Below are positions 1-64,000 of a DNA stretch of 64,000 bases, in pieces. A program made the translations under genes and the position numbers. Every line of letters starts with the position of its first letter. Positions within the stretch are counted from its first letter, which is position 1. The notes beneath the pieces were generated by a model that was not told the DNA's origin, did no database searches, and worked only from the letters and a program-made list of their open reading frames with translations. This stretch comes from an uncultured Candidatus Rokubacteria bacterium. Lineage in GTDB: Bacteria > Methylomirabilota > Methylomirabilia > Rokubacteriales > DASRDR01. Location of the stretch: NCBI GenBank assembly GCA_963805625.1, contig CAWDVE010000010.1, positions 1,280,001 through 1,344,000 on the forward strand, given 5' to 3'.

Positions 1-1
1 C

Positions 2-61
2 GAGATCCAGCGCCTCATCCTCGCCCGCCAGCTCTTGCGAGAGGCCGACGACACGGGCTGA
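2..61 (+). CDS. 3' end of an acyl-CoA dehydrogenase (partial, runs off window start)
   Basis: Frame 2 reads EIQRLILARQLLREADDTG*, matching the ACAD C-terminal EIQRxxIAR motif. Confidence 0.7.
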   Translation, partial: EIQRLILARQLLREADDTG

Positions 62-64
62 CCG

Positions 65-577
65 TCAGCGACGCGCGGCTGCGACCGGGGGCAGAACGAA
101 GATCAGGTCCTCGACGCTCCCCTCCGGATGATGCCGGAGCAGCTCCTGCCGGACGATCCTCACCGCCGTTTCGCGAAGCTCGGGATACTCGACCTCGCCG
201 CGGACCTCCACCGTCGGCCCTGCCCGACCCGTCAGCGGGACGTGCGCCACCGTGGTGACCACGGTGGCTCTCAGGCGCGGCTCCCGCATGAGGGCGTCGG
301 CGATCTGGGCCTCGATCGCGATGGCCTGAGCCCGTCGCTTCCGGCGAAGATCCAGGACGGCCACCGCCAGGATGAGCCCACCGAGGAGCGCCACCGCCAG
401 GATGATCACGGCCGCCATCGGACTACCTCCGTCGGGCCCTGGCAACGTGGTTCCCCCGGGGCCCGGGGCAGGCAGTCCCTGGGCGAACGCACTGGGCCGA
501 GGCCACGCTCCCAAGAGCGTGAGATACGCGAGGGTGACCAGGGATCCGAGCCGTCGATTCATTGCAGACACCTCCAC
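65..577 (-). CDS. Hypothetical membrane protein with BON-like C-terminal domain
   Basis: Signal-like N-terminus, Pro/Gly linker, one TM helix, then IADAL..EPRL...VEVRGEV..ELRETAVRIV...VEDLIFV resembling a BON domain. Start may be the ATG of MNRRLG. Confidence 0.55.
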   Translation of the reverse strand: MEVSAMNRRLGSLVTLAYLTLLGAWPRPSAFAQGLPAPGPGGTTLPGPDGGSPMAAVIILAVALLGGLILAVAVLDLRRKRRAQAIAIEAQIADALMREPRLRATVVTTVAHVPLTGRAGPTVEVRGEVEYPELRETAVRIVRQELLRHHPEGSVEDLIFVLPPVAAARR

Positions 578-687
578 GGGGCCGACTGCAACCCGAGCAG
601 GCCGGCGCCCGCCGCTCCCGCTCCTTCAGCGCTCCCCGGGGGCGCGCACGTCGCCCGCAACCCGCGGAGCACGACAGGGCTCCCGTT

Positions 688-820
688 CTAGGACTTGACC
701 TCGAACTTCCGCGCAGTCTTCTGCAGGCCGGCCTCGACGTACGAGATCATCACCGTCGAACCGGGCTTGATGTTCGTCCACTCGACCTGGAGCCCAGGTG
801 GAATGGTGAGCGTCTCATGG
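688..820 (-). pseudogene. C-terminal fragment of a small exported OB-fold (DUF1344-like) protein
   Basis: TLTIPPGLQVEWTNIKPGSTVMISYVEAGLQKTARKFEVKS*. Coding-like character is lost upstream of ~820. Confidence 0.35.
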
Positions 821-1318
821 AACAACCTCTTCCAGCGACACCGAGTCGCCCTGTGCGCGCCCAATTGACGCGCAGGGGCCACGCCAGACGGACGCATACC
901 CCAATCAGATGGAAGAGCAACAGCAATGCCATCCATCAGAGATGCGGAAGAACTCCCTCTCCACACCCGAGGTGTCGCGTCTCATGACAGGATCGCGGTG
1001 CCCGCGCGCGATTCAGGGGTCCTCGCAAGCGACCACCCTCCGTCCCTACCGTAGGAATGCGCGTGCAAGAACTACAGCTCTGGAAGAAGCTACCAGTCCC
1101 GCTCGGGGCAGGAGACGCGGGATCCCGGCGTAGGACGCCAGCGGCCGAGTGCCGCTGTGGGCGCAGGGGAAGTCTCGGTGACGCCTCGAGGTCCTCGGCT
1201 TGGAGCACGGCGAGCCGATCCGCCTTGCGTCGTCCTGCCTCACGTGGAGGGAGCGAGCGGCGGCGAGGGTTGCGACACCACCGGATCCGGGGAGGTCACG
1301 GACGCTCCCTCCGGAGAG

Positions 1319-1921
1319 CTACGGGACCAGCGTCTCCTCCCGCCATCCGTCCGCCTGCCGGATGAAGCGGCGGCGGTCGTGGAGCCGGTCCGGGGATCCC
1401 CGCCATGCTTCGATCCGATCGGGAACGAGGTAGACCCCCCGGAGCAGGTCCGGCCGGGGCACTGCCTCGGCTGTGGGATAGCGCTTGCGCAATCCGTCGA
1501 TCCCCTCGAGGAACCGCTCGCGCGACGGGACGGCGCTCGACTGGGGCCCATACGTCGCGTAGTAGACGTCAAGCAGCCGGGATTCGTGGACCTTCTGATT
1601 CCAGTAGGTCTCGACGAGGGCGTCGGGCATGGGCGCGAGGGTCCCGCGCACGCGGTACTGCCGGCGGATCGTCAGCCACAGGAGAAGCAGCTCGTAACGC
1701 CCGGACGAGAGCGGCTCCCACTTCGGGCTCGAGCCGCTGATCAGGAGACCGATGCCTTGAGGCCCGACGTCACGAAGGACGATCGGGCGCACGCCCGGCG
1801 CCCCGTCGGCAGCCCCGCCGGTCGCCAGCACGCAGAGGTCGGTGAACGGATCGCCGGCCGCCCGGGCTCGGGCTCGGTCACCGACGACGAGCGAGATGGG
1901 ATCGCCCGGGGAGGCGGTCAC
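1319..1921 (-). CDS. Pyridoxamine 5'-phosphate oxidase family protein (PdxH-like)
   Basis: LAT...PGVRPIVLR, SSPKW, RRQYRVRG, and C-terminal PDRIEAWRGSPDRLHDRRRF...W...LVP. Confidence 0.8.
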   Translation of the reverse strand: MTASPGDPISLVVGDRARARAAGDPFTDLCVLATGGAADGAPGVRPIVLRDVGPQGIGLLISGSSPKWEPLSSGRYELLLLWLTIRRQYRVRGTLAPMPDALVETYWNQKVHESRLLDVYYATYGPQSSAVPSRERFLEGIDGLRKRYPTAEAVPRPDLLRGVYLVPDRIEAWRGSPDRLHDRRRFIRQADGWREETLVP

Positions 1922-1929
1922 GGATGGGC

Positions 1930-1938
1930 ATTGTACCA
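1930..1938 (-). promoter_or_regulatory. Extended -10 element (TGGTACAAT), probable leaderless promoter of the PdxH-like gene
   Basis: TGnTACAAT lies 8 nt upstream of GTG 1921, with no SD sequence. Confidence 0.5.
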
Positions 1939-2021
1939 GGAGCGTCGGTGCCGGACCGATCTTGGACGGACGAATGTGGCGGAGGATCGCGCGTTCTGGT
2001 AGGGTCTCGACTGAGAAGCAT

Positions 2022-3194
2022 GTGATCGAGCTCGGCGTGTCGGACGCGTCTCCGGACGTACCTCGAGGCTGGTTCCGCCGCGCCCGCCGGGTGTTCGGAG
2101 CGGCGCTGGCGCTGGCCGGCTGTGTCGGGTTCCTGCCTCAGCCCGCGCCGTCCGCCGACCTCTCGACGATCCGGCTCCCCTCCGGTTTCGCGATCGAGCT
2201 CTTCGCCCGAGACCTCGGGTACCCGCGCTTCATGGCGCTCGACCCTCGCGGCACGCTGCTGGTCTCGGTGCCGCGCGCGGGTCGCGTGATCGCGCTGCCC
2301 GACGACAACCGAGACGGCCGGGCTGACGCCGTCGCGCCGGTCGTGGAAGGCCTCGAGCTCCCGCACGGGCTCGCCTTCCTCGATGGCCAGCTCTACGTCG
2401 CCGAGACGGGGCGGGTCCTGCGTTTCGCCTACGACGCGGCCACACGCCGCGTCAGCGGGGGGCCGACGGTCGTCATCCCCGACCTCCCGGCCCGCGGCAG
2501 CCACTGGACCCGGACCATCGCCATCGGGCCCGATCGCCGGCTCTACGTGTCCGTGGGGTCCTCCTGCAACAGCTGCGAGGAGCGCGAGCGCCGCCGCGCG
2601 GCGATCTACCGCTACGACGCCGATGGCCGAGCGGCCGTGCCGTTCGCGACGGGACTGCGCAACGCGGTCGGGATCGCCTTCCGCCCAGGAGCCGCCGAGC
2701 TCTGGGCTACCGTCAACGGCCGCGACTGGCTCGGAGATGACCGTCCCTCCGAGTACATTACGCGGGTCGACGAGGGCGGCTTCTACGGTTGGCCGTACTG
2801 CCACTGGACGCCTGCGGGGCTCGCGTCTGACCCTGACCTCGGGGGGGGCGACCACTGCAAGGCGGCGCGCCGGCCAGGTCTCCTCTATCAGGCGCACACG
2901 GCTCCGCTCGGGCTCGCCTTCTACACGGGATCCCAGTTTCCCCCCGAGTATCGCGGCGATCTCTTCGTCGCGCTCCACGGCTCCTGGAACCGCTCGGTGC
3001 CCGCTGGCTACAAGGTCATCCGCGTGAGGCTCGGGGGAACCGAGCCGGTCGCCGAGGACTTCGCGACAGGCTGGCTCGTGGGCGGCCGCCACTGGGGCCG
3101 GCCGGTGGACCTCGCCGTGGCGCCCGACGGCGCGCTCTTCCTGTCCGACGACAACCTGGGCGCCGTATACCGGATCACCTACCGGGGCGGCTGA
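2022..3194 (+). CDS. PQQ-dependent sugar / L-sorbosone dehydrogenase family beta-propeller protein (exported)
   Basis: LPSGFAIELFA, PHGLAF, HWTRTI, VGSSCN, GLRNAVG, FYGWPY, HTAPLGLAFY, HGSWNRS, GRPVD. Start codon uncertain. Confidence 0.85.
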   Translation: MIELGVSDASPDVPRGWFRRARRVFGAALALAGCVGFLPQPAPSADLSTIRLPSGFAIELFARDLGYPRFMALDPRGTLLVSVPRAGRVIALPDDNRDGRADAVAPVVEGLELPHGLAFLDGQLYVAETGRVLRFAYDAATRRVSGGPTVVIPDLPARGSHWTRTIAIGPDRRLYVSVGSSCNSCEERERRRAAIYRYDADGRAAVPFATGLRNAVGIAFRPGAAELWATVNGRDWLGDDRPSEYITRVDEGGFYGWPYCHWTPAGLASDPDLGGGDHCKAARRPGLLYQAHTAPLGLAFYTGSQFPPEYRGDLFVALHGSWNRSVPAGYKVIRVRLGGTEPVAEDFATGWLVGGRHWGRPVDLAVAPDGALFLSDDNLGAVYRITYRGG

Positions 3195-3292
3195 CCACGC
3201 GTAAGCTCGACACGGTAAGGGCTACACGCTGTCCTTCCCGGGGAGCGGCGGGCGCGACACCGGCGCCCGGAGCGGCGCCGGCACGCATCCAT

Positions 3293-3322
3293 CGAGCGGT
3301 GGCGAGCGGTGGCGAGCGGTGG
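3293..3322. repeat. Tandem repeat (CGAGCGGTGG)x3
   Basis: Three exact 10-bp units upstream of the PBP gene. Confidence 0.8.
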
Positions 3323-3351
3323 GCGGCTGACGGGGAGGCGCGGCACGCCCG

Positions 3352-5736
3352 TTGCTCAGGGTCCTCACCGCCGTGTCGCCGGGGTTCCCCTCATTGCGTC
3401 TCCCTGACCGCCTGACCGCGCTGGCCGTCGCCGCCCGCCAGCGGCGCGGCCTCCTGGTGGCGGTCGCTCTCGTCGTCGTCCTGAGTCCTCCGATCGCCTT
3501 CGGGATCTGGACCTGGCGGACCGCGGCCGCCGTCGACCTCTCGCGACTCGAGGATGCCGCTCTCATCTACGCCGCCGGCCAGGTCCTCGCCCCCGGTGTC
3601 TCGATCGAGGCTGTCGACCTTCCCGGCGCGCTCCGCCGCCTGGGGTATCGCGAGACCCAGTCAGCTCCGGCGGCTCCCGGTCAGTTCCGTCGCGAGACGG
3701 CCCTGTGGGAAGTCCACCTCCGGCCGCGCGACGATCCCGGGTCGACCCGTCCGGCCCTGCCGGTCCGGCTCCTGGTGGACGGCGGCCGAATTCGCCAGCT
3801 GATCACGGTCGCGGGCGAGCCGCTGGAGGAGATCGAGCTCGAGCCGGAGACGCTCACCGGACTCGGCGGGACAGCCAACCAGCTCCGGCATCCCGTCGCG
3901 CTCACGGCCGTGCCGAAGCACCTCGTCCAGGCGGTGCTGGCCGCCGAGGATCACCGCTTCTTCGAGCATCCCGGGGTGGATCTCCGCGCCGTGGCGCGCG
4001 CCGTCTGGGTGAACTTCCGCCGTGGCGGGCTCGCCCAGGGGGGGAGCACGCTCACCCAGCAGCTCGTCAAGAACCTCGTGCTCACGCCCAAGCGGACCTG
4101 GGGGCGGAAGGTGCGCGAGGCGGCGCTCGCCCTCGCGCTCGAGCAGCGCTACTCCAAGGACGAGATCCTCTCGGCCTACCTGAACGGCATCTACCTCGGC
4201 CAGCACGGCGGCTTCGCCGTGTACGGCGTCGGCGCGGCGTCGCGCAGCTTCTTCGGCAAGGACATCGAGCGGCTCACGCTCGGCGAGGCCGCCACGCTCG
4301 CGGGGATCATCCGGGCCCCGAACACCTATTCGCCCGTCCAGCATCCCGAGCGCGCGCGCGAGCGGCGGAACGTGGTCCTCCGCCAGATGCGCGACCTGCG
4401 GATGCTCGACGACAAGCGGCTCGCCCAGGCGAGCCAGGAGCGCCTGGTCGTCCAGCGTGGGACCGTGATCAACGCCCTCGGGCCGTACTTCGCGGACTGG
4501 GTGCGGGGGCAGGTCGAGCAGGTTCAGCCGGCCGACGAATCGTCGACGGGCGGCCTCCGGATCTACACGACGCTCAATCCCGTCCTCCAGCGCGCCGCCG
4601 AGGGGGCGCTGGTACGGGGTCTCGACCGCCTGGAGGGCCAGTACCGCGCTCTCCGGCGGAGCGACCCGGGAACGCGGCTCCAGGGAGCGATCGTGGCGCT
4701 CGACGCCCGTACCGGCGAGATTCGCGCGATGGTCGGGGGGCGAGACTACGGGCAGAGCCAGTTCAACCGGGTCGTCCAGGCCCGGCGGCAGCCCGGCTCG
4801 GCCTTCAAGCCGTTCGTCTACCTGGCGGCGCTGGGCCACGGGCCGCGGGGCGAGCCGCCCAACTTCACGCCGGCGTCACTCCTCGAGGATCGGCCGCTCA
4901 CCATCGGCACCGGCCGCAACGCGTGGACCCCGCGCAACTACGAGAACCGGTACGAGGGCACGGTCACGGTGCGCCGTGCGCTCGAGCAGTCGCTGAACGC
5001 CGCGACGGTGTGGATGGCCGAGACCGTTGGCTACGATGCCGTCGTCCGCGCGGCGCGCGAGGCCGGGTTCACGAGCCCGATGGAGCCCGTCCCGGCCCTC
5101 GTCCTCGGAAGCTTCGAGGTGACGCCGATCGAGCTGGCGTCGGCGTTCGCGGCGCTCGCGAGCGGGGGAGAGCGGGTCCGCCCGACCGGACTCCGCGCCG
5201 TGGTGGACCGGGAGGGCGGGGTCAGCGAGCCGCGCACCGATCGGAAGCCGGGGCTAAGGCCGGACGAAGCGTTCCTGGTCACTCACCTGCTGCAGGGCGT
5301 GATCGACCGCGGCACCGGCGCCTCGGCGCGGTCGCTCGGTGTGGAGGGACCCGTCGCCGGGAAGACCGGCACGACGAACGAGGGTCGCGACACGTGGTTC
5401 GTCGGCTACACGCCGCGGCTCGTCGCGCTCGTGTGGGTGGGGTTCGACCAGCGGGACGTGCTCCGCCTCTCGGGCGCGCAGGCCGCGCTCCCGATCTGGG
5501 CCGACTTCATGCGCACCGCCCTCGGCGCGGTGCCGGCCTCCGCCCCCGAGCCGCCGCCCTCGATCACCTTCCGGGAGGTGGATGCGGCCAACGGCAAACT
5601 CGCCACCACCTGGTGCCCGGTCGTCATTCGCGAGGCGTTCCTCGCGTCGACCGAGCCGCGAGACACGTGCCCCGACCACGGCCCGGCCGCCGCGGTCCGC
5701 TCGTTCTTCCGCCGCCTCTTCGACTCGGTCCGGTAG
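3352..5736 (+). CDS. mrcB: Class A penicillin-binding protein, PBP1B-like (UB2H + transglycosylase + transpeptidase)
   Basis: AEDHRFFEH, GGSTLTQQLVKN, RKVRE, SxxK (GSAFKP), SxN (SLN), KTG (GKTGT). UB2H-like segment follows the TM helix. Confidence 0.85.
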   Translation: MLRVLTAVSPGFPSLRLPDRLTALAVAARQRRGLLVAVALVVVLSPPIAFGIWTWRTAAAVDLSRLEDAALIYAAGQVLAPGVSIEAVDLPGALRRLGYRETQSAPAAPGQFRRETALWEVHLRPRDDPGSTRPALPVRLLVDGGRIRQLITVAGEPLEEIELEPETLTGLGGTANQLRHPVALTAVPKHLVQAVLAAEDHRFFEHPGVDLRAVARAVWVNFRRGGLAQGGSTLTQQLVKNLVLTPKRTWGRKVREAALALALEQRYSKDEILSAYLNGIYLGQHGGFAVYGVGAASRSFFGKDIERLTLGEAATLAGIIRAPNTYSPVQHPERARERRNVVLRQMRDLRMLDDKRLAQASQERLVVQRGTVINALGPYFADWVRGQVEQVQPADESSTGGLRIYTTLNPVLQRAAEGALVRGLDRLEGQYRALRRSDPGTRLQGAIVALDARTGEIRAMVGGRDYGQSQFNRVVQARRQPGSAFKPFVYLAALGHGPRGEPPNFTPASLLEDRPLTIGTGRNAWTPRNYENRYEGTVTVRRALEQSLNAATVWMAETVGYDAVVRAAREAGFTSPMEPVPALVLGSFEVTPIELASAFAALASGGERVRPTGLRAVVDREGGVSEPRTDRKPGLRPDEAFLVTHLLQGVIDRGTGASARSLGVEGPVAGKTGTTNEGRDTWFVGYTPRLVALVWVGFDQRDVLRLSGAQAALPIWADFMRTALGAVPASAPEPPPSITFREVDAANGKLATTWCPVVIREAFLASTEPRDTCPDHGPAAAVRSFFRRLFDSVR

Positions 5737-5868
5737 CCCCCCGTCGTCCCTGGCCCGCCCCCCAGGATCCGGAATCGCCCAGCCTCAGGCTCGCTGTTCG
5801 CCACCTGACTCCGCGAGGCCGGCCGGATTGCCTCCACCGTACCTTCCCCGGTACGATACGGACACACC

Positions 5869-6621
5869 ATGCGACTCACCGGCAAGGTCGTTCTGATCAC
5901 CAACGTCGGTCAGTACATGGGTCCGGCGTGCGTCGAGGAATTCGCGAAGGAGGGTGCGATCCTCGCGCTCCACGAGCGGACGGAGGCCCGCGCTCAGTCC
6001 GCCTTCGAGCTGGCGCGTGCCCACGGCCGGGAGGCGACCGTGGTCACGGGCGACCTCACGGTCTCCGGCGAGGCCAACCGGGTGGTGCGCGCGGTGGCGG
6101 AGCGTCATGGGCGGCTCGACGTTCTGATCAACAACTCGAGCCATTCCACGGTCGGGGGGCCGGTCGACGAGGTCTCCGACGAGACCTGGCGGTCCATGGC
6201 AGCTCACCTCTACGACGAGCCCTTCTTCTGCCTTCGCGCGGCGATCCGCGTGATGAAGCGCCAGGGCCACGGCAAGGTCGTGAACATCACCTCGGCGGTG
6301 GCGATCCCGGGGCTGCCGAACTACACTGCGTACTCGGCCGCCCGGGCCGGGACGAACGGTCTCACGCGCGCGGTGGGCCGCGAGGTCGCGCGCCACAACA
6401 TCCAGGTCAACGCGATCGCGCAGAACTTCGTCGAGAACCCCACCTACTTCGGACCCGAGGTCACGGGACAGCCCGAGAGACTCGCCCGCGTCGTCCGCAA
6501 CGTCCCCGCCGGACGTCTCGCGCGGTCGGAGGAGTCTGCGAAGCTGTGCGTCTTCCTCTCGTGCGACGACTCCGACTTCTTCTGCGGCCAGGTGATTCCG
6601 TTCGCGGGCGGCTGGATCTGA
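5869..6621 (+). CDS. Halohydrin dehalogenase (SDR fold, HheB/HheD-like)
   Basis: T-X4-Y-X-G (TNVGQYMG) replaces TGxxxGxG, S-X12-Y-X3-R (SAVAIPGLPNYTAYSAAR) replaces YxxxK, and AQNFVENPTYF is present. Confidence 0.8.
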   Translation: MRLTGKVVLITNVGQYMGPACVEEFAKEGAILALHERTEARAQSAFELARAHGREATVVTGDLTVSGEANRVVRAVAERHGRLDVLINNSSHSTVGGPVDEVSDETWRSMAAHLYDEPFFCLRAAIRVMKRQGHGKVVNITSAVAIPGLPNYTAYSAARAGTNGLTRAVGREVARHNIQVNAIAQNFVENPTYFGPEVTGQPERLARVVRNVPAGRLARSEESAKLCVFLSCDDSDFFCGQVIPFAGGWI

Positions 6622-6643
6622 GCAGCCGACCGCATCGCAGGTC

Positions 6644-7786
6644 ATGACGGATCTCGCCGCCGCTGACCTCTACCAGCGCCTGGGCGGGACTGCGCCGCCC
6701 CGTGTTCTCGACGTCCGCAACGCCGAGGAGTTCGCGCGGTGGCGGGTGGAGGGCCCCCACCCGGTCGATGTGCTGAACGTCCCCTACTTCGAGTTCGTCG
6801 AGCGCGAGGAGGCGTCGGTCAAGAGGGTGACCGACTGGCTGGGCGCCCGTGGAGAGGACCTGGTGGTCGTCTGCGCCGAGGGCGGGTCGTCCGCCTACGT
6901 GGCCGAGATCCTCCAGGGCCGGGGACTTCCCGCCGCCAACCTGGCCGGGGGCATGGTCGCGTGGGGGCTCGGCACCGCGATCCGGCCCATCGCCGCGAGC
7001 GGACCGGCCCGTCTCTGGCAGGCGCTCCGCTTCGGACGGGGGTGCCTCTCGTACGTCGTGGCGCGGGGGGGTGACGCCGTCGTCGTCGACCCGCACCGGG
7101 GACTTGACGCCTACCGCGGGCTCCTCGAGCGCGAGGGGCTCCACCTCCGCGCGGTCTTCGATACTCACCTCCACGCGGACCACGTGTCCGGCGGGCCGGC
7201 GCTCGCCCGTGACGCCGGGGTGGGCTACCACGCGAGCCGGCGCGACTTCGAGGGCGGAACCGTCCCAGTCGAGGGGCTGGTCGACGGCCAGCCCGTGCGG
7301 ATCGGTCGACTCGAGGTCCTCCCCATCGTCCCCCTCGGCACTCCGGGCCACACCCCGGGCAGCACCTCGCTCCTCGTCGCGGACGCGCTCCTACTGACCG
7401 GGGACACCCTCTTCGTCGACGACGTCGGGCGGCCGGACCTCGGCGGCCAGGCGGCGGCGTGGGCGCGGGATCTCCACCGGACGCTCCACGAGCGGCTCCA
7501 GCCGCTCGGCGACGCGATCGTGGTACTCCCGGCCCACGCGAGCACCCTCGCGGCATCCGGGCCGCTCGGCGCCGTGGCCGGCACGCTCGGCGTCCTCCGG
7601 CAGCAGAACCGCGCCATGCGACTCGACCTGGACGCCTTCGTCCGCGAAGCCGAGCATGCCGCGGGCTCGGCCCCCGCCGAGTACGCGAGAATCCGGGCGA
7701 TCAACCTGGGCCGCGAGACGGCCACCGAGGCGGAGCTGACCGAGCTCGAGCTCGGCAAGAACCAGTGCGCGCTGTCGAGGAGGTGA
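6644..7786 (+). CDS. Rhodanese + MBL-fold persulfide dioxygenase-like fusion (YrkH-like)
   Basis: Rhodanese LDVRN...CAEGGSS. MBL THLHADH, PGHTPGS, TGDTLF, GRPDL. C-terminal ELGKNQCA. Confidence 0.85.
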   Translation: MTDLAAADLYQRLGGTAPPRVLDVRNAEEFARWRVEGPHPVDVLNVPYFEFVEREEASVKRVTDWLGARGEDLVVVCAEGGSSAYVAEILQGRGLPAANLAGGMVAWGLGTAIRPIAASGPARLWQALRFGRGCLSYVVARGGDAVVVDPHRGLDAYRGLLEREGLHLRAVFDTHLHADHVSGGPALARDAGVGYHASRRDFEGGTVPVEGLVDGQPVRIGRLEVLPIVPLGTPGHTPGSTSLLVADALLLTGDTLFVDDVGRPDLGGQAAAWARDLHRTLHERLQPLGDAIVVLPAHASTLAASGPLGAVAGTLGVLRQQNRAMRLDLDAFVREAEHAAGSAPAEYARIRAINLGRETATEAELTELELGKNQCALSRR

Positions 7787-7789
7787 CCC

Positions 7790-8038
7790 ATGGCGGACTA
7801 CCGGACGGTGGACGCGCGCGGACTCAAGTGTCCGATGCCGATCGTCAAGGCGAAGAAGGAGATCGACGCCATCCCGGTGGGCGAGGTGCTGCGCGTGATC
7901 GCGACCGACCCCGGCTCCGTGCTGGACTTCCAGGGGTGGATGAAGACCAGCACGAGCTACGAGCTCGTGAAGCAGGAGGAGAGCCAGGACGAGCAGGGCC
8001 GGAAGACATTCGTGCACCTGTTGAGGAGGAAGGCATGA
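7790..8038 (+). CDS. tusA: Sulfurtransferase TusA family protein
   Basis: DARGLKCPMP motif and ATDPGS..D, 82 aa. Confidence 0.85.
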   Translation: MADYRTVDARGLKCPMPIVKAKKEIDAIPVGEVLRVIATDPGSVLDFQGWMKTSTSYELVKQEESQDEQGRKTFVHLLRRKA

Positions 8039-8595
8039 CGACCGCGACGACGTCCGAGCTGGCGATCGACCCCGCGGTTCGCGCGTACGTAGACGAGCGC
8101 CTGGCCGAGTTGCGCGCGCGGCAGCCCGACGACCGGGTCACGCTGGTGGTGTTCTCCGGCGAGCTCGACCGGAACCTCGCCGCTCTCGTCATCGCGACGG
8201 GCGCCGCGGCAATGGGACTCGAGGTCTCGATCTTCTACACCTTCTGGGGGCTCTCCGCCCTCAAGAAACGGCCGACCCTCAAGGGCAAGGGTCTCAAGGA
8301 GAGGCTGTTCACCCTCATGACGCCGAGCCGGTTGAACCGGATGCCCGTCTCCAAGATGAACTTCGGTGGCGCCGGGCGCGTCATGCTCCAGTCGATGATG
8401 CGGGACAAGCAGGTCACCTCCATCGACGAGTTGTTCGACATGGCCCGTCAGCTGGGGGTCAAGCTGATTGCGTGCACGATGTCCATGGACGTGATGGGCA
8501 TCGCCCGAGAGGAGCTGATCGACAACGTGGAGGTCGGTGGCGTCGCAACCTTCCTGGGGGACGCGGCCCGCTCGCGCGTGTCGCTCTTCGTCTGA
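8035..8595 (+). CDS. DsrE/DsrF-like (DsrE2/YrkE-type) sulfur carrier protein
   Basis: ATGA overlap with tusA. FSGELD, IATGAAAMG, FYTFWGL, IACTMSMDVMG, GGVATFL. Confidence 0.85.
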   Translation: MTTATTSELAIDPAVRAYVDERLAELRARQPDDRVTLVVFSGELDRNLAALVIATGAAAMGLEVSIFYTFWGLSALKKRPTLKGKGLKERLFTLMTPSRLNRMPVSKMNFGGAGRVMLQSMMRDKQVTSIDELFDMARQLGVKLIACTMSMDVMGIAREELIDNVEVGGVATFLGDAARSRVSLFV

Positions 8596-8705
8596 GCGGT
8601 TCGTGACCCGGCCCGGAGCCGCCTGAGCGCCAGCCGTGGTCTTCCAGCCGGAGCTGTCCTTGGTCGTCGAGGGTCGCGAGGGTCGAACGCCGTTGCTCCT
8701 TCACC

Positions 8706-9341
8706 GTGCGCCACATCGTCTGCGCCGGCTACACGAGCCGGGACCGGGCGGATGGCGAGCGGCACATCCGGGAGCTCGAGGGCCTTGGCATCGCGCGGCC
8801 GAAGGAGGTGCCAGTCTTCTTCGCCGTCGCCTCCTACCTCGCGACGGTCGAGCAGATCATCGAGGTCCAGGGCCCCTTCACGTCGGGTGAGGCCGAGGTC
8901 GCGCTGGTCCTCGGGCCGGGTGGCCCCTGGGTGACGGTCGCGAGCGACCAGACTGACCGCTTCGTCGAGCGCCACTCCGTGCCTGCCTCGAAGCAGCTCT
9001 GCCCCAAGGTGCTCGCCTCGACCGTCTGGCCCCTGGCCGATGTGGAGGACCACTGGGACGACCTCGAGCTCCGGGCGTGGGTTCGAAGCGGCCGGAAGCG
9101 GCACCTCTACCAGGAGGCCAAGCTGGGAAGCCTCCTCGCGCTGGACACGCTCCTCTTGGGTCTCCGCCGCCGCGTGGGCCGCGCGCTCGACGGCGTGGTC
9201 CTTCTCTCGGGGACGGTGCCGACCGTGGACGGCCAGCTAGTCTATGGCGACGCGTACGAGCTCGAGCTCGCCGACCCGCGACTCGGCCGAGCCATCCGCA
9301 CCCAGTACGCGGTGCGGGTGCTGGAGGGCGGGAAGCGGTGA
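8706..9341 (+). CDS. DUF2848 (FAH-superfamily) protein, possible +1 frameshift near the 5' end
   Basis: AGYTSRD..ERHIRELEGLG, TSGEAE, SDQTDR, SKQLCPK, HWDDL, LYQE. Confidence 0.75.
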   Translation: MRHIVCAGYTSRDRADGERHIRELEGLGIARPKEVPVFFAVASYLATVEQIIEVQGPFTSGEAEVALVLGPGGPWVTVASDQTDRFVERHSVPASKQLCPKVLASTVWPLADVEDHWDDLELRAWVRSGRKRHLYQEAKLGSLLALDTLLLGLRRRVGRALDGVVLLSGTVPTVDGQLVYGDAYELELADPRLGRAIRTQYAVRVLEGGKR

Positions 9342-9521
9342 TGACCCCGCCCCAAGCGTTCGCCGGTGCCCTCCGACCCCCTTCGAGCCCGGGCCCGTCG
9401 ACACCGTGTGTCAATCCGGCGCGCCCCCTCGACCAATTGGGGTGAGATAGCCACCCCCTGGCAAGATAGTCCCGCCTGGCAGGCTTCGATGGCGAGGGCA
9501 AGCAAGGATCGGAGGCCGATA

Positions 9522-9730
9522 ATGAACACTGATTCGGTTCCGCCACCGGAGGTCGAGCACGCGAGGGTCAATGGCGTCGACCGTCCCTATCTTGGATTGC
9601 GGCGAACACCGCCCATCGCTGTATTTCCAAATCGCGACTCATTGTCATTCGCGGAGGAGGGCACCTCGCGCCGGCTGAACATGCCTCGGCATTCAACGAA
9701 GCCCTCCTGAGCTTCCTGAAGACCCTGTGA
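9522..9730 (+). pseudogene. Alpha/beta hydrolase remnant with large internal deletion
   Basis: N-terminus EHARVNGVDRPYL, then in another frame SRLIVIRGGGHLAPAEHASAFNEALLSFLKTL* (catalytic-His region). Confidence 0.6.
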
Positions 9731-9750
9731 CTGGCAGGCCGTCAGCGGCG

Positions 9751-10014
9751 TCACGCCTCCCGGCGGGCGGCGCTGACGAGGCGACGCCAGCGCAGCGCAA
9801 TGATCCAGGTCAGCGCGCCGGCCACCAGCACCTGGCCGATGTCGACCAGGAGGTAGAGCCAGCTCACCGCCAGCTCGCCGCTGATCCAGCTCGCCATCGT
9901 ACCGATCAGAACACTCCCGACGGCGAGGATCCATCCCCGCAGTCGGCCCGACATGAGACAGGCGACGACGAGACCCAGAATGACCCCGAAGCCGACGGGG
10001 AAGACCTCTTCCAT
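9751..10014 (-). CDS. Small hypothetical membrane protein (3 TM)
   Basis: 87-aa hydrophobic ORF with a GAGGAGG SD upstream. Confidence 0.65.
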   Translation of the reverse strand: MEEVFPVGFGVILGLVVACLMSGRLRGWILAVGSVLIGTMASWISGELAVSWLYLLVDIGQVLVAGALTWIIALRWRRLVSAARREA

Positions 10015-10204
10015 GGGAACCTCCTCAAGACATCGGGCTGAGCGGACTCGATGCGCGCGACTCTAGACGGCGGGCTCGGACCTGTCAATCGTGACCTGCC
10101 GGCCGATTGCGGCACCCCACAGCCTCGGCCTATCATCGGCGGCGTGCCGCTCCGAGCCTCGACTCGGAGCGGCAGCCAGACTCTCGGGAAGCGAGGTCAA
10201 CTCG

Positions 10205-13200
10205 ATGGATCCAGCGTGGTCCCAGGGCCTTCGTTGGCGCTGCATCGGCCCGCCCCGGGGCGGCCGCGTGGTGGCCGTCGCCGGGCACCCCACCGAGCCC
10301 ATGGTGTTCTACTTCGGCGCGGTGGCAGGCGGCGTGTGGAAGACGACGGACGGCGGCACCTACTGGGAGAACGTCTCCGACGGCTACTTCCGGACGGCGG
10401 CCATCGGCGCGCTCGCCGTGGCCGAGTCCGATCCCAACGTCATCTACGCCGGGACGGGAGAGGCGACGATCCGGATCGACGTCTCCTACGGCGACGGCGT
10501 GTACAGGACGACCGACGGCGGCAAGACGTGGACCCACGCCGGGCTCGGGGACACGCGCCATATCGGCAAGATCCAGGTCCATCCGAGGGATCCCGACCTC
10601 GTCTACGTCGCCGCGCTCGGCCACGCCTTCGGGCCGAGCCACGAGCGGGGCGTGTTCCGGTCCCGGGACGGCGGCCGTACGTGGCAGCAGATCCTGTTCC
10701 GGAGCGAGCGGGCGGGAGCGATCGATCTCGCCCTCGACCGGACCAATCCTCGCATCCTCTACGCCTCGACGTGGGAGGTGTACCGCCACTTCTGGACGCT
10801 GTCGAGCGGCGGCCCCGATAGCCGGCTCTACAAGTCGGTCGACGGGGGCGATACCTGGGCCGATCTCACCGACAATCCCGGGCTGCCGCTGGGGATCATG
10901 GGAAAGGTCGGCGTCACCGTGTCCCCGGCCCGCCCCGACCGCGTGTGGGCCATCATCGAGGCGGAGAAGGCAGGTCTCTACCGCTCGGATGATGGTGGAC
11001 GGAGCTGGGAGCTCGTCTCCGACAACCGCGACCTGATCCATCGCCCCTGGTATTACTGCCACGTGTTCGCCGATCCGGTGGACCCCGACACCATCTACGT
11101 CACCAACCTGAAGATGTGGAAGTCGACTGACGGCGGGCGCACGTTCACGGAGATCACGACGCCCCACGGTGACAATCACGACCTCTGGATCGATCCTCGG
11201 GACCCCCGCCGGATGATCGAGGGCAACGACGGCGGCGCCTGCGTCTCGTTCAACGGCGGCCAGAGCTGGTCGACGATCTACAACCAGCTCACCGCGCAGT
11301 TCTACCACGTGGCGATCGACGACCAGCATCCCTACCGCGTCTACGGCACCCAGCAGGACAACTCGAGCGTGAGCGTGCCGAGTGCTTCGGAGAACGGGGG
11401 TATCACTTGGGGTAACTGCGACCCCGCGGGCACCGGGGAGAGCGGGTACATCGCGGTCGATCCTCGCGATCCGAACGTGGTGTACGTCGGCGCGGTGGGG
11501 AGCTCGCCGGGCGGCGGGGGCGCCCTCCAGCGCTACGACCACCGGACACGCCAGATCCGGCTGGTGACAGTCTGGCCCGAGGTCTACTACGGCTGGGGCG
11601 CCAAGGACTTGAAGTACCGGTTCGCCTGGACCTTCCCCATCGTCTTCTCGCCTCACGACCCCGGCACGCTCTACGCCACCGGGAATCTCGTCTTCCGGAC
11701 GCGGGACGAGGGATCGAGCTGGGAGGCGATCAGCCCCGACCTCACCCGGCAGGACCTGACCAAGCTCGAGGCGTCCGGCGGCCCGCTCACCAAGGACACG
11801 AGCGGGGCCGAGCACTACGGCACGGTGTACGCCTTCGCGGAGTCGCCTCGGGAGCGCGGCGTGCTGTGGGCGGGGAGCGACGACGGCCTGATTCACGTCT
11901 CCCGGGACGACGGCCTCACCTGGCAGAACGTGACGCCGCCCGACCTGCCCGAGTGGTCGCTGATCGCGACGATCGAGCCTTCGACCCATGCCTCGGGCGC
12001 GGTCTACCTCGCGGCCACGCGCTACAAGGTCGACGACTACCGCGCCTACCTCTACAAGACCGAGGACTACGGCCGAACCTGGCGGAATCTCGCCGCGGGG
12101 TTTCCGCCCGGGGAGATCAGCCGCGTGATCCGGGAAGACGCCGTCCGGCCCGGTCTCCTCTACGTCGGAACGGAGACGGGCATCGCGGTCTCCTGGGATG
12201 ACGGCGGAACGTGGCACAGATGTCCGTGGAACCTGCCGGTGAGTCCCGTGTACGACCTCGCGATCAAGGGCAGCGATCTCGTGGCGGCGACCCACGGGCG
12301 CTCCTTCTGGGTCCTGGACGACCTCACTCCCCTGCGCGCGCTGACAGCCGAGGTCACCGCCGCGGTCGCGCACCTCTTCCCGCCCCGGGCGACGGTGCGT
12401 CCGTGGCAGAACTGGAGCGTCGACCTCTTCCGGGGCCCCGGCAAGACCTACAAGAACTACATGATGGCGCTCGGGACCGGGCTCACGTTCTACGAGGAGC
12501 GGACGCCCGAGGGCGAGCGCGTGCGCACGTTCCTTGACGCCGGGGAGAACCCCCCGGTCGGCGCCATCGTCTACTACGCCCTGGGCGAGGCGACGGGGGG
12601 GCCTGTCTCCCTGACGTTCCTCGACGACAAGGGCGCGGTGATCCGCACGTTCACGACGAAGCCGGAGACGCCGCCGGCCGCCAACGCCGGGGCGGCCGCG
12701 GGGACCGCCAGCCCGGCCGCTCTGACCCCGCCGCCGGACGAGCGCTACATCACGGCCAGGCCCGGTCTCAACCGCTTCGTGTGGGACCTCCGCTACCCCG
12801 GCGCGGAGAGGGTACCGGGCGATGTCTCGACCGAGAAGGCGATCACCGGGCCGCTCGCGCCGCCGGGCCGCTACCAGGTCCGCCTCACGGTGGGTGACCG
12901 GTCGTGGACCCAGCCGCTCGAGGTGAGGAAGGACCCGCGCGTCTCCGCCACCCAGGGGGAGCTCGACGCGCAGTTCGCACTGTGGCGCCAGATCCGCGAC
13001 ACCCTGTCGGAGACGCACGCCGGGATCAACCAGCTGCGGCGGATTCGCCGCCAGGTCAGCGACTGGTCCCAGCGCCTCCGCGAGTCACCTCCTTCTGACG
13101 CGTCCTCCCCAATTCGGGGCGCGGGCTCTGGCGGACCTCGACCGCCTGGCCGAGAGGGTTCCGGCGTCGTGCGGTCCGGGGTCATCGCCGAGGCGGCCGA

Positions 13201-13495
13201 TCGACTCCTGGCAAAGCTCACCGAGATCGAGACCGAGCTGATCCAGACCTCGGCCCGGAACTCGATGGACGCCCTTCGGCTGCCCGCGCGCTTGAATCTC
13301 CGTCTCGCCTCCCTGGTCAGTGTGCTATCGAGCGCCGACGCGGCGCCTCCCCGGCAGGCGTTCCTGGTCTACGAGCATCTCGCCGGCCTAGCCCGTCGGG
13401 AGCTGGGCCGGCTCGAGGCGCTCATCGAAACCGACGTGGTCGAATTCAACACCCTGGTGCGCGAGGCCAACCTGCCAGCGATCGCAACTCGATAG
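10205..13495 (+). CDS. BNR/Asp-box (VPS10/sortilin-like) beta-propeller glycosyl hydrolase-like protein
   Basis: WRCIGPPRGGR, repeated (S/T)xDGGxTW Asp-boxes, HGDNHDLWIDP, ATHGRSFW. GAGG SD before ATG 10205. Confidence 0.85.
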   Translation: MDPAWSQGLRWRCIGPPRGGRVVAVAGHPTEPMVFYFGAVAGGVWKTTDGGTYWENVSDGYFRTAAIGALAVAESDPNVIYAGTGEATIRIDVSYGDGVYRTTDGGKTWTHAGLGDTRHIGKIQVHPRDPDLVYVAALGHAFGPSHERGVFRSRDGGRTWQQILFRSERAGAIDLALDRTNPRILYASTWEVYRHFWTLSSGGPDSRLYKSVDGGDTWADLTDNPGLPLGIMGKVGVTVSPARPDRVWAIIEAEKAGLYRSDDGGRSWELVSDNRDLIHRPWYYCHVFADPVDPDTIYVTNLKMWKSTDGGRTFTEITTPHGDNHDLWIDPRDPRRMIEGNDGGACVSFNGGQSWSTIYNQLTAQFYHVAIDDQHPYRVYGTQQDNSSVSVPSASENGGITWGNCDPAGTGESGYIAVDPRDPNVVYVGAVGSSPGGGGALQRYDHRTRQIRLVTVWPEVYYGWGAKDLKYRFAWTFPIVFSPHDPGTLYATGNLVFRTRDEGSSWEAISPDLTRQDLTKLEASGGPLTKDTSGAEHYGTVYAFAESPRERGVLWAGSDDGLIHVSRDDGLTWQNVTPPDLPEWSLIATIEPSTHASGAVYLAATRYKVDDYRAYLYKTEDYGRTWRNLAAGFPPGEISRVIREDAVRPGLLYVGTETGIAVSWDDGGTWHRCPWNLPVSPVYDLAIKGSDLVAATHGRSFWVLDDLTPLRALTAEVTAAVAHLFPPRATVRPWQNWSVDLFRGPGKTYKNYMMALGTGLTFYEERTPEGERVRTFLDAGENPPVGAIVYYALGEATGGPVSLTFLDDKGAVIRTFTTKPETPPAANAGAAAGTASPAALTPPPDERYITARPGLNRFVWDLRYPGAERVPGDVSTEKAITGPLAPPGRYQVRLTVGDRSWTQPLEVRKDPRVSATQGELDAQFALWRQIRDTLSETHAGINQLRRIRRQVSDWSQRLRESPPSDASSPIRGAGSGGPRPPGREGSGVVRSGVIAEAADRLLAKLTEIETELIQTSARNSMDALRLPARLNLRLASLVSVLSSADAAPPRQAFLVYEHLAGLARRELGRLEALIETDVVEFNTLVREANLPAIATR

Positions 13496-13532
13496 TCCTT
13501 CGACCGGCCGCCCACACGGCGTGAGGAGACAC

Positions 13533-14210
13533 ATGGCGAAGACACGCGGGACGGGACTCCTGATGCTCTGGACGGACATCGACGCCGAGCACGAGGCGGC
13601 GTTCAACCGCTGGTACGACGAGGAGCACCTGGACCGGCTCCTGGCGGTGCCGGGGTTCCTCTCGGCCTCGCGCTACGTGGCGCTCAGAGGCGGCCCCAGG
13701 TACCTGACGATGTACGAGCTGGAAGACGTCGCCGTCCTGCGGACGGCCGCGTTCCTGGACGAGGTGCGGTTCCGACCGTCACCGGAGCGGCAGCGGGCGT
13801 CGGGCGGCCACATCGGCCGCAATTATCTACTGAACGGCTATCGCCAGATCTTCCCGGCCCGGACGGATCCGATCGAGCTGACCATGGGACCGTCACCCTA
13901 CCTCCAGATGGGGCGCATCGACGTGCCCGCGGCCATCGAGGAAGAGTTCAACGACTGGTACAACTGGGTCTACATCCCGACCTATCTCACGGTGCCCGGT
14001 GTCATCCGCGCACGGCGGTTCGTCGCGGTCGACGCCCAACCCAAGTATCTGACCGTGTACGAGTTCGAGCGGGCCGACGTGCCGGACAGCGAGGCGTGGA
14101 ACCGAGCCCGCGAGTCGAGCCCGTGGAGCCGGCGTATCCGCCCCCAGATGCGCCTCGACCCCGGCTCGCCGGCGGTATTTCGACGGATACGGCCGGGTCA
14201 GGTGCCGTGA
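13533..14210 (+). CDS. Tandem EthD/DUF4286-like dimeric alpha-beta barrel protein
   Basis: Two repeats: EAAFNRWYDEEH...VPGF..ASRY...YLTMYE and EEEFNDWYN...VPGV..ARRF...YLTVYE. Confidence 0.7.
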   Translation: MAKTRGTGLLMLWTDIDAEHEAAFNRWYDEEHLDRLLAVPGFLSASRYVALRGGPRYLTMYELEDVAVLRTAAFLDEVRFRPSPERQRASGGHIGRNYLLNGYRQIFPARTDPIELTMGPSPYLQMGRIDVPAAIEEEFNDWYNWVYIPTYLTVPGVIRARRFVAVDAQPKYLTVYEFERADVPDSEAWNRARESSPWSRRIRPQMRLDPGSPAVFRRIRPGQVP

Positions 14211-14498
14211 GCGGTGGCCAGTCGAGATCAGGCCGCCTCGTCGATCTGCATTGTCCTGACCTGCTCGCCTCCGCCGGAAGAGATCGGCGCAAACATTCGG
14301 GCATTCTCGGCAATCAGAGTCGAGCAACTGACGGCTTGGGTCGTCAACCCGTCGGCGGACGAGGCCCCGCCGACTGTCCCCCGGACAGCCCCGCGACATC
14401 ATGTTCGTCGCCCGGCCGTTGCCCGTGAGAAGATCGCTATAAGGTTGGTCGGCCCGCCAGCACCCTGGAGAGTCTGACAGCCAGAGAAAGGTCGGTTC

Positions 14499-15770
<1,272 letters not shown>

Positions 15771-16037
15771 GGGCTCAACTGGTGCGCCGGGGACGTTTCC
15801 CTTGGCTGCGTGGGTGGTGATCGAGTCCTACCGGTCGTGGAGGGTTCATTCCTATTCCTGGCCCTGCCCCGAACGGCTGGCGACACTTTGTTCGGACACG
15901 AGGCACGCGCGATCGTAGATCTCCCGGTGCTTCGCGCCGCTCTGCACCCGACCGGTAACGATGCCGAGCCCGACTCACCTTGATCCAGAGACCGCGAGCC
16001 GCCCGGCCCGCGGTCGGGGCCGTGCGGGACAGCGCCG

Positions 16038-16814
16038 TCAGCCGGCGGCGCCGCTCAGGAGCGCGAGCGCCTCGTCGTGGAGATGCCCGTTCGAGGCGAG
16101 CGCGGTACCGGAGTAGATCGTCGGGCGCCCGACGAAGTCCGTGAACCGCCCGCCGGCCTCCTCAAAGAGGACCTTGAAGGGCGCGATGTCCCAGGCTTTC
16201 ACGTCGGCCTCCAGCATGAGCTCCGCCTGCCCGCGCAGGACGAACGTGTAGCCGAAGTAGTCGCCGAAGCCGCGCTGGCGGTCCGTGCGCTCGACGAGGC
16301 GGACGAACCCGTCCCAGCACCGCCCCCCGTCGAGCGGGCGGAGCAGATTCAGGCTCGAGTGCACCAACATGGCGTCGCCCAGGCGGTCGACGGGCGAGAC
16401 CCGGAGCCGGATACCATCCGCCCACGCCCCCTGCCCGCGCCGTGCCCAGAAGAGCTCCCCCGTCGCCGGCGAGTGGACCACGCCCAGCGTGACTTCCCCG
16501 TCCTCCTCCAGGGCGAGGAGCGTCGCCCAGTAGGGAATCCCCCGGATGAAGTTCTTCGTCCCGTCGATGGGATCGACGATCCAGCGCCTGGACTGGCTCC
16601 CCTGGGCTCCGAACTCCTCACCGAGGAACCCGATGTCGGGGAACTCGGGGCGGAGCCGCTCCACGATGGCGACCTCCGCCTCGTGGTCGGCCTGGGTGAC
16701 GGGCGTCTGATCGGCCTTCCGCATGACGCGAAGGTCCCTGCGGAAGTAACGGAGCGCGAGCGCGCCGGCGGTGCGGGCCGCATCGAGCGCGGCCTCGAGG
16801 GCGCGGTCGGTCAC
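16038..16814 (-). CDS. hisN: Histidinol-phosphatase (inositol monophosphatase family)
   Basis: KADQTPVTQAD, GEE, WIVDPIDGTKNFIRG, RGFGDY, WDIA. Confidence 0.75.
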   Translation of the reverse strand: MTDRALEAALDAARTAGALALRYFRRDLRVMRKADQTPVTQADHEAEVAIVERLRPEFPDIGFLGEEFGAQGSQSRRWIVDPIDGTKNFIRGIPYWATLLALEEDGEVTLGVVHSPATGELFWARRGQGAWADGIRLRVSPVDRLGDAMLVHSSLNLLRPLDGGRCWDGFVRLVERTDRQRGFGDYFGYTFVLRGQAELMLEADVKAWDIAPFKVLFEEAGGRFTDFVGRPTIYSGTALASNGHLHDEALALLSGAAG

Positions 16815-18007
16815 GACCGGGGCAGTCCGAGCACGCGGTCGCCGATGATGCTGCGCTGGATCTCCGATGTCCCGCCGGCGATGGCGAAGCGACGCGCGAA
16901 GACCGTCTGGAAGGCCCAGCGGCCCCCGTCCGGCGCCCGCGAAGTCCCCCGCCAGAGCTGGCCGTGGAGTCCGAGGAGTCCGCTCGCCGTCTCTGCCATC
17001 CGCACGTACGCCTCGCTGAAGGCGAGCTTCAGCACCGAGCCCTCGGGCCCGGGCGGCTCACCGCGGAGCCGGCGCGTGACCGAGCGGAGGCTCGTGAGCC
17101 GGAGCGCCTCGGTCTCGATCCAGCACTGGGCCAGTGCCTGCCGCACAACCGGATCCTTCGACGCCGGCCCGTCACCACGCGGCGTCTGCCGGGCGAGGTC
17201 AAGGAGGCACCGGGTGAAGTGGTGGAGGTTCGTCTGGTTCCCGAGACCCGTTCGCTCGTGCATGAGAACCGTGATGCCGACCTTCCAGCCGCCGTCGAGC
17301 GGTCCGAGGAGGTGATCCCGGGGCACGCGGACGTCGTCGAAGAAGACCTCGTTGAACTCCGCGTCGCCAGTGAGCTGCACCAGCGGCCGGACGGTGATGC
17401 CCGGGCTCCGCATGTCCACGAGGAGGCACGAGATGCCCTCGTGTTTCGGCGCCGCCGGGTCCGTGCGGACGAGAAGGATGCACCAGTGACTCCGGTGGGC
17501 GTTCGACGTCCACACCTTCTGGCCCGAGACGCGGAAGGTGTCGCCGTCCAGGACCGCGCGCGTGCCGAGCCCCGCGAGGTCGGATCCCGCCCCGGGCTCG
17601 GAGAAACCCTGGCACCAGATGTCGTCGGCCGCGAGGATCGCGGGCAGGAAGCGTCGCCGCTGCGCCTCAGTCCCCCACTCCATGATCCCGGGACCCGCGA
17701 GCATGAGGCCGATGGTGTTCACCCCGGGCGGCGCCCCCGCCCGCACCATCTCCTCCTGGAAGATCATCTGGTCGACCAGGCTCGCGCCGCGCCCACCGTA
17801 CGTCTGGGGCCACGCGATCCCGACCCACCCGCCACGGTGGAGCCGCTTGTGCCACGCGAGGCACGCGTCGAACGACCGGTCGGGGTGGAGGGTGAACTCG
17901 TCGTCGGTGGCGGGCCACTCCGCGCGATGCGCGGGGAGCTCGCGCTCGAGCCATCCCCGCAGCTCGGCGCGGAAGGCCTCCTCGTCCGGCGAGAACGTGA
18001 AATCCAT
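16811..18007 (-). CDS. Acyl-CoA dehydrogenase family protein
   Basis: WCQGFSEPGAGSDLA, GQKVWTS, FNEVFFDDV, IAGGTSEIQR. Confidence 0.9.
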   Translation of the reverse strand: MDFTFSPDEEAFRAELRGWLERELPAHRAEWPATDDEFTLHPDRSFDACLAWHKRLHRGGWVGIAWPQTYGGRGASLVDQMIFQEEMVRAGAPPGVNTIGLMLAGPGIMEWGTEAQRRRFLPAILAADDIWCQGFSEPGAGSDLAGLGTRAVLDGDTFRVSGQKVWTSNAHRSHWCILLVRTDPAAPKHEGISCLLVDMRSPGITVRPLVQLTGDAEFNEVFFDDVRVPRDHLLGPLDGGWKVGITVLMHERTGLGNQTNLHHFTRCLLDLARQTPRGDGPASKDPVVRQALAQCWIETEALRLTSLRSVTRRLRGEPPGPEGSVLKLAFSEAYVRMAETASGLLGLHGQLWRGTSRAPDGGRWAFQTVFARRFAIAGGTSEIQRSIIGDRVLGLPRS

Positions 18008-18186
18008 CGTCAGGCCGTGTGGTAGCACACGCGGCTGGGGCGGTCAAGAACGCGCGATGCGGGAGCTTGTCAGGGCGCCGCCGCCGGCTTCCGCGACACC
18101 CAAGCGCGGCTTGCACTGCCGGGCGTCATGGTCGAGAATCGGCGCGCACCGGCAGCAGCAGGGCCACCACTCACCCGGAGGTCTCG

Positions 18187-18585
18187 ATGCCCAAGCAGCG
18201 ATACTGCGCGAAGACCACCTTCGATTCCTCTTCCTACAGCCAGGGCGTCAAAGTCAGCGGGTCCGGCACCACCCTCTACATCTCGGGCCAGATCGCCCAG
18301 GACGCCAAGGGCCGCGTCGTCGGCCGGGGCGACTTTCCGGCCCAGGCCCGGCAGACGCTCAAGAACCTGAAGGCCATGGTCGAGGCCGGGGGCGGTACGC
18401 TGTCCGACGTCGTGAAGCTGACCTTCTTCCTCACCGACGTGCGCTACCGGCAAGATCTCGTGCCGATCCGCGAGGAGTTCTTCGGGCCCAAGCTCCCGGC
18501 CTCCACGCTGATCACCACCCCGGCGCTCGCGCACCCTGACTACCTAATCGAGATCGAGGCCGTCGCCTTCGTGGAGGGTCGTTGA
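18187..18585 (+). CDS. RidA/YjgF family protein
   Basis: YSQGV, LYISGQ, QARQTLKNL, PASTL, LIEIEAVA. GGAGG SD. Confidence 0.85.
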   Translation: MPKQRYCAKTTFDSSSYSQGVKVSGSGTTLYISGQIAQDAKGRVVGRGDFPAQARQTLKNLKAMVEAGGGTLSDVVKLTFFLTDVRYRQDLVPIREEFFGPKLPASTLITTPALAHPDYLIEIEAVAFVEGR

Positions 18586-19352
18586 TGCGGCTCCAGGGCA
18601 AGGTCGCCGTGGTCACGGGCGCGGCCCGGGGAATCGGGCTCGCGATCGCCCAGCGGTTCGTCAAAGAAGGGGCTCGCGTCGCGCTGGCCGACCGGCTCGC
18701 GGCGGAGGTGGAGACCGAGGCGGCTCGGCTCGGCGCCTCCACGCTCGCCGTCCCCACCGACGTGGGGGACGCCGTGGAGGTGCGCCGCCTGATCACACGC
18801 ACCGTCGAGCGCTTCGGTCGGCTCGACTGCATGGTGGCGAATGCCGCGGTCCAGGCCGAGATCCCATTCCTGGATCTCACCGAGGAGGAGTTCGACCGCG
18901 TCATCCGCGTGAACCTCAAGGGCACGTTCCTCTGCGGGCAGACCGCCGCGCGTCACATGGTGCAGGCCGGCACCCGGGGCACGATCATCAACATGAGCTC
19001 GGTCAACGCGGTCGTCGCGCACCCCGTGCTGGTGCACTACGCCGCCTCCAAGGGCGGCATCTCCATGCTGACGAAGGGCATGGCCGTCTCGCTCGCGCCC
19101 CACGGCATCCGTGTCAACGGGATCGGGCCGGGCACGGTCAACACGCCGATCAACGCCAACTTCTTCAGCATGCCGGGCATGATCGACCGGTTCCTGATGC
19201 GAACTCCTCTCGGGCGCATCGCCGAGGCGGACGAGATCGCGAGCGTTGCGGTGTTCCTGGCATCGGACGAGGCATCCTACGTGACTGGCACCACCATCTA
19301 CGCCGACGGCGGGCGACTCGCGCTCAACGGCCTCATGGCGCGCCCGCAGTAG
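18585..19352 (+). CDS. SDR family oxidoreductase
   Basis: TGAARGIG, NAA, YAASK. Confidence 0.9.
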   Translation: MRLQGKVAVVTGAARGIGLAIAQRFVKEGARVALADRLAAEVETEAARLGASTLAVPTDVGDAVEVRRLITRTVERFGRLDCMVANAAVQAEIPFLDLTEEEFDRVIRVNLKGTFLCGQTAARHMVQAGTRGTIINMSSVNAVVAHPVLVHYAASKGGISMLTKGMAVSLAPHGIRVNGIGPGTVNTPINANFFSMPGMIDRFLMRTPLGRIAEADEIASVAVFLASDEASYVTGTTIYADGGRLALNGLMARPQ

Positions 19353-19359
19353 TCGGCCC

Positions 19360-20142
19360 GTGGCGATTCTCGACCGCTTCCGCCTCGACGGGAAGCGCTG
19401 CTTCGTCACCGGTGGCAGCCGGGGGCTGGGGCGCGAGATGGCGCTGGCCATCGCCGAGGCAGGCGCCGACCTCATCCTGGTCGGCCGCGATCGCCCGGCC
19501 CTTGAGGCGACTGGCGCCGACGTCGAGCGGCGTGGTCGCGCCGCCGTCCTGATCCAGGCCGACGTCAGCCAGCCGCTCGAGGCGGAGCGCGCGTGCCGGA
19601 CGGCTCTCGAGCGCCATGGCCCAGTCCACATCCTCGTCAACAACGTCGGCGGCCGCCGGATCGACGTGCCCACCGAGAGCCTCGAACTCGCGCAATGGCA
19701 GGAGATCGTCGACCTCAACCTCACCAGCACGTTCATCTGCACGAAACTGATCGGCGGTGCCATGGTCCGGCGTGGTCAGGGGGGCCGGATCATCAACATG
19801 GCCTCGGTCTCGGGGCTGGTCGCAACGCGCGGCATCGCCGGACGCAGCTACGAGACCAGCAAGGGCGCCGTGATCCAGTTCACACGAGCGGTGGCTGCCG
19901 ACTGGGCGCCCCATCGCGTCACGGTCAACGCCATCGCGCCCGGCACCTTCCTCACCGAGCCGAACCTTCGCTGGAGCCGGCTCAATCCCGCCATGATGGA
20001 GACGTTCAAGGCACAGATCCCAATGGGCGAGTTCGGCCGGCCCGAGGACCTGGGGCCCCTCGCCGTCTATCTGGCGAGCGACGCCTCCCGCTACATGACG
20101 GGCGCGGTCCTCGTCATCGATGGAGGCTACACCGTCTGGTAG
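19360..20142 (+). CDS. SDR family oxidoreductase (gluconate 5-dehydrogenase/KduD-like)
   Basis: TGGSRGLG, NNVG, YETSK, DGGYTVW. Confidence 0.88.
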   Translation: MAILDRFRLDGKRCFVTGGSRGLGREMALAIAEAGADLILVGRDRPALEATGADVERRGRAAVLIQADVSQPLEAERACRTALERHGPVHILVNNVGGRRIDVPTESLELAQWQEIVDLNLTSTFICTKLIGGAMVRRGQGGRIINMASVSGLVATRGIAGRSYETSKGAVIQFTRAVAADWAPHRVTVNAIAPGTFLTEPNLRWSRLNPAMMETFKAQIPMGEFGRPEDLGPLAVYLASDASRYMTGAVLVIDGGYTVW

Positions 20143-20289
20143 CCGTGCCCGGCTGAACGGGACGCCTCTCCCCCATCCGGCTCGTTCGATCTCGCCGCTC
20201 CGCGCCTGATGCTCCCCGAGGTGACGTCGAGGGGAGTCTTGACGACAGCCGTACGGGTCCCATAGTAGGACCCTACGCCGTGGACTTGC

Positions 20290-20305
20290 TGGCACAGTTC
20301 CGGCT
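20290..20305 (+). promoter_or_regulatory. Putative sigma54 (-24/-12) promoter
   Basis: TGGCACAGTTCCGGCT has GG-N10-GC spacing and lies 50 nt before the ATG. The -12 element is imperfect. Confidence 0.35.
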
Positions 20306-20354
20306 TTCGGGCTGAAATGGCGTCGGCTCGGAACCGCTATGGAGGAGATGACGT

Positions 20355-21671
20355 ATGGGCGAGACCATCGCAGAGCGATACCGGAGGACCCTGCCCGGCT
20401 CTTGGGCGCAGTGGGAGCGGGCGTGCCGCATCATTCCGGGCGGGATCACGCATGACAGCCGCCACCTGGTGCCGTTTCCCCTGTACGTGGCTCGGGCGTC
20501 CGGGCCCAGGAAGTGGGACGTCGACGGGCGGGAGTACATTGATTACTGGATGGGCCACGGTGCCTTGTTCCTCGGGCACGCCCACCCCGCCATGGTCGAG
20601 GCCGTCCAGCGACAGGTGAGCCAGGGAACTCACTACGGCGCCTGCCACAAGCTGGAGGTCGAGTGGGCTGACTGGATCACCCGGCTGGTCCCCTCTGCCG
20701 AGATGGTTCGGTTCACGATGTCCGGGACGGAGGCGACGCATCTGGCCATCCGGCTGGCGCGCGCCGCGACCGGCCGCCCGAAGCTCGTGAAGTTCACCGG
20801 CCACTTCCACGGCTGGGCCGACGGCGTGGCGACGGGAGTGAACCCGCCGTTCGAGATTCCGATGTCGGCCGGCATCCCGGCCTCGGTGCTTGGGGAGGTG
20901 CTGCTGTCGCCGCCGAACGACATCGCCGCGTTGGAGCGCCTGGTAAAGAGCCGGAACGACATCGGCACGGTCATCCTGGAGCCGAGCGGCGCCCAGGCGG
21001 GGACGGATCCCATCGACCCGGGCTTCCTCAAGGATCTCCGCCAGCTCACCTCGGATCGCGGTCTGATCCTGATTTTCGACGAGGTCATCACGGGTTTCCG
21101 CTACGCGCCGGGCGGCGCCCAGGAGTACTACGGGATCACGCCCGACATGACGACGCTGGCGAAGATCGTGGCCGGGGGCCTGCCCGGCGCGGCGGTCTGC
21201 GGCAAGCGGGAGCTCCTGAGCCAGATGGCCTTCGGGCCGGACGCACAGCGAAACCGCCAGGGGCGCGTCGCGCAGAACGGCACGTACAACTCGAATCCGC
21301 TCACGGCGACCGCCGGCATTGCCATGCTGTCCCAGATTGCCGACGGGAAGCACCACGAGACGGCCAACGCCCGGGGCGCCGACCTTCGTTCGGCACTCAA
21401 CGACGTGTTCCGGAAAGCGGGCGCGCCGTGCGTCGCGTACGGGGAGGTCTCCGTCTGCCACATCGGGCTCGAGGGACCGCCCGAGGCCGGGAAAAAGCGC
21501 GACGCGAGCCTGGTCCACAAGTGGCGCTGTGCCCTGATTCTCCACGGGGTCGACATGTCGGCCAATCACGGGTGGGTCTCCGCCGTGCACGGCGACCGAG
21601 AGATCGAGGAGACAGCGGAGGCCGTTCGGAAGGCGGTAGGCGACCTGCAGGCGGAGCGCGCGTTGCCCTAG
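20355..21671 (+). CDS. Class III PLP aminotransferase (glutamate-1-semialdehyde aminomutase-like)
   Basis: WDVDGREYID, SGTEAT, FHG, FDEVITGFR, PDMTTLAK, GTYNSNP. Confidence 0.85.
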   Translation: MGETIAERYRRTLPGSWAQWERACRIIPGGITHDSRHLVPFPLYVARASGPRKWDVDGREYIDYWMGHGALFLGHAHPAMVEAVQRQVSQGTHYGACHKLEVEWADWITRLVPSAEMVRFTMSGTEATHLAIRLARAATGRPKLVKFTGHFHGWADGVATGVNPPFEIPMSAGIPASVLGEVLLSPPNDIAALERLVKSRNDIGTVILEPSGAQAGTDPIDPGFLKDLRQLTSDRGLILIFDEVITGFRYAPGGAQEYYGITPDMTTLAKIVAGGLPGAAVCGKRELLSQMAFGPDAQRNRQGRVAQNGTYNSNPLTATAGIAMLSQIADGKHHETANARGADLRSALNDVFRKAGAPCVAYGEVSVCHIGLEGPPEAGKKRDASLVHKWRCALILHGVDMSANHGWVSAVHGDREIEETAEAVRKAVGDLQAERALP

Positions 21672-21733
21672 CCCCGGGCGCGGCTCCCGGTGAACCGACC
21701 AGATCATCCACGAACTGAACTGAGGAGGGACTC

Positions 21734-22882
21734 ATGCAAATGCACGGAAGAATCGTCGCAGGTGTGGGCGTCGCCCTGGCGGTTGCGGCGCTCGTCGGCG
21801 GGCCCCCGGCGGAGGCCCAGCAGACCATCAAGATCGCGGCCGGCGTGCCCCTGACGGGACCGCTCGCGAAGCAGGGCCAGGAGGTCGCCAACGCCGTCAA
21901 GCTGGCCGTCGAGGAGTGGAACGCCAAGGGCGGGGTCCTCGGCAAGAAGATCGAGGTCATGGACGCCGACGACCAGGGGAACCCTCAGGTCGGCGTGGCG
22001 GCCGCGGAGAAGGTCGCCGCGGACCCGGCGGTCATGGGCGCCGTATGGGGCATCACGAGCGTGACCTGCATCCCGGTCTCCGAGGTCCTGGATCGGGTCG
22101 CGATCCCGCTGATCAGCCCGGGCTGCACGAACCCGAAGGTGACGGACCGCGGTCTCAAGAACACCAACCGAGTGTGCGCGCGTGACGACGCCCAGGGCCC
22201 GGCCGGCGCCATCTTCGCCGTCGAGGAGCTCAAGGCGAAGAAGATCGCGATCTTCGACGACGGGACGACGGGCCCGAAGGGGGTTGCCGACGAGGCCGAG
22301 AAGAAGGCGAAGGCGCTCGGGGCCACCGCCCTCCGCTACGTGGTCCGGGCGGGGGACAAGGACTTCCGGGCGGTCCTGGGCACACTGCCGAAGGACACGG
22401 ACGTGATCTACGCGGGCCTGTGGGCGCCCGAGGCGGCTCTCATCGCCAAGCAGCTGGCGGATGTCGGGCTGAGCAAGGTCCGGATGATCGGTCCGGACGG
22501 TCAGTTCGAGCCGGTGGACTACATCCAGGCCGCCGGCGGCGCCGCCGAGGGGAACTACGTGACCTTCCTGGCGCCGGACCTCAAGAAGATTCCTGCGGCG
22601 GCAGCCTTCGTGAAGTCGTTCGAGGCCAAGTACGGGCCGGTCAGCTCCTACGGCCCGCTCGCCTACGAGGGGGCGAACATCCTGCTGGAGGCGATCAAGA
22701 AGGTCGGGAAGCCCGACCGCGCGGCGATCCGCGACGCGGTCCGCGCCACCAAGAACTACCAGGGCATCCTGGGCCTCCCGCTGTCGTTCGACGACAAGGG
22801 CGACGTCGCGGGCGGCGTCATCTTCGTGTACCAGGTGAAGGGGACCGGCTTCGAGCAGGTCAAGACGCTGGTCGTGAAGTAG
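21734..22882 (+). CDS. livK: Branched-chain amino acid-type ABC transporter substrate-binding protein
   Basis: Signal peptide, PLTG, NAKGGVLG, DDQGNP, type I periplasmic fold. Confidence 0.85.
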   Translation: MQMHGRIVAGVGVALAVAALVGGPPAEAQQTIKIAAGVPLTGPLAKQGQEVANAVKLAVEEWNAKGGVLGKKIEVMDADDQGNPQVGVAAAEKVAADPAVMGAVWGITSVTCIPVSEVLDRVAIPLISPGCTNPKVTDRGLKNTNRVCARDDAQGPAGAIFAVEELKAKKIAIFDDGTTGPKGVADEAEKKAKALGATALRYVVRAGDKDFRAVLGTLPKDTDVIYAGLWAPEAALIAKQLADVGLSKVRMIGPDGQFEPVDYIQAAGGAAEGNYVTFLAPDLKKIPAAAAFVKSFEAKYGPVSSYGPLAYEGANILLEAIKKVGKPDRAAIRDAVRATKNYQGILGLPLSFDDKGDVAGGVIFVYQVKGTGFEQVKTLVVK

Positions 22883-22915
22883 GACCGGTCGGCGCAAGCG
22901 ACCAACCGGCCGCCG

Positions 22916-23707
22916 ATGGCCCTCCTCGAGACCCAGGGTCTCAGCAAGGCCTTCGGCGGCCTCCGTGCCGTGCACGAGCTCGATCTCCGGGTCGAGCTCG
23001 GGGAGATCGTCGGCATGATCGGGCCGAACGGCTCGGGCAAGACGACGGTCTTCAACCTGCTCACGGGGATCTATCGCAGCACGGCCGGTCGCATGACCTT
23101 CCTCACGCGGGACGGGGGTCCGGCGGACCTCGCCGGGCTCCCGTCCCACACCATCACCTCTCTCGGAGTCGCCCGCACCTTCCAGAACCAGCGACTATTC
23201 AACCAGATGACCGTCCTCGAGAACGTCCTCGTCGGCATGCACTGCCGTACGCGAGCGGGGATTGCCGGCGTGCTCCTCGGCGCCCCCAGGGTGAGGGACG
23301 AGGTCCACCGATCGCGCGAGCGGGCGGAGGCGCTCCTCGGGCTTTTCGGCGAGCGGCTTCGCCCCCGGGCGGCGGAGCCGGCGTGGACCCTCTCGTACGC
23401 GAACCGCCGCCGGCTCGAGATCGCCCGGGCGCTCGCGACCGAGCCGCGTCTGCTGCTCCTCGACGAACCGGCGGCGGGCATGAACCCGACCGAGACGCGA
23501 GAGCTCATGCGCGACATCGCCCGGATCCGTGACCAGGGGGTGACGATCCTCCTGATCGAGCACGACATGGGTCTCGTTCGGGGCGTTTGCGAGCGTGTGA
23601 TCGCGCTCGACCACGGGACGAAGATCGCCGAGGGGACATTCGAATCAGTGCGGGACACGCCCGCGGTGCTCGAGGCGTATCTCGGCCGTCGAGGGGGACG
23701 TGCTTAA
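22916..23707 (+). CDS. livG: Liv-type ABC transporter ATP-binding protein
   Basis: GPNGSGKT, RTFQN, LLLDEPAAG, IEHDM. Confidence 0.9.
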   Translation: MALLETQGLSKAFGGLRAVHELDLRVELGEIVGMIGPNGSGKTTVFNLLTGIYRSTAGRMTFLTRDGGPADLAGLPSHTITSLGVARTFQNQRLFNQMTVLENVLVGMHCRTRAGIAGVLLGAPRVRDEVHRSRERAEALLGLFGERLRPRAAEPAWTLSYANRRRLEIARALATEPRLLLLDEPAAGMNPTETRELMRDIARIRDQGVTILLIEHDMGLVRGVCERVIALDHGTKIAEGTFESVRDTPAVLEAYLGRRGGRA

Positions 23708-24449
23708 GCTCGCCGACGTCGTGACGTACTACGGCCCCATCCAGATCCTCAAGTCCCTCGACCTCGAGGTGCGGGCCGGCGAGATCGTCTGTCTCCTCGG
23801 GGGCAACGCCTCCGGGAAGTCGACCACGATGAAGACGATCCTGGGAATCGTCCGGCCCCGGCAGGGTAGCGTCGAGTTCGAAGGTCAGCGGATCGACGGC
23901 CTGCCGACCGAGGCAATCGTGAGCCGGGGCATCTCCCTGGTGCCGGAAGCGCGGCGGATCTTCGGCCGCATGACCGTTTGGGAGAACCTCACCATGGGGG
24001 CCTACACGCGGCGGCGAGAGCCGCCGGCAGAACTGGAGCAAGACCTCGACCGCGTCTACGGCCTGTTCCCTCGGCTCCGGGAGCGTACCGGCCAGCAGGG
24101 GGGCACGCTGTCCGGCGGCGAGCAGCAGATGCTGGCGATGGGTCGAGCGCTCATGGCGCGGCCCCGGCTCCTGCTGATGGACGAGCCGTCGATGGGCCTG
24201 GCCCCCGCGCTCGTCGACCAGGTGTTCGACATCATCCAGACCATCAACCAGCAGGGCACCACGATTCTCGTCGTCGAGCAGAACGCGACGGTCGCCCTCG
24301 GGATCGCCCATCGCGGATACGTCCTCCAGAATGGCCGGATCGTCGTCACGGACACCGCCGAGGCGCTCCTCCGGGCGGATCACATCCGGCGCGCATATCT
24401 CGGCGAAGGTGGCGACGGGGGTGACCCCGGGGAGGCCGCGTCGGGATGA
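23700..24449 (+). CDS. livF: Liv-type ABC transporter ATP-binding protein
   Basis: GGNASGKS, LSGGEQQM, DEPSMGLAP, VEQNA. Confidence 0.9.
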   Translation: MLKLADVVTYYGPIQILKSLDLEVRAGEIVCLLGGNASGKSTTMKTILGIVRPRQGSVEFEGQRIDGLPTEAIVSRGISLVPEARRIFGRMTVWENLTMGAYTRRREPPAELEQDLDRVYGLFPRLRERTGQQGGTLSGGEQQMLAMGRALMARPRLLLMDEPSMGLAPALVDQVFDIIQTINQQGTTILVVEQNATVALGIAHRGYVLQNGRIVVTDTAEALLRADHIRRAYLGEGGDGGDPGEAASG

Positions 24450-24522
24450 GCGCTCAGGACGCCACCCGCCCCAAGTGGCCAAGGGCCCTCCGACCGTCCG
24501 GGACCCGGAGGGACGCGACCTC

Positions 24523-25464
24523 ATGAGCGACATTCTCCACATCCTGCCGCAGCAGATCGTCTTCGGCCTCGCCCTGGGCTCGGTCTACGGACTCATCGCC
24601 CTCGGCTACACGATGGTCTACGGCATCCTCTTCATGATCAATTTCGCCCACGGCGAAGTGTTCACGCTCGGCGCGTACCTCGGGTGGTGGGTACTGGCCC
24701 TGCTCCTCAAGGAGAAGATCGGCGGGCTGCATCCGGCCTGGGTCGTCCCGCTGATGCTCGGCATCGCCATGGCGGGATCGGGGCTGGTCGGCACCGCCCT
24801 CGAGCGCTTCGCCTACCGACCGCTGTACACCCGCGGGGCGACACGGCTCGGCCCGCTGATCAGCGCGGTCGGCGCGTCGATCTTCCTTCAGAACGCCATC
24901 ATGCTGACGCAGGGCGCCCGCATGAAGGTCTTCATGACCGGACTCCTGTTTCCCCGGACGTGGACGTTCGATCTCGGAGGCGTGAGCGTCTCGGTGCTGG
25001 TACTCGTCATGACGGGGAGCGCCCTCCTAATGATGTGGGGTCTCAACATGCTGGTACAGCGGACGACGCTCGGTCGGTCGATCCGGGCGGTCGCCGAGGA
25101 CCGGGAGATGGCCGCCGTGATGGGCGTGAACGTCCGGCGCGTCATCGCGGTCACGTTCTTCCTCGGCTCCGCGCTCGGCGGCGCGGCCGGCGTGCTCGTC
25201 GGCCTCTACTACACGCAGATCGACTTCTTCATGGGGTACTCGGCCGGCCTGAAGGCGTTCACCGCGGCCGTGCTCGGCGGCATCGGCAACATCCGGGGGG
25301 CGATGCTGGGTGGGCTGATCCTGGGTCTCGTCGAGAGCCTCGCCGTGACCTTCCTGAACCCAGCCTACAAGGATGTGGTGGCGTTCGCCGTCCTGATCCT
25401 GACGCTGGTCGTCCGACCGGCCGGGCTTCTCGGGGAATCCGTCCCGGAGTCGGAGAAGGTGTGA
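24523..25464 (+). CDS. livH: Liv-type ABC transporter permease
   Basis: ALGYTMVYG, INFAHGE, LKAFTAAVLGGIG. Confidence 0.9.
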   Translation: MSDILHILPQQIVFGLALGSVYGLIALGYTMVYGILFMINFAHGEVFTLGAYLGWWVLALLLKEKIGGLHPAWVVPLMLGIAMAGSGLVGTALERFAYRPLYTRGATRLGPLISAVGASIFLQNAIMLTQGARMKVFMTGLLFPRTWTFDLGGVSVSVLVLVMTGSALLMMWGLNMLVQRTTLGRSIRAVAEDREMAAVMGVNVRRVIAVTFFLGSALGGAAGVLVGLYYTQIDFFMGYSAGLKAFTAAVLGGIGNIRGAMLGGLILGLVESLAVTFLNPAYKDVVAFAVLILTLVVRPAGLLGESVPESEKV

Positions 25465-25567
25465 GGCCGCGAACCGCCGCCGGTGGCCGGCAGTCGAAGG
25501 TCGCCGCGTCGAAAGCGCCGGGCCGGGGTGATCCGACGAGCCCGGGCGCGGGAGCGAGGGCATCTCG

Positions 25568-26572
25568 GTGAGCGGCGGGGCAGACCCTGGCCGTTGGCGC
25601 TGGCTCGCCGTCGCGCTCGTGGCGGGAGCCATCGTGTTTCCCCTCGTGGCGCCGAACGACTACTGGATCGGCGTGGCGACGCGCATCGGTCTCTATGCCA
25701 CCCTCGCCCTCGGCCTCAACGTCGTGGTGGGCTTCGCCGGCCTTCTGGACCTCGGTTACGTCGCCTTCTTCGGCATCGGGTCCTACATCTACGCGTTTCT
25801 CGCCTCGCCTCACTTCGGCCTCCACTTGCCGACTCTCGCGGTGCTCCCGATCGTGCTGGTCGTGACGGCGCTCGCCGGCATCCTGATCGGGGCCCCGACG
25901 CTGCGACTCCGTGGCGACTACCTGGCGATCGTGACGCTCGGGTTCGGCGAGATCACCTACCTGCTGCTGATCAATCTGGACCGGCCGATCAACATCACCG
26001 GTGGGCCGAGCGGCATCGTGACCATCGATCCGCCTCATTTCCTCGGGTGGACGGCGACGCGAAACGGCCAGTACTACTACCTGTTCCTCGCCGCCGCCGC
26101 ACTGGCCCTCTTCGTCTCGGCGCGGCTTCGCCACTCGCGAATCGGCTGGGCCTGGCAGGCGATCCGCGAGGACGAGCTGGCTGCGCGTGTGATGGGCATC
26201 AACACGACGGTGGCCAAGCTGCAGGCGTTCGCCATCGGCGCCGCGCTCGCCGGCCTCGCGGGAGCGCTCCTCGCCTCATGGCAGCGTTCGGTGTTCCCGG
26301 ACAACTTCCTGTTCACCGAGTCGATCAACGTCCTCGCCATGGTCATCATCGGCGGAAGCGGCAGCCTCGGCGGCGTCCTTCTCGGCGCCACGCTGATCGT
26401 TGCCCTGCCCGAGGTGTTCCGTGATTTCCAGCTGTATCGCATGCTCGTCTTCGGGCTCGCCCTGATGGTGCTGATGGTCTTTCGGCCGGAAGGGCTGCTC
26501 GTCCGGCGACGGCGCGCCGTCCAGGATGCGCCGGGAGCCGCTCCCCAGATCCAGGCGTCGTCCGCCCGCTGA
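25568..26572 (+). CDS. livM: Liv-type ABC transporter permease
   Basis: GLLDLGYVAFFGIG, RLRGDYLAIVTLGFGE, AIREDE. Confidence 0.9.
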   Translation: MSGGADPGRWRWLAVALVAGAIVFPLVAPNDYWIGVATRIGLYATLALGLNVVVGFAGLLDLGYVAFFGIGSYIYAFLASPHFGLHLPTLAVLPIVLVVTALAGILIGAPTLRLRGDYLAIVTLGFGEITYLLLINLDRPINITGGPSGIVTIDPPHFLGWTATRNGQYYYLFLAAAALALFVSARLRHSRIGWAWQAIREDELAARVMGINTTVAKLQAFAIGAALAGLAGALLASWQRSVFPDNFLFTESINVLAMVIIGGSGSLGGVLLGATLIVALPEVFRDFQLYRMLVFGLALMVLMVFRPEGLLVRRRRAVQDAPGAAPQIQASSAR

Positions 26573-26649
26573 GCCGAGCTCGGAACGGCAGGCGCGCCAT
26601 CGGAGGGGTCGCGGCCACCCGGCTCCGGGAACGTCCACGAACTGACGAA

Positions 26650-26679
26650 TTGACGCTCGTCGTCCCGGGATGGTAGGGT
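26650..26679 (+). promoter_or_regulatory. Putative sigma70 promoter of the second Liv operon
   Basis: TTGACG-N18-TAGGGT with an extended TG. Confidence 0.4.
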
Positions 26680-26739
26680 CTCGACGCACCCATTTCCGGC
26701 CACCGTTCCGCATGCAAGAGACGCCTGACAGCGCGTGTC

Positions 26740-27588
26740 ATGGCCTTGATTGACTCGGTGACCGGCGGGAGGCCGGGGCACCCCGCCCGTACCCTGCCCC
26801 GCGACGCCGCTCCCGTCCTCGCCGTCCGCGATGTCACGGTGCGCTTCGGGGGGATCGTCGCCCTCGACGGGGTGTCGTTCGAGGTGGCGGCCCACGAGAT
26901 CGTTGGGCTCATCGGGCCCAACGGCGCTGGCAAGACTACTCTCTTCAACTGCCTGTCCCGTCTCTACAACCCCGCGGGGGGCACCCTCGCCTTCGAGGGC
27001 CGCCCGCTCGACCAGACCGCGCCCCACCGCATCGCGGCGCTGGGGATCAGCCGGACCTTCCAGAACCTGGCGCTCTTCCCCAGTCTCTCCGTCTTGCAGA
27101 ACGTCATGATCGGCATGCACTGCCGCACGCGAGCGGACTTTGTCGCGAGCGCGCTCCGACTCCCCCGCGTCCGGGCGGAGGAAGCACGGATCGCGGAACG
27201 GGCGCAGGAGCTGGTGGCGTTCTTCGGACTCCAGGCCGTGGCGACCCACCCCGCCGCCGGCCTACCCTTCGGCACTCTCAAGCGCGTCGAGCTGGCCCGG
27301 GCGCTCGCCGCCCAGCCCCGGCTGCTCCTGCTCGACGAGCCGGCCGCGGGCCTGAATCACGAGGAAGTGGAGGCCCTGGCCCGGCTCATCACCGCGATCC
27401 GGAAGGAGCGCAGCGTGACCATTCTCCTCGTCGAGCATCACATGGGGCTGGTGATGCAGGTGTCCGACCGCGTCGTGGTGCTCGACTTCGGCCGGAAGAT
27501 CGCCGAGGGCACACCCGCCGAGGTCCAGCAGCATCCCGATGTCATCCGCGCGTACCTCGGCGTCGGTCCCGCCGATACCGCCGGCTGA
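26740..27588 (+). CDS. livG: Liv-type ABC transporter ATP-binding protein
   Basis: GPNGAGKT, RTFQN, DEPAAG, VEHHM. Confidence 0.9.
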   Translation: MALIDSVTGGRPGHPARTLPRDAAPVLAVRDVTVRFGGIVALDGVSFEVAAHEIVGLIGPNGAGKTTLFNCLSRLYNPAGGTLAFEGRPLDQTAPHRIAALGISRTFQNLALFPSLSVLQNVMIGMHCRTRADFVASALRLPRVRAEEARIAERAQELVAFFGLQAVATHPAAGLPFGTLKRVELARALAAQPRLLLLDEPAAGLNHEEVEALARLITAIRKERSVTILLVEHHMGLVMQVSDRVVVLDFGRKIAEGTPAEVQQHPDVIRAYLGVGPADTAG

Positions 27589-28301
27589 TGACGGCCATTC
27601 TCGAAGTCGAGGATCTGCACGTCGCGTACGGCGAGACGCGCGTGCTCCACGGCATCGGTTTCACCGTCGAGACGCGCGGCATCACCACTATCCTCGGCGC
27701 GAACGGCGCCGGGAAGACGACGACCCTTCGGGCCGTGTGCGGGATGGTGCCGCCGCGAGGGCGCGTGCAGCTCGACGGCCAGCGCATCGATGGCAAGGCT
27801 AGCGAGGACATCGCCCGCCTCGGCATCGCGCACGTCCCGGAAGGCCGCGGGACGTTCGTGGGGTTCACCGTCGAGGAGAACCTCCGGCTGGGGGCCTACG
27901 TGCGGCGCGACCGGACGGCGGTCAGCCAGGACATGGAGCGCGTCTACGGCTACTTCCCGGTCCTCGGGCAGCGCCGGCGCCAGGCCGCGGGCACGCTGTC
28001 GGGAGGCGAGCAGCAGATGCTCGCCCTCGGCCGGGCGCTGATGCTCCGTCCGCGCCTGCTCCTTCTCGACGAGCCGTCGCTCGGCCTCGCTCCCCGCGTC
28101 GTCCAGGAGTTCTTCCGGATCGTCCGCGCCATCAACCAGCGGGAAGGCGTCAGCGTGCTCCTCGTGGAGCAGAACGCGGCCCTCGCCCTCGGCCTCGCCG
28201 ACCGGGCCTATCTCCTGGAGACCGGACGCGTCGTCCTCGCCGGGCCGGCCAGCGAGATCCAGAAGGACGACGCCGTCCGCCGAGCCTACCTTGGGTATTG
28301 A
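27588..28301 (+). CDS. livF: Liv-type ABC transporter ATP-binding protein
   Basis: GANGAGKT, LSGGEQQM, DEPSLGLAP. Confidence 0.9.
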   Translation: MTAILEVEDLHVAYGETRVLHGIGFTVETRGITTILGANGAGKTTTLRAVCGMVPPRGRVQLDGQRIDGKASEDIARLGIAHVPEGRGTFVGFTVEENLRLGAYVRRDRTAVSQDMERVYGYFPVLGQRRRQAAGTLSGGEQQMLALGRALMLRPRLLLLDEPSLGLAPRVVQEFFRIVRAINQREGVSVLLVEQNAALALGLADRAYLLETGRVVLAGPASEIQKDDAVRRAYLGY

Positions 28302-29178
28302 GACACTGCTCCAGCAGGTCGTGTCCGGGCTCGCCACCGGGGGCATCTACGCGAGCCTGGCGCTGGCTCTCGTGATGATCTACCAGGCGACCGAGATCGT
28401 GAACTTCGCGCAGGGCGAGATGGCCATGTTCACAACCTACCTCGCGTGGTCGATGCTGAACGCCGGGGCCCCGTACTGGCTCGCGTTTCTCGCCACGGTC
28501 GCCCTTGCCTTCATGGGCGGCCTCCTCATCGAGCGCATCGTCATCCGCCCGGTCGAGGGGAAGCCGATCCTCACGCTGGTCATCGTGTGCATCGGCCTCC
28601 TGGTGATCCTCAACAGCCTCGCGGGGTGGATGTTCTCCTACGTCATCCAGCCCTTCCCGAGCCCGTTCCCCCGGACACCGCTTCGCATCGGCAAGATCGT
28701 GTTCGGTCAGCACGACCTCGGCGTGATCGCGGTGACCCTCGTCCTGCTCTGCCTCCTCTACGTCTTCTTCCGCTACACGACGCTCGGGCTCGCGATGCGC
28801 GCGGCCGCCCAGAACCCCGTGTCGAGCCAGCTCTGCGGCATCCGCGTCGGCTGGATGCTCGGGCTCGGCTGGGGACTGGCCGCCCTGGTGGGATCCGTGG
28901 CGGGCATGCTCGTTGCGCCCGTAATTTTCCTCGAGCCCAATATGATGGGCGGCATCCTCATCTACGCCTTCGCCGGCGCGACACTCGGCGGGATCACGAG
29001 CCCCGTCGGCGCCGTGGTCGGAGGCTTCCTCGTCGGGGTCATCGAGAACCTGGCCGGGACGTACATCCCGTTCATCGGCACCGAGCTGAAGCTCACCGTC
29101 GCGCTCCTGATCATCGTGGGCTGCCTGCTCATTCGCCCGAGCGGCCTCTTCGGCCACACCATCGTCCGGCGGGTCTGA
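28291..29178 (+). CDS. livH: Liv-type ABC transporter permease
   Basis: NFAQGE, GLAMRA, RPSGLFG. Confidence 0.88.
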   Translation: MGIETLLQQVVSGLATGGIYASLALALVMIYQATEIVNFAQGEMAMFTTYLAWSMLNAGAPYWLAFLATVALAFMGGLLIERIVIRPVEGKPILTLVIVCIGLLVILNSLAGWMFSYVIQPFPSPFPRTPLRIGKIVFGQHDLGVIAVTLVLLCLLYVFFRYTTLGLAMRAAAQNPVSSQLCGIRVGWMLGLGWGLAALVGSVAGMLVAPVIFLEPNMMGGILIYAFAGATLGGITSPVGAVVGGFLVGVIENLAGTYIPFIGTELKLTVALLIIVGCLLIRPSGLFGHTIVRRV

Positions 29179-29179
29179 G

Positions 29180-30190
29180 ATGGGACGCGTACGCGGGGCT
29201 TCGTGGGGGGGGATCGGAGCGCTGCTCGTCGTCGCCCTGCTCCTGCCCTTCCCGCTGAGCGGCTTCCGCCTGTTCCAGTTCACCCAGGTGTGCGTGTACG
29301 CCATGGTCCTCCTCGGTCTCAATCTCCTGACCGGCTATAACGGTCAAATCTCCCTCGGGCACGGTGCCTTCTACGCTCTGGGGGCGTACACGACGGCCAT
29401 CATGATCGACCGCTGGGGCGTGGCCTACGGCTGGACGATCCCCGCCGCCGGCCTGGTGTGTTTCGTGGTGGGCTTCCTCTTCGGGATCCCGGCGCTCCGC
29501 CTCGAGGGGCTCCACCTCGCGCTGGCCACCTTCGCCCTCGCCCTCGCCGTGCCCCAGATCCTGAAGTACTTCGACTCCTGGACGGGTGGGTCCCAGGGCA
29601 TCGTGCTCTCGAAGCCCAAGGCGCCGTGGGGGCTGCCGCTGTCGAGGGACCAGTGGCTCTACTACCTCGCCCTGTCCGTCCTCATGCTCCTTTTGGTGCT
29701 GACGTGGAACCTCCTCCGGAGTCGGCCCGGACGCGCCATCGTCGCGATCAGGGACAACCCGATCGCCGCCCGGGCGATGGGTATCGACACCGCCCTCTAC
29801 AAGTCGCTGACGTTCGGGGTCAGCGCTTGCTACACTGGCGTGGCTGGCTCACTCGGGGGGCTCGCGGTAGCCTTCGTGGCGCCAGATTCGTTCAACGTGT
29901 TTCTCTCGATCACGTTCCTCGTCGGCATCGTGATTGGCGGGCTCGCCTCCGTCCCGGGGGCGATCTTCGGCGCGCTGTTCATCCAGTTCGTGCCCAACTA
30001 CGCCCAGGAAATTTCCAAGGCCGCGCCCTGGGCCATCTACGGCGTCTTCCTGATCGCGTTCATGTACGTCATGCCGGACGGGGTCGCCGGCTTTCTCCGA
30101 CGGGTCGCTCGCCGGCTCGGCGGGCGACCCGGTCCGGTCCATCCCGCAGCGTCCGCCACACCCAGAGGAGGGCAACATGCACAGGCATAG
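29180..30190 (+). CDS. livM: Liv-type ABC transporter permease
   Basis: GQISLGHGAF, LRLEGLHLALAT, AIRDN. Confidence 0.88.
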   Translation: MGRVRGASWGGIGALLVVALLLPFPLSGFRLFQFTQVCVYAMVLLGLNLLTGYNGQISLGHGAFYALGAYTTAIMIDRWGVAYGWTIPAAGLVCFVVGFLFGIPALRLEGLHLALATFALALAVPQILKYFDSWTGGSQGIVLSKPKAPWGLPLSRDQWLYYLALSVLMLLLVLTWNLLRSRPGRAIVAIRDNPIAARAMGIDTALYKSLTFGVSACYTGVAGSLGGLAVAFVAPDSFNVFLSITFLVGIVIGGLASVPGAIFGALFIQFVPNYAQEISKAAPWAIYGVFLIAFMYVMPDGVAGFLRRVARRLGGRPGPVHPAASATPRGGQHAQA

Positions 30191-31388
30191 GAGCGTTCTC
30201 GCCCTGATCTTGGTCGTCGCACTCGGCTTCGTCGCCGGCCCGGCCTTCGCGGCCGACCCCGGCGTGACGGCCACCGAGATCAAGCTCGGCAACACCAACC
30301 CCTACAGCGGGCCTGCCTCCGCATACGGGACCATCGGCAAGGCCATCGGCGCCTACTTCAAGAAGGTCAACGAGGAGGGCGGCATCAACGGCCGCAAGAT
30401 CAACTTCGTCACCCTCGACGACGGCTATAGCCCGCCCAAGGCCGTCGAGATGGTCCGGAAGCTCGTCGAGCAGGACCAGGTGCTCCTCCTCTTCCAGACC
30501 CTCGGCACGCCGTCGAACAGCGCCATCTGGAAGTACATGAACGATGAGCAGGTGCCGCAGCTCTTCGTGGCCACCGGCGCCACGAAGTGGGGCGACCCAA
30601 AGGGGCACCCGTGGACGATGGGCTGGCAGCCCACCTACCAGGCCGAGGGGCACATCTACGCCCAGTACGTGCTCAAGAACGTTCCGGACGCCAAGATCGG
30701 AATCCTCTTCCAGAACGACGACTACGGGAAGGACTACCTCAAGGGATTCAAGGATAGCCTCGGCGACGCCGCCAAGAAGGCGATCGTGCTCGAGCAGTCG
30801 TACGAGGTCACGGACCCCACCGTCGACTCCCAGATCGTCAACCTCAAAAACAGCGGCGCCAACGTGTTCTTCAACGTCACGACGCCGAAGTTCGCGGCCC
30901 AGGCGATCAAGAAGGCGGCGGACATCGGCTGGAAGCCGATCCACCTCTTGAACAACGTGTCTGCCTCGGTGGGCGCGGTGCTCAAGCCGGCCGGCCTGGA
31001 CGCGTCGAAGGGTCTGATCACGGCCCAGTACCTGAAGGACCCGACGGATCCCCAGTGGAAGAACGACCAGGGCTTCAAGGACTGGGTCGTCTTCATGGAC
31101 AAGTACTACCCCGACGGGAACAAGACGGACGCCTTCAACGTCTACGGCTACTCGGTCGCCCAGACGATGACCCAGGTGCTCAAGCAGGCTGGCAACGACC
31201 TCTCGCGAGCCAACGTCATGAAGCAGGCGGCGAGCCTCAAGGACTTCGTGGTCCCGATGCTCTTGCCGGGCATCAAGATCAACACGAGCCCGACGGACTT
31301 CTACCCGATCGAGCAGGAGCAGCTTGCCCGCTTCGACGGGGAGCGCTGGGTTCTCTTCGGCGAGATCTTCGACGCCTCGAAGAAGTAG
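30177..31388 (+). CDS. ABC transporter substrate-binding protein (Liv superfamily, aromatic/fatty-acid-binding subtype)
   Basis: PYSGPASAYG, DDGYSPPK, QNDDYGKD, INTSPTDFYPIEQ. Confidence 0.85.
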   Translation: MHRHRSVLALILVVALGFVAGPAFAADPGVTATEIKLGNTNPYSGPASAYGTIGKAIGAYFKKVNEEGGINGRKINFVTLDDGYSPPKAVEMVRKLVEQDQVLLLFQTLGTPSNSAIWKYMNDEQVPQLFVATGATKWGDPKGHPWTMGWQPTYQAEGHIYAQYVLKNVPDAKIGILFQNDDYGKDYLKGFKDSLGDAAKKAIVLEQSYEVTDPTVDSQIVNLKNSGANVFFNVTTPKFAAQAIKKAADIGWKPIHLLNNVSASVGAVLKPAGLDASKGLITAQYLKDPTDPQWKNDQGFKDWVVFMDKYYPDGNKTDAFNVYGYSVAQTMTQVLKQAGNDLSRANVMKQAASLKDFVVPMLLPGIKINTSPTDFYPIEQEQLARFDGERWVLFGEIFDASKK

Positions 31389-31410
31389 CGGCCCCTGCCG
31401 CGGCTGACGC

Positions 31411-31443
31411 GCGGCCCGTCGGGCTCGAGGCCCGGCGGGCCGC
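31411..31443 (+). terminator. GC-rich stem-loop after the Liv operon
   Basis: GCGGCCCGTCGGGC-TCGAG-GCCCGGCGGGCCGC, a 14-bp stem with a weak U-tract. Confidence 0.4.
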
Positions 31444-31751
31444 CGGCTTCTGGATCACGGCCACCCGGGGAACCGGCAGAGCACCGCGGGGACGTGGCTG
31501 CGGACCCTGTGTGGATTATGGGCAGCGGGGTCTGCTTCTTCGAGCGGAAGACCACTGGGCCAACGCCCGTCGTAGCCGTCGCCTGGCGAGGCGACTCTCG
31601 GAGACGCCAGAGGGATGCTGCGTCCGCCGATCAGGCCTGCCCCTTGCACATAGAACGTTGTCGCCCCGGAGCTGCCGAAGGGGAAGCGCGACACGCCGAC
31701 CTCGTGGCTGGCGGGCTCACGCGAGTGCGGTGCTACAATTTTCGTATTGGC

Positions 31752-32528
31752 ATGTATTCCTCGCGCACGGTCGAGACCCTGGCGGCTCGGCTCGAGGCAG
31801 CCCCGGTCCTCGTCCTGCTGCTCGACTACGACGGTACGCTGGTCCCGTTCGCGCCGACGCCGGATCTCGCCGAGCCCGACGACGAACTGATCGGCCTGCT
31901 CGGCAGCCTTGCCGCCCGGCCGGACACCGAGATCCACATCGTGAGCGGACGGCCCCGCGAGACGCTCGAGCGATGGCTCGGCGCCCTCCCGATCGGCCTT
32001 CACGCCGAGCACGGCTTCTTGTCCCGCCCTCCGGGCGCCACCGAGTGGGTGAGCGGGATGATTCCGCCCCAGGACTGGCGCCCGGCCGTGCTCGCCCTCA
32101 TGCGAGCGTTCGCGGCACGAACACCGGGGGCTCTTGTCGAGGAGAAGAGTACCGGACTCGCATGGCACTACCGCCTGGCGGACCCGGCGATCGGCCCGAG
32201 CCGGGCGCATGCCCTGACGCTCGAGCTGTCGATTCTCCTTGGCCGCCTGCCCGCCGAGATCCTGCCCGGGTCGAAGGTCATCGAGGTGGTGGCCCGAGGC
32301 GTCCACAAGGGCCGCCTCGTCCCCTCCGTCGTGGCCCGTGCCCCTGCGGGCGCGCTGGTCGTGGCCATCGGGGACGATCGCACCGACGAGGATCTGTTCG
32401 CGGCGCTGCCCCCGAGCGCGCTCGCGGTCCACGTCGGGCCTGAACCGACGACGGCCTCCATCCGTCTCGGCGGTGTCCGGGACGTCCGCGCCCTCCTCCG
32501 CACGGTCGTGGAAGCCCGGCCCAGCTAA
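31752..32528 (+). CDS. otsB: Trehalose-6-phosphate phosphatase
   Basis: LDYDGTL, SGR, AEHG, WHYR, KVIEV, HKG, GDDRTDED. TGCTACAAT extended -10 at 31731-31739. Confidence 0.88.
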   Translation: MYSSRTVETLAARLEAAPVLVLLLDYDGTLVPFAPTPDLAEPDDELIGLLGSLAARPDTEIHIVSGRPRETLERWLGALPIGLHAEHGFLSRPPGATEWVSGMIPPQDWRPAVLALMRAFAARTPGALVEEKSTGLAWHYRLADPAIGPSRAHALTLELSILLGRLPAEILPGSKVIEVVARGVHKGRLVPSVVARAPAGALVVAIGDDRTDEDLFAALPPSALAVHVGPEPTTASIRLGGVRDVRALLRTVVEARPS

Positions 32529-32614
32529 GCAGAGACGCGTTATTCTGGAGGTGAAGCGTGAGGGCGAGGGCCAGTACCCTCACCCTCACGCAAGACGACA
32601 CGAGGTGAGGCACC

Positions 32615-34606
32615 ATGGCATATCGGTCGCCGCGCGGCGACGTCCGCAGCGTCTGGATCGGTGACGTCCGGCCCGAGCTGGATGGCGGGCGATTTCCCGT
32701 CAAGCGCGAGGTCGGCGACACGTTCGAGGTGACCGCGGACATCCTGCAGGAGGGCCACAGTGGCCTGGCCGCCGTGCTCCGCTACCGGACCGTGAAGGAC
32801 ACGGCGTGGCACGAGGCGCGCATGGAGCCCCTCGGAAACGACCGCTGGGCCGGCCGGTTCCTTCTGGAGGAGAACACGCGGTACGTCTACACGCTCGAGG
32901 CGTGGCCGGACGCCTACCGGACCTGGGCCGATGACCTCCGGAAGCGCCTGGGGGCCGGCATGGACGTCTCGAGCGAGCTCCTCGAAGGCGCGGCCCTCCT
33001 GCGGGGCGCCCTCGCGCGCGTCGTGGGAGCCGACCGCCGGCGGCTGGAGGCGCGTCTCGGCGACTTCGAGGCGACGAGCGACACCGACCGCCGGGCGCGA
33101 CTCCTCCTCAACGAGGAGGTCACCGAGGTCCTCGACATCTATCCGGATCGAGCCGCGGCGACGCGGTATGACCGGGAGCTCGAGGTGGTCGTGGACCGCC
33201 CTCTGGCCCGGTTCGCCGCATGGTACGAGTTGTTCCCGCGATCCCAGGGCCGGGTACCGGGCCGACCCGGCACGCTCCGCGACTGCATCGAGCGGCTGCC
33301 GGAGATCGCGGACATGGGCTTCGACGTGGTCTACCTGCCGCCGATCCATCCGATCGGGCGGAGCTTCCGGAAGGGACGAAACAACGCGCTCGAGGCGGGC
33401 CCCGACGACCCGGGCTCCCCGTGGGCCATCGGCAACGAGCACGGGGGGCACAAGGCGATCGATCCCACCCTGGGGACGCTGGCAGACTTCCGAGCGTTCC
33501 TTCGAGCCGCCCGAGACCACGGGCTCGAGATCGCGCTGGACTACGCGCTCCAGTGCTCGCCGGACCATCCCTGGGTGACCGAGCACCCCGAGTGGTTTCA
33601 CCATCGGCCGGACGGGACGATCAAGTACGCCGAGAACCCGCCGAAGAAGTACCAGGACATCTACCCCTTGAACTTCTTCGGCCGGGAGCGCGAGGCGCTC
33701 TGGGAGGAGGCGAAGGGCATCCTCCTCTTCTGGATCGAGCAGGGGGTGCGGATCTTCCGCGTGGACAATCCCCACACAAAGCCGATCGCGCTATGGTCCT
33801 GGCTGATCGCGGAGATCCAGGCCGTCCACCCTGACGTGATCTTCCTCGCCGAGGCCTTCACGCGCCCGCGGGTCGTGCAGAGTCTCGCGAAGGTCGGCTT
33901 CACCCAGTCCTACACGTACTTCACGTGGCGGAACTTCAAACAGGATCTGATCGACTACCTCACCGAGCTGACGCGCGGAGAGATGGCGGAATACTTCCGG
34001 GGAAACTTCTTCGCGAACACGCCGGACATCCTTCCCCCCATCCTGCAGCAGGGCGGGCCGCCGGCCTTCCGGATGCGCCTCGCGCTCGCGGCGACCCTCT
34101 CCTCGCTCTACGGGATCTACAGCGGCTACGAGCTCTGCGAGAACGCCGCCATCCCCGGCACCGAGGAGTACCTCGATTCCGAGAAGTACGAGATCCGGGT
34201 CCGGGACTGGAACGCGCCAGGGAACATCCGCGCGTACGTCGCGCGGCTCAACCGGATCCGCCGGGAGAACCGGGCACTCCACGAGTACCGGAACCTCGTT
34301 TTCTACGAGAGCGACGACGAGCACGTCCTCTGCTACGGGAAGCGCAGCGCGGACGGGACTAACGCAGTCCTCGTGGCGGTGAACCTCGACCCGTTCGCGC
34401 CGCACGAAGCGGGGGTGCGCGTGCCCCTCGAGACCCTGGGGATCGCGGCGGACGAGCCCTTTCAGGCCCACGAGATGCTCTCGGACGAGCGGCACCTCTG
34501 GAGGGGGCCGACGCAGCACGTCCGCCTCGACCCCATGATGGAGCCCGCGGCGATCCTCCGCCTCGAGCGCTTCGGACAGCGTGCCTACGGGACGCCGTGC
34601 TACTGA
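32615..34606 (+). CDS. glgE: Alpha-1,4-glucan:maltose-1-phosphate maltosyltransferase
   Basis: WYELFPRS, YLPPIHPIG, RKGRNN, YAENPPKKYQDIYP, FRVDNPHTKP, SEKYE. Confidence 0.95.
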   Translation: MAYRSPRGDVRSVWIGDVRPELDGGRFPVKREVGDTFEVTADILQEGHSGLAAVLRYRTVKDTAWHEARMEPLGNDRWAGRFLLEENTRYVYTLEAWPDAYRTWADDLRKRLGAGMDVSSELLEGAALLRGALARVVGADRRRLEARLGDFEATSDTDRRARLLLNEEVTEVLDIYPDRAAATRYDRELEVVVDRPLARFAAWYELFPRSQGRVPGRPGTLRDCIERLPEIADMGFDVVYLPPIHPIGRSFRKGRNNALEAGPDDPGSPWAIGNEHGGHKAIDPTLGTLADFRAFLRAARDHGLEIALDYALQCSPDHPWVTEHPEWFHHRPDGTIKYAENPPKKYQDIYPLNFFGREREALWEEAKGILLFWIEQGVRIFRVDNPHTKPIALWSWLIAEIQAVHPDVIFLAEAFTRPRVVQSLAKVGFTQSYTYFTWRNFKQDLIDYLTELTRGEMAEYFRGNFFANTPDILPPILQQGGPPAFRMRLALAATLSSLYGIYSGYELCENAAIPGTEEYLDSEKYEIRVRDWNAPGNIRAYVARLNRIRRENRALHEYRNLVFYESDDEHVLCYGKRSADGTNAVLVAVNLDPFAPHEAGVRVPLETLGIAADEPFQAHEMLSDERHLWRGPTQHVRLDPMMEPAAILRLERFGQRAYGTPCY

Positions 34607-34663
34607 GACTCGGCGGACAAGCCGCTCCACCCGCCCTACCCCCGCACCCGGAGGGCACCGACC

Positions 34664-36334
<1,671 letters not shown>

Positions 36335-36404
36335 GCGCGACCGAAACCCCTCCGCCGCAGGCCGAGGACCGCTCATCCGATGGGAGAGTGGCGGGAGGAT
36401 CCGC

Positions 36405-37631
36405 GTGAAGGTCCTCCTGCTCACCCGTGAGTATCCGCCCGATGTCTACGGGGGCGCCGGCGTGCACGTCGAGCACCTCGCCCGGGAGCTGGCAAGACTT
36501 GCGGCCGTCGAGGTGCGAACCTTCGGCCGCCAGCACGTCGAGGCCGGGAGCCTCGTGGTGCAGGGCCACGGGGCGGCGGCGGAGACGATCGACCCTCCCG
36601 AGGGCGCGTACTCGTTCGCGCCGGTCATCCGGGCCCTCCGCGTCTGCCTCAGTCTCGGTGTCCGGCCGACGGACGCCGACGTCGTCCACTCCCACACCTG
36701 GTACGCCGCGTTCGGCGGTCTCCTGGCCCGGCTCATCCACGGCATCCCGCTGGTCGTAACCGCTCACTCGATCGAGCCGCTCCGCCCGTGGAAGCGCGAG
36801 CAGCTCGGCCGGGGTGCCGACGTCTCGGCGTGGGCCGAGCGCGCCGCCCTCGAGGCCGCGGACGCGGTCATCGCCGTCTCGACGGAGATGCGACGGGACC
36901 TTCTCCGCCACTACACGATCGCACCCGAGCGGGTACACGTCATCCCGAACGGAGTCGACACCGATACCTACCGCCCGGCGCCCGGCCGGGCGCGCATCGA
37001 GCGGTTCGGGATCGACCCGACCCGCCCCTACGTTCTCTTCGTGGGACGGATCTCCCGGCAGAAGGGTCTCTTCCACCTGATCCAGGCCATCCCCGACCTC
37101 AGCCCCGGGGTCCAGGTCGTTCTGTGCGCCGGGGCACCCGATACGCCCGAAATTGCGCGAGAGGTCGAGGCCGCCGTGGCGCGAGTCCAGGCGCAACGGT
37201 CGGGGGTCGTGTGGATCCCCGAAATGGTCGACCGGGCCACGGCCGTGGAGCTTTACTCGCACGCGGCCGTCTTCTGCTGCCCGTCGGTGTACGAGCCGTT
37301 CGGCCTGATCAACCTCGAGGCGATGGCCTGCGAGATCGCGGTGGTCGCGACCACGGTCGGCGGCATTCCGGAGGTCGTGGTCGACGGAGAGACCGGCTGC
37401 CTCATCCCCGTCGATCTGGTCGACCACGACGGCGTCGTCGAGCCGCGGGATCCCGAGAGCTTCGCGTGGAACCTGGCGCAGGCCCTCAACGCTCTCCTCG
37501 CGGATCCCGCGCTGCGCCGGACCATGGGGGTCAAGGGACGCCAGCGGGCCGAGGCATTCTTCAGCTGGGCGGCCGTGGCCCGCCGCACGCTTGCGCTCTA
37601 CCGGACTCTCGTGGAGGCGCATGAGCGCTAG
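36405..37631 (+). CDS. glgA: GT4 glycosyltransferase, actinobacterial-type GlgA/GlgM (maltose-1-phosphate synthase-like)
   Basis: TREYPPDVYGGAGVHVE, HSHTWY, EPLRPWKREQLG, GRISRQKG, YEPFGLINLEAMAC. Confidence 0.88.
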   Translation: MKVLLLTREYPPDVYGGAGVHVEHLARELARLAAVEVRTFGRQHVEAGSLVVQGHGAAAETIDPPEGAYSFAPVIRALRVCLSLGVRPTDADVVHSHTWYAAFGGLLARLIHGIPLVVTAHSIEPLRPWKREQLGRGADVSAWAERAALEAADAVIAVSTEMRRDLLRHYTIAPERVHVIPNGVDTDTYRPAPGRARIERFGIDPTRPYVLFVGRISRQKGLFHLIQAIPDLSPGVQVVLCAGAPDTPEIAREVEAAVARVQAQRSGVVWIPEMVDRATAVELYSHAAVFCCPSVYEPFGLINLEAMACEIAVVATTVGGIPEVVVDGETGCLIPVDLVDHDGVVEPRDPESFAWNLAQALNALLADPALRRTMGVKGRQRAEAFFSWAAVARRTLALYRTLVEAHER

Positions 37632-39861
37632 GCGCCGGGCCGAAGGCGCCCCGGCTCCGGCCCGGAATCCCGAGCCGCCGCCCCCCCCGGCGCTCACGGC
37701 CCGCGCGGGCGCCGCGCTGGGTGAGACCCTGGGCGGCCGACGATGGTTCGGCAGCAAGAACCGGGATGTGTCCGAAGTCGTCCCGGTGGACCACGCGGCA
37801 GTGCCGGGAACGGCCGGGCTTCTCGCCCTGTTCGACGTGGTCTTCGCTGATCAGGGGCGGGAGCGCTATTGCATTCCCGTCGCGCCACCGAGCATCGACC
37901 AGGAGCCGTTCGTCGACGCGATGGCCGAGCCGGCATTCTGCATGGCCTTGCTGGAGGCGATCCGGAATGGCGCGACGCTCGCGGGCGCGCGCGGCGCGTT
38001 CCGGTGCGTGGCGACGGCCGTGCTGGCCGAGATCCTGCCGGCGGCGCCGCACGAGGCGCGTCCGATCGGGAGCGAGCAGAGCAACACGTCGGTCGTCTAC
38101 GACCGCCGGGCGATCCTGAAGCTCTTCCGGCGGCTCGAAGCCGGACCGAGCCCCGAGCTCGAGCTCACGGACTTCCTCACGCGAGAGGCGACGTTTCCCG
38201 GTGCCCCCCGGCTCGCCGGCGCGGTCACCTACCAGGCCGACGGCGAGGACCCGGTCACGCTGGCCGTGCTGCACGAGTTCGTTCCGAACCAGGGCGACGC
38301 CTGGACGGCCACCCTCGAGCGGCTCGCCGAGTACTACGCGGCCGCGATCGAGGGACGCGGGGAGGAGTCGCCGGACCCCGTCTTCGCCCGTGCCCTGGCA
38401 GCGGCGGACGCGCACGAGGCCGCGCGACTCGGCACGCTCACCGGTCGCCTGCACCGGGCGCTGGCCGCGGCCCCGCCCAGCCACCCCCTGGCGCCCGAGC
38501 CGATCACGACGGGAGACGTGGCCGTCTGGGGGAAAGCGATGCTGGCGCAGCTCAGCCGCGCCGGCGAGGCGCTCGCCGCCGGGCTCCCGGACCTCCCGCC
38601 GGCGCTCCGCGAGAGCGCGGAGCGCGTCGTCGCTGACATCGCCCGTCTAGGCGACGAGCTTCGCGCACAGGACGCCCTCGCGGCCGGAGGTGTCGTGAAG
38701 GTCCGTGTCCACGGCGACTACCACCTCGGGCAGCTCCTGCGAACGGCCGACGGCTTCACCATCCTGGACTTCGAGGGCGAGCCGGCGCGAACCCTGGCAG
38801 AGCGTCGCGCCAAGCAGTGCGTCCTGAAGGACGTGGCCGGGATGCTCCGCTCGTTCGCGTACGCGGCGCAGATCGCCTTCGCTCGCCGCCTGGAGGCAAA
38901 CCCCCACGACGCCAGGCTAGCCGAGCGTCTCAGACCCTGGGCGGAGACGTGGGAGGACGGAGTGCGCACGGCCTTCCTGAACGCGTACCTCGGCGAGGTC
39001 ACGCGGCCCGGCGAGCCGCCGCTGGTACCGATCGAGCGGGAGCGCTTCGACCGGGCTCTGCGCGCCTACGAGCTCGACAAGGCGCTCTACGAGCTCGGCT
39101 ACGAGCTCGCCAACCGGCCGACGTGGGTCTCGGTTCCCCTCGTCGCCCTCGAGCGCGCGATCGCCAGGCTTCCCGGCCCGGCCGCGGGCCAGCTTCGCGT
39201 GGGCGAGGGCCCGTTCGCCTTCATGGCCTGCATGGAGTTAAGGGAGTTCACCGGCCTGCGGGCCGAGAACGAGCGGCAGCTGGCCCAGCTCCTCGACGAG
39301 GTCCCGCTCGACTCGATCTACTACCACACGCACGGCTTCTTGCTGCGCCATCGGCTCGTGACCGGTCTCTATCCCAACGACTTCGCGACGTGGGTAGACG
39401 TTCAGGTGCGGGATCGTGTCCTGGGGGAACGTCTGGCGATGGTCGACCCGGCCGACTTCACCACCCTCCAGGCCTTGCGGGAGGAGCTCGTGTCGGTGGT
39501 GGACGAGCACCTCCGCCGCATCGGCATCGTGCCCCAGGTCATGTCCGGGGAGCCCTTCGACTTCATCCAGTCACGGATCGTCGAGATCCCGACCGGGATC
39601 GAGGTGCGAACGCTCCAGGAGCTCCGGGACGTCCTGCTCGAGGTCGACCAGAGCGCGCTCTACTTCCACCTCGTCGAGACCCGGCTCCGGCTCGGCCGGG
39701 GGCGGAACGACTTCGCGGCATGGCTGGAGCGGGGCCTCGGGCTGCCCGAGCTGGCCGCCCGGGTCCAGGGGGTCAACCCGTACGCCGCCAGCCTCGAGCA
39801 GGCCCGGACCCGTCTCATCGCGCTCCTCGACGAGGCACTCTCCACGGGTGTGGGCCGATGA
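37621..39861 (+). CDS. mak: Maltokinase (Mak/Pep2) fused to a C-terminal DUF5752 (OrfY-like) domain
   Basis: EQSNTS, LKLFRR, HGDYHLGQ, DFEGEP, DVAGMLRSF, then duplicated SIYYH..NDFATW / SALYFH..NDFAAW repeats. Confidence 0.8.
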   Translation: MSARRRAEGAPAPARNPEPPPPPALTARAGAALGETLGGRRWFGSKNRDVSEVVPVDHAAVPGTAGLLALFDVVFADQGRERYCIPVAPPSIDQEPFVDAMAEPAFCMALLEAIRNGATLAGARGAFRCVATAVLAEILPAAPHEARPIGSEQSNTSVVYDRRAILKLFRRLEAGPSPELELTDFLTREATFPGAPRLAGAVTYQADGEDPVTLAVLHEFVPNQGDAWTATLERLAEYYAAAIEGRGEESPDPVFARALAAADAHEAARLGTLTGRLHRALAAAPPSHPLAPEPITTGDVAVWGKAMLAQLSRAGEALAAGLPDLPPALRESAERVVADIARLGDELRAQDALAAGGVVKVRVHGDYHLGQLLRTADGFTILDFEGEPARTLAERRAKQCVLKDVAGMLRSFAYAAQIAFARRLEANPHDARLAERLRPWAETWEDGVRTAFLNAYLGEVTRPGEPPLVPIERERFDRALRAYELDKALYELGYELANRPTWVSVPLVALERAIARLPGPAAGQLRVGEGPFAFMACMELREFTGLRAENERQLAQLLDEVPLDSIYYHTHGFLLRHRLVTGLYPNDFATWVDVQVRDRVLGERLAMVDPADFTTLQALREELVSVVDEHLRRIGIVPQVMSGEPFDFIQSRIVEIPTGIEVRTLQELRDVLLEVDQSALYFHLVETRLRLGRGRNDFAAWLERGLGLPELAARVQGVNPYAASLEQARTRLIALLDEALSTGVGR

Positions 39862-39897
39862 ACCCTCACAAGAGCTCCGCATGACGGGTCGGCACGC

Positions 39898-41100
39898 ATG
39901 AGCGGCCCGCGCCTGGAGGAGTACCGGGCCGTCGCGCCGCGGGGCGCGATCGAGCTCCTGCTGAAGCTCGCCGAGCGGCTGCAGGGCCGGCGCTTCGTCC
40001 ACGTCAACGCAAGCCGTTACGGCAGCGGGTCTTCGGAGATCCTAGCGCGGCTCGTGCCGTTGCTCCAGGATCTCGGCGTCGACGCCACTTGGGAGGTCAT
40101 CGTCGGGGATCCGGCGTTCTACGCGGCGACCCACGCGCTCGAGACGGCGCTCAGCGGCCAGCCGGCCGTCATCACCGAGGCCATGCTCGTCTCCTACGTC
40201 GAGGCCGCTGCGACCAACGCCGCGACGCTCCGGCTCGAGTCCGACCTCCTCATGGTCCACGACCTCCCGGCCTTGCCGCTCGTCCGCCACCGCCCCGAGC
40301 GGGGCCGCTGGGTCTGGCGCTGCTACGCCGACCTCTCCCGCGCGTGGCGACGCGCGTGGCACCTCGTGCGCCGCGACCTCGAGCGATACGACACCGTGGT
40401 GTACTCCATGCCGAAGTTCGCCCAGCGCGTCCGGGTCCCGATGCTCGTCGTTCATCCGTCGATCGATCCGCTCGGCGAGAAGAACCGGGAGCTCGGGCGA
40501 AGCGAGGTACGCGAAGTCCTGGACCGGTACAACATCGCCCGGGACAAGCCGCTCTTGCTCCAGGTCGCCGCCTATTCCCGCGCGACCGAGCCCACAAGGG
40601 CGTTGACCGCCTTCCGCCTCGCGCGAAAGTACGTGCCCTGCCGGCTCGTACTGGCCGGGTGGGGCGCGACGGACAACCCCGAGGGCAGTGCCGTCCTGGC
40701 CGAGCTGCGCGAGGCCGCCGGCACGGATCCGGACGTCCACGTGCTCGTGATGCCGCCCGACGCCGCCCGGGAGCTCAATGCGCTCCAGCGAGCCGCGACG
40801 GTGGTTCTCCACCTGCCACAGCGGGAGGGCTTCGGCCTGGCGGTAGCCGAGGCGATGTGGAAGGGCAAGCCGGTCGTCGGCAGCGCCGCGGGCGGGATCC
40901 CGGCCCAGGTCCTTTCGGAGGTGACGGGCTACACCGTGGGCTCCGTCGAGGGGGCGGCGTTCCGGATCCGGCAGCTACTGCAGAGCCCCGACCTCACCGC
41001 ACGCTTGGGTGGCGCCGCGCGGGAGTACGTCCGGCGGAACTTCCTGCTCCCGCGTCACCTCGGCGACTACCTCGCCCTCCTCGCCCAGATGACCGCGTAG
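39898..41100 (+). CDS. TreT-like GT4 glycosyltransferase with degenerate active-site motifs
   Basis: HVN..GSGSSEIL, WVWRC, PSIDPL..KNREL, NALQRAA, EGFGL..AEAMWKGKPV. Confidence 0.75.
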   Translation: MSGPRLEEYRAVAPRGAIELLLKLAERLQGRRFVHVNASRYGSGSSEILARLVPLLQDLGVDATWEVIVGDPAFYAATHALETALSGQPAVITEAMLVSYVEAAATNAATLRLESDLLMVHDLPALPLVRHRPERGRWVWRCYADLSRAWRRAWHLVRRDLERYDTVVYSMPKFAQRVRVPMLVVHPSIDPLGEKNRELGRSEVREVLDRYNIARDKPLLLQVAAYSRATEPTRALTAFRLARKYVPCRLVLAGWGATDNPEGSAVLAELREAAGTDPDVHVLVMPPDAARELNALQRAATVVLHLPQREGFGLAVAEAMWKGKPVVGSAAGGIPAQVLSEVTGYTVGSVEGAAFRIRQLLQSPDLTARLGGAAREYVRRNFLLPRHLGDYLALLAQMTA

Positions 41101-41115
41101 CGGGACGGAGCAAGC

Positions 41116-42360
41116 GTGGCGGACGGGCTCATCCTCGAGACCGCGCTCCCGCCGGACGGCACTGCGGCGGTGGAGGCGCTGGGACCCGTGGAGGCACTGG
41201 TCGCCGTCACGGCGCTGAACCAGGCCCGGACCGCCCCATCCGTCGTTACCGCGGTCGCCGCCGGGCTGGCCCGCGGCTTCGCCGGGCGGAAGACGGCGGT
41301 CCTCTTCGTCGACGGCGGGTCGCAGGACGGTACCCTCGATGCGGTCAATCAGCAGGCGTCGGCTGATGCGACGGTCCCGGTCGCGAGCGCCCGTGTCTCC
41401 GGACGCCCGGGACGCGGCCGCGCCGTGCTGGCCGCGCTGGCGGCAGCCCGGCACGTCGGCGCCCGCGCGGCAGGCATCGTGGACGCCGGCCTCGCCAGCA
41501 TCACCGCCGAGTCGGTCGAGCTTCTGCTCGGCCCCGCGCTCAACGGGGATGCCGACTACGTCTCGCCTTCCTACACCCGCGCGCTCACCGAGGGCACGCT
41601 CACGACGAACCTTCTCGCGCCCCTGGTCCGATCGCTCTACGGCAAGCGTCTCCAGGAGGTGCTCGGGGGGTGCGCCGCCGTGTCGTCGGCCATCCTCGAT
41701 GCCTTGCCCCCGGCGGAGGAGTGGGCCGACGAGCCGACGGGCCAAGGAGCGGAGATGCGGGTCCTCGGCCAGGCACTGGCGGGCGACCACGCGCTCGTCG
41801 AGGTCCATCTGGGCCGGAAAGAGGTCAATCCCGGCGCCGCCCCGGCCGATCTCGCCCACACCCTGGTGGACGCCGTCGGGCCGCTGTTCCGGCTGATGGA
41901 GCGCCACGCCGCCGGGTGGCAGGACGTCCGAGGGAGCGTGCCAGTCCCTCGGCGAGGCCCAGCCGACCCCGGCCCCAGGGCGGCGGGCGACGTCCGGCCA
42001 GATCGGATGGTCGGGGCCTTCCACCTCGGCCTGAAGGATCTCCTTCCGCTCTGGGAGCAGGCCGTGACGGAGGAGACGCTCGGCCAGCTCTACCCGCTCG
42101 GGCTCCTCGGGCCCGACGACTTCCGCTTCCCGCCGTCCCTGTGGGCTCGCGTGATCGCCGACTTCGCCGTGGCCCACCACGAGCGGCGGCTTCCACGGGA
42201 CCACCTCCTGCGGGCGCTGACGCCGCTCTATCTCGGGCGAGTCGCCGCGTTCGTTCTCGAAACCCAGGCCGCATCCTCGCCGGGAGCCACCGATGCCCTC
42301 GAGCGGGTGTGTCTGGCCTTCGAGGCCGAGAAGCCCACGCTCTCGGCTCGATGGAGGTAG
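41116..42360 (+). CDS. GT2 glucosylglycerate/mannosylglycerate synthase-like protein with degenerate motifs
   Basis: DGGSQDGT, PLVRSLYG, LWARVI.DF, PLYLGRVAAF, FEAEKP.L..RW. The DxD motif reads DAG. Confidence 0.7.
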   Translation: MADGLILETALPPDGTAAVEALGPVEALVAVTALNQARTAPSVVTAVAAGLARGFAGRKTAVLFVDGGSQDGTLDAVNQQASADATVPVASARVSGRPGRGRAVLAALAAARHVGARAAGIVDAGLASITAESVELLLGPALNGDADYVSPSYTRALTEGTLTTNLLAPLVRSLYGKRLQEVLGGCAAVSSAILDALPPAEEWADEPTGQGAEMRVLGQALAGDHALVEVHLGRKEVNPGAAPADLAHTLVDAVGPLFRLMERHAAGWQDVRGSVPVPRRGPADPGPRAAGDVRPDRMVGAFHLGLKDLLPLWEQAVTEETLGQLYPLGLLGPDDFRFPPSLWARVIADFAVAHHERRLPRDHLLRALTPLYLGRVAAFVLETQAASSPGATDALERVCLAFEAEKPTLSARWR

Positions 42361-42362
42361 TG

Positions 42363-43067
42363 ATGCAGCAGCAATGGAGCGACATCGTTCTCGACGCGAT
42401 CAGGGACGTGGGGCATCGGATCCTGTTCGTGACGCCCCGACTCTTAGCCGCGCTCACGCTGATACTGCTCGGCTGGATCGTCGCAGCCCTGGTCCGCCGC
42501 GTCACGATCCGGGTCCTGGCTGCCGCGGACCTCGACGTGCGATGCGCCCGATGGGGACTGACTGGGGTCCTCAGCCGTGGCGGTCACCGTCCGTCGCCGA
42601 CCGAGCTCCTCGGCCGTCTCGTGTACTGGGCCATCTTCCTCGTGGGGCTGCTGATGGCCGTCGAGGCGCTGGAGATGCCGGGGACGCGGGGCGCGGTGGG
42701 CGCGGTGCTCGCGTTCCTGCCGCACGTCATCGTCGCGGTGCTCGTCGTCGTCGGGGGGTGGATGCTCGCCCAGTTCCTGGCCCAAGCCGTGTTGATCGCC
42801 GCGGTCAACGCTCAGGTGGCGGGGGCCTCCCTGCTGGCGACGGCGGTTCGCTGGCTCGTCCTCACCGTCGCCGCCGCCGTCGCCCTGACCGAGCTCGGCG
42901 TCGCACGCGAGATGGTCCTGCTCGTCTTCGGAATCGCGTTCGGCGGGGCAGTGCTCGCCCTGTCGCTGGCCTTCGGCCTCGGAGCGCGAGAGCTGGCGCG
43001 CCAGGCCCTCGAGAGCTACCTCGCCCGGGTGCGCCAGGACCGCGGCGAGCCCGTCTCGCACGTCTGA
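42363..43067 (+). CDS. MscS-associated TM-helix repeat membrane protein (CmpX-like)
   Basis: Two repeats (PRLLAAL.LILLGWIVA / LPHVIVAVLVVVGGWMLA) and a ALSLAFGLG tail. Confidence 0.7.
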   Translation: MQQQWSDIVLDAIRDVGHRILFVTPRLLAALTLILLGWIVAALVRRVTIRVLAAADLDVRCARWGLTGVLSRGGHRPSPTELLGRLVYWAIFLVGLLMAVEALEMPGTRGAVGAVLAFLPHVIVAVLVVVGGWMLAQFLAQAVLIAAVNAQVAGASLLATAVRWLVLTVAAAVALTELGVAREMVLLVFGIAFGGAVLALSLAFGLGARELARQALESYLARVRQDRGEPVSHV

Positions 43068-43081
43068 CGGCAGGAGGCCCC

Positions 43082-44419
43082 ATGGCCGGGATGATCGACA
43101 GCGCGTTCTTCGGGGATCTCTACTCGACCGCCGAGATGCGGGAGGTATGGAGCGACCGCGCGATGATCCAGCGCTGGCTCGACGTCGAGTCCGCGCTCGC
43201 TCGCGCCGAGGCTCGCCTGGGGATCGTCCCCGCCGCGGCGGCCGACGAGATCACCCGGAAGGCCCGTGTCGAGCAGCTCGACTTCGGGGAGATGAAACGG
43301 GAGCTCGAGGAGGCCCGCCATCCGATCATGCCCTTGATCCGCTGCCTCGCGCGCGCCTGCGAGCCGGAGGCGGCCGAATTCATCCACTGGGGCGCGACCA
43401 CCCAGGACATCCTCGACACGGGGCTCATCCTCCAGCTCCGATCGAGTCACGCCATCGTGCTGCGCGACCTCGGCGAGGTTCGCCGCCTGCTCGCGGCCCT
43501 GGCGCGCCGCCACCGGGACACCGTCCAAGCGGGCCGGACCCACGGGCAGCAGGCGCTGCCGATCACCTTCGGCTACAAGCTCGCCGTGTGGGTCGCGGAG
43601 ATCGACCGGCACCTCGAGCGGCTCGCCCAACTCGCGCCCCGGGTCTTCCGGGGTCAGCTCGCGGGTGCCGTGGGGACCCTCGCGTCGATCGGCGAGAAGG
43701 GCCTCGAGCTCCAGGCGCTCTTCTGCGCGGATCTTGGCCTGGCCGTCCCGGAGATCGCCTGGCACACCGCCCGGGACGGCGTGGCGGAGGCCGTCTGCGC
43801 CTACGCGCTCGTGAGTGGCACCCTTGCCAAGATCGCGAACGAGGTCATCGACCTCCAGAAGACGGAGGTGGCGGAGCTGGAGGAGCCGTTCCACCGGGGC
43901 AAGATCGGGTCCAGCACGATGCCCCACAAGCGCAACCCGTCGGCGTGCGAGCACGTGGTGGCGCTGGGCCGGCTCCTCCACGCCCAGGTCGCGCCCGCCC
44001 TCCAGAGCATGGTCTCGGCAAACGAGCGGGACAAGCGGGCGGGTGTGACCGAGCAGGCGGTTCTGCCCGAGGTCTCGTGTCTCGTCGCCGGGATGCTCCG
44101 CGGGACCCGGGGAATCCTCTCCGGCCTCCACGTGTACCCGGAGCGGATGCAGGAGAACCTCGGACTCCTGGACGGGCTCCTCCTGAGCGAGGCCGTGATG
44201 CTGGCGCTGGCACGGCACATCGGCCGCCAGCGGGCCCACGAGGTCGTCTACGAGCTGAGCATGGATGCCGTCGAGGGGCGGCGGCCCCTCAGGCAACTGC
44301 TCCTCGAGGATCCGCGGGTCAAGCCCTACCTCGGCCCGGCCGAGCTCGACAGCCTGCTCGACCCGGCCCGCTACACGGGGCTCGCCGCCCGCTTCGTCGA
44401 TCGCGTGGCTTCCCCGTAG
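43082..44419 (+). CDS. Adenylosuccinate lyase / 3-carboxymuconate cycloisomerase family lyase
   Basis: HWGATTQDILDT, GRTHGQQA, GSSTMPHKRNP signature. Confidence 0.85.
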   Translation: MAGMIDSAFFGDLYSTAEMREVWSDRAMIQRWLDVESALARAEARLGIVPAAAADEITRKARVEQLDFGEMKRELEEARHPIMPLIRCLARACEPEAAEFIHWGATTQDILDTGLILQLRSSHAIVLRDLGEVRRLLAALARRHRDTVQAGRTHGQQALPITFGYKLAVWVAEIDRHLERLAQLAPRVFRGQLAGAVGTLASIGEKGLELQALFCADLGLAVPEIAWHTARDGVAEAVCAYALVSGTLAKIANEVIDLQKTEVAELEEPFHRGKIGSSTMPHKRNPSACEHVVALGRLLHAQVAPALQSMVSANERDKRAGVTEQAVLPEVSCLVAGMLRGTRGILSGLHVYPERMQENLGLLDGLLLSEAVMLALARHIGRQRAHEVVYELSMDAVEGRRPLRQLLLEDPRVKPYLGPAELDSLLDPARYTGLAARFVDRVASP

Positions 44420-44431
44420 CCCCGGCGGCTC

Positions 44432-45124
44432 TCACACCATCTCCGCGATCAGGCGTGCCGCCGCATCGACGTCCCGCGCTTTCGGGCAGTCGTCGACCGC
44501 CCAGGCTCCGAAGGGATCGAGGAGGATGGCGCGAGCCCCAGCCACGCGCGCGCCCGCGACGTCGACCGAGTACAGGTCCCCCACGTGGACGGCCTCTGCC
44601 GGCTCAACGCCGAGGGCCGCCGCCGCGTGGTGGAAGATCCGAGGATCGGGCTTCTCAAAGCCGACGACGCCCGAGTCGACGACGGCATCGAGCCAGCCCG
44701 CGAGACCGAGCGCTTGGAGAAGCCGGGCCACCGTACCGTTGGAGTTCGAGACGACGGCGAGTCGGAGGCCAAGCCGGCGGAGCGTCTCCAGGGCGCGCGG
44801 GGCCTCGGGCAGACACACCGACCACAGCCCGAAGGGCGGGTTGACGACGCGAAGATCCTGGACGAGGCGCTCGCTCCCCTCGCTCCAGGCGAGCCCGAGC
44901 TCCTCGAGCACGTACCGGACGTAGCAGGTGAACACGTCCGCGGTCTCCGTCGACCGGCGGGCGGCGAGGAGGGGATCGAGTCGGACGCGCGCCCGGGCCT
45001 CCGCGGCGCGCACCGCGGGCACATCCACCGAGTAGGATTCGGCCCCGATCCGCCGCGCGATCGTGTCGTAGTCGAGGCCGACGAGCGTGTTGCCCGCGTC
45101 GAGAAAGACGGCGCGAAGCGCCAA
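44432..45124 (-). CDS. HAD superfamily hydrolase
   Basis: FLDAGNTL, VVSNSNG, EKPDPRIF, HVGDLYSVD. TTG start inferred. Confidence 0.85.
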   Translation of the reverse strand: MALRAVFLDAGNTLVGLDYDTIARRIGAESYSVDVPAVRAAEARARVRLDPLLAARRSTETADVFTCYVRYVLEELGLAWSEGSERLVQDLRVVNPPFGLWSVCLPEAPRALETLRRLGLRLAVVSNSNGTVARLLQALGLAGWLDAVVDSGVVGFEKPDPRIFHHAAAALGVEPAEAVHVGDLYSVDVAGARVAGARAILLDPFGAWAVDDCPKARDVDAAARLIAEMV

Positions 45125-45126
45125 GG

Positions 45127-45750
45127 CTACTTCTTCACCCACTCTCCCCGGTCGGTCTGGATCCACTGCCCGCCATGGGTCCGCTCCCGGTAGGCCTTGG
45201 CGAACGACGCCTTCACCCGTGCCACATCCGTCGCCGCAATGCGGTTCTGCCGCATGAAGGTCTCGATGATGGCCTGCCGGTCCCGGTTCTCCTCTCCAAT
45301 GAGCCTGGCGACCTCGCCGGTGCAGCCTTGGCCGGGGCGGGGCTCCACGAACCCCTGGTTGTTCTCGCCGACGCAGCCACGCGCCAGCCCCTGCTGGAGC
45401 GCGCCCAGCCGCCGGTTCTGCGACTCCGTCAGCTGGCGCAGCTCTTCGCTGTCCGTCTTGGGCGCCTGGGCGATATCGACGCTGGACCCCTGCGCGCTCG
45501 CGTCGCGGGGACCCAGCGGGGCAAGCCACCGGTCGAGGCTCGACCCGGGCTTGGGCGTCGCGCTCGGCGCCGGCGCGGGTGGCGGCGGCGCGCCCTCCGG
45601 ACGGCGACTCATGTCCACGATCTGGCTCGCCGCGTCGTCCAGCTTTTGCTGGGGGAACGTGACGTTCACGGTCACCGGGACGCAGGCGGCGAGCGCCGCC
45701 GCGAGCACGAGAACGCTGACGCGACGACCGACAAGGGCCCTCTTCATCAT
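45127..45750 (-). CDS. Lipoprotein with YdbL/DUF1318 domain (paralog 2)
   Basis: Lipobox LAAC, VPVTVNVTFPQ, GCVGENNQG, ENRDRQAI, WIQ...GEWVKK. Confidence 0.75.
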   Translation of the reverse strand: MMKRALVGRRVSVLVLAAALAACVPVTVNVTFPQQKLDDAASQIVDMSRRPEGAPPPPAPAPSATPKPGSSLDRWLAPLGPRDASAQGSSVDIAQAPKTDSEELRQLTESQNRRLGALQQGLARGCVGENNQGFVEPRPGQGCTGEVARLIGEENRDRQAIIETFMRQNRIAATDVARVKASFAKAYRERTHGGQWIQTDRGEWVKK

Positions 45751-45787
45751 GCCGTCTCCCTACCGGCCGCCACGAGTCGACCCCAGC

Positions 45788-46351
45788 TCATGTCTTTCTG
45801 ACCCACCGGCCGTTCTCGAGCTGGATCCAGTCATTGGGGCGCGAGCGCTCCTGGCGGGCCTTGGCAAAGGCGCTCTGGACGCGAACCGTGTCGCTCGCCG
45901 GAATGTTGTTCTCCTTCATGAACGCGCCGTAAATCACCTGCCGGTCTGCGTTCTCGGCTCGGATCAGGTCCGAGACCTCCGGACCACACCCCTCGCCCGG
46001 CCGTGTCACCAGCAGTCCCTGGTTCGTCTCGCCGATGCAGCCCCGACTCTTCCATTCGCGAAGACTGGAGCGGCGATCACGGCGGGACTCGGTCGCCTTC
46101 ACGACCTCGGGCGACCGTTCGTTGAGTCTGGGCGTCGACGCCACGTCGACACTACGTCCTCCGCTCGGGGTCGGAGCCGGCGTCGCGGGCGGGGCGGACG
46201 CACTCGGAACCGGCATTTCTTCTATATGCCTCGCGGCGCTGTCGAGCTTCTCCTGGGGGAACGTGACGTTCACGGTCACGGGAACGCAAGCCGCAAGGGC
46301 GATTGCCAGCGTCGCGAGCACCACCGGGTGAGAACCTCGCCGCCAGTTCAT
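45788..46351 (-). CDS. Lipoprotein with YdbL/DUF1318 domain (paralog 1)
   Basis: Lipobox LAAC, VPVTVNVTFPQ, GCIGETNQG, ENADRQVIY, WIQLENGRWVRK. Confidence 0.75.
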   Translation of the reverse strand: MNWRRGSHPVVLATLAIALAACVPVTVNVTFPQEKLDSAARHIEEMPVPSASAPPATPAPTPSGGRSVDVASTPRLNERSPEVVKATESRRDRRSSLREWKSRGCIGETNQGLLVTRPGEGCGPEVSDLIRAENADRQVIYGAFMKENNIPASDTVRVQSAFAKARQERSRPNDWIQLENGRWVRKT

Positions 46352-46389
46352 CGCCCGCTCCCTTCCCGAGTCATTTCGCTCCGGCGATC

Positions 46390-48981
46390 TCATAGACCGG
46401 GGAACTGCTTCGCCAGGAACCCGATTGGCATGCTGATCACGTTGATTTCCTTCACACGCGGCGGGAAGATCCCCAAGATCTCCCGGCCCTTGAGGCTCAG
46501 GGTCACCTTCACGTCTTCGTTCTGCTCAGTGCGGACCACCACATCGGCCGCCTTGTAGTCGAAAGACCGGAGGTTGCCGAGGGCGGTTCTCACGACCCCG
46601 GTCGGGTCGGCCTCCGCCCACGAGAGAAGGCGGTCGAGAAGCTCGATCGTCACCGTGCCCCCTTCCGGCACCCCGAACCGGCCGTCCGCGCCAAGGCGGC
46701 CGCCCCCGTAACGCATATCCAGATCGTACCGCAGGAGTCCCGTCATGGTCCCGCCACGGATCCCGTACGCCGCCATGAACTCGTCAATGCGCACTCGCTC
46801 GCCCGTGATCCGAGCACGCGCGGTCGGCCCGGCGGCGGCGAGCTCGAGCTCGATCGTTCCTCGACCCTCCCCGGAGTAGAGGCCGTAGTGGAGATCGGTC
46901 AACGTCAGCCGCTGGTCGATAGCCCGGGCGCGCGCCGTGACATCGTACAGGACGGCGCCGTAGCCCACGAACTCGCCCACCTTGAGCGGTCCATCCGCCG
47001 AGGCGCCGGCCGGAGCGACCACGCCACCCCGGCGCACCGGCACTTCGGCCGAGACATCGCGGAGGCTCAGCCGCCCCCCGAGAAGCTCCGCCTTGGCGAC
47101 CTGGAGACCCAGGCGCCCTTCATATGTGCCGAACCCCATGTCCGGCGACTCGAGCTCGACCGTCGCCGACCCGGTGACCTCCCGTGAGACCGACGGCCAG
47201 AGCGGCGCGAGACGCTCGAGGGCTGGCACCCGCGCCGTCAGCCTGATCGGCCCGGTGGAGCCGGGCGCTCGACGTCCGAGGTCCGCCTGGAACATCTCCC
47301 GGCCTTCGGCGTCGCGGGCCACCATCGTGGCCCGCCCGAGGCGCGCGCCGGCCCCGTTGCGCCCCACGTCGGCGGAGCCCGCGACGCGATGGAGCAGCCC
47401 CTCGAAGGAGGGTAACGCTCCGCGAACACGCTCGGCCTCGTACCCGATGGTCGCGCTTCCGGACCGGACGGTCGCCTGGACGCGCGCGCGGTCGACCGCA
47501 GCCTCGCCCGCGGGCTGCCGGAGCGCGACGCCCCGGATCTCCGCGTCAACCTTCCCGTCGGTCCAGCCACGCGGATCGAGTCCCGTCACCACGACACGGA
47601 GGCTCCCAGCCCGCAGCTGATCCGACGGGCCGAGCCAATCTCCACCAAAGTGGCGAGCCAGCGCGTCGAGACGCACCGCGCTCGTCTCGACCCGAGCGTC
47701 GGCCCGCGCCCGCAGGACGTCGTACGCCACCGCACCCCGAAGCGGCACTCCGTGAACCTGCGCCGTCAGGCCGGTCAGCTCCACCCGCGAGAGACTCCCA
47801 GTCGTGTCGAGGTCGACCCCGAACGGGGTCGCCACTGGTGCAAACACGAGTCCCGCGACCTCGACCCTCTCGCCACGAAGGTCGCCGCGCGCGCTCACGC
47901 CCTCCTCGCGGGGCCCGAGCGCGAGTCGCGCCTCGACACCACGGGCAAGCACGTCCAGGCCGACAGCGGAGGCCGGCACGGACGCGTCCAGGACGTGGAG
48001 CGTAGCGCGCGCCTCGGGCCACCCGCCGCGCTCGGGCGCCCAGGTGACCTCCCCGTCGGCGAGCTCCGCGTGGCCCTTCACCGGCCCCCCGAGGCCGGCC
48101 ATCGACCCGGCGAGCCCCAGGTCAGCGGTACCCCGGAGCTCGCCGAGGCGAAGCCACCCGTCCTGGAACGAGAGGGCGCCCTCCAGCGCCGCGAGATCGC
48201 CGAGGCGCGCGCTGGCGCGTCCCGCGACGCGGTCTCCCGGGGAGAGGCCCAGCTGGGCGCGCAAGTCGACCGGCGTCGTCCGGGCGGCGGCCGCAAGCGC
48301 CGCGGGAAGCCACGGCGCCAGGGGTGCGAGCCCGCCCTCACCCGCCAGGTCGAGGCGGATCGTGTCTCCATCGGCCCGCGCGTAGAGCCCGAGGGTGAAG
48401 CGAGACCGTGCCCGGTCCCGCAGCAGCACCTCCCCACGCACCTCGCCGCTCCTCTTGTGGAGGGTCGCATCGAACGTCACGTCCTCCGAAGACGAGCCCG
48501 GCGCCTGGATCACACCCCCGGTGATCGCAACGTCGACGAGCGGGGCGCTCCCGATGAAGCTCGCCAAACCTTGATGGAGCCCTTCGAGTGCCGCAGCTCC
48601 CGTCGCACCCCCGCCTCCGGCGACGATCTTCGGTCGGACCACCAAGAGCCGGACCGGCGCGGCTTCCCCGCGTGCCGCGGAAAGAAGCGGGCCCGAGGCC
48701 TCGACCGACTCGGCCGTCACCTCAGCCGGCCAGCCGCGCTCCGCCGGCAGCCGAAGGCCTCGGAGAACGACCCGCGAGGGACCGAGGTCGGTGACTCGAT
48801 CGATCTCCACTCCTCGCGCGAGGGCCTGGGTGAGGGTCGCGGCGAGGATCCGGGCGGAGCGGCTCTGGTCGGCGAGGACCAGGTACCCGACAATGGCCAC
48901 GGCGGCAACCGTCAGGAAAACGCCCGCCGCGAAGGCCGCCAGGACGCGACGGCGCCGCACCCAGTCCCGCAACGTGCCCAT
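46390..48981 (-). CDS. YdbH/AsmA-like intermembrane lipid-transport protein
   Basis: N-terminal TM anchor, long beta-rich body, C-terminal ALGNLRSFDY...INV typical of YdbH, directly upstream of the ydbL-like genes. Confidence 0.6.
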   Translation of the reverse strand: MGTLRDWVRRRRVLAAFAAGVFLTVAAVAIVGYLVLADQSRSARILAATLTQALARGVEIDRVTDLGPSRVVLRGLRLPAERGWPAEVTAESVEASGPLLSAARGEAAPVRLLVVRPKIVAGGGGATGAAALEGLHQGLASFIGSAPLVDVAITGGVIQAPGSSSEDVTFDATLHKRSGEVRGEVLLRDRARSRFTLGLYARADGDTIRLDLAGEGGLAPLAPWLPAALAAAARTTPVDLRAQLGLSPGDRVAGRASARLGDLAALEGALSFQDGWLRLGELRGTADLGLAGSMAGLGGPVKGHAELADGEVTWAPERGGWPEARATLHVLDASVPASAVGLDVLARGVEARLALGPREEGVSARGDLRGERVEVAGLVFAPVATPFGVDLDTTGSLSRVELTGLTAQVHGVPLRGAVAYDVLRARADARVETSAVRLDALARHFGGDWLGPSDQLRAGSLRVVVTGLDPRGWTDGKVDAEIRGVALRQPAGEAAVDRARVQATVRSGSATIGYEAERVRGALPSFEGLLHRVAGSADVGRNGAGARLGRATMVARDAEGREMFQADLGRRAPGSTGPIRLTARVPALERLAPLWPSVSREVTGSATVELESPDMGFGTYEGRLGLQVAKAELLGGRLSLRDVSAEVPVRRGGVVAPAGASADGPLKVGEFVGYGAVLYDVTARARAIDQRLTLTDLHYGLYSGEGRGTIELELAAAGPTARARITGERVRIDEFMAAYGIRGGTMTGLLRYDLDMRYGGGRLGADGRFGVPEGGTVTIELLDRLLSWAEADPTGVVRTALGNLRSFDYKAADVVVRTEQNEDVKVTLSLKGREILGIFPPRVKEINVISMPIGFLAKQFPGL

Positions 48982-49071
48982 GGCAGTCAGACGGCCGGCG
49001 CCGCCTCCGTCATCAGTCGGTCAGGCGCCTGGGAGGGCAGCCCGTGGGCTCGCGGCCCGCGCGCTCGCCGG

Positions 49072-50241
49072 TCAATAGGACTTGGGGAGGCCAAGGACCC
49101 GCTCGGCCAGATAGTTGAGCGCCATTTGCTGGGAGACCGGCGCGATCTTGTAGAGCCGTACCTCCCGCCACAGGCGCTCGACGTCGAACTCCTTCGCGTA
49201 CCCGAAGCCGCCAAATGTCTGGAGCGCGGCATCCGCCGCCTCGAAGCCGGCCTCCGCCGCGAGAACCTTGGCGGCGTTCGCCTCGGCCCCGCATGCCTCA
49301 CCGCGATCGAAGAGCCACGCGGCGCGGAGCGTCAGCTGCCAGGCGCCCTCGAGGCGCGCCCATGCGAGGGCCAGCGGGTGCGCGATGGCCTGGTTCTGAC
49401 CGATGGGCCGCCCAAACACCACGCGCTCGCGGGCGTACGCGGCGGCGCGCTCGAGCGCCACCCGCCCGATCCCGATCGCTTCTCCGGCCACGAGGACGCG
49501 CTCGGGGTTGAGCGAGTCGAGCAGGTGATGGAAGCCGCGTCCCACCTCACCCACCACGTCCTCATCCGCCACCCGGAGCCCATCGATGATGAGCTCGTTG
49601 GAGTCAACGGCCGCCCGGCCGAGCTTCTCGATCTCGCGAATCTCCACGGTCTGAGGGTCCAGGTCGGCGACGAAGAGCGTGAGGCCGTCGAGCTTCCGCG
49701 GGCCGGTCAGCTCGTACGGTGTCGTTCGCGCGAGCAAGAGCATCTTCTCGGAATGGCGCGCGTTGGAGGTCCAGACCTTCCGGCCCTTCACGACCCAGCC
49801 GGTTCCGTCATGGCGGGCCATGGTCTCGATGCGGCTCGTGTCCGTCCCCGCGTTAGGTTCCGTGACGCCGAACGCCAGGCTGAGCCGCCCGGCCGCGATC
49901 TCCGGCAGGATACGCCGCCTGAGGCCTTCGCTTCCGTGACGGATGATGGGCATAGGCGGGAACACCGCGAAGTGGACCGGAGACGCGCCCGACAGGCCCG
50001 CGCCGGAGGCGCAGATCGCCTCAAGCATCAGCAGGGCCTCGGTTACCCCCAGGCCCGCGCCCCCGTATGCCTCTGGGATGGCCAGGCCCAGCCACCCCGC
50101 GTCGGCGAAGGCCCGCACGAACTCGATGGGGTACTCCGCCTTCCGGTCCTTCTCCCGCCAGTAGTCCCAGCCGAACCCCCGGGCAAGCGCGGCGACCTGC
50201 CGGTGAATCTCAGCCTGAGACTCGGAAAGGGCGAAGTCCAT
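49072..50241 (-). CDS. Acyl-CoA dehydrogenase family protein
   Basis: FGVTEPNAGTD, GRKVWTS, LNPER, QTFGGFGYAKE. Confidence 0.9.
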   Translation of the reverse strand: MDFALSESQAEIHRQVAALARGFGWDYWREKDRKAEYPIEFVRAFADAGWLGLAIPEAYGGAGLGVTEALLMLEAICASGAGLSGASPVHFAVFPPMPIIRHGSEGLRRRILPEIAAGRLSLAFGVTEPNAGTDTSRIETMARHDGTGWVVKGRKVWTSNARHSEKMLLLARTTPYELTGPRKLDGLTLFVADLDPQTVEIREIEKLGRAAVDSNELIIDGLRVADEDVVGEVGRGFHHLLDSLNPERVLVAGEAIGIGRVALERAAAYARERVVFGRPIGQNQAIAHPLALAWARLEGAWQLTLRAAWLFDRGEACGAEANAAKVLAAEAGFEAADAALQTFGGFGYAKEFDVERLWREVRLYKIAPVSQQMALNYLAERVLGLPKSY

Positions 50242-50397
50242 GAAGGGTTCCTGAAACCAGTATAGCCGGGCGGCGTCGGGCGGCGCGCGAGAGACGGCTC
50301 TGCGGGGCCGATAGAGCCTTCTCACCGAGCGCCCGGACGAGTCGTCGCGGGATCTACCGCCTTCAGTAGCGCCGGGCCGGCGAAAGCGGCGCGGCTC

Positions 50398-50772
50398 TCA
50401 GGGGCAGGCGCGGGCCGTGGCCGAGAGAGGACCCACCTTCGACACGGCCGACGCCACCGCCTCGACGCAGAGGCTTCCCACGCCGGGCAGCCCGGTGGTG
50501 CGCTCGACCAGCTCCACCGCGTCCGTGCTCTCCGCGCACCGTTCCTCGACCCGATGGGCGATGCCCTTGACGCAGAGGCGATCGACTGGAATCCGCTGCG
50601 TGCCGGCCTGGTCGGACGTGGTGAAGGCACGGAACGTACTCACCTGCTCGCCCGACGCGCCCCGGGTCTCCACGGTGACGTGGAGCCACGCGGTTCCCTG
50701 GGCTCCGGGCATCCCGGTCCACCCTAGGACCAGTACCGCCAGTACCCCCGCCACACACGTCCGCACCATCAT
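50398..50772 (-). CDS. Small secreted hypothetical protein with four Cys in the mature part
   Basis: GAGGAG SD, signal peptide MMVRTCVAGVLAVLVLG, ends ATARACP. Confidence 0.55.
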   Translation of the reverse strand: MMVRTCVAGVLAVLVLGWTGMPGAQGTAWLHVTVETRGASGEQVSTFRAFTTSDQAGTQRIPVDRLCVKGIAHRVEERCAESTDAVELVERTTGLPGVGSLCVEAVASAVSKVGPLSATARACP

Positions 50773-50789
50773 CACGCTCCTCTTGCCGG

Positions 50790-52589
50790 TCACCCGGTGT
50801 CGCTCGGCTCGTGGGCGAGAACGCCGGCCACCAGCCTCGTCATGTCGTCCACGTTGAAGGGCTTGGCCATCAGATAGTCGACCCCGCGCGTGCGCGCCTC
50901 GGTAAAGTCGATCTGGTCTCCCCAGCCTGTAACCAGCGCGATCGCCACGTTCGGCTGAGCTGCACGGAGGCCCTTGGCGACCTCCCAGCCGGAGAGCCCC
51001 GGCATCGACAGGTCGACGAGTGCGAGGTCGAACGCCGGCCCGTCGACGTGCGTCAGCGCCGCCGTGCCGTCCGCACATACCACGACCTCGTGCCCCTGAC
51101 CCTCGAGGACGTCGACCAGCACCTCCCGCACCGCGGCCTCGTCCTCCACCACGAGGATGCGCGCGCTTCGGTCCGCGCGTGGCGCCGGCGGCTCGGGCGG
51201 CGGCGGGAGCACCCCAGCCCCGACCGGCAGGCGCACGGTGAAGCGGCTTCCTTCGCCGGGCTGGCTCCAGACCTCGATCTCCCCGCCGTGGCGCGTCACG
51301 ATGCCGTACGCGATCGACAGGCCGAGACCGGTCCCGTGCTCCGCCTTCGTCGTGAAGAAGGGCTCGAAGCAGCGCTGCCGAACCTCTTCGCTCATGCCGA
51401 CACCGGTGTCCTGGACGATGCACACGACACGATCACCCTCGACCTTCGTCGAGAATGTCAGGGACCCGCCCTGCGGCATCGCGTCGAGCGCATTGAAGAG
51501 CAGGTTCAGGAACGTCTCCCGGAGCTCGGCCGGGTCGCCGGCCACCGGAGGCACCGGGGCGAGGTCGAGCCGCATCGCATACGTCACGGCGCGCGCCTGG
51601 GCCAGGTCGCTCCAGTGCGGCCGGGTCGCTTCAACCACCTCGCGAACCAACTCGGTGACGTCGACGCGCTGCCAGGGACGGGTCCGGCGCATCCGCGCGA
51701 ACTCCTGGATGCGGCGGACCGTCTGGGCGCCGTCCTGGGCGACGTGCTCGATGATCTTGAGCTGCCGGCGTAGATCGGGCGCGTCGATCTGGCGCTGCAG
51801 GAGCTGGGCGCGCCCGAGGACCACGGCGAGGACGTTGTTGAAATCGTGGGCGACACCGCCCGCCATCTCGCCCAGCGCCCGGAGGCGCTCGCTCCGGATG
51901 ATCCGCTGCTGGGACTGCTCAACCGTCACGAGGGCGGCGCGGAGCTCCGCGTAGAGCCGGCTGTTCTCGAGAGCCACTGCACCCTGGGCCGCCAGCGCCA
52001 CCGCGAGGTCCTGGGAGCGCGCGGAGAAGGGGACGGCCCCGCCGGCGATGTCGTCGAGCGACGCGAACCGCCAGCCTCGGTCGGGCTTCCGGTTCATCAG
52101 CTGCAGCACCCCCAGCACCTCGCCCTTCGGGGTCTTCATCGGCACCACGAGCATCGACTTCGTGCGGTAGCTGGTCTCCAGGTCCGGGGCGCGGTCGATC
52201 GTGAACGGCGACCCCGAAGGCGGGGCGTAGGCATCGGCGAGGTTGATGACCTCGCCGCTCAGCGCCGCGTAACCGGGCACGCTCTGGGGGCCGATCGGGA
52301 TGACCTGCTCCTTGACGGCCACCGACACGCTGTCGTTCTGCACGAGCACGGACCGGAGACAGCGCGTGCCGGTCCCATCGGTGTCCACCACGTAGAGGGA
52401 GCCGGCGTCACTCCAGGTGATGTCGCGGGCGGTCGTCAGAATGAGGTCCAGGAGCGCATCGGTGTCCCGCTCCGCGGCAAGCCGGACGCCGATGCCGATC
52501 AGCTCGCGCAGCTCCCGCGTGGCGCGGGCAAGATCGGCCTTCGTCCGCTCGTGGGCGCGTGAGAGCTCTTCGAACCCGGCGCCGCTCAT
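50790..52589 (-). CDS. Hybrid sensor histidine kinase (GAF-HisKA-HATPase-REC)
   Basis: GAF DAGSLY..YRTKSML, AHDFNN, NALDAM, DTGVG, PFFTTK..GTGLGL, VEDE...DLSMP...KPF. Confidence 0.9.
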   Translation of the reverse strand: MSGAGFEELSRAHERTKADLARATRELRELIGIGVRLAAERDTDALLDLILTTARDITWSDAGSLYVVDTDGTGTRCLRSVLVQNDSVSVAVKEQVIPIGPQSVPGYAALSGEVINLADAYAPPSGSPFTIDRAPDLETSYRTKSMLVVPMKTPKGEVLGVLQLMNRKPDRGWRFASLDDIAGGAVPFSARSQDLAVALAAQGAVALENSRLYAELRAALVTVEQSQQRIIRSERLRALGEMAGGVAHDFNNVLAVVLGRAQLLQRQIDAPDLRRQLKIIEHVAQDGAQTVRRIQEFARMRRTRPWQRVDVTELVREVVEATRPHWSDLAQARAVTYAMRLDLAPVPPVAGDPAELRETFLNLLFNALDAMPQGGSLTFSTKVEGDRVVCIVQDTGVGMSEEVRQRCFEPFFTTKAEHGTGLGLSIAYGIVTRHGGEIEVWSQPGEGSRFTVRLPVGAGVLPPPPEPPAPRADRSARILVVEDEAAVREVLVDVLEGQGHEVVVCADGTAALTHVDGPAFDLALVDLSMPGLSGWEVAKGLRAAQPNVAIALVTGWGDQIDFTEARTRGVDYLMAKPFNVDDMTRLVAGVLAHEPSDTG

Positions 52590-52595
52590 CCCACT

Positions 52596-52625
52596 ACGGT
52601 AGGGAGCCGGATATTGCCCTGTCAA
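52596..52625 (-). promoter_or_regulatory. sigma70 promoter of the kinase gene, leaderless
   Basis: TTGACA-N18-TACCGT-N6-ATG(52589). Confidence 0.55.
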
Positions 52626-52657
52626 CGGCCCCCCGGGGCCCCAGCCCTTCCCGGTGC

Positions 52658-52810
52658 TCATCGCCAGGCGAGCGCGGTCACCCCGAAGGCCAGAAGAACC
52701 AGTCCCGACAGTCGGTTGACCCAGCAAAGGGCGCCCAGATCCAGGCGCGCGGAGGGCGCTGACGGCCCCGTTCAGCATCAGCCACCAGAGGGCCGAGCCC
52801 AGGAAGTCGG
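52658..52810 (-). pseudogene. lysE: 3' fragment of a LysE-family translocator
   Basis: FLGSALWWLMLNGAVSALRA, frameshift, then LDLGALCWVNRLSGLVLLAFGVTALAWR*. Confidence 0.75.
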
Positions 52811-52843
52811 TCGACGTGGCATGGTTTGTGCTCCCTCCCGGCC

Positions 52844-53032
52844 ATGAATCCCAAGCGCCAGTCGGTGGCCGAAGCCGACGTATTCCGCGTGCTGACCGAC
52901 CTTCGGAAGGCTGAGCTCGTCCTGGCGACGAACATCGAAAGCACCCCTCCGGATCTCGTTCAGGCGGCGCACCTGGCCGCGATCCGCGCGGCCATCGCCA
53001 AGCTCCACCTGTTCTTCGCCTCGCCCAACTGA
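52844..53032 (+). CDS. Small helical hypothetical protein (paralog A)
   Basis: Aligns with 53240..53443 (QS..EA..R...LR.AE..L...PD...A..L.AIRAAI..L). Confidence 0.6.
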   Translation: MNPKRQSVAEADVFRVLTDLRKAELVLATNIESTPPDLVQAAHLAAIRAAIAKLHLFFASPN

Positions 53033-53239
53033 GCCTCCCCCTCACCGCTCCAGGGCCGTCATCCGCAGTGGGGAAGGAGCCCGGGGATCGCCCCGGGGCT
53101 CCGTGGTCGCGGCCATTTCAACCACCTGCGAGGTCATTTCAGCCCCGGCCCGCGTGCTCGCGGCCGGCGATCATGGCGTCCTCCCGTTGACGGCGGCGCG
53201 CCTCCACGCGGCGGCATCGCCCGTGCTACCCTCGGCGCC

Positions 53240-53443
53240 GTGGAGTCCCCGCGCCTCCAGTCGGCCACGGAAGCCGGCGCCTACCGCCTCCTGCGCGAGG
53301 CCCTCCTCGAACTGCGGCAGGCCGAGCGGACCCTGACGATCCTCGAAGAGGCCGCGCCGGATGTGGAGCGTGCCCTCCTCCTGGTCGCGATCCGGGCGGC
53401 GATCGTCCAACTCGAGGTCTACGTGCGACCGCTGCCGGGCTGA
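53240..53443 (+). CDS. Small helical hypothetical protein (paralog B)
   Basis: Paralog of 52844..53032, preceded by TGCTACCCT extended -10 7 nt before the GTG. Confidence 0.6.
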   Translation: MESPRLQSATEAGAYRLLREALLELRQAERTLTILEEAAPDVERALLLVAIRAAIVQLEVYVRPLPG

Positions 53444-53549
53444 GCCTGCGCGGCAAGCTTCATCAACGCGCCCGCTCCCCCTCGATAGCCCACTCGGCGC
53501 GCGCGGGCTCTCACAGCTCCAGCGCCGCCATCCGCGCGGGCGGCGATCA

Positions 53550-53835
53550 TGGCGTCGCCGCCGGTCTCGCCCGCGCCGGGTCAGCGCGAGGCCGACCAGC
53601 GCCAGCGTCTGGAACGTGGCACTCGCCGGCCCCGGCACGGGGGTGGCGTCGGTCGTGGGCGTCTCCTGGGTGATGAGGGTGACCCCGGCGTGGGCGCCCC
53701 GCACTCGCGGCAGAGCACCCACTCGCCGTCGAGGTGCCGATACACCACGCCCGAGGAGAGTTGCAGGGTGTCGCCGTCGTGGTACCAGCCGAGCGCGGCC
53801 CAATCAATCTCCACCGTCGTCTCTCCGCTTGGCAT
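53550..53835 (-). pseudogene. Frameshifted small protein with CxxC and a PEP-CTERM-like tail
   Basis: MPSGETTVEIDW...WVLCRECG, then in another frame ...TPVPGPASATFQTLALVGLALTRRGRDRRRR. Confidence 0.45.
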
Positions 53836-53907
53836 CGTTTACCGCTTTCCGCATCGTTCGCTCACCGCCCCGGCGGTGTTTCACGCACCGCGCGGGCGGC
53901 ATCCTTG

Positions 53908-54208
53908 CTACGAACCTCTCGGCTGGTCTTCTGACAGGGTTCCTTTCACCGTCGCCGAGAGAGTCGTCGAACCGGAGAGCAAGATCTCAATGAACCCCCC
54001 TGTAATGCGACCCCGGCGTCACGATTCAACCGGACCCAGCCCGATGCTCTATGCCTCGGAGCATCAGTGTCGTCAGCCGCCGGAGCTCGGCGGCCTCCGC
54101 CTGCAACTCTCGGGCGCTCGTCCGATAGTAGAGCCATGACACCAGCCACGTGATCAGCCCGCCGAGAAGGACGCTGACGCCGGTCGACACCCACGAATTC
54201 ATCATCAC
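53908..54208 (-). pseudogene. Single-pass membrane protein, apparently frameshifted twice
   Basis: MNSWVSTGVSVLLGGLITWLVSWLYY..., continuing as SGWVRLNRDAG and RITGGFIEILLSG...* in shifted frames. Overlaps the XRE stop. Confidence 0.45.
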
Positions 54209-54420
54209 TCCAGCAGCGCCGTCACCGGCACGCCGAGGGCCTTGGCGAGGCGCTGGAGGATCACGATGCCGGGACTCTTGTTTCCGCGTGTCCCCGCCTC
54301 AAGCTGGGACAGGTACGGCTGAGAGACGCGCGCTTTCTTCGACAAAGCGGCCTGACTGAGTCTTTGAGTCTGGCGGAGCTTTCGCACCTTCACACCGAAC
54401 CTCACCCTCCGTGGACTCAT
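54205..54420 (-). CDS. XRE-family (Cro/C1-type) HTH transcriptional regulator
   Basis: LSQAALSKKARVSQPYLSQLEAG...PGIVILQRLAKALGV. Confidence 0.85.
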   Translation of the reverse strand: MSPRRVRFGVKVRKLRQTQRLSQAALSKKARVSQPYLSQLEAGTRGNKSPGIVILQRLAKALGVPVTALLE

Positions 54421-54448
54421 GTTATTGCAATCGCAATAGTCATGTCAA
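54419..54448 (-). promoter_or_regulatory. XRE promoter with palindromic operator
   Basis: TTGACA-N18-TAACAT, with TATTGC-N4-GCAATA inverted repeat at 54423-54438 over the spacer. Confidence 0.6.
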
Positions 54449-54466
54449 GGTCTCCATGGGCCTGGT

Positions 54467-54906
54467 CTAGCGGGTGCCTTCCAGCGCCTTGATCCACTCT
54501 TTGACGATGTTGCTCTCGCAGCCGCGGCTGGACATGTTCAACACCTCGGTGCCCGACTCATTGTCGATCAGTGTGATGTCATAGGTGACTGCGGCTCGAA
54601 GTTCGCGATGCAGACGTCGAACTGCTGCCATGCCACCAAGAGGCGGTACCGAGTTCGGAACGTGGCGAACTGCTCAAGCTGCGTCTGCTCACCCGTTGTG
54701 CCGCGAGTGACCTGAGGGCCCCGGTCGGTGGCCAAGCGCCATCCGCGCTGGGCTAGGGCATCCTTCAGGGCGCCGGTGAGGCCCCCGCCGGGCGGGACCG
54801 TCACGGTGCGGGTGGTTAGATCGACGGGTCCATAGGTGCGAACGCGATAGGAACCGCAGGCCGACAGGATGACGAGCGCCACCCCAAGGGTCAATATTCG
54901 TCGCAT
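54467..54906 (-). pseudogene. Lipoprotein with one frameshift (~54590)
   Basis: GGAGGAG SD, lipobox LSAC, continues VTYDITLIDNESGTEVLNMSSRGCESNIVKEWIKALEGTR* in another frame. Confidence 0.6.
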
Positions 54907-54910
54907 GGTT

Positions 54911-55200
54911 TCACTCCTCCACCACCGAGTTGGCATAGGCGATCCAGCGGTCGATCCGGCGCAGCCACTGGTGGAGATGCGGCGGACTGGTCCGGAAGGT
55001 GACCCGGGCGCCATCAAGCCCGAGGCGGCCGAGCTCCGGCGTGAACCGCGTCGTCGTCAGCCCGGGTGGCGGCCGGAGAAAGGCGGCGCGCCAGACCCGC
55101 GACGGAACCGCACTGAGTGCGACCTCGTAGAGCGCCAGGGGACGGCGTGGCCAGCGCGATCGGGTGGGGTGGACGCTGGACCCGGTGGATCGCCACGACC
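54911..55200 (-). pseudogene. Hypothetical protein, 5' end frameshifted
   Basis: Open frame ...PLALYEVALSAVPSRVWRAAFLRPP...WLRRIDRWIAYANSVVEE* lacks an in-frame start. Confidence 0.45.
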
Positions 55201-55389
55201 GTCAGCGCGGCTCAGGGGGCCTGTACCGCCGGAGCGGGTTCACAGTCTGATCGGGCTCCCAGATCGGTACGAGAAGCCATCAGCCATCACCGACAAGGAC
55301 GGGTACGTCCTCGGTATTGCAGCCACACCACAGGATCGCGGGACCTCGGAGAACTCCAACGATGTGCCGCAGGAACGAGTTGTGGAGCG

Positions 55390-56103
55390 TCATTGCTGAG
55401 CAGATCGGGCGCCACGGCGCCACGCGAGCGCGCCGAGCGTCAGCAGACCGCATGCCGTGAGCAGCACGGTCGACGGCTCCGACACCCGCTGCCGGAACAA
55501 CAAAATATCGAAAGCACCAACCCGATCGCGCTCACCGAGGCTGATCGTTTTCTCCATCACTCCGCCGCCACGGTCCGGCAGGTGTTCGACGATGCCGAGC
55601 GCATGACCGATCTCGTGTTTCGCTACGGTGAGGAAGTCGGTCGTTAGCGCGGGTGGCTCGCCTGCGTCGTCCGTCGCCGGAGTCGGATCGAGGAACCACT
55701 GAAGCAACGTGTTGAAGTAGATCTCCCCCTCGGGGAAGTCGGGGGAGTTTCTCGGCGGAGATGGGTACTGCCCCGCCGCCCAGCCGCCTTGAGGGACGGT
55801 GACGCCCGGGATATCTAAGAGATCGTTCGGGGCGCCCACCTCGCCGAACCTCTTGAAGAGATCCGCGTCCTCCCACCGGAGCGTCCAGGTGCCGAGCACC
55901 TGATCGAAGTTCTCGATGAAAGTCTTCCACTCCGAGAGGGCCTCGTTGACGATCGCTTTCTCGGCCTCAGTCCACGGCTTGGCAGGGTGGCCGGCGGTCG
56001 TGCCGGCGTCACCCGGGTTGACGAAGATGACCCCGGCGCGCGCCGGATGCGTGCCGAGCGTGAGTGTCGAGAGGAGAGCAAGGAGAAGGATCGTGGAGAT
56101 CAT
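55390..56103 (-). CDS. Matrixin/metzincin-like Zn metallopeptidase with PEP-CTERM sorting signal
   Basis: Signal peptide, HEIGHALGIVEH, Met-turn GVM, then VSEPSTVLLTACGLLTLGALAWRR. Confidence 0.75.
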   Translation of the reverse strand: MISTILLLALLSTLTLGTHPARAGVIFVNPGDAGTTAGHPAKPWTEAEKAIVNEALSEWKTFIENFDQVLGTWTLRWEDADLFKRFGEVGAPNDLLDIPGVTVPQGGWAAGQYPSPPRNSPDFPEGEIYFNTLLQWFLDPTPATDDAGEPPALTTDFLTVAKHEIGHALGIVEHLPDRGGGVMEKTISLGERDRVGAFDILLFRQRVSEPSTVLLTACGLLTLGALAWRRGARSAQQ

Positions 56104-56222
56104 AACCGGCCCCCTTCAGGGATGGCTGTGCGTGAGTCGCATCGGGGCAACCTCGCGGCCACACGTCCAGCAAGCGCGAGTCGGCCGCGGGCGGCCGGTG
56201 GCGTCGAGCCGGATGGGAGGCG

Positions 56223-57224
56223 TCACTGGATGATCTGGTCCGCTCGGGCCAGGATCGAAGGCGCGATCGTCAGGCCCAGCGCCTTGGCAGTCTTCAGGTT
56301 CACGAACAGGTCAAACTTCGTCGGCTGCTCGACGGGCATGTCGCCGGGCTTCGCCCCCTTGAGGATCTTGTCGACGAACGTCGCGGCGCGCCGCCGAACG
56401 TCGAGCGGGTTCGAGTAGTAGGACATGAGGCCGCCTTCCTCCACCGCATCCCCGTCGTCGTACATCGTGGGCAGGCGGTTCCGGGCCGCGAACTCCAAGA
56501 TGAGGTTAAAGTGCTCGCTGTTGATGGCGCTCCCAAACAGGAAGAGCCCGTCGGCGCGCTCCCGGGTGATGGCCGCCAGGGCCGCCGTCAGCTCGGCCAG
56601 CGTCCTGGCGTCATGGGGCAGGAGCGTCATCCCGAGCTTCGGTGCCACGCGCCGCTGGACGCGGACGTAGGGGTCATAGAGGTTCTCGCTCGAGTACAGC
56701 ACCGCCACCCGCGAGATCCTGGGCACGGCCTCCTTGAAGAGCTCGAGCGCCTCACCGGCGATCTCGAGCTCCGGACTTGAGGTCACCCCAGTCACGTTCC
56801 CGCCGGGCCGGGCGAAGCTCGCCACGAGCCCCCGCCCGACCGGGTCGGCGCTCCCGATGAAGACGATGGGGATCGTGGCCGTCGCCGCCTTGGCGGCTTT
56901 GGCGCTCGTCGAGTTCGCGGCCACGATGACGTCGACCTGGAGCGCGACCAGCTCGGCCGCGAGGGCTGGAAGCCGATCGACCTTCGACTCCGCGAAGCGA
57001 CTCTCGATGACCAAGTCCCGCCCCTCGACGTAGCCCAATTCAAAGAGTCCCTGTCGGAAGGCCACGACGTTAGTCCGGGGGCTGGGCGGTCCGAAGACTG
57101 GGGGCTGGCCGGTGTGCAGAAACCCGATGCGGTGGACCTTTCCCGTCGGCTGGGCCTCGGCGGCGAGCGGCGCGACGAGGAGGGCCAGGACGAGAACCGT
57201 GGTCGTGAACCGGGCAAGCCTCAT
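56223..57224 (-). CDS. Orphan ABC transporter substrate-binding protein (ABC_sub_bind type)
   Basis: AFRQGLFELGYVEG, DPV.RGLVASFARPGGNVTG, KILKGAKPGDMPVEQPTKFDL..NLKTAKALG. Confidence 0.88.
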   Translation of the reverse strand: MRLARFTTTVLVLALLVAPLAAEAQPTGKVHRIGFLHTGQPPVFGPPSPRTNVVAFRQGLFELGYVEGRDLVIESRFAESKVDRLPALAAELVALQVDVIVAANSTSAKAAKAATATIPIVFIGSADPVGRGLVASFARPGGNVTGVTSSPELEIAGEALELFKEAVPRISRVAVLYSSENLYDPYVRVQRRVAPKLGMTLLPHDARTLAELTAALAAITRERADGLFLFGSAINSEHFNLILEFAARNRLPTMYDDGDAVEEGGLMSYYSNPLDVRRRAATFVDKILKGAKPGDMPVEQPTKFDLFVNLKTAKALGLTIAPSILARADQIIQ

Positions 57225-57490
57225 GAAATCCTCCTGTCGTCCAGCACCCGGAGCGCCGACTCAAGGAACCGCCGGAGTTCGGCGTCGCGCGCCGCCAGCC
57301 GGGCGGCCCGGTCTCGTCGATGGAGCGCGGCCCGGCAGCGCCCGGAGCAGACCCGTTGCCCCTCGCGGGGCGGCGCCCCCTCCGGTTGGAGCGGCCGGCC
57401 ACAGACCGGGCACCGCGGGTCCGAGGGTACTACGGGCGGGGCCGGCGTACGTACGCCGCCTGGGCGGCCTGGCGTCCGTCTGGGAACCAT
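57221..57490 (-). CDS. Small Zn-ribbon protein (CxxC...CxxxC), phage-like
   Basis: RCPVCGRPL...RVCSGRCRAA, with a TAAGGAG SD. Confidence 0.6.
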   Translation of the reverse strand: MVPRRTPGRPGGVRTPAPPVVPSDPRCPVCGRPLQPEGAPPREGQRVCSGRCRAALHRRDRAARLAARDAELRRFLESALRVLDDRRIS

Positions 57491-57542
57491 TCTGGGTGAT
57501 CTCCTTACCGGGCCGCGCGCGCCCTGCGGGAGCCGGACGCGG

Positions 57543-57683
57543 TCACGACGGCGACTCCTGGAAGCCGCAGCGCGGGCGCTTCCCCTTCTTCACTTGGGGA
57601 CCCGTCGTCGCCGTCGTCACGCTGTTCTTCGGCGGCGTGTAGTACGGGGTCGGGGTCGGTTTGGGATAACTCGGGCCGCCCAT
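57543..57683 (-). CDS. Small Pro/Thr/Lys-rich hypothetical protein (possibly frameshifted)
   Basis: MGGPSYPKPTPTPYYTPPKN..., starting 2 nt after the upstream stop. Confidence 0.35.
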   Translation of the reverse strand: MGGPSYPKPTPTPYYTPPKNSVTTATTGPQVKKGKRPRCGFQESPS

Positions 57684-57685
57684 GG

Positions 57686-58414
57686 TCAGCGCCGCGCCGT
57701 CGGCGGATCGGCCGGCCACCGCTGCCGCAAGGTTGCGGCATGCTTCGCCCCAAAGTTCTCCGCCACCTTCTGGATCGCGGCCTCGCGGTCCAGGTCGTAG
57801 TACCCCGCAAACTGCTGAATCATCTTCACCGCATTCCCGAGCCCGCTGCCATCGAGCGCCGTCTTGAGCCGGGTCTCCAACTCCGGCGCCAGGCTCTTCA
57901 CCACGCTGAGCACGCGCATCCCTTTCCCGAGCGTCTGCCGGGCCGCGTCCGCCAACCCCTCCGCCTTGATCAACGCGTCCAAGGCCTCGCGGTCGGTCGT
58001 CTGCACGACCCCGATCGCCGCCTCGGGCAGATCCTCCCGGAACCCGCGGATGTAATCCACGAGCGATTGCTGCACCGTGGCCGACACGCCCGCCGCCTGG
58101 CACACCTCGCCGACGACCCGCCCGGTCTCGGGGTCGAGACCCACCAGGGGCGCCGGCGCCGGTCCAGACACCCCGCTGGGCGCGGACGTCGTCCCGGAGA
58201 CCACCCGCAGGAGGCGGTCCATTTCTTCCAGCGCGCCGGGGGCGCCACGCCAGTAGGGGGACGAGGGATCGGCGCGGATCTGCTGGATCCTCTGCTCCGC
58301 CGCGACGCGATTCCCACTCCCACTCGGGGCGGGGGCGCGGGCGGCGGGGGCAAGGGCCGACCCGACGAGCCGCACGCGCTGGACGCCCCCCGGAGAGAGC
58401 TCGATCACCATCAT
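57686..58414 (-). CDS. Hypothetical protein resembling podovirus capsid scaffolding proteins
   Basis: AGGAGG SD, motifs AEQRIQQIRADPSSPYW and LDGSGLGNAVKMIQQFA. Confidence 0.5.
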   Translation of the reverse strand: MMVIELSPGGVQRVRLVGSALAPAARAPAPSGSGNRVAAEQRIQQIRADPSSPYWRGAPGALEEMDRLLRVVSGTTSAPSGVSGPAPAPLVGLDPETGRVVGEVCQAAGVSATVQQSLVDYIRGFREDLPEAAIGVVQTTDREALDALIKAEGLADAARQTLGKGMRVLSVVKSLAPELETRLKTALDGSGLGNAVKMIQQFAGYYDLDREAAIQKVAENFGAKHAATLRQRWPADPPTARR

Positions 58415-58531
58415 GGTCGCCACCTCCTGCTCGCCCTGTATCAGGACGCGCCGAGGGGGCGATCTGGGGAAAACCAGGGTGGCTCGGGTCGCTGGGGGCC
58501 GAGGGCACTCCGGGCCGCGGAGCCGGCGACG

Positions 58532-59261
58532 TTACAGCGGGTCGACCCCCCGGGCGAGGCGGGTGAGGTTGGGACGTTCCGCCGCGAGGAAGGCACGGAG
58601 CGTCTTCCGGTCGAGATGGGCGCGCCGGGCCGCTTCCGCCTGAGACGTGTGGTCCTGGTACAAGCACGTCAGCGCCACGGCCTTCCGGGCCCCGAGGCGC
58701 CCCCGGCCGGCGATGCGGGCCAGGTAGGCGCCCCATCGCGCGGCGCGCGCCGTCCCCTCGACGCGGGGGACGAGCTCCTGCTCCGGGTCCAGGATCTCCT
58801 CGACGGTCGCCTCGAGATCCGGCACGGTGAGCGCTTGCCGCTGCTCGCGCTGCCGCGTGCGCCGGATGCGCGCCTGCTCGGCATTGGTGACATGCCAAAT
58901 CGCCCACGTCGGCTCTAGTCGGATGGCCGGGAGATACTCGACGCGGGCGCGGCGGAGGTCCTCGAGGAAGCCTCGTTCGAGCGCGGCGTCCCACTCCGGG
59001 CGCGCCGGCCCCTGGAGCATCCGCCGCACGGGACTACTCGCGATCCAGTGCGCGGATCGACGCCGTGGCGTCACCTCGAGGTAGCGGGTCAATCGCTCCA
59101 GCACCCGACCCGCGAGCTCGGCGCGCTGCTCGGCCGTGCGCCACAGCCCCTTCTTGTAGAGCGCGAAGAGAAACGGCTGCAGGAGGCGCGCCGGGGGCTG
59201 CGACGCGTCCACCGCGGTCCGCACCTGGTCGAGGATCGAGGCGTCGCGGCGCCGCCGTACC
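58532..59261 (-). CDS. N-truncated protein with C-terminal sigma-region-4-like HTH, fused in frame to the lysE 5' fragment
   Basis: LGARKAVALTCLYQDHTSQAEAARRAHLDRKTLR. No own SD/start inside the island. Confidence 0.5.
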
Positions 59262-59566
59262 TCGGCGGTGACGAGAACCGTTGCCTCCCGCCAGCTTCCC
59301 GCACCCGCGATCCCCAGGCCGGCAAAGACGGCCACGAAGGAGAGGCGCAGGGCGCCCTGCTGCCGCACGAGGAGGCTGGAGACCGCCGTCAGTCCGAAAC
59401 CCGCGATGGCACCGTAAACGGCGCCCGCCGCGGCCGCCCCGAGACCCACCGCAAGCCCCGTCACGCGGCCGTCGGTGAGCGTCCGCCGGATGCACAGGAC
59501 ACCGATCGGGCCGACGGGCGCTGCGATGGAAAAGCCGATCACGACTCCTTGCAGGAGCGTCTCGAG
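59262..59566 (-). pseudogene. lysE: 5' fragment of a LysE-family translocator (with internal deletion)
   Basis: GFSIAAPVGPIGVLCIRRTL..G...GLGAA...YG.IAGFG, then jumps to SFVAVFAGLG...ATVLVT. Confidence 0.8.
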
Positions 59567-59577
59567 TCTCCGAAGAC

Positions 59578-59973
59578 TCAGGCGGCCGGTCGGGAGACGG
59601 GCGTGATCCGCACGAGGACGCTGCGGCCACCGCGAAGACCGCGCCTGATGTAGCGGCCCATCCAGAGCGGAACCATGAGCCAGTACTTCCGCCGGTACGC
59701 GCGGAGCAGCGCGGCCTCGAGGTCGGGACGCCCATCCACCCATTCCGCCCGGCCCTCGAAGGGCGGCCCGTCCTTCGAACCGACGCGGACCGTCACGCGC
59801 CCGGTCTCGCGGATCCGGCGCGCCTTGAGGCTCTCCCGCTGCGTCGTGAAGTAGGCGGCGTCGCCATCGTACCAGCACCACACGGGAACGGTGCCCGATC
59901 TCCCCGAGGCGCCGTAGGTCGTGAGGTAAAGATAGCTTGCGCGGCGGAGCGCCGCGTCGAGCGCCGGATCCAT
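59578..59973 (-). CDS. PPOX-class (split-barrel flavin/F420-binding) protein
   Basis: YLYLTTYGASG..TVPVW, SLKARRI, AYRRKY. TAGAAT lies 6 nt before the ATG. Confidence 0.7.
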   Translation of the reverse strand: MDPALDAALRRASYLYLTTYGASGRSGTVPVWCWYDGDAAYFTTQRESLKARRIRETGRVTVRVGSKDGPPFEGRAEWVDGRPDLEAALLRAYRRKYWLMVPLWMGRYIRRGLRGGRSVLVRITPVSRPAA

Positions 59974-60108
59974 GCGAGAATTCTACCCCCCGGCCGGTTG
60001 TGCCGCAGGGAGCCGGCATCGCGATACGCCGCATCGAGCCGATGCTCGACAGCGTCGCGTGCCTTGGTCACAGCTCCCGGCTGTGGGCGCTGACTCCAGG
60101 AGGAGCGA

Positions 60109-61143
60109 ATGGACGAAACCTCCGGCGAACCCCGAGGACCCAGGCGGCGAGCTCCGCTCCGGCTCCCCCACCCGAGCGGCATCGAGCGCGCGCGCACCGC
60201 GCTCCGCGCCCACCTCCTCGAGACGCCGCTCGTCCGCTCCGAGCTCCTCTCGCGGGCGCTCGCCACCGAAGTCTGGCTCAAGAACGAGACGGTTAGCCCG
60301 ATCGCGTCGTTCAAGCTCCGGGGCGCGCTGACGGCTCTCCTGCGGGCACGCGATGCGGGCGGCGCCACGGAGGCGGTGACCTCTTCGACCGGCAACCACG
60401 GGCAGGGTGTCGCGTACGCGGCGAGGGCTCTTGGCATGACGGCCCACATCTTCCTCCCCCGCGGGGCGAACCCCGTGAAGCGACGGATGATCGAGGCCCT
60501 GGGCGCGACCATCCACGAGGGAGGCGCCGACCTCGACGACGCCAAGGCCGACGCCGAGCGCTTCGCCGCATCGGGCGGCTTCCTGTTCGTGGACGATGGC
60601 GAGAGCCTCGACGTCATGGAAGGGGCGGGCACCGTCGGCCTCGAGGTTGCCGAGCAGCTCCCAGAGATCGACATCCTGTTCGTGCCGATGGGCAGCGGCA
60701 CCCTGGCGGTTGGCTGTGCCGTCGCGCTCAAGGGCCTCCAGCCCCGGGCGCGCGTGGTGACAGTCCAGTCCTCGGGCTCACCTGCGATGGTTGAGAGCTT
60801 TCACGCGCGCCGGGCGGTCGAGCGGGCAATCGACACCATCGCCGACGGGCTCGTGTGCCGGATCCCCGCCCGCCTCGCGCTGGAAGGACTCTGGATCTGG
60901 GTCGACGACGCTGTCTCCATTCCCGACGGCGCCCTGCTCCAGGCTCTTCGCGCGCTCGTCGAGCATGCCCATGTCCTCGTCGAGCCCGCCGGTGCCGCGG
61001 CGCTGGCCGCCGCCTGGGCGGCCCGGGCGGATCTTCGCGGGCAGCGCGTGGTCCTGATCCTGACGGGAGCCAACGTGACGATGCCCATCCTCGCAGACGC
61101 GCTCTCGGCGCCCCCGCTTTTCGATCCCGCGGGCCCGGACTGA
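60109..61143 (+). CDS. Threonine/serine dehydratase family PLP enzyme
   Basis: ETPL, KNE...SFKLRGA, STGNHGQG, PMGSGTL, TIADGL, EPAGAA, TGAN. Confidence 0.88.
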   Translation: MDETSGEPRGPRRRAPLRLPHPSGIERARTALRAHLLETPLVRSELLSRALATEVWLKNETVSPIASFKLRGALTALLRARDAGGATEAVTSSTGNHGQGVAYAARALGMTAHIFLPRGANPVKRRMIEALGATIHEGGADLDDAKADAERFAASGGFLFVDDGESLDVMEGAGTVGLEVAEQLPEIDILFVPMGSGTLAVGCAVALKGLQPRARVVTVQSSGSPAMVESFHARRAVERAIDTIADGLVCRIPARLALEGLWIWVDDAVSIPDGALLQALRALVEHAHVLVEPAGAAALAAAWAARADLRGQRVVLILTGANVTMPILADALSAPPLFDPAGPD

Positions 61144-61159
61144 ACGGGCGCGCCGGCTG

Positions 61160-61837
61160 TCAGGCGCCCGACTTCCGGCAGACGTACAGCACGTGAGGAT
61201 ACGGAAGGAAGTCGACCATCGAGTGCCGGAATACCCGGAACCCCGCCTCCTCGAGCGCTGCCTGCAAAGTCTCGGCCGCCCAGTAGTGCGGCGGGCTGCC
61301 CGGGCTGACCAGGAGGTCGAGCGCGTGCGTGAACCAGCGCTTGTAAGCCGGGTGCGTGTCCACGTCCTTCACGAGCAGACAAGCGCCGGGCAGCAGCGTG
61401 GCATGGAGCTCGGCCAGCAGGGGCCGCACGGCGGCGGGCTCGACATGGTGGACGATGTCCAGCATGTAAGCGCCCGCGTACTGCCGGCTGGCTCGGAAGT
61501 CCCGCGCGTCGCTCACGACGTACTCGACGTTCGCCAGCCTGAGCCGCCGCGCGGCCTCGCGGGCGATACCGACGCGCCGGGCGTCCACATCGACGCCGTG
61601 GAAGCTCGAGCTCGGTAGAATCTGGGCGTAGTAGAGCGAGAAGAGCCCGAAACCGCACCCGAGGTCGAGGACGTCGCCCGAGAGCGGCAAGTACTGACCG
61701 ATCTCGTCAAGGAAGCGCTGCCGGAGGATGAGAAAGCGCGCGCGCGAATAGGCGCGGATCACCCGAGCGTCGTAGGCCTCCACGACCCGGGCGATCGCCT
61801 CGCGGCCCGCCCTATTGGATTGCCGCCCGTCCGACAT
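61160..61837 (-). CDS. Class I SAM-dependent methyltransferase
   Basis: VLDLGCGFG, GVDVD, DIVHH, LLPG. Confidence 0.85.
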   Translation of the reverse strand: MSDGRQSNRAGREAIARVVEAYDARVIRAYSRARFLILRQRFLDEIGQYLPLSGDVLDLGCGFGLFSLYYAQILPSSSFHGVDVDARRVGIAREAARRLRLANVEYVVSDARDFRASRQYAGAYMLDIVHHVEPAAVRPLLAELHATLLPGACLLVKDVDTHPAYKRWFTHALDLLVSPGSPPHYWAAETLQAALEEAGFRVFRHSMVDFLPYPHVLYVCRKSGA

Positions 61838-63353
61838 AGAGCCGGTAGCCATCACCCTCCTCTGCGACACGGTACCCATCCAGGAGCCACCGCTGGAGCT
61901 CCGGGAACATCGCCAGACGCTCGTACCCGCCTTCGGGCCACCCTGGCACGAAGACCACCACGGCCGCCGGGGGCCGGAGTCGGAGCGCGGCCATCAGCTC
62001 GGCGCGCAGACGCCGCACGTAAGGATGGCTCACGTCGTGGTAGAAGTGGAAGTCGTAGAGGAACCGGCTGGGTTCCCGGGCGCGGAGACGGAAGAGCGCG
62101 TGGATCCCGCCCTCCGTGGTATCCAGCACCTGCACCGTGCCCCCGGTCGCCACGACCGGCCGGAGCGCCGCCGCGACGCGACCGACCCGTTCGAGCTTCG
62201 CATCAATCCACGCGGGGGCGAGATTGCGCTGCCCCTTGGTCCACAGGGCGCCCGCCGTTATCGCTAGCGTGAGCACGAGCATCACGCTGAGCGCGCGGCG
62301 GCCGCCCGCCACCGCCGCCCCGAGGCCGGCCCCGCCCACCGCCGTCGCGAAGAGCGCGAGCGGGTAGAAATGATACTCCCATCCCCGTCCCTGCACCCAG
62401 AAGTGGGCCGCGCCGTAGGCCAGGCCCGTAGTCAGAATGCCGATCTCCCTCCACTGCTGCCCCCGCGCGAGGGCGGCGACGCCGAGACCGGCCCACGCCA
62501 CGAGACCGGCCAGCACCGCCGCCCCGTAGTCGCGCACGGCGATCTCGTGGGCGAGGTCGCTCCGCCCCAGCCGACTGTAGAGCGGGAGCAGGTAGCCCAG
62601 CGTGATGTCCGCGAATGCTCCGAGACCGCCGGTCCAGCCGAGCCACGCGAGCAGCACCAGGCCAGGCAGCGCCGCCCCCAGGCCGACGGCGGCGAGCGCA
62701 CGTCTCCGCGCCGGGCCTCGGCACCCCCACCACACCCAGCACGCCAGAGCCGGAACCAGCACGATCGCGTGGGGCTTGACCCACACGGCCGCACCCAATG
62801 CGAGGGCCGCGCCGCCGAGCCGCCGGATCCGCGCGCCCTCGGGTACGTTGGTCGACGCAATGACGCCCGCCGCGCTCCACACGAGGAAGCCGCAGAGCAG
62901 GAGGTCACGCTGCCCGGCGAGCCACGGACCGCCCGCGACGTGGTAGAGGGCGAAGAGCGCCGCCGCGGCCAGGCCACCCCATGCCCCCGAGAGCCGCAGC
63001 GCACTCCAGAGACCGGCACCCACGAGGACGAGGATGCCCAGGTCGAACGCGCGAAATGCGAGGTCCCCGGGTCCAAGGGTGAGGAGAAGCAGGAGGTGCG
63101 CCGCGTATGCGCCGGGGAAGTTCATGTCGAAGAGGTCGCGATAGGGCGCGGCACCGTCCAGGATCCGCCACGCGATGTAGTGGATGAGCGGGGCGTCGTG
63201 AACAAGCGGCCAGCCGCGAGAGAGCCACGCGAGCCGGAGCGCGGCCAGGACCGCCAGAACCACGGTCACCGAGACCACGACATGAAGCCCCGGAGCCCGG
63301 ACGCGGGCGATGGAAACTCCCGCAGACGGAGGATGGGCGCGCTTCGTGGACAC
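61812..63353 (-). CDS. Polytopic membrane protein, GT-C (ArnT/PMT-like) glycosyltransferase
   Basis: HD..IHYIAW.ILDG..PYRDLFDMNFPG, QRD, VKP, YHFYP, many TM helices. Confidence 0.65.
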   Translation of the reverse strand: MSTKRAHPPSAGVSIARVRAPGLHVVVSVTVVLAVLAALRLAWLSRGWPLVHDAPLIHYIAWRILDGAAPYRDLFDMNFPGAYAAHLLLLLTLGPGDLAFRAFDLGILVLVGAGLWSALRLSGAWGGLAAAALFALYHVAGGPWLAGQRDLLLCGFLVWSAAGVIASTNVPEGARIRRLGGAALALGAAVWVKPHAIVLVPALACWVWWGCRGPARRRALAAVGLGAALPGLVLLAWLGWTGGLGAFADITLGYLLPLYSRLGRSDLAHEIAVRDYGAAVLAGLVAWAGLGVAALARGQQWREIGILTTGLAYGAAHFWVQGRGWEYHFYPLALFATAVGGAGLGAAVAGGRRALSVMLVLTLAITAGALWTKGQRNLAPAWIDAKLERVGRVAAALRPVVATGGTVQVLDTTEGGIHALFRLRAREPSRFLYDFHFYHDVSHPYVRRLRAELMAALRLRPPAAVVVFVPGWPEGGYERLAMFPELQRWLLDGYRVAEEGDGYRLYVGRAAIQ

Positions 63354-63464
63354 CGTGTCAGGATGCGCGCGATACGGCCAGGCGCGGAGGGAGTGTGGCT
63401 CCGCCCGCCGTGCGTGTCAAGCGAGGTGGTGGGCAGGCGTGCCTGGCTGTGAGACCGTAGGGCC

Positions 63465-64000
63465 GTGGCGACGACGACGCTGCTCAAGATCCTGCTGGCG
63501 CCCGTGCTCATCCTCCTCGCGACGCTGGCCGGACGCCGCTGGGGACCCGCGGTCGGCGGATGGCTGGCGGGGCTCCCGCTGACCTCCGGTCCCGTGTCGT
63601 TCATCCTCGCCCTCGAGCAGGGTCCCGAGTTCGCCGCTCGCGCGGCACTCGGCACGCTCTTCGGCTTGGTCTCGCTCGCGACATTCTGCCTGGTGTACGG
63701 CGCGGCGGCGCGGCGGGTGGGGTGGGGCGGCTGTCTCGCGGCCGCGCTCGGCGCCTTCGGCGTGTCGACGCTCGCGCTCCGGGACGCGACGCTTCCGCTC
63801 GTGCTCGCGTTCGCCCTGGTGTGCGCCGTTCTCGCCGGCATCGGAGCGGTCATGGCCGGCGGCAATCCGCCCCGTCTCCCACGACGCCTCCTGCCCGGCG
63901 ACCTGGCGATTCGGATGGCGCTCGCGGCCCTGCTGGTCCTCGTCCTCACGTCGGTGGCCGCCGCGCTCGGCCCCGCGCTGGCGGGTAGCCTGTCGCCGAT
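63465..64000 (+). CDS. Hypothetical integral membrane protein (partial, runs off window end)
   Basis: LKILLAPVLILLATLAGRRWGPAVGGWLAGLPLTSGPVSFILALEQGPEFAARAA. Confidence 0.7.
   Translation, partial: MATTTLLKILLAPVLILLATLAGRRWGPAVGGWLAGLPLTSGPVSFILALEQGPEFAARAALGTLFGLVSLATFCLVYGAAARRVGWGGCLAAALGAFGVSTLALRDATLPLVLAFALVCAVLAGIGAVMAGGNPPRLPRRLLPGDLAIRMALAALLVLVLTSVAAALGPALAGSLSP

What the first reader, a model, noticed from the sequence alone, without database searches (positions are those of the whole stretch)
5869..6621. Halohydrin dehalogenase hidden as an ordinary SDR
Seen: TNVGQYMG and S-X12-Y-X3-R (SAVAIPGLPNYTAYSAAR), plus QNFVENPTYF. Established: halohydrin dehalogenases differ from SDRs by T-X4-(F/Y)-X-G in place of the Rossmann TGxxxGxG and by a Ser-Tyr-Arg triad in place of Ser-Tyr-Lys. 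They are cofactor-free, rare and valued biocatalysts. Inference: a B/D-type-like enzyme from a probably uncultured lineage that pipelines would call 'SDR'.
Basis: partly seen in the sequence, partly recalled or inferred. Interest (0 to 1): 0.7.

Follow-up and report, generated by a model that had tools for sequence, protein, structure and literature searches.

The report
Unclassified halohydrin dehalogenase lineage in Rokubacteria
This gene, which databases label as an ordinary dehydrogenase, carries both sequence fingerprints of halohydrin dehalogenases and likely encodes such a cofactor-free epoxide-forming enzyme, from a conserved branch in uncultured Rokubacteria that looks closer to dehydrogenases than the other branches compared, so it may help show how these biocatalysts arose and what they do in nature.

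Summary
Window 5869-6621 (+) is an intact 250-aa ORF. It has T11-x4-Y16-x-G18 and S142-x12-Y155-x3-R159, the two published halohydrin dehalogenase (HHDH) motifs. It is the only one of 74 SDR-like frames in its genome with either motif, and 117 of 121 proteins (query plus top homologues) have both. Its best solved relatives by sequence are dehalogenases, and trees put it on the HHDH side of the SDR/HHDH split. HHDH-type chemistry is likely (0.85) but untested.

The "B/D-type" label is not supported as membership. The protein lacks the 27-residue deletion of B/D-like enzymes. It belongs to a separate clade, outside the B/D-, A/C- and G-like clades; E and F could not be tested. The clade is single-copy, under purifying selection, and found in 45 of 170 genomes of the phylum, including 14 of 14 in its own family. 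It scores closer to ordinary SDRs (Pfam PF00106 122-140 bits) than the A/C-, B/D- and G-like groups do (47-98), and has the shortest branches. The window has no epoxide hydrolase beside it.

Verdict: a new variant (candidate new subtype) of a known enzyme family, and perhaps its least-changed lineage.

The parts
5869..6621 (+). ORF for a 250-aa halohydrin-dehalogenase-type protein of the SDR fold (P0001)
5899..5922 (+). HHDH motif 1, T11-N-V-G-Q-Y16-M-G18, in place of the glycine-rich NAD(P)-binding loop; Y16 is predicted to line the halide/nucleophile pocket
   Evidence: sequence; definition in PMC11976700; conservation and controls
5980..6051 (+). Rossmann segment (about residues 38-61, helix plus third strand) kept at SDR length; missing in B/D-like enzymes
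   Evidence: alignment; spacing 131 vs 103-104; secondary structure of the model
6052..6057 (+). D62-L63, the Asp-hydrophobic pair also seen in SDRs and G-like proteins (adenine-side role in SDRs recalled)
6130..6135 (+). N88-N89, kept from the SDR N-N-A-G stretch whose Ala-Gly is replaced
6208..6210 (+). L114, replacing the Asn that most SDRs have at this column (equated from recall with the Asn of the Asn-Ser-Tyr-Lys tetrad)
   Evidence: Leu in 9 of 9 clade rows, Asn in 11 of 14 SDR rows; tetrad named in PMC2792337
6292..6345 (+). HHDH motif 2, catalytic triad S142, Y155, R159
   Evidence: sequence; invariant in 115 aligned homologues
6421..6450 (+). Q185-N186...Y193-F194 loop, predicted nucleophile-binding loop, replacing SDR P-G
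   Evidence: alignments to 8XXB and 7B73; geometry not resolved in the model (pLDDT <50 at 187-193)

Best explanation
The gene encodes an SDR-fold protein with both halohydrin dehalogenase motifs that likely works as a cofactor-free lyase, predicted to close vicinal haloalcohols to epoxides and to open epoxides with small anions. By homology (inferred), Ser142 holds the substrate hydroxyl and Tyr155, activated by Arg159, removes its proton. The alkoxide then displaces the halide into a pocket lined by Tyr16 and the 185-194 loop, which occupy the space where SDRs bind the cofactor. It belongs to a separate, slowly evolving clade, apparently inherited vertically in Rokubacteriales, not to the B/D subtypes. 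Its natural substrate is not identified. Its steady retention without a partner epoxide hydrolase suggests a routine natural substrate rather than a man-made pollutant (inference).
For: Both motifs sit at homologous positions. The review PMC4989007 reports that motif-based mining gave confirmed activity for a selection of 19 enzymes (passage). Further columns side with HHDH-type proteins: N186 is Gly in 13 of 14 SDR rows but Asn in 9/9 G-like, 11/11 A/C-like and 8/12 B/D-like rows; Y193/F194 are aromatic; W249 is kept. The best PDB sequence hits are 6A41 'dehalogenase', 8XXB (HheD8 study), HheB 4ZD6/5B12, and with a profile 8XXB, 6A41, 7B73. Trees separate 14 SDRs from all 47 triad-Arg proteins (100/98; 98/98). 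The clade has 98/91 support and groups with A/C- and B/D-like proteins to the exclusion of G (87/92; 93/96 under LG+G4). Purifying selection. Single copy without internal stops in 45 of 170 genomes.
Against: No activity data for any member. Structure searches with the model (pLDDT 84) rank ordinary NAD(P)-dependent SDRs first. Foldseek puts HheG at rank 10 and 6A41 at rank 19, and no HHDH is among the 50 entries shown by VIA-align. The active-site loops 144-148 and 187-193 are unresolved, so the pocket was not seen. An AU test does not reject placing the clade next to SDRs, outside all HHDH-type groups (p=0.34), so bracketing by verified enzymes is not firm. It keeps SDR features (D62-L63, N88-N89, and an acidic residue after strand 2 in 8 of 9 rows). 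Identity to its best HHDH-type proxies is only 33-45%, against 36% to the best SDR in the tree. The ESM Atlas neighbours are all named as SDRs/oxidoreductases.
Confidence: 0.85

Rival explanations
1. It uses the same Ser-Tyr-Arg acid-base chemistry without cofactor, but on a specific cellular metabolite (for example a natural epoxide or another ring closure or elimination), and would be inactive on standard haloalcohols.
For: Strong conservation (mean column identity 74% over 115 homologues). Mostly all-or-none presence by genus. No epoxide hydrolase next to it in the window; the genome's one EHN-family match is on another contig. Neighbours change between families. The review says HHDHs may have other physiological functions.
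Against: The same review reports activity for the 19 diverse motif-selected enzymes tested, most of them also without a linked epoxide hydrolase. The pocket aromatics are conserved. No neighbour points to a particular metabolite.
Confidence: 0.09
2. It is an atypical but still NAD(P)-dependent SDR oxidoreductase, as the databases name it.
For: Database names. Structure searches rank SDRs first. SDR-length Rossmann half and the highest Pfam SDR scores among triad-Arg proteins. AU p=0.34 for grouping with SDRs.
Against: The two glycines of the cofactor loop are Asn/His (12) and Tyr/Phe (16). Lys is Arg, P-G is Q-N, and the SDR Asn column is Leu in 9 of 9 clade rows. G-like proteins close to HheG also keep D62-L63 and a long N-half, so these features do not imply cofactor use. 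Pfam scores remain well below true SDRs (122-140 vs 183-212 bits).
Confidence: 0.04
3. It is a halohydrin dehalogenase, but simply a member of an already named subtype (B/D, or E or F). This rival concerns classification and is compatible with the best explanation's chemistry.
For: The C-terminal half matches D-type structures best. Its highest identity among named-type proxies is to B/D-like (45%). R+B/D as sister groups is not rejected. No E or F reference sequence could be fetched.
Against: No 27-residue deletion. The B/D-like group is monophyletic without it. The listed E and F members come from marine metagenomes, a gammaproteobacterium and an uncultured bacterium, and no gammaproteobacterial title is among the 56 clade loci.
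Confidence: 0.15

Closest known systems
D-type HHDHs (PDB 8XXB, HheD8 study; 7B73, recalled as HheD2)
   Same: Both motifs; near-identical N-A-I-A-Q-N-F-V-[ED]-N-P-T-Y-F loop; 8XXB is the best profile hit (178 bits), 7B73 third (170 bits).
   Different: D-like proteins are about 225-230 aa with a 27-residue N-terminal deletion and form a separate clade.
HheB (PDB 4ZD6)
   Same: T-N-x3-Y-M-G motif 1 and Ser-Tyr-Arg triad; E=6e-35.
   Different: Same deletion as D-types; the loop reads Q-H-W rather than Q-N-F.
PDB 6A41 'Dehalogenation enzyme' and A/C-type HHDHs
   Same: 6A41 is the best single-sequence hit over the full length (136 bits). It shares T-N-V in motif 1, H-D/E after strand 2, a P-F at 118-119 and N-Y at 151-152.
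   Different: 31% identity to 6A41. A/C-like proteins use P-N in the loop, have a shortened and degenerate strand-3 region, and form their own clade. HheA and HheC are not among the top 60 hits. No paper on 6A41 was found.
G-type HHDHs (HheG 5O30; 7WKQ; AbHheG 8HQP)
   Same: Long N-terminal half with D-L kept; best-ranked HHDH in Foldseek.
   Different: 32-33% identity; G-T-N-Y-M-D-F loop; HheG-like rows keep the Asn at column 114 and a longer N-terminal loop (spacing 138-139); separate long branch.
Classical SDRs (FabG-like, Pfam PF00106/PF13561)
   Same: Fold, length and motif spacing (128-132 vs 131); D62, N88-N89.
   Different: No T-G-x3-G-x-G, no Tyr-x3-Lys, no P-G, no Asn at column 114.

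Membership tests
Halohydrin dehalogenases | Motif 1 T-x4-F/Y-x-G at the N-terminus | tested here: met
   T11, Y16, G18; definition
Halohydrin dehalogenases | Motif 2 S-x12-Y-x3-R (catalytic triad) | tested here: met
   S142, Y155, R159 invariant in 115 aligned homologues
Halohydrin dehalogenases | SDR Rossmann fold | tested here: met
   Model pLDDT 84; TM 0.85 to HheG 5O30, 0.84 to 6A41
Halohydrin dehalogenases | Groups with HHDHs, apart from SDRs | tested here: met
   SDR vs triad-Arg split 100/98. References are proxies tied to PDB entries. Its order of branching relative to G is not fixed.
Halohydrin dehalogenases | Nucleophile pocket in place of the cofactor site (3D) | tested here: inconclusive
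   Pocket residues conserved in sequence, but loops 144-148 and 187-193 have pLDDT <50 and structure searches do not single out HHDHs
Halohydrin dehalogenases | Cofactor-free dehalogenation and epoxide opening | not testable with these tools
   needs an assay
Halohydrin dehalogenases | Homotetramer | not tested
   No complex prediction run; it would not separate HHDHs from tetrameric SDRs
B/D subtypes | Falls inside the B/D clade | tested here: not met
   12 B/D-like rows form a clade without it (100/99; 99/99); sisterhood not rejected
B/D subtypes | Short N-terminal half (motif spacing 103-104; feature observed here in proxies and in 4ZD6, 8XXB, 7B73 alignments, not a published criterion) | tested here: not met
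   spacing 131
A/C subtypes | Falls inside the A/C-like clade | tested here: not met
   11 proxies form a clade without it (98/100). Only 2 proxies were tied to PDB A/C entries, and loosely.
G subtype | Falls inside the G clade | tested here: not met
   G clade 100/100 without it; L134 scores 426 bits against HheG
E and F subtypes | Falls inside the E or F clade | not testable with these tools
   Only accession numbers seen; no sequence could be fetched; defining paper not held
Classical NAD(P)-dependent SDR | T-G/A-x3-G/A-x-G cofactor loop | tested here: not met
   N12 and Y16 replace the glycines
Classical NAD(P)-dependent SDR | S-x10-14-Y-x3-K | tested here: not met
   R159

The most novel reading that the evidence does not exclude
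This Rokubacteriales clade is an unnamed subtype and the least-changed living lineage of the SDR-to-HHDH transition. It has the full HHDH active site on an almost intact SDR scaffold, kept as a single-copy gene for a natural, non-pollutant substrate. It may still bind the adenine end of a nucleotide. It would be the natural system in which to find the native job of HHDHs and the minimal changes that turned a dehydrogenase into a cofactor-free lyase.
Probability: 0.3. Interest if true: 0.7.

Novelty: new variant of a known kind. Interest (0 to 1): 0.5.

Why it matters
HHDHs are sought-after biocatalysts whose substrate range differs strongly between subtypes, and new ones are wanted (PMC10099379, passage). 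A clade 45% or less identical to the named-subtype proxies, with well over a hundred natural variants already in hand, is fresh screening material. The natural role of HHDHs is an open question (PMC4989007). A vertically kept single-copy lineage, intermediate between SDRs and the other HHDH groups, makes both the native function and the origin of the family easier to test. Against this, finding HHDHs by these two motifs has been routine since 2014, so the bare identification is not surprising.

Tried and rejected
1. A single-sequence fold failed (pLDDT 37.5) and was replaced by an alignment-based model.
2. Structure searches did not discriminate HHDH from SDR.
3. Plasmid searches gave one HHDH-like gene only: Novosphingobium resinovorum pSA2, beside an epoxide hydrolase, used as a B/D-like proxy.
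4. Expression is not shown. One metatranscriptome contig of 172 nt matches 5904-6075 with 1 difference. The other runs are of uncertain kind or cover the whole stretch like DNA, and no silent control stretch was laid.
5. The promoter/terminator scan of 5600-9800 found 0 sites, as in shuffles.
6. A functional link to the downstream rhodanese-MBL/TusA/DsrE2 genes (for example via thiocyanate) was considered and set aside: TusA is present in only 8 of 18 closest loci, and this arrangement was not among the recurring neighbours of the other family.
7. A link between the coupled YciI gene and YciI-family dehydrochlorinases (TftG, recalled) found no PDB support (best E=0.3, unrelated).
8. D62-L63 was rejected as a discriminator against B/D: it aligns to a gap but to D-L.
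9. Between-group identities with SDR, A/C-like and B/D-like rows are biased because those rows were chosen as best hits of the query. The Pfam scores were added as a yardstick that does not use the query.
10. Literature: 'halohydrin dehalogenase'+'Rokubacteria' gave 0 papers. In a two-of-five-term search none of the 25 listed (of 74) mixed enzyme and taxon terms. '6A41' gave 0. 'Roku' and 'Methylomirabil' gave 0 in the readable supplements of three HHDH papers; one file was unreadable and an enzyme-library table was not seen. Most HHDH papers are in subscription journals that are not held, so prior use of a member cannot be excluded.
11. Earlier scan findings: none returned.

Full report
Observation. 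The window holds an intact ORF at 5869-6621 (+), 250 aa, with a coding-type GC pattern and dN/dS of 0.06-0.18 against 11 close loci. The published HHDH fingerprints are T-X4-F/Y-X-G and S-X12-Y-X3-R, against T-G/A-X3-G/A-X-G and S-X10-14-Y-X3-K in SDRs (PMC11976700, abstract and introduction read; PMC4989007, passages). As a control, of 74 SDR-like frames in this genome only this one has either HHDH motif, and only 2 of 22,968 long frames show the motif pair at all. Among the query and its 120 best homologues, 117 of 121 have both motifs; the 4 misses are short sequences that still have motif 2. All source names shown are SDR-type.

What it is. By sequence the best solved relatives are 6A41 ('dehalogenase'), 8XXB, HheB (4ZD6, 5B12), then an SDR (7SUB) and 7B73. 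A profile of 115 homologues gives 8XXB, 6A41, 7B73 first. 8XXB comes from the HheD8 study (supplement passage of PMC11782660); 7B73 as HheD2 is recalled. Named reference sequences could not be fetched, so I used proxies. From the 150 best 50%-cluster representatives I kept the 23 near-full-length proteins with an Arg triad (fragments and close clade members left out) and added a Novosphingobium plasmid protein and five genome loci. Nine G-like proteins were taken from the 120 stretches of a motif scan. Proxies were tied to PDB entries: P0206 scores 332 bits to 7B73, P0138 175-184 bits to B and D, P0226 and P0232 104-196 bits to 6A41/A/C, and L134 426 bits to HheG. With 9 clade members and 14 of 74 SDR representatives, both models gave the same groups. 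Under the mixture model: SDRs apart 100/98, G-like 100/100, A/C-like 98/100, B/D-like 99/99, this clade 98/91. This clade, A/C-like, B/D-like and a small unnamed group join to the exclusion of G at 87/92 (93/96), unresolved inside. AU tests rejected neither sisterhood with B/D (p=0.21) nor a position next to the SDRs (p=0.34). So it is a separate HHDH-side lineage whose exact branching point is open. E and F were not represented.

Anatomy. Column by column the clade has the HHDH-type states at 11/16/18, 142/155/159, N186, Y193/F194 and W249, and Leu where 11 of 14 SDRs have Asn (column 114). It keeps SDR-type spacing between the motifs: 131, against SDRs 128-132, B/D-like 103-104, A/C-like mostly 117-130 and G-like 127-139. 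It also keeps D62-L63 and N88-N89. On Pfam PF00106, SDRs score 183-212 bits (6 rows), this clade 122-140 (7), the unnamed group 100-120 (4), G-like 73-98 (9), B/D-like 65-98 (9) and A/C-like 47-92 (11). Its distance from the common HHDH node is 0.61 changes per site against 1.2-1.6 for the other groups (LG+G4 tree). It is therefore the most SDR-like of the groups compared. This fits the structure searches, which rank ordinary SDRs first, a result that gives no support to the HHDH reading. The model leaves the two active-site loops unresolved.

Distribution and context. 43 of the 56 closest genome loci are titled Rokubacteria/Methylomirabilota, 4 'uncultured bacterium' and 9 other taxa; 54 of 56 show both motifs in one frame. 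In the window's phylum (genomes at least 85% complete) 45 of 170 have one copy: own family 14 of 14 besides this genome, a second family of the same order 30 of 108, and nine other families 0 of 47. Only 16 candidates per genome were scored, so 'not found' is not absence. Presence is mostly all-or-none by genus, as expected for inheritance with losses. Neighbours differ by family. In the 18 closest loci a PBP1b-like gene is matched in 15 and DUF2848 in 13, and the rhodanese-MBL/TusA/DsrE2 block comes and goes (TusA in 8). In the other 38 loci a divergent DEAD-box helicase was clustered in 38 and a YciI-domain gene is present in 34, starting within 9 bases of the match end in 21. An alpha/beta hydrolase lies 2-3 kb downstream in 4 of 56. 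In this genome the only EHN-family epoxide hydrolase and the YciI homologue are on other contigs. Context thus gives no pathway. The review notes that only two HHDH genes then known sat with an epoxide hydrolase.

Mechanism. Shown: sequence features, conservation, tree position. Taken from the family (PMC4989007 and PMC2792337, passages) and inferred for this protein: Ser binds the substrate hydroxyl, Tyr deprotonates it with help from Arg, the alkoxide displaces the halide into a pocket formed by motif 1 and backbone amides, and the reverse reaction accepts other anions. I put 0.85 on measurable HHDH activity. The native substrate is not identified. Steady single-copy retention suggests a natural compound, which is inference only.

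Comparison and novelty. It works like an HHDH and meets both sequence criteria for membership. It fails the tests for B/D, A/C and G as run with proxies, and E/F are untested. No held paper links HHDHs with Rokubacteria. A metagenomic study assigns other dehalogenase types to them (PMC10385969, passages). A 2022 re-mining reported only a new G member (PMC10099379, passages and supplement passages). PMC13434774 and PMC8328376 were seen as supplement searches only. Table S1 of PMC4989007 was read whole and names no Rokubacteria. The 2014 defining paper and most subscription papers were not available, and unseen enzyme-library tables could contain a member.

Verdict. Real feature; likely halohydrin dehalogenase; not a B/D member but a distinct, conserved, SDR-like lineage. 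New variant of a known kind, interest 0.5.

Noticed in passing
window 6644-8595 (+): Rhodanese-metallo-beta-lactamase fusion, TusA and DsrE2-like genes follow the ORF after 22 bases: a sulfur-transfer block present whole in about 8 of the 18 closest loci and partly lost in others.
   Followed up: partly
window 8706-9341 (+): DUF2848 gene; lies close behind the HHDH gene in relatives that lack the sulfur block, and is matched in 13 of 18 closest loci.
   Followed up: partly
L055:5756-6289 (+): 178-aa YciI-domain gene overlapping the stop codon of the HHDH-type gene in the second family; present in 34 of 38 loci. Possible functional partner; no PDB relative found by sequence.
   Followed up: partly
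P0126, P0132, P0145, L091, L093: A further clade (99/99) with Tyr-x3-Arg and the Q-N loop but mostly a non-aromatic residue at the motif-1 aromatic position, so standard motif mining would miss it.
   Followed up: partly
   Followed up: no
L036:296-2169 (NZ_CP017077.1): Novosphingobium plasmid gene annotated 'SDR' with HHDH-type motifs (Ser variant of motif 1) directly after an epoxide hydrolase gene.
   Followed up: partly
L058, L060, L062, L066, L070, L076, L086, L087, L094: Records titled with other taxa (including two archaeal names) carry the same gene with the same helicase and YciI neighbours, suggesting mislabelled or mis-binned records rather than transfer.
   Followed up: no
L053, L092: Single frameshifts inside the gene in two assemblies; assembly error or real loss not determined.
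   Followed up: no
window 10091-13495 (+): 1134-aa BNR/Vps10-repeat protein.
   Followed up: no

Follow-up and report, generated by a model that had tools for sequence, protein, structure and literature searches.

The operon and its genes

The genes described here lie in a 64,000-nucleotide stretch (the window) of contig CAWDVE010000010.1 from an uncultured Candidatus Rokubacteria bacterium (assembly GCA_963805625.1), in which an operon headed by otsB includes two probable pseudoenzyme genes of the glycosyltransferase type, called treT-like and gt2-like below, followed by msc (Table 1). The two glycosyltransferase ORFs had been described in a first-pass annotation as uninterrupted, of normal codon usage and tightly spaced with the membrane-protein gene, and the ORF lengths, the intergenic gaps (15 nt from treT-like to gt2-like, 2 nt from gt2-like to msc) and the GC3 values (0.92, 0.88 and 0.89 for treT-like, gt2-like and msc vs. 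0.90-0.92 for glgE, treS and mak) agree with this. Every motif quoted there for the two proteins was found in its place, and the fusion of maltokinase to DUF5752 is real, DUF5752 being OrfY, for which the ESM Atlas returned DUF5752 and nothing else.

Table 1 Genes of the operon, in window coordinates
Feature	Position	Strand	Description
otsB, trehalose-6-phosphate phosphatase ORF	31494..32528	+	true start probably near 31.8 kb; heads operon
glgE maltosyltransferase	32615..34606	+	same operon; inconstant across cassettes
treS	34664..36334	+	stand-alone trehalose synthase; catalytic motifs intact; putative target of the module
GlgA/GlgM-type GT4 ORF	36000..37631	+	true start probably near 36.4 kb; inconstant across cassettes
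maltokinase-OrfY (DUF5752) fusion	37591..39861	+	OrfY part 39208-39858; probable start ATG at 37621
treT-like	39898..41100	+	400 aa; TreT-family GT4 (GT-B fold); probable pseudoenzyme
gt2-like	41116..42360	+	414 aa; Ggs/GpgS/MgS-fold GT-A protein; probable pseudoenzyme
msc	42363..43067	+	hydrophobic, 234 aa; MscS-type TM-helix repeats (PF05552)

Both glycosyltransferase genes are the sole members of their families in the genome, where no intact backup copy of either was found. Two TPS genes are located elsewhere in the genome; none occurs in the operon, and hence no fused TPS-TPP gene. A single RNA run from soil (share 0.13; contigs were the only material) covered parts of every gene at low depth, which is uninformative on expression level and co-transcription.

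The TreT-like protein

The TreT-like protein matches the TreT_GT1 domain PF21269 with 122 bits (cut-off 27), shares 36-39% identity with the solved TreT of P. horikoshii (2X6Q) and T. uzoniensis (6ZJ4), and has an intact predicted fold (pLDDT 93.6; TM 0.89-0.95 to solved TreT). Unlike these enzymes, it lacks GGGVAE (replaced by a GSGSSE loop), His92, HDPQP and Ser-Arg-x4-Lys. In the alignment, S238, R239 and K244 of P. horikoshii TreT correspond to A224, A225 and T230, H92 to E82 and H155 to Y143, while E326 is retained as E310; the loss of the phosphate-binding Arg and Lys, proposed from family consensus motifs, is thus confirmed against a characterized TreT. In GT-B enzymes, the GGGVAE loop and Ser-Arg-x4-Lys have nucleotide-phosphate roles. 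They have these roles in a predicted ADP complex as well (PMC13166879), and His92 is described as an acceptor-pocket residue in the available part of PMC4490520.

Among 60 cassette TreTs, the acceptor-pocket residues H82 and N83 are present in only 4 and 2, but H143 is retained in 54, D145 in all 60, E318 in 53 and E310 in 42. The loss of the His of WRCHID (WRCYAD in the window, as noted earlier) is therefore mostly a strain-level change. The EGFG...E donor motif, present in the window protein (E310, G311, F312, G313, E318), is partly lost in other cassette lineages, one of which lacks EGFG. Replacements at the lost sites vary by lineage (R225 to Pro, Ala or Ser; K230 to Thr, Gln or Ala), which has the look of relaxation rather than of a new active site, and one lineage (L120, L121, L124, L125, L127, L128 and L150) retains the cassette with a TreT keeping 2-6 of 16 sites. 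No ligand site is conserved family-wide, and the TreT-like protein has probably lost trehalose-forming activity.

The GT2-like protein

The predicted fold of the GT2-like protein, a GT-A domain followed by a helical C-terminal domain, is likewise intact (pLDDT 91.8); over its full length the structure comes closest to MgS (TM 0.62-0.69), and its catalytic domain resembles GpgS. The DxD second Asp, the metal-binding His, RHKYDG and QPIGGD of Ggs, GpgS and MgS are missing. In a profile alignment with mycobacterial GpgS, K114 corresponds to R100, D136 to G125 and H258 to V237, while D134 is retained as D123; the second Asp of the DxD and the distal His are metal ligands (PMC2581804), and these are the two sites occupied by G125 and V237. 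The nucleoside-pocket motif is retained, and a conservative form of the Asp-Lys-Glu/Asp ion-pair network (D123/R100/E213) may be present, with Arg in place of Lys and with E213 placed by motif likeness only.

The window protein keeps 3 of 13 family sites, vs. 13 of 13 in 56 of the 59 GT2s not preceded by treT, a score for the intact group that is partly circular because the sites were picked from that group. The active-site changes are far beyond chance. K100 has become Arg in 51 of 60 cassette GT2s, the metal-binding His survives in one, and no new invariant active-site residues appeared in the group. The catalytic domain is relaxed, and residues 301-380 and 401-414 stay conserved. Loss of catalytic activity appears likely for the GT2-like protein as well; residual ligand binding or low activity may persist in either protein, since the TreT-like protein retains E310 and E318 and the GT2-like protein its apparent D123/R100/E213 network.

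C-terminal residues that had seemed to be gained, as a new interface of the GT2-like protein, were withdrawn because the nearest intact enzymes have them too, so that they are retained. Nine distant GT2 paralogues without treS keep 6-11 of the 13 sites, eight of them with K100, D125 and H237. Among 130 representative GT2 clusters, 94 fall below 12 of the 13 sites. In long GT2 matches the extra part is a GpgS-like, Usp or TrkA domain, and never TreT or TreS.

The Msc membrane protein

Msc matches PF05552 in two stretches (38 bits, cut-off 22) and has five main hydrophobic regions; there was no Pfam match to the MscS beta-domain or cytoplasmic cage, and NF033912 scored 75 bits, below its cut-off of 100. 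Because msc also adjoins active GT2s, its coupling to GT2 is older than the loss of catalysis, and msc is a neighbour inherited by the GT2 family from the active GT2 operon. Only 25 of 49 cassettes have msc directly alongside, and it was present elsewhere in the genome in all ten non-adjacent cases checked. The earlier idea of a coupling between degenerate glycosyltransferases and an MscS-type gene finds no support in the form first given.

Association with TreS across genomes

All 60 GT2s directly following treT are degenerate, and their TreTs are altered in 59. All 49 cassettes have a treS gene no more than 7 kb away, arranged in at least three different orders, vs. none of 26 intact treT loci, although the cassettes are largely of one shared ancestry and such counts therefore overstate independence. 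Cassettes also have mak nearby in 42 and glgE in 35 of the 49, while tps is near 5, as against 12 of the 26 intact treT loci. The proposed tie to Mak and GlgE flux was thus right in linking the proteins to the TreS/Mak/GlgE route, but the constant partner is TreS. Genomes that encode a divergent GT2 nearly always have the cassette type of TreS (102 of 108), and 57 of 170 genomes have neither. Of 54 records of cassette TreS, 53 show a stand-alone protein, and the catalytic motifs are preserved in 53 of 53.

In five genomes of two other phyla, treS, a divergent gt2 (5-9 of 13 sites) and msc form a locus, and no TreT was found in these genomes. The orfY-treT gene pair is common to cassettes and TreT systems, and some NC10 loci have a second, intact orfY-treT downstream of msc. 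In T. tenax, orfY and treT form an operon. OrfY, known from structure 4CSO, is here fused to maltokinase; among 120 listed of 237 longer OrfY matches, those named are mostly Mak fusions, and no Pfam family beyond OrfY and Mak was seen. Intact GT2 relatives sit with a HAD phosphatase gene and msc, and the phosphatase gene is absent from the cassette. Two loci are exceptions: L110, where a fully intact TreT precedes a degenerate GT2 (7 of 13 sites) and the genome yielded no TreS, and L139, where treS and a GT2 that is intact lie about 2 kb apart.

Selection and descent

Median dN/dS, taken over all pairs of 9-12 sequences, was 0.106 for treT-like and 0.248 for gt2-like, compared with 0.101 for treS, 0.139 for glgE and 0.242 for mak; gt2-like reached 0.40 in the NC10 set and is frameshifted in some assemblies. 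Throughout an order and in two further phyla both genes keep their full length, with losses concentrated in active-site columns. The same kind of loss recurs in 120 homologues of each protein. The replacing residues differ between lineages. Since dN/dS is far below 1 and level with that of neighbouring enzymes, decay is rejected, and the view of the two proteins as selected and probably non-catalytic is upheld.

The module descends from an active orfY-treT-mpgP-gt2-msc operon. Clade tests bearing on independent origins of the cassettes were performed on 46 of 122 rows with active-site columns dropped: a single clade for the cassette TreTs was rejected (p-AU 0.007, or 0.015 with L139), and one clade was not rejected after adding the intact L135 and part-intact L139 (p-AU 0.20). 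The tree of treS- or mak-linked GT2s needs three changes, two of them forced, with long Acidobacteriota-group branches that may be misplaced. Stages from enzyme to pseudoenzyme can be seen among the loci, with L135 intact, L110, L139, L040 and Nitrospira part-way, and the window advanced.

Comparison with known systems

The system had been taken as not previously described, but a published analogue exists in the msc-gt-tpsp complex of Thermoproteus tenax. According to the available part of PMC3634074, a GT that by itself was inactive in the assay, co-transcribed with msc, activates TPSP (a TPS-TPP fusion) by binding, the short Msc resembles only the MscS transmembrane region, and regulation is by complex formation. 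Judged by gene content and sequence, the Rokubacteria module is of a similar make-up, with probably non-catalytic glycosyltransferase homologues, an msc limited to the transmembrane part and an adjoining trehalose enzyme. In contrast to T. tenax, it has two degenerate proteins of different folds (a TreT-derived GT-B and a Ggs/MgS-like GT-A), OrfY, and TreS as the linked enzyme, and binding and activation, shown in T. tenax, would here be expected by analogy. The T. tenax activator is a GT4 closest to PimA (available part of PMC3634074), which rules out the GT2-like protein as its homologue.

The mycobacterial TreS-Pep2(Mak)/GlgE system is alike in that a single operon encodes TreS, Mak and GlgE, with TreS and Mak unfused, and in its flux from trehalose to maltose-1-phosphate; its description in the available part of PMC11046441 includes no pseudoenzyme or membrane subunit. 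Yeast Tsl1 and Tps3, as presented in the available part of PMC3634074, are also dead GT-B homologues that serve trehalose metabolism as subunits with a regulatory or structural part, but they come from a eukaryote, go back to TPS-TPP and belong to the TPS/TPP route.

Possible role of the module

We consider it moderately likely that the TreT-like and GT2-like proteins are non-catalytic subunits of a TreS-centred complex gating trehalose into maltose-1-phosphate and GlgE glycogen. The GT2-like protein would be the core adaptor, binding TreS, probably via its conserved C-terminal helical domain, and staying tied to Msc. OrfY with the TreT-like protein would be a layer added in Methylomirabilota and Nitrospira and docking on the GT2-like protein, and here the Mak-OrfY fusion may tether it to maltokinase. 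Most speculatively, Msc could relay an osmotic signal, with trehalose retained during salt or drought stress and passed to glycogen on relief.

A predicted complex of the TreT-like and GT2-like proteins scored 0.45 (runs 0.45, 0.46 and 0.00; best of three controls 0.00), with contacts agreeing in at least 91% and partner pLDDT of at least 84. Of 157 solved pairs 116 reach the mark used for such scores, as do 2 of 215 mismatched ones, and those that reach it with a score of 0.60 or under are only 18 of the 157 solved pairs and both passing mismatches; the prediction thus speaks weakly for such a complex.

A bolder proposal, rather unlikely as a whole, is a widespread membrane-tethered trehalose-to-glycogen switch made from a former osmolyte-synthesis operon, in which membrane tension sets TreS flux. 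A glucosylglycerate-type synthase would first have become a TreS-binding adaptor on an MscS-like protein (TreS, GT2-like and Msc, in three phyla), and a dead TreT would then have been added with OrfY, linking in maltokinase.

A reading in line with the sensing proposal of the first-pass annotation makes sensing the main function, with the TreT-like protein binding a nucleotide, nucleotide-sugar or trehalose and the GT2-like protein reading the state of Msc. We regard this as unlikely. The frequently retained residues H143, D145, E318 and E310 would fit it, as would the presence of msc in all ten genomes where it is non-adjacent and in all five treS, gt2-like, msc loci, and T. tenax MSC upset E. 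coli growth in an osmolarity-dependent manner (available part of PMC3634074). However, active GT2s also have msc alongside, Msc has no match to the MscS cage domain, the acceptor-pocket residues are lost, and the lineage at 2-6 of 16 sites still has the cassette; with EGFG also missing from one lineage, sugar sensing appears unsupported.

It is also possible, if distinctly improbable, that enzymatic activity persists in either protein or in both, by a different reaction or on a different substrate, or that the two, together with OrfY, supply what is missing from one another's active site. They are sole family copies, selection on the TreT-like protein is as strong as on TreS, and E310 and apparently the D123/R100/E213 network are retained, with Arg at position 100 in most cassette GT2s. 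Against this, the cassette group gained no invariant active-site residues, its replacements vary, hardly any member has the metal-binding His, and the phosphatase gene of active GT2s is gone.

Very unlikely, in our view, is that the proteins activate trehalose-6-phosphate synthase (OtsA/TPS) in the manner of the T. tenax GT, the treS link being mere pathway clustering: this has a direct precedent (available part of PMC3634074), two TPS genes elsewhere in the genome, otsB at the head of the operon and tps near a few cassettes in its favour, but tps is commoner near intact treT loci and treS is the constant neighbour. Simple decay or neutral hitch-hiking within the operon is scarcely credible and already largely refuted by dN/dS, for although gt2-like evolves faster than treS and is frameshifted in some assemblies, both genes stay full length with loss focused on active-site columns.

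Regulation of the TreS-Mak-GlgE route is described as sparsely studied in the available part of PMC11046441. As subunits of a TreS-centred complex, the TreT-like and GT2-like proteins would be candidate protein regulators of this route, directly testable, and under the same proposal OrfY/DUF5752 would for the first time have a role open to testing. Many bacteria of soil and water carry the cassette, and Rokubacteriales are common soil bacteria. Because the two proteins bear the database names 'trehalose synthase' and 'glucosylglycerate synthase', metabolic reconstructions of Rokubacteriales probably credit them with two pathways that may be absent.

Gene organization of the locus

The genes of the window run on one strand in the order otsB, glgE, treS, a GlgA/GlgM-type GT4 gene, a maltokinase-DUF5752 (mak-orfY) fusion, treT*, gt2* and msc, where asterisks denote lost active-site residues. 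The DUF5752 part of the fusion matches OrfY of PDB 4CSO (E 1e-20), and spacing and GC3 of the treT*/gt2*/msc region are normal. The nearest relatives carry Rokubacteria or Methylomirabilota labels. The genome (99.9% complete) carries one TreT gene, one gene of the gt2* GT-A family and two genes for trehalose-6-phosphate synthase (TPS), both outside the operon. The treT* start lies in frame with mak-orfY, 36 nt past its TGA and with no stop between; several relatives have the orfY stop touching or overlapping the treT start. The adenylosuccinate-lyase-like gene directly behind msc, identified by eye, has this position in only 6 of 49 cassettes (loci with GT2* directly following TreT*).

Coordinates of the genes and minor features discussed
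Feature	Source	Positions
mak-orfY/treT* junction	window	39859-39898
treT*, TreT-like gene	window	39898-41100
gt2*, GT-A gene	window	41116-42360
msc, 234-aa membrane protein gene	window	42363-43067
adenylosuccinate-lyase-like gene	window	43084-44419
cassette with free orfY	locus L011	7648-10001
TPS gene with N-terminal extension	locus L220 (G000:C10, about 1547.6-1549.5 kb)	7574-9511

Loss of active-site residues

Aligned with TreT of P. horikoshii, TreT* has A224, A225 and T230 in place of S238, R239 and K244, E82 in place of H92 and GSGSSE in place of GGGVAE, and retains E326. A nucleotide-contact role of the Ser-Arg-x4-Lys and GGGVAE motifs agrees with general knowledge of GT-B enzymes. PMC13166879 assigns them this role from a predicted complex, and PMC4490520 places H92 in the lining of the acceptor pocket. 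For GT2*, a profile search finds GpgS and the best structural match of the model is MgS. Compared with GpgS, K114 has become R100, D136 G125 and H258 V237, with D134 retained; the three are one ion-pair residue and two metal-site residues according to PMC2581804. Both predicted structures are confident (pLDDT 93.6 for TreT*, 91.8 for GT2*). The active-site losses claimed in the first-pass annotation are thereby borne out, and on these residues both proteins are probably non-catalytic.

Degeneracy tracks gene order

We scored 16 TreT and 13 GT2 sites, picked from intact groups, in 122 TreT and 119 GT2 sequences (a few loci are represented twice). GT2s within 500 nt of treT kept 2-7 of 13 sites in 60 of 60 cases; those elsewhere kept all 13 in 56 of 59, the remaining three being two duplicates of cassette loci and one (locus L196) behind mak. 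Among 60 TreTs adjoining a GT2, 56 kept fewer than 12 of 16 sites, three kept 12 and one kept 15, and without an adjoining GT2 all 16 were kept in 51 of 62. The other 11 comprise seven cassette-type TreTs (GT2 cut off or frameshifted), three of a separate deltaproteobacterial group and locus L139. The degenerate state of both proteins tracks gene order. In metagenome loci found by cassette alignment (n=80), a non-independent sample because it was picked by the cassette query itself, treT lay directly upstream in all 46 with enough upstream DNA, and every scored TreT-GT2 pair was degenerate.

The deltaproteobacterial TreTs (L072, L075, L078) keep only 11-12 of 16 sites and have orfY, with neither GT2 nor treS nearby. 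Among 130 full-length 50%-identity representatives of the GT2 family (P0245-P0393), collected with a profile built from degenerate members, 94 had fewer than 12 of 13 sites and many were only 33-45% identical to any GT2 sampled here, so the spread of degenerate GT2s may be much wider. One of the clusters contains an Acidobacteriaceae member. Five family proteins are fusions (P0267, P0266, P0268, P0338, P0277), the types being a protein of 1179 aa that carries the GT2 three times in tandem, GpgS-like domain fusions (one with Usp domains) and one fusion to TrkA_N.

TreS is the constant partner

Where a TreT locus had 4 kb or more of sequence on each side, treS lay no further than 7 kb away at 49 of 49 cassettes versus 0 of 26 intact treT genes; the other cassette neighbours were orfY (49), mak (42), glgE (35), msc (25) and tps (5). 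The constant partner of the cassette is TreS. Its gene lies upstream in the window's group; Nitrospira has it between orfY and treT, and other Rokubacteriales have it downstream of gt2*. Of 170 genomes surveyed in the phylum, 108 have a divergent GT2, and 102 of these also have this TreS type; 5 have the TreS only and 57 lack both. No cassette was seen in ten genomes whose TreS is more distant, and in both of those checked this TreS is a TreS-Mak fusion. Cassette TreS was unfused in 53 of 54 records and kept its catalytic motifs in 53 of 53.

Outside the phylum, treS-gt2*-msc was found in four genomes of the phylum of locus L081, which we take from its order to be Acidobacteriota, and in one of the Nitrospira phylum. 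Their GT2s keep 5-9 of 13 sites, each without two of K100, D125 and H237. A TreT search of these five genomes found none, nor did a TreT_GT1 plus DUF5752 search of four of them with the window's own genome as positive control; GT2* therefore does not require TreT*, and the smallest unit appears to be TreS-GT2*-Msc. Only one of 24 GT2 loci from one of these two phyla had fewer than 11 of 13 sites, and it was also the only one adjoining treS. There are counter-cases. No TreS was found in the genome of locus L110, and L139 has treS close to a GT2 that is still intact. Nine distant GT2 paralogues have 6-11 of 13 sites and lack treS; in eight of the nine, K100, D125 and H237 are all kept. The L011 cassette is without mak, glgA or glgE and has a free orfY directly behind treS, a junction also seen on one contig of an RNA run.

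Conservation and selection

The pattern of conservation favours a binding surface over a sensor role for TreT* and GT2*, though the window copies hold on to E310/E318 (TreT*) and D123/R100/E213 (GT2*). Site comparison found no ligand pocket surviving in all TreT*/GT2* lineages, and GT2* conservation falls across the catalytic domain and is high in residues 301-380 and 401-414. These C-terminal residues are inherited from the nearest intact enzymes, where they are also present, and the columns lost in TreT* are those of the active site. Structure prediction lends a TreT*-GT2* complex weak support, with a score of 0.45 (individual runs 0.45, 0.46 and 0.00; highest of the three controls 0.00), contact agreement of at least 91% and partner pLDDT of at least 84. 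Among solved pairs 116 of 157 passed the mark, and among mismatched pairs 2 of 215, but passing scores up to 0.60 comprised only 18 solved pairs and both mismatches.

Simple decay is ruled out by substitution rates and by the same kind of residue loss across the best 120 homologues of each protein, in line with the first-pass annotation's reading of both genes as selected. Median dN/dS (all pairs, window plus up to 11 relatives) was 0.106 for treT*, 0.248 for gt2* and 0.170 for msc, compared with 0.101 for treS, 0.139 for glgE, 0.204 for glgA and 0.242 for mak. At ten NC10-type loci the values were 0.18 (treT*) and 0.40 (gt2*) versus 0.14 (treS) and 0.35 (mak). At eight NC10-type loci (L018, L019, L020, L241, L249, L258, L275, L276) a second, intact orfY-treT lies directly behind msc, beside the degenerate cassette.

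Origin of the cassette

Intact orfY-treT-mpgP-gt2-msc operons, mpgP being a phosphatase gene, are present in the same phylum (L135), and L135 and L139 together branch as sister to the degenerate GT2s, with support of 85 in a tree of 45 of 119 rows. L110 is intermediate, with TreT intact and GT2 degenerate (L040 nearly so), as is L139, with TreT part-degenerate, GT2 intact and treS inserted behind orfY. A single operon origin followed by parallel erosion fits the trees; given this shared origin, cassette counts are not counts of independent events. The GT2 of L196 and L214 (G485:C56), between mak and msc, is nested among intact enzymes with 10 of 13 sites and is apparently an independent early stage of site loss.

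The Msc protein and a possible mechanism

Intact GT2 genes are followed by msc at most Nitrospirota loci and at many elsewhere, and the msc-GT2 link therefore predates the loss of catalysis; where msc was non-adjacent, it was elsewhere in the genome in 10 of 10 checked. Of the coupling to an MscS-type protein proposed earlier, adjacency to gt2* in the window stands, but the link is older than the catalytic loss and msc is near only 25 of 49 cassettes. The protein has TM-helix repeats, and a Pfam scan gave no match to the MscS cage domain; in this it resembles the 197-aa T. tenax MSC as described in PMC3634074.

According to PMC11046441, TreS and Mak convert trehalose to maltose-1-phosphate for GlgE, and the separate TreS and Mak proteins of actinobacteria associate in a complex. 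We propose that GT2* would bind TreS as well as the Msc protein, that OrfY-TreT* would dock onto GT2*, and that the kinase would be recruited through the Mak-OrfY fusion, which is common in the window's group. Such a complex would time the spending of the osmolyte trehalose on glycogen. In its way of working the cassette would resemble both the msc-gt-tpsp system of T. tenax and the inactive subunits of yeast (PMC3634074). It is not a member of the T. tenax system, from which it differs in its GT families, its two probably dead subunits and TreS in place of TPSP. No published description of the cassette was found in the open-access literature listings searched; the module is real and conserved, and by its residues probably non-catalytic.

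In the TPS gene of locus L220 the synthase domain is preceded, by eye, by a hydrophobic segment at the N terminus and a stretch resembling HAMP; PF00982 is its sole Pfam match and its 3' end is apparently frameshifted. Such a candidate membrane-anchored TPS would be in keeping with osmotic control.

Follow-up and report, generated by a model that had tools for sequence, protein, structure and literature searches.

A mobile-element island in a disrupted lysE gene of an uncultured Candidatus Rokubacteria bacterium is probably a captured fragment of a satellite-like family

Within the 64,000-nucleotide stretch of DNA analyzed here (the window), a broken lysE gene holds a real insertion of ∼6.46 kb (52658..59566 studied). 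The island is probably an internal mosaic fragment of a satellite-like family of elements, which end-joining or microhomology repair patched once into a broken, dispensable lysE; it is likely immobile. An immobile captured fragment is indicated by the lack of an integrase, att site, or replication gene, by a start that falls inside a gene, by a 98.6% match of its middle 3.45 kb to part of an element on contig C13 of the same assembly, and by the existence of an att-flanked sibling. Features of the locus are as follows.

52658..52806, − strand: 3′ piece of lysE, out of frame owing to the loss of 2 bases near 52750
52807..52810, − strand: right junction; TCGG is the final four island bases, and the host resumes at 52806
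52844..53032, + strand: orfL, tandem paralogue of orfK
53240..53443, + strand: orfK, small helical ORF with homologues in four genus relatives
53550..53814, − strand: mini-gene with a frameshift; it shares 50% identity over 36 aa with a PEP-CTERM-like mini-gene from the C10 sibling
54026..54205, − strand: small membrane ORF
54205..54420, − strand: XRE-type HTH regulator (HTH_3, E 4e-12)
54467..54906, − strand: putative lipoprotein; the window sequence splits it near 54592
54911..55196, − strand: orfF, 94-aa family ORF; the window copy carries an extra base at 55138, and the C13 copy is intact
55390..56103, − strand: M10-like metallopeptidase, secreted, whose tail resembles a sorting signal (labelled PEP-CTERM by eye)
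56223..57224, − strand: ABC-type substrate-binding protein (PF04392, E 4e-51)
57221..57490, − strand: zinc-ribbon ORF, weak matches only
57543..57683, − strand: 46-aa proline-rich ORF; homologue behind the scaffold-like gene in both sibling elements
57686..58414, − strand: podovirus capsid-assembly (scaffold-like) protein in permuted form; it opens with the hairpin and lacks the phage N-domain
58532..59265, − strand: orfA′, 5′-truncated regulator fused in frame to the lysE 5′ piece; weak ECF-sigma-like C-terminal HTH
59262..59269, − strand: left junction; the host ends at 59266 or 59270 (ambiguous), and TCGG at 59262-59265 is island sequence
59266..59573, − strand: lysE 5′ piece (pseudogene), start codon gone, in-frame 144-bp deletion

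The two lysE pieces lie on the − strand where the preliminary description had placed them: the 5′ piece matches the Pfam LysE model at E=0.0019 (under the curated cut-off), and both pieces were matched in tblastn with the LysE of an intact relative. The empty site sought in relatives was found, the two flanks being contiguous in 12 of 13 members of the genus. The junctions are bridged, with 0–5 differences, by short-read contigs that come from three studies; among the four sequencing runs examined, one of which is possibly the source sample, contigs cross the right junction in at least three and the left junction in at least two. Several strains are mixed in the assembly bin (contamination 6.26%), where contigs C13 and C25 carry different elements at one tRNA, so the C13 copy possibly derives from another cell than the island. 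This strain heterogeneity would also favor an assembly chimera, or two separate lysE paralogues, as the source of the split gene, but such an origin is extremely improbable given the bridging contigs, the mapping of both pieces and both flanks to a single gene in relatives, and the 31% identity of the sole other LysE-like gene in the assembly. Neither a chimeric assembly nor an origin of the pieces from different paralogs, either of which would have overturned the preliminary description, was borne out.

Four lesions, the island included, have left lysE dead. The start codon was lost to a 2-base deletion near 59571, and the 144-bp in-frame deletion, at 59342-59345 and 80 bases from the junction, is associated with a 4-base microhomology, indicating that repair of this kind has acted at lysE. 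These two lesions and the frameshift near 52750 had not been recorded previously; the order in which the four arose is one that we infer. The gene, an amino-acid exporter, is dispensable: of 13 loci in the genus, only 5 keep it at full length, and it is broken or missing in the other eight (8/13). Selection on a LysE::orfA fusion was considered and is unsupported: the lysE pieces show 6 non-synonymous and 12 synonymous window-specific changes in 124 codons, the comparison being 12 and 28, respectively, in 399 codons of two intact neighbor genes.

TCGG is present at both 59262-59265 and 52807-52810, and had been read as a junction or target duplication whose excision restores lysE. Empty alleles contradict this reading. 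The insertion site could be anchored in 6 of 20 loci; none of these has TCGG (0/6), and their nine site bases encode Ala-Gly-Val where the window has Thr-Ala-Asp (a change at four of nine positions; P ∼6e-4 at 5% divergence). Insertion was accompanied by loss of 4–8 host bases, including at least GTGT, and by no duplication. Because the empty alleles differ at the site and host bases are gone, excision would not repair lysE. The left TCGG, which encodes Ala-Glu codons of orfA′, is element sequence, since orfA homologues read (S/A)-A-E-V at this place and continue upstream. One reading of the junctions has exactly four target bases missing and an identical four bases at the island ends. The chance that the first and last four bases agree is 0.7% for random cuts (no slip) and 2.7–5.6% with 1–2 bases of slip, small enough to allow for an enzyme-made junction; the recurrence of TCGG is nonetheless probably a coincidence. 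No inverted terminal or att-like repeats were detected at the island ends, and no empty lysE allele of a close strain was seen among the contigs listed.

Homologues of orfA′, four in number (53–65% identical), reach 80–120 residues further N-terminal than the junction, so the island begins inside a gene. These extra residues also exclude a circular permutation in which a circle was opened five codons into orfA. The truncation of this first cargo gene and its in-frame fusion to lysE were absent from the preliminary description. Among 20 family genomes, several of them incomplete, orfA was found in none (0/20), and its native context was not found among the matches listed (two were counted in a viral collection); one 34% match, in a Gemmatimonadetes contig, is uninformative on context. 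The fold model of an orfA homologue is of low confidence (pLDDT 52) and matches PDB entries only at E above 0.1, mostly sigma factors. At the right end, the ATG at 52822 is a weak candidate for a truncated gene start, the sequence of a relative being conserved only to 52836 and diverging thereafter.

As described previously, integrase, transposase, terminase, and capsid genes are absent: the main ORFs gave no match to them at a meaningful E-value in Pfam, PHROGs, or NCBIfam, nor did any of 39 alternative-frame ORFs in Pfam (0/39). Searching the island by tblastn with the sibling integrase, primase, and helicase yielded a best E of only 0.05–0.2, and family scans, the same 39 ORFs, and tblastn disclosed no replication gene. 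No att core or tRNA fragment above chance length was detected, and Rfam returned 0 matches. Of the features defining PICIs, the island itself thus has neither an integrase with att sites nor a primase-replicase module, and compared with PICIs its core genes are the scaffold-like gene and the XRE gene only. The cargo had been called co-oriented, which holds for most genes (− strand) but not for orfK and orfL. Likewise, the supposed PEP-CTERM peptidase is a secreted M10-like metallopeptidase, but its PEP-CTERM label finds no NCBIfam match. Many paralogues of the PF04392 protein are encoded in this genome and across the genus, and orfF homologues occur at several other variable loci. Assignment of the proline-rich ORF as a pre-portal phage protein is unsupported (E 0.74). 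Decay is evident in an internal junction near 58370 and in frameshifts at 55138, 54592, and near 53680; one contig has an extra base at the lipoprotein split near 54592.

Longer integrase-bearing copies, proposed earlier as a search target, were found in the same assembly: a 14-kb tRNA-Val element on C13, with an integrase, an excisionase-like gene, and a primase-polymerase, and a 13.0-kb sibling (C10:522477-535510) with a perfect 39-bp tRNA-Leu repeat at its ends. The island block 54911..58357 differs from G000:C13:2904-6351 at 50 of 3449 columns (98.55% identity), and island gene order is collinear with the middle of these 13–14-kb tRNA-integrated elements, in which a regulator, excisionase-like gene, primase/helicase, scaffold-like gene, cargo, XRE gene, and integrase follow one another. 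Family relatives occur in 10 other genomes of the phylum. Both parents, C13 and C10:522-535 kb, have the integrase with att repeats typical of PICIs, the second att of C13 lying off the contig end and being deduced from C25; the C13 integrase matches PF00589 and PHROG 1, and its C10 homologue is 42% identical. Both also carry a primase-replicase module (Prim-Pol, PriCT_1, and AAA_25 in C13; primase and AAA_25 in C10) and HTH_17/PHROG 66 excisionase-regulator genes plus XRE, with no AlpA, MerR, or Stl match. A 174-aa ORF after the primase occupies the expected place of TerS and has no family match. No capsid protein was matched in the C13 and C10 parents, which have instead a scaffold homologue of putative function. 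No major capsid protein, portal, or tail genes were detected among 23 ORFs of the two parents and 80 selected ORFs of 10 other loci, scans that divergent versions of these genes could escape. One family member carries an internal virion protein (PHROG 418, E 5e-15) and one a terminase large subunit; a 504-aa ORF of genome G168 was rejected as a terminase after pairwise comparison and family scans. A helper phage of the PHROG 3742 scaffold type was not found in the assembly, viral-contig searches listed no locus, and a portal family scan of this genome gave no match, as did the control of that scan. The donor has the look of a satellite-type element, not of a prophage, and the parents are, we infer, phage satellites.

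The guess that the island encodes a scaffold-like protein proved right. It is a homologue of the PHROG 3742/458 capsid assembly protein of BPP-1/HTVC010P/VP2-type podoviruses, sharing a core (E 3e-4) and a helical hairpin (E 7e-13); the core of the C10 sibling scores E 5e-16. E-values were computed for 46 sequences, and the C10 sibling alone gave a direct PHROG match. Phage proteins have the order N-domain, core, hairpin, whereas the island and sibling proteins have hairpin then core, without an N-domain. Scaffold proteins with the hairpin in first position number 17. In two annotated phages, the gene of this type lies between portal and major capsid protein. The first ∼15 codons of the island scaffold are not homologous to the C13 copy, coinciding with the junction near 58370. 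The structural model (pLDDT 70; hairpin above 90) has no match at E 0.001 in PDB or BFVD, and the gene upstream of the C13 scaffold has no Atlas match.

The parents resemble PICI/SaPI elements in size (∼13–14 kb), att repeat, tyrosine integrase, HTH regulators, primase-helicase, and the absence of a detected capsid or portal gene. Their scaffold-derived gene parallels SaPI CpmB, which binds coat protein through a motif common to the C terminus of the phage scaffold (PMC10085698, PMC6893505). Unlike PICIs, the parents have the integrase at the far end from the regulator/replication module and a podovirus-type (PHROG 3742/458) scaffold with the hairpin moved N-terminal, and the family has no TerS or AlpA/Stl family match. 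Tycheposons similarly carry a tRNA-targeting tyrosine integrase at one end, a replication module at the other, and cargo between, and leave degenerate fragments in the genome (bioRxiv 10.1101/2020.12.28.424599). In contrast to tycheposons, both own-genome elements have the integrase directed outward, not inward, toward the adjacent att (C13, 1213 to 35; C10, 524127 to 523084 with att at 522477), and the packaging gene codes for a scaffold in place of a major capsid protein or TerS. Marine VEIMEs are also capsid-less integrative elements (<17 kb) with integrase, primase/helicase, and excisionase; full-size heads take up their concatemers, and the main text of their description never uses the word "scaffold" (PMC9618062). 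The parents most likely excise at tRNA att sites and replicate by their own primase-helicase, may be packaged by a BPP-1/HTVC010P-type podovirus, and may use the permuted scaffold to compete for the coat protein of the helper, a scheme drawn from homology and size. The permuted scaffold would thereby let the parent family hijack phage heads.

How the fragment reached lysE was weighed among several routes. A near-identical donor is available for only 3.45 of the 6.46 kb, the island ends match no element seen, and donor sequence past either end was not recovered. Replication-based template switching, copying a segment from a resident element of the same cell, would fit the 98.55% copy in the assembly and, at the in-frame left fusion, a short shared codon; it is very unlikely, as both ends (3.0 kb) are without a donor in the assembly and the 50 differences are spread across the block, pointing to a sister element and not a fresh copy. 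Misintegration of a full element, with later deletions trimming both ends, including integrase and replication module, would accord with the decay inside the island and in lysE. It is quite unlikely, since both deletions must have halted no more than 4–8 bases from where the element went in, an att remnant is missing, and no longer allele occurs among the contigs listed. A non-autonomous mini-element, in the form of a circle that arose by deletion, was closed at TCGG, and is moved in trans by the recombinase of a sibling, would exchange a short non-homologous overlap with its target in the style of coupling sequences. The matching TCGG ends with four target bases missing, and the presence of several tyrosine integrases in the assembly, speak for it, but the family integrases target tRNA ends, the circle joint would fall inside orfA, whose homologues extend far upstream, and neither att-like nor inverted terminal repeats are present. 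Circular-junction reads, which had been proposed as evidence, were not seen among the joints listed for four runs. No second insertion was found in this assembly or five close relatives, and reuse of the ends at more than one site was not seen there or, for orfA, in 20 family genomes, several incomplete; this route too appears unlikely. With its start inside a gene, no att core, and no second insertion found, the island finds no support as a discrete non-autonomous element, which one earlier interpretation held it to be; of the other parts of that interpretation, an uncharacterized satellite-like family is supported and fragment capture by illegitimate recombination is the best reading.

In the favored capture by repair, a break in lysE would have been closed by end-joining or microhomology repair that took up an element fragment. 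Candidate machinery is encoded by the host, with a putative role for Ku and LigD-size ligases: two Ku proteins are present, and the ligase C-domain occurs four times, two in 904- and 925-aa frames and one beside Ku. NHEJ capture of foreign DNA with end deletions has been shown in Sinorhizobium and resembles the island in the lack of target duplication, the small end deletions, and a host with several Ku and LigD genes; that capture took place at an engineered break, whereas the one proposed here is deduced from junction anatomy (PMC6379672).

The island is a clear natural case of mobile DNA lodged in a gene without a recombinase signature, and it cautions that a junction repeat of 4 bases may mislead unless compared with the empty allele. 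The parent family is more notable than the island, and the novelty lies there, in a rearranged podovirus capsid-assembly protein whose C-terminal hairpin has moved to the N terminus; the capsid-redirecting satellites that have been reviewed use other devices or other phage types. The permuted scaffold is a small expressible protein with which control of capsid size could be tested in a podovirus type that is among the commonest in the environment. If the satellite reading is true, the elements would be the first satellite family for this uncultured soil and sediment lineage and would supply a marker gene for its helpers.

The insertion in lysE is genuine. The assembly (7.27 Mb in 28 contigs, about 70% GC, with the window on contig C10) carries the lysE 5' piece to about 59266 and the 3' piece from 52806, with TCGG at both junctions, exactly where the preliminary description placed them. 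Short-read contigs crossed the right junction in at least three of four runs (52621–52920, 52393–52975, and 52772–53024) and the left junction in at least two of four (59009–59312 and 58813–59506), with 0–5 differences from the window; the runs represent three studies, and one run may be the source sample. The chimeric assembly that was earlier raised as grounds for doubt is contradicted by these contigs, and an artefact is extremely improbable. Left-flank DNA was matched in 37 of 61 genomes and in all 14 genus relatives. Loci were obtained for 13 of these 14, and in 12 the two flanks lie together in a single 3–4-kb locus without the island, corresponding to the anticipated empty lysE site.

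The proposal that excision between the TCGG copies restores lysE did not hold. Such excision yields Thr-Ala-Asp codons, right in length and wrong in sequence. Six relatives allowed the insertion site to be anchored, and in these its nine bases encode Ala-Gly-Val without TCGG, four of the nine differing from the excision product (P about 6e-4 for a lineage divergence of roughly 5%). By read placement on a relative's allele, the host break falls after base 2382 and before base 2387, and GTGT is therefore missing from the host; the loss would reach eight bases if the preceding four are element derived. The left TCGG lies within Ala-Glu codons also present in homologues of orfA, the 5'-truncated first cargo gene (58532–59265, minus strand), and both copies thus belong to the island. 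The word TCGG is found 58 times on one island strand. When the cuts are placed at random, the first four bases agree with the last four in 0.7% of trials (2.7% with a slip of one base, 5.6% with two bases). Coincidence at both ends is tenable though not compelling, and is the chief loose end.

The target gene bears three additional lesions, each present in short-read contigs:

lysE lesion 1: loss of the start codon through a 2-base deletion
lysE lesion 2: 144-bp in-frame deletion with a 4-base microhomology
lysE lesion 3: 2-base loss in the 3' piece

LysE is full-length at five of the 13 loci in the genus, broken at four, and undetected at four; as an insertion target, lysE is neutral. The 5' piece reads in frame into orfA, the two being predicted as a single 336-aa protein, a fusion for which substitution counts gave no sign of selection.

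Family searches of the island found no recombinase, terminase, capsid, or replication families, in agreement with the original view of a cargo free of integrase, transposase, terminase, and capsid genes; no att core, tRNA piece, or RNA family was found in it either. orfA has four database homologues (53–65% identity); of these, three span the junction region and have 80–120 residues more on the upstream side, and thus the island starts inside a gene. The C-terminal HTH of the orfA family is weakly ECF-sigma-like (TIGR02937 E 5e-5, well short of the cut-off; Atlas feature score 0.95; low-confidence fold model). Positions 54911–58357 are 98.55% identical to C13:2904–6351, with 50 differences distributed along the block, and this homology ends approximately 15 codons into the scaffold-like gene (57686–58414, minus strand), marking an internal junction. 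The right 2.1 kb comprises small modules recurring at variable loci in the genus, and the island is a mosaic.

Bases 52844–53560 contain a tandem duplication of about 400 bases with two small genes that are paralogues. After each comes a 28-base motif seen also at C10:1973081, on contig C25, and in a relative; no ribosome-binding site precedes the first gene, which may be leaderless. The 94-aa orfF family (54911–55196), which matched no family in the scans, occupies at least nine places in the assembly, occurs in relatives, and adjoins an XRE gene at several assembly sites (window XRE gene, 54205–54420). Orphan paralogues of the PF04392 binding protein (56223–57224) number in the dozens in this assembly and across the genus, and they are concentrated in variable regions.

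Longer, integrase-bearing copies, as had been suggested, were found in the same assembly. The C13 copy of the shared block lies in a 14.2-kb element (G000:C13:1–14280) that begins at the contig start and reaches to tRNA-Val. Apart from the shared block, it carries a tyrosine integrase, an XRE gene, a primase-polymerase-AAA_25 gene, and excisionase-like genes of the HTH_17 type. Its integrase-side att would lie beyond the contig end, as placed from a different element at the same tRNA-Val (C25:1561–14823; 46-bp repeat). In another record, a 16,917-base contig encodes proteins that cluster with the C13 integrase and with the binding protein, respectively. Contigs C13 and C25 overlap by 1,637 identical bases, the two elements at one tRNA-Val representing strain-level polymorphism; the C25 cargo resembles LigD-domain and ferritin-like genes by eye, and its integrase is frameshifted. 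A 13.0-kb sibling (C10:522477–535510) has the C13 layout between perfect 39-bp tRNA-Leu repeats, encoding an integrase, primase, AAA_25 helicase, homologous hairpin-first scaffold-like gene, homologous small gene, and internal virion protein homologue (PHROG 418, E 4.7e-15), with no capsid or portal match. This apparently complete element is the family's best specimen. The island follows the gene order of the middle of both elements and lacks both element ends. Another 13-kb integrase island (G000:C10:340772–353892) has cargo unrelated to the scaffold family and a 45-bp repeat like a tRNA end, with no ARAGORN call at that place.

Of 251 genomes from the phylum, 11, including this assembly, matched the scaffold-like family profile. 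Ten other loci carry an integrase or fragment (six), a primase or helicase (four), or a terminase large subunit (one); no major capsid or portal was matched among 80 selected ORFs, several contigs ending inside the element. Att-like repeats of 49 and 14 bp at two loci span 12.9 and 12.8 kb. The 12.8-kb L078 element (G165:C76:1736–14546), beside tRNA-Val, has two tyrosine integrases and a terminase large subunit (PHROG 2, E 1.5e-25) adjoining the scaffold-like gene, with no capsid or portal match. At L086 (G042:C106), a serine integrase replaces the tyrosine integrase, and endonuclease VII and DNA methyltransferase are matched.

Against 1.8 billion proteins, the scaffold-like profile gave 45 matches, many being full-length PHROG 3742/458 proteins, one of which matched 149 phage records. 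In two annotated podoviruses, the homologue sits between portal and major capsid protein. Part-profiles built from 15 full-length matches place N-domain, core, and hairpin in that order in phages, including the two annotated phage proteins, which were not among the training sequences. In the window protein and its siblings, the hairpin precedes the core and the N-domain is absent. Among 31 non-training proteins, picked by likeness to the query and with genomic context known for few, 17 have a hairpin before the core (four also have one after it) and the other 14 lack this arrangement; the N-domain is absent from all 31. Four of seven other phylum members examined have the core without an N-terminal hairpin match, and therefore not every member is permuted. 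Confidence in the fold model is limited to the hairpin, and the model matched no structure. In SaPI, CpmB shifts capsids from T=7 to T=4 through a C-terminal motif that also occurs in the phage scaffold (PMC6893505); by analogy, the permuted hairpin may bind coat protein. Directly upstream of the scaffold-like gene, L079, L081, and L083 share a helical gene of 350–415 aa (22–38% mutual identity; no known family), and the own-genome elements have an unrelated helical 257-aa gene; these are candidate head-remodelling partners. The parent elements (13–14 kb, versus 33.6–41.7 kb in 25 listed phages) fit the roughly one-third of helper size given for known satellites in PMC9618062. No helper podovirus of the PHROG 3742/458 scaffold type was found in the assembly.

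The absence of duplication, the few target bases lost, the end inside a gene, the lack of att, the single occurrence, and the dead target together point to a one-off capture of an element fragment during break repair in lysE, which we consider the probable route. The assembly encodes two Ku proteins along with four ligase C-domain genes; two of the ligases are of LigD size (a label assigned by inference), and one of the four adjoins a Ku gene. In Sinorhizobium, foreign DNA has been shown to be captured by NHEJ with deletions at the ends (PMC6379672). Movement of a mini-circle in trans is an unlikely alternative. Insertion of a full element followed by trimming is slightly less likely, and joining by template switching a little less again. 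Break-repair capture stays inferred because donor sequence past the island ends was not recovered.

PICIs are defined by five core features (PMC10085698); the island does not display these, and the parent elements clearly show two of the five. The parent elements share the layout of tycheposons (bioRxiv 10.1101/2020.12.28.424599) without the inward integrase. Among the titles and abstract openings listed from a partial literature collection, none described satellites that carry a permuted podovirus scaffold or that occur in Rokubacteria. The island itself is a remnant of an ordinary type whose repeat misleads; the family that it exposes is a variant of satellite-like elements not described before and merits follow-up.
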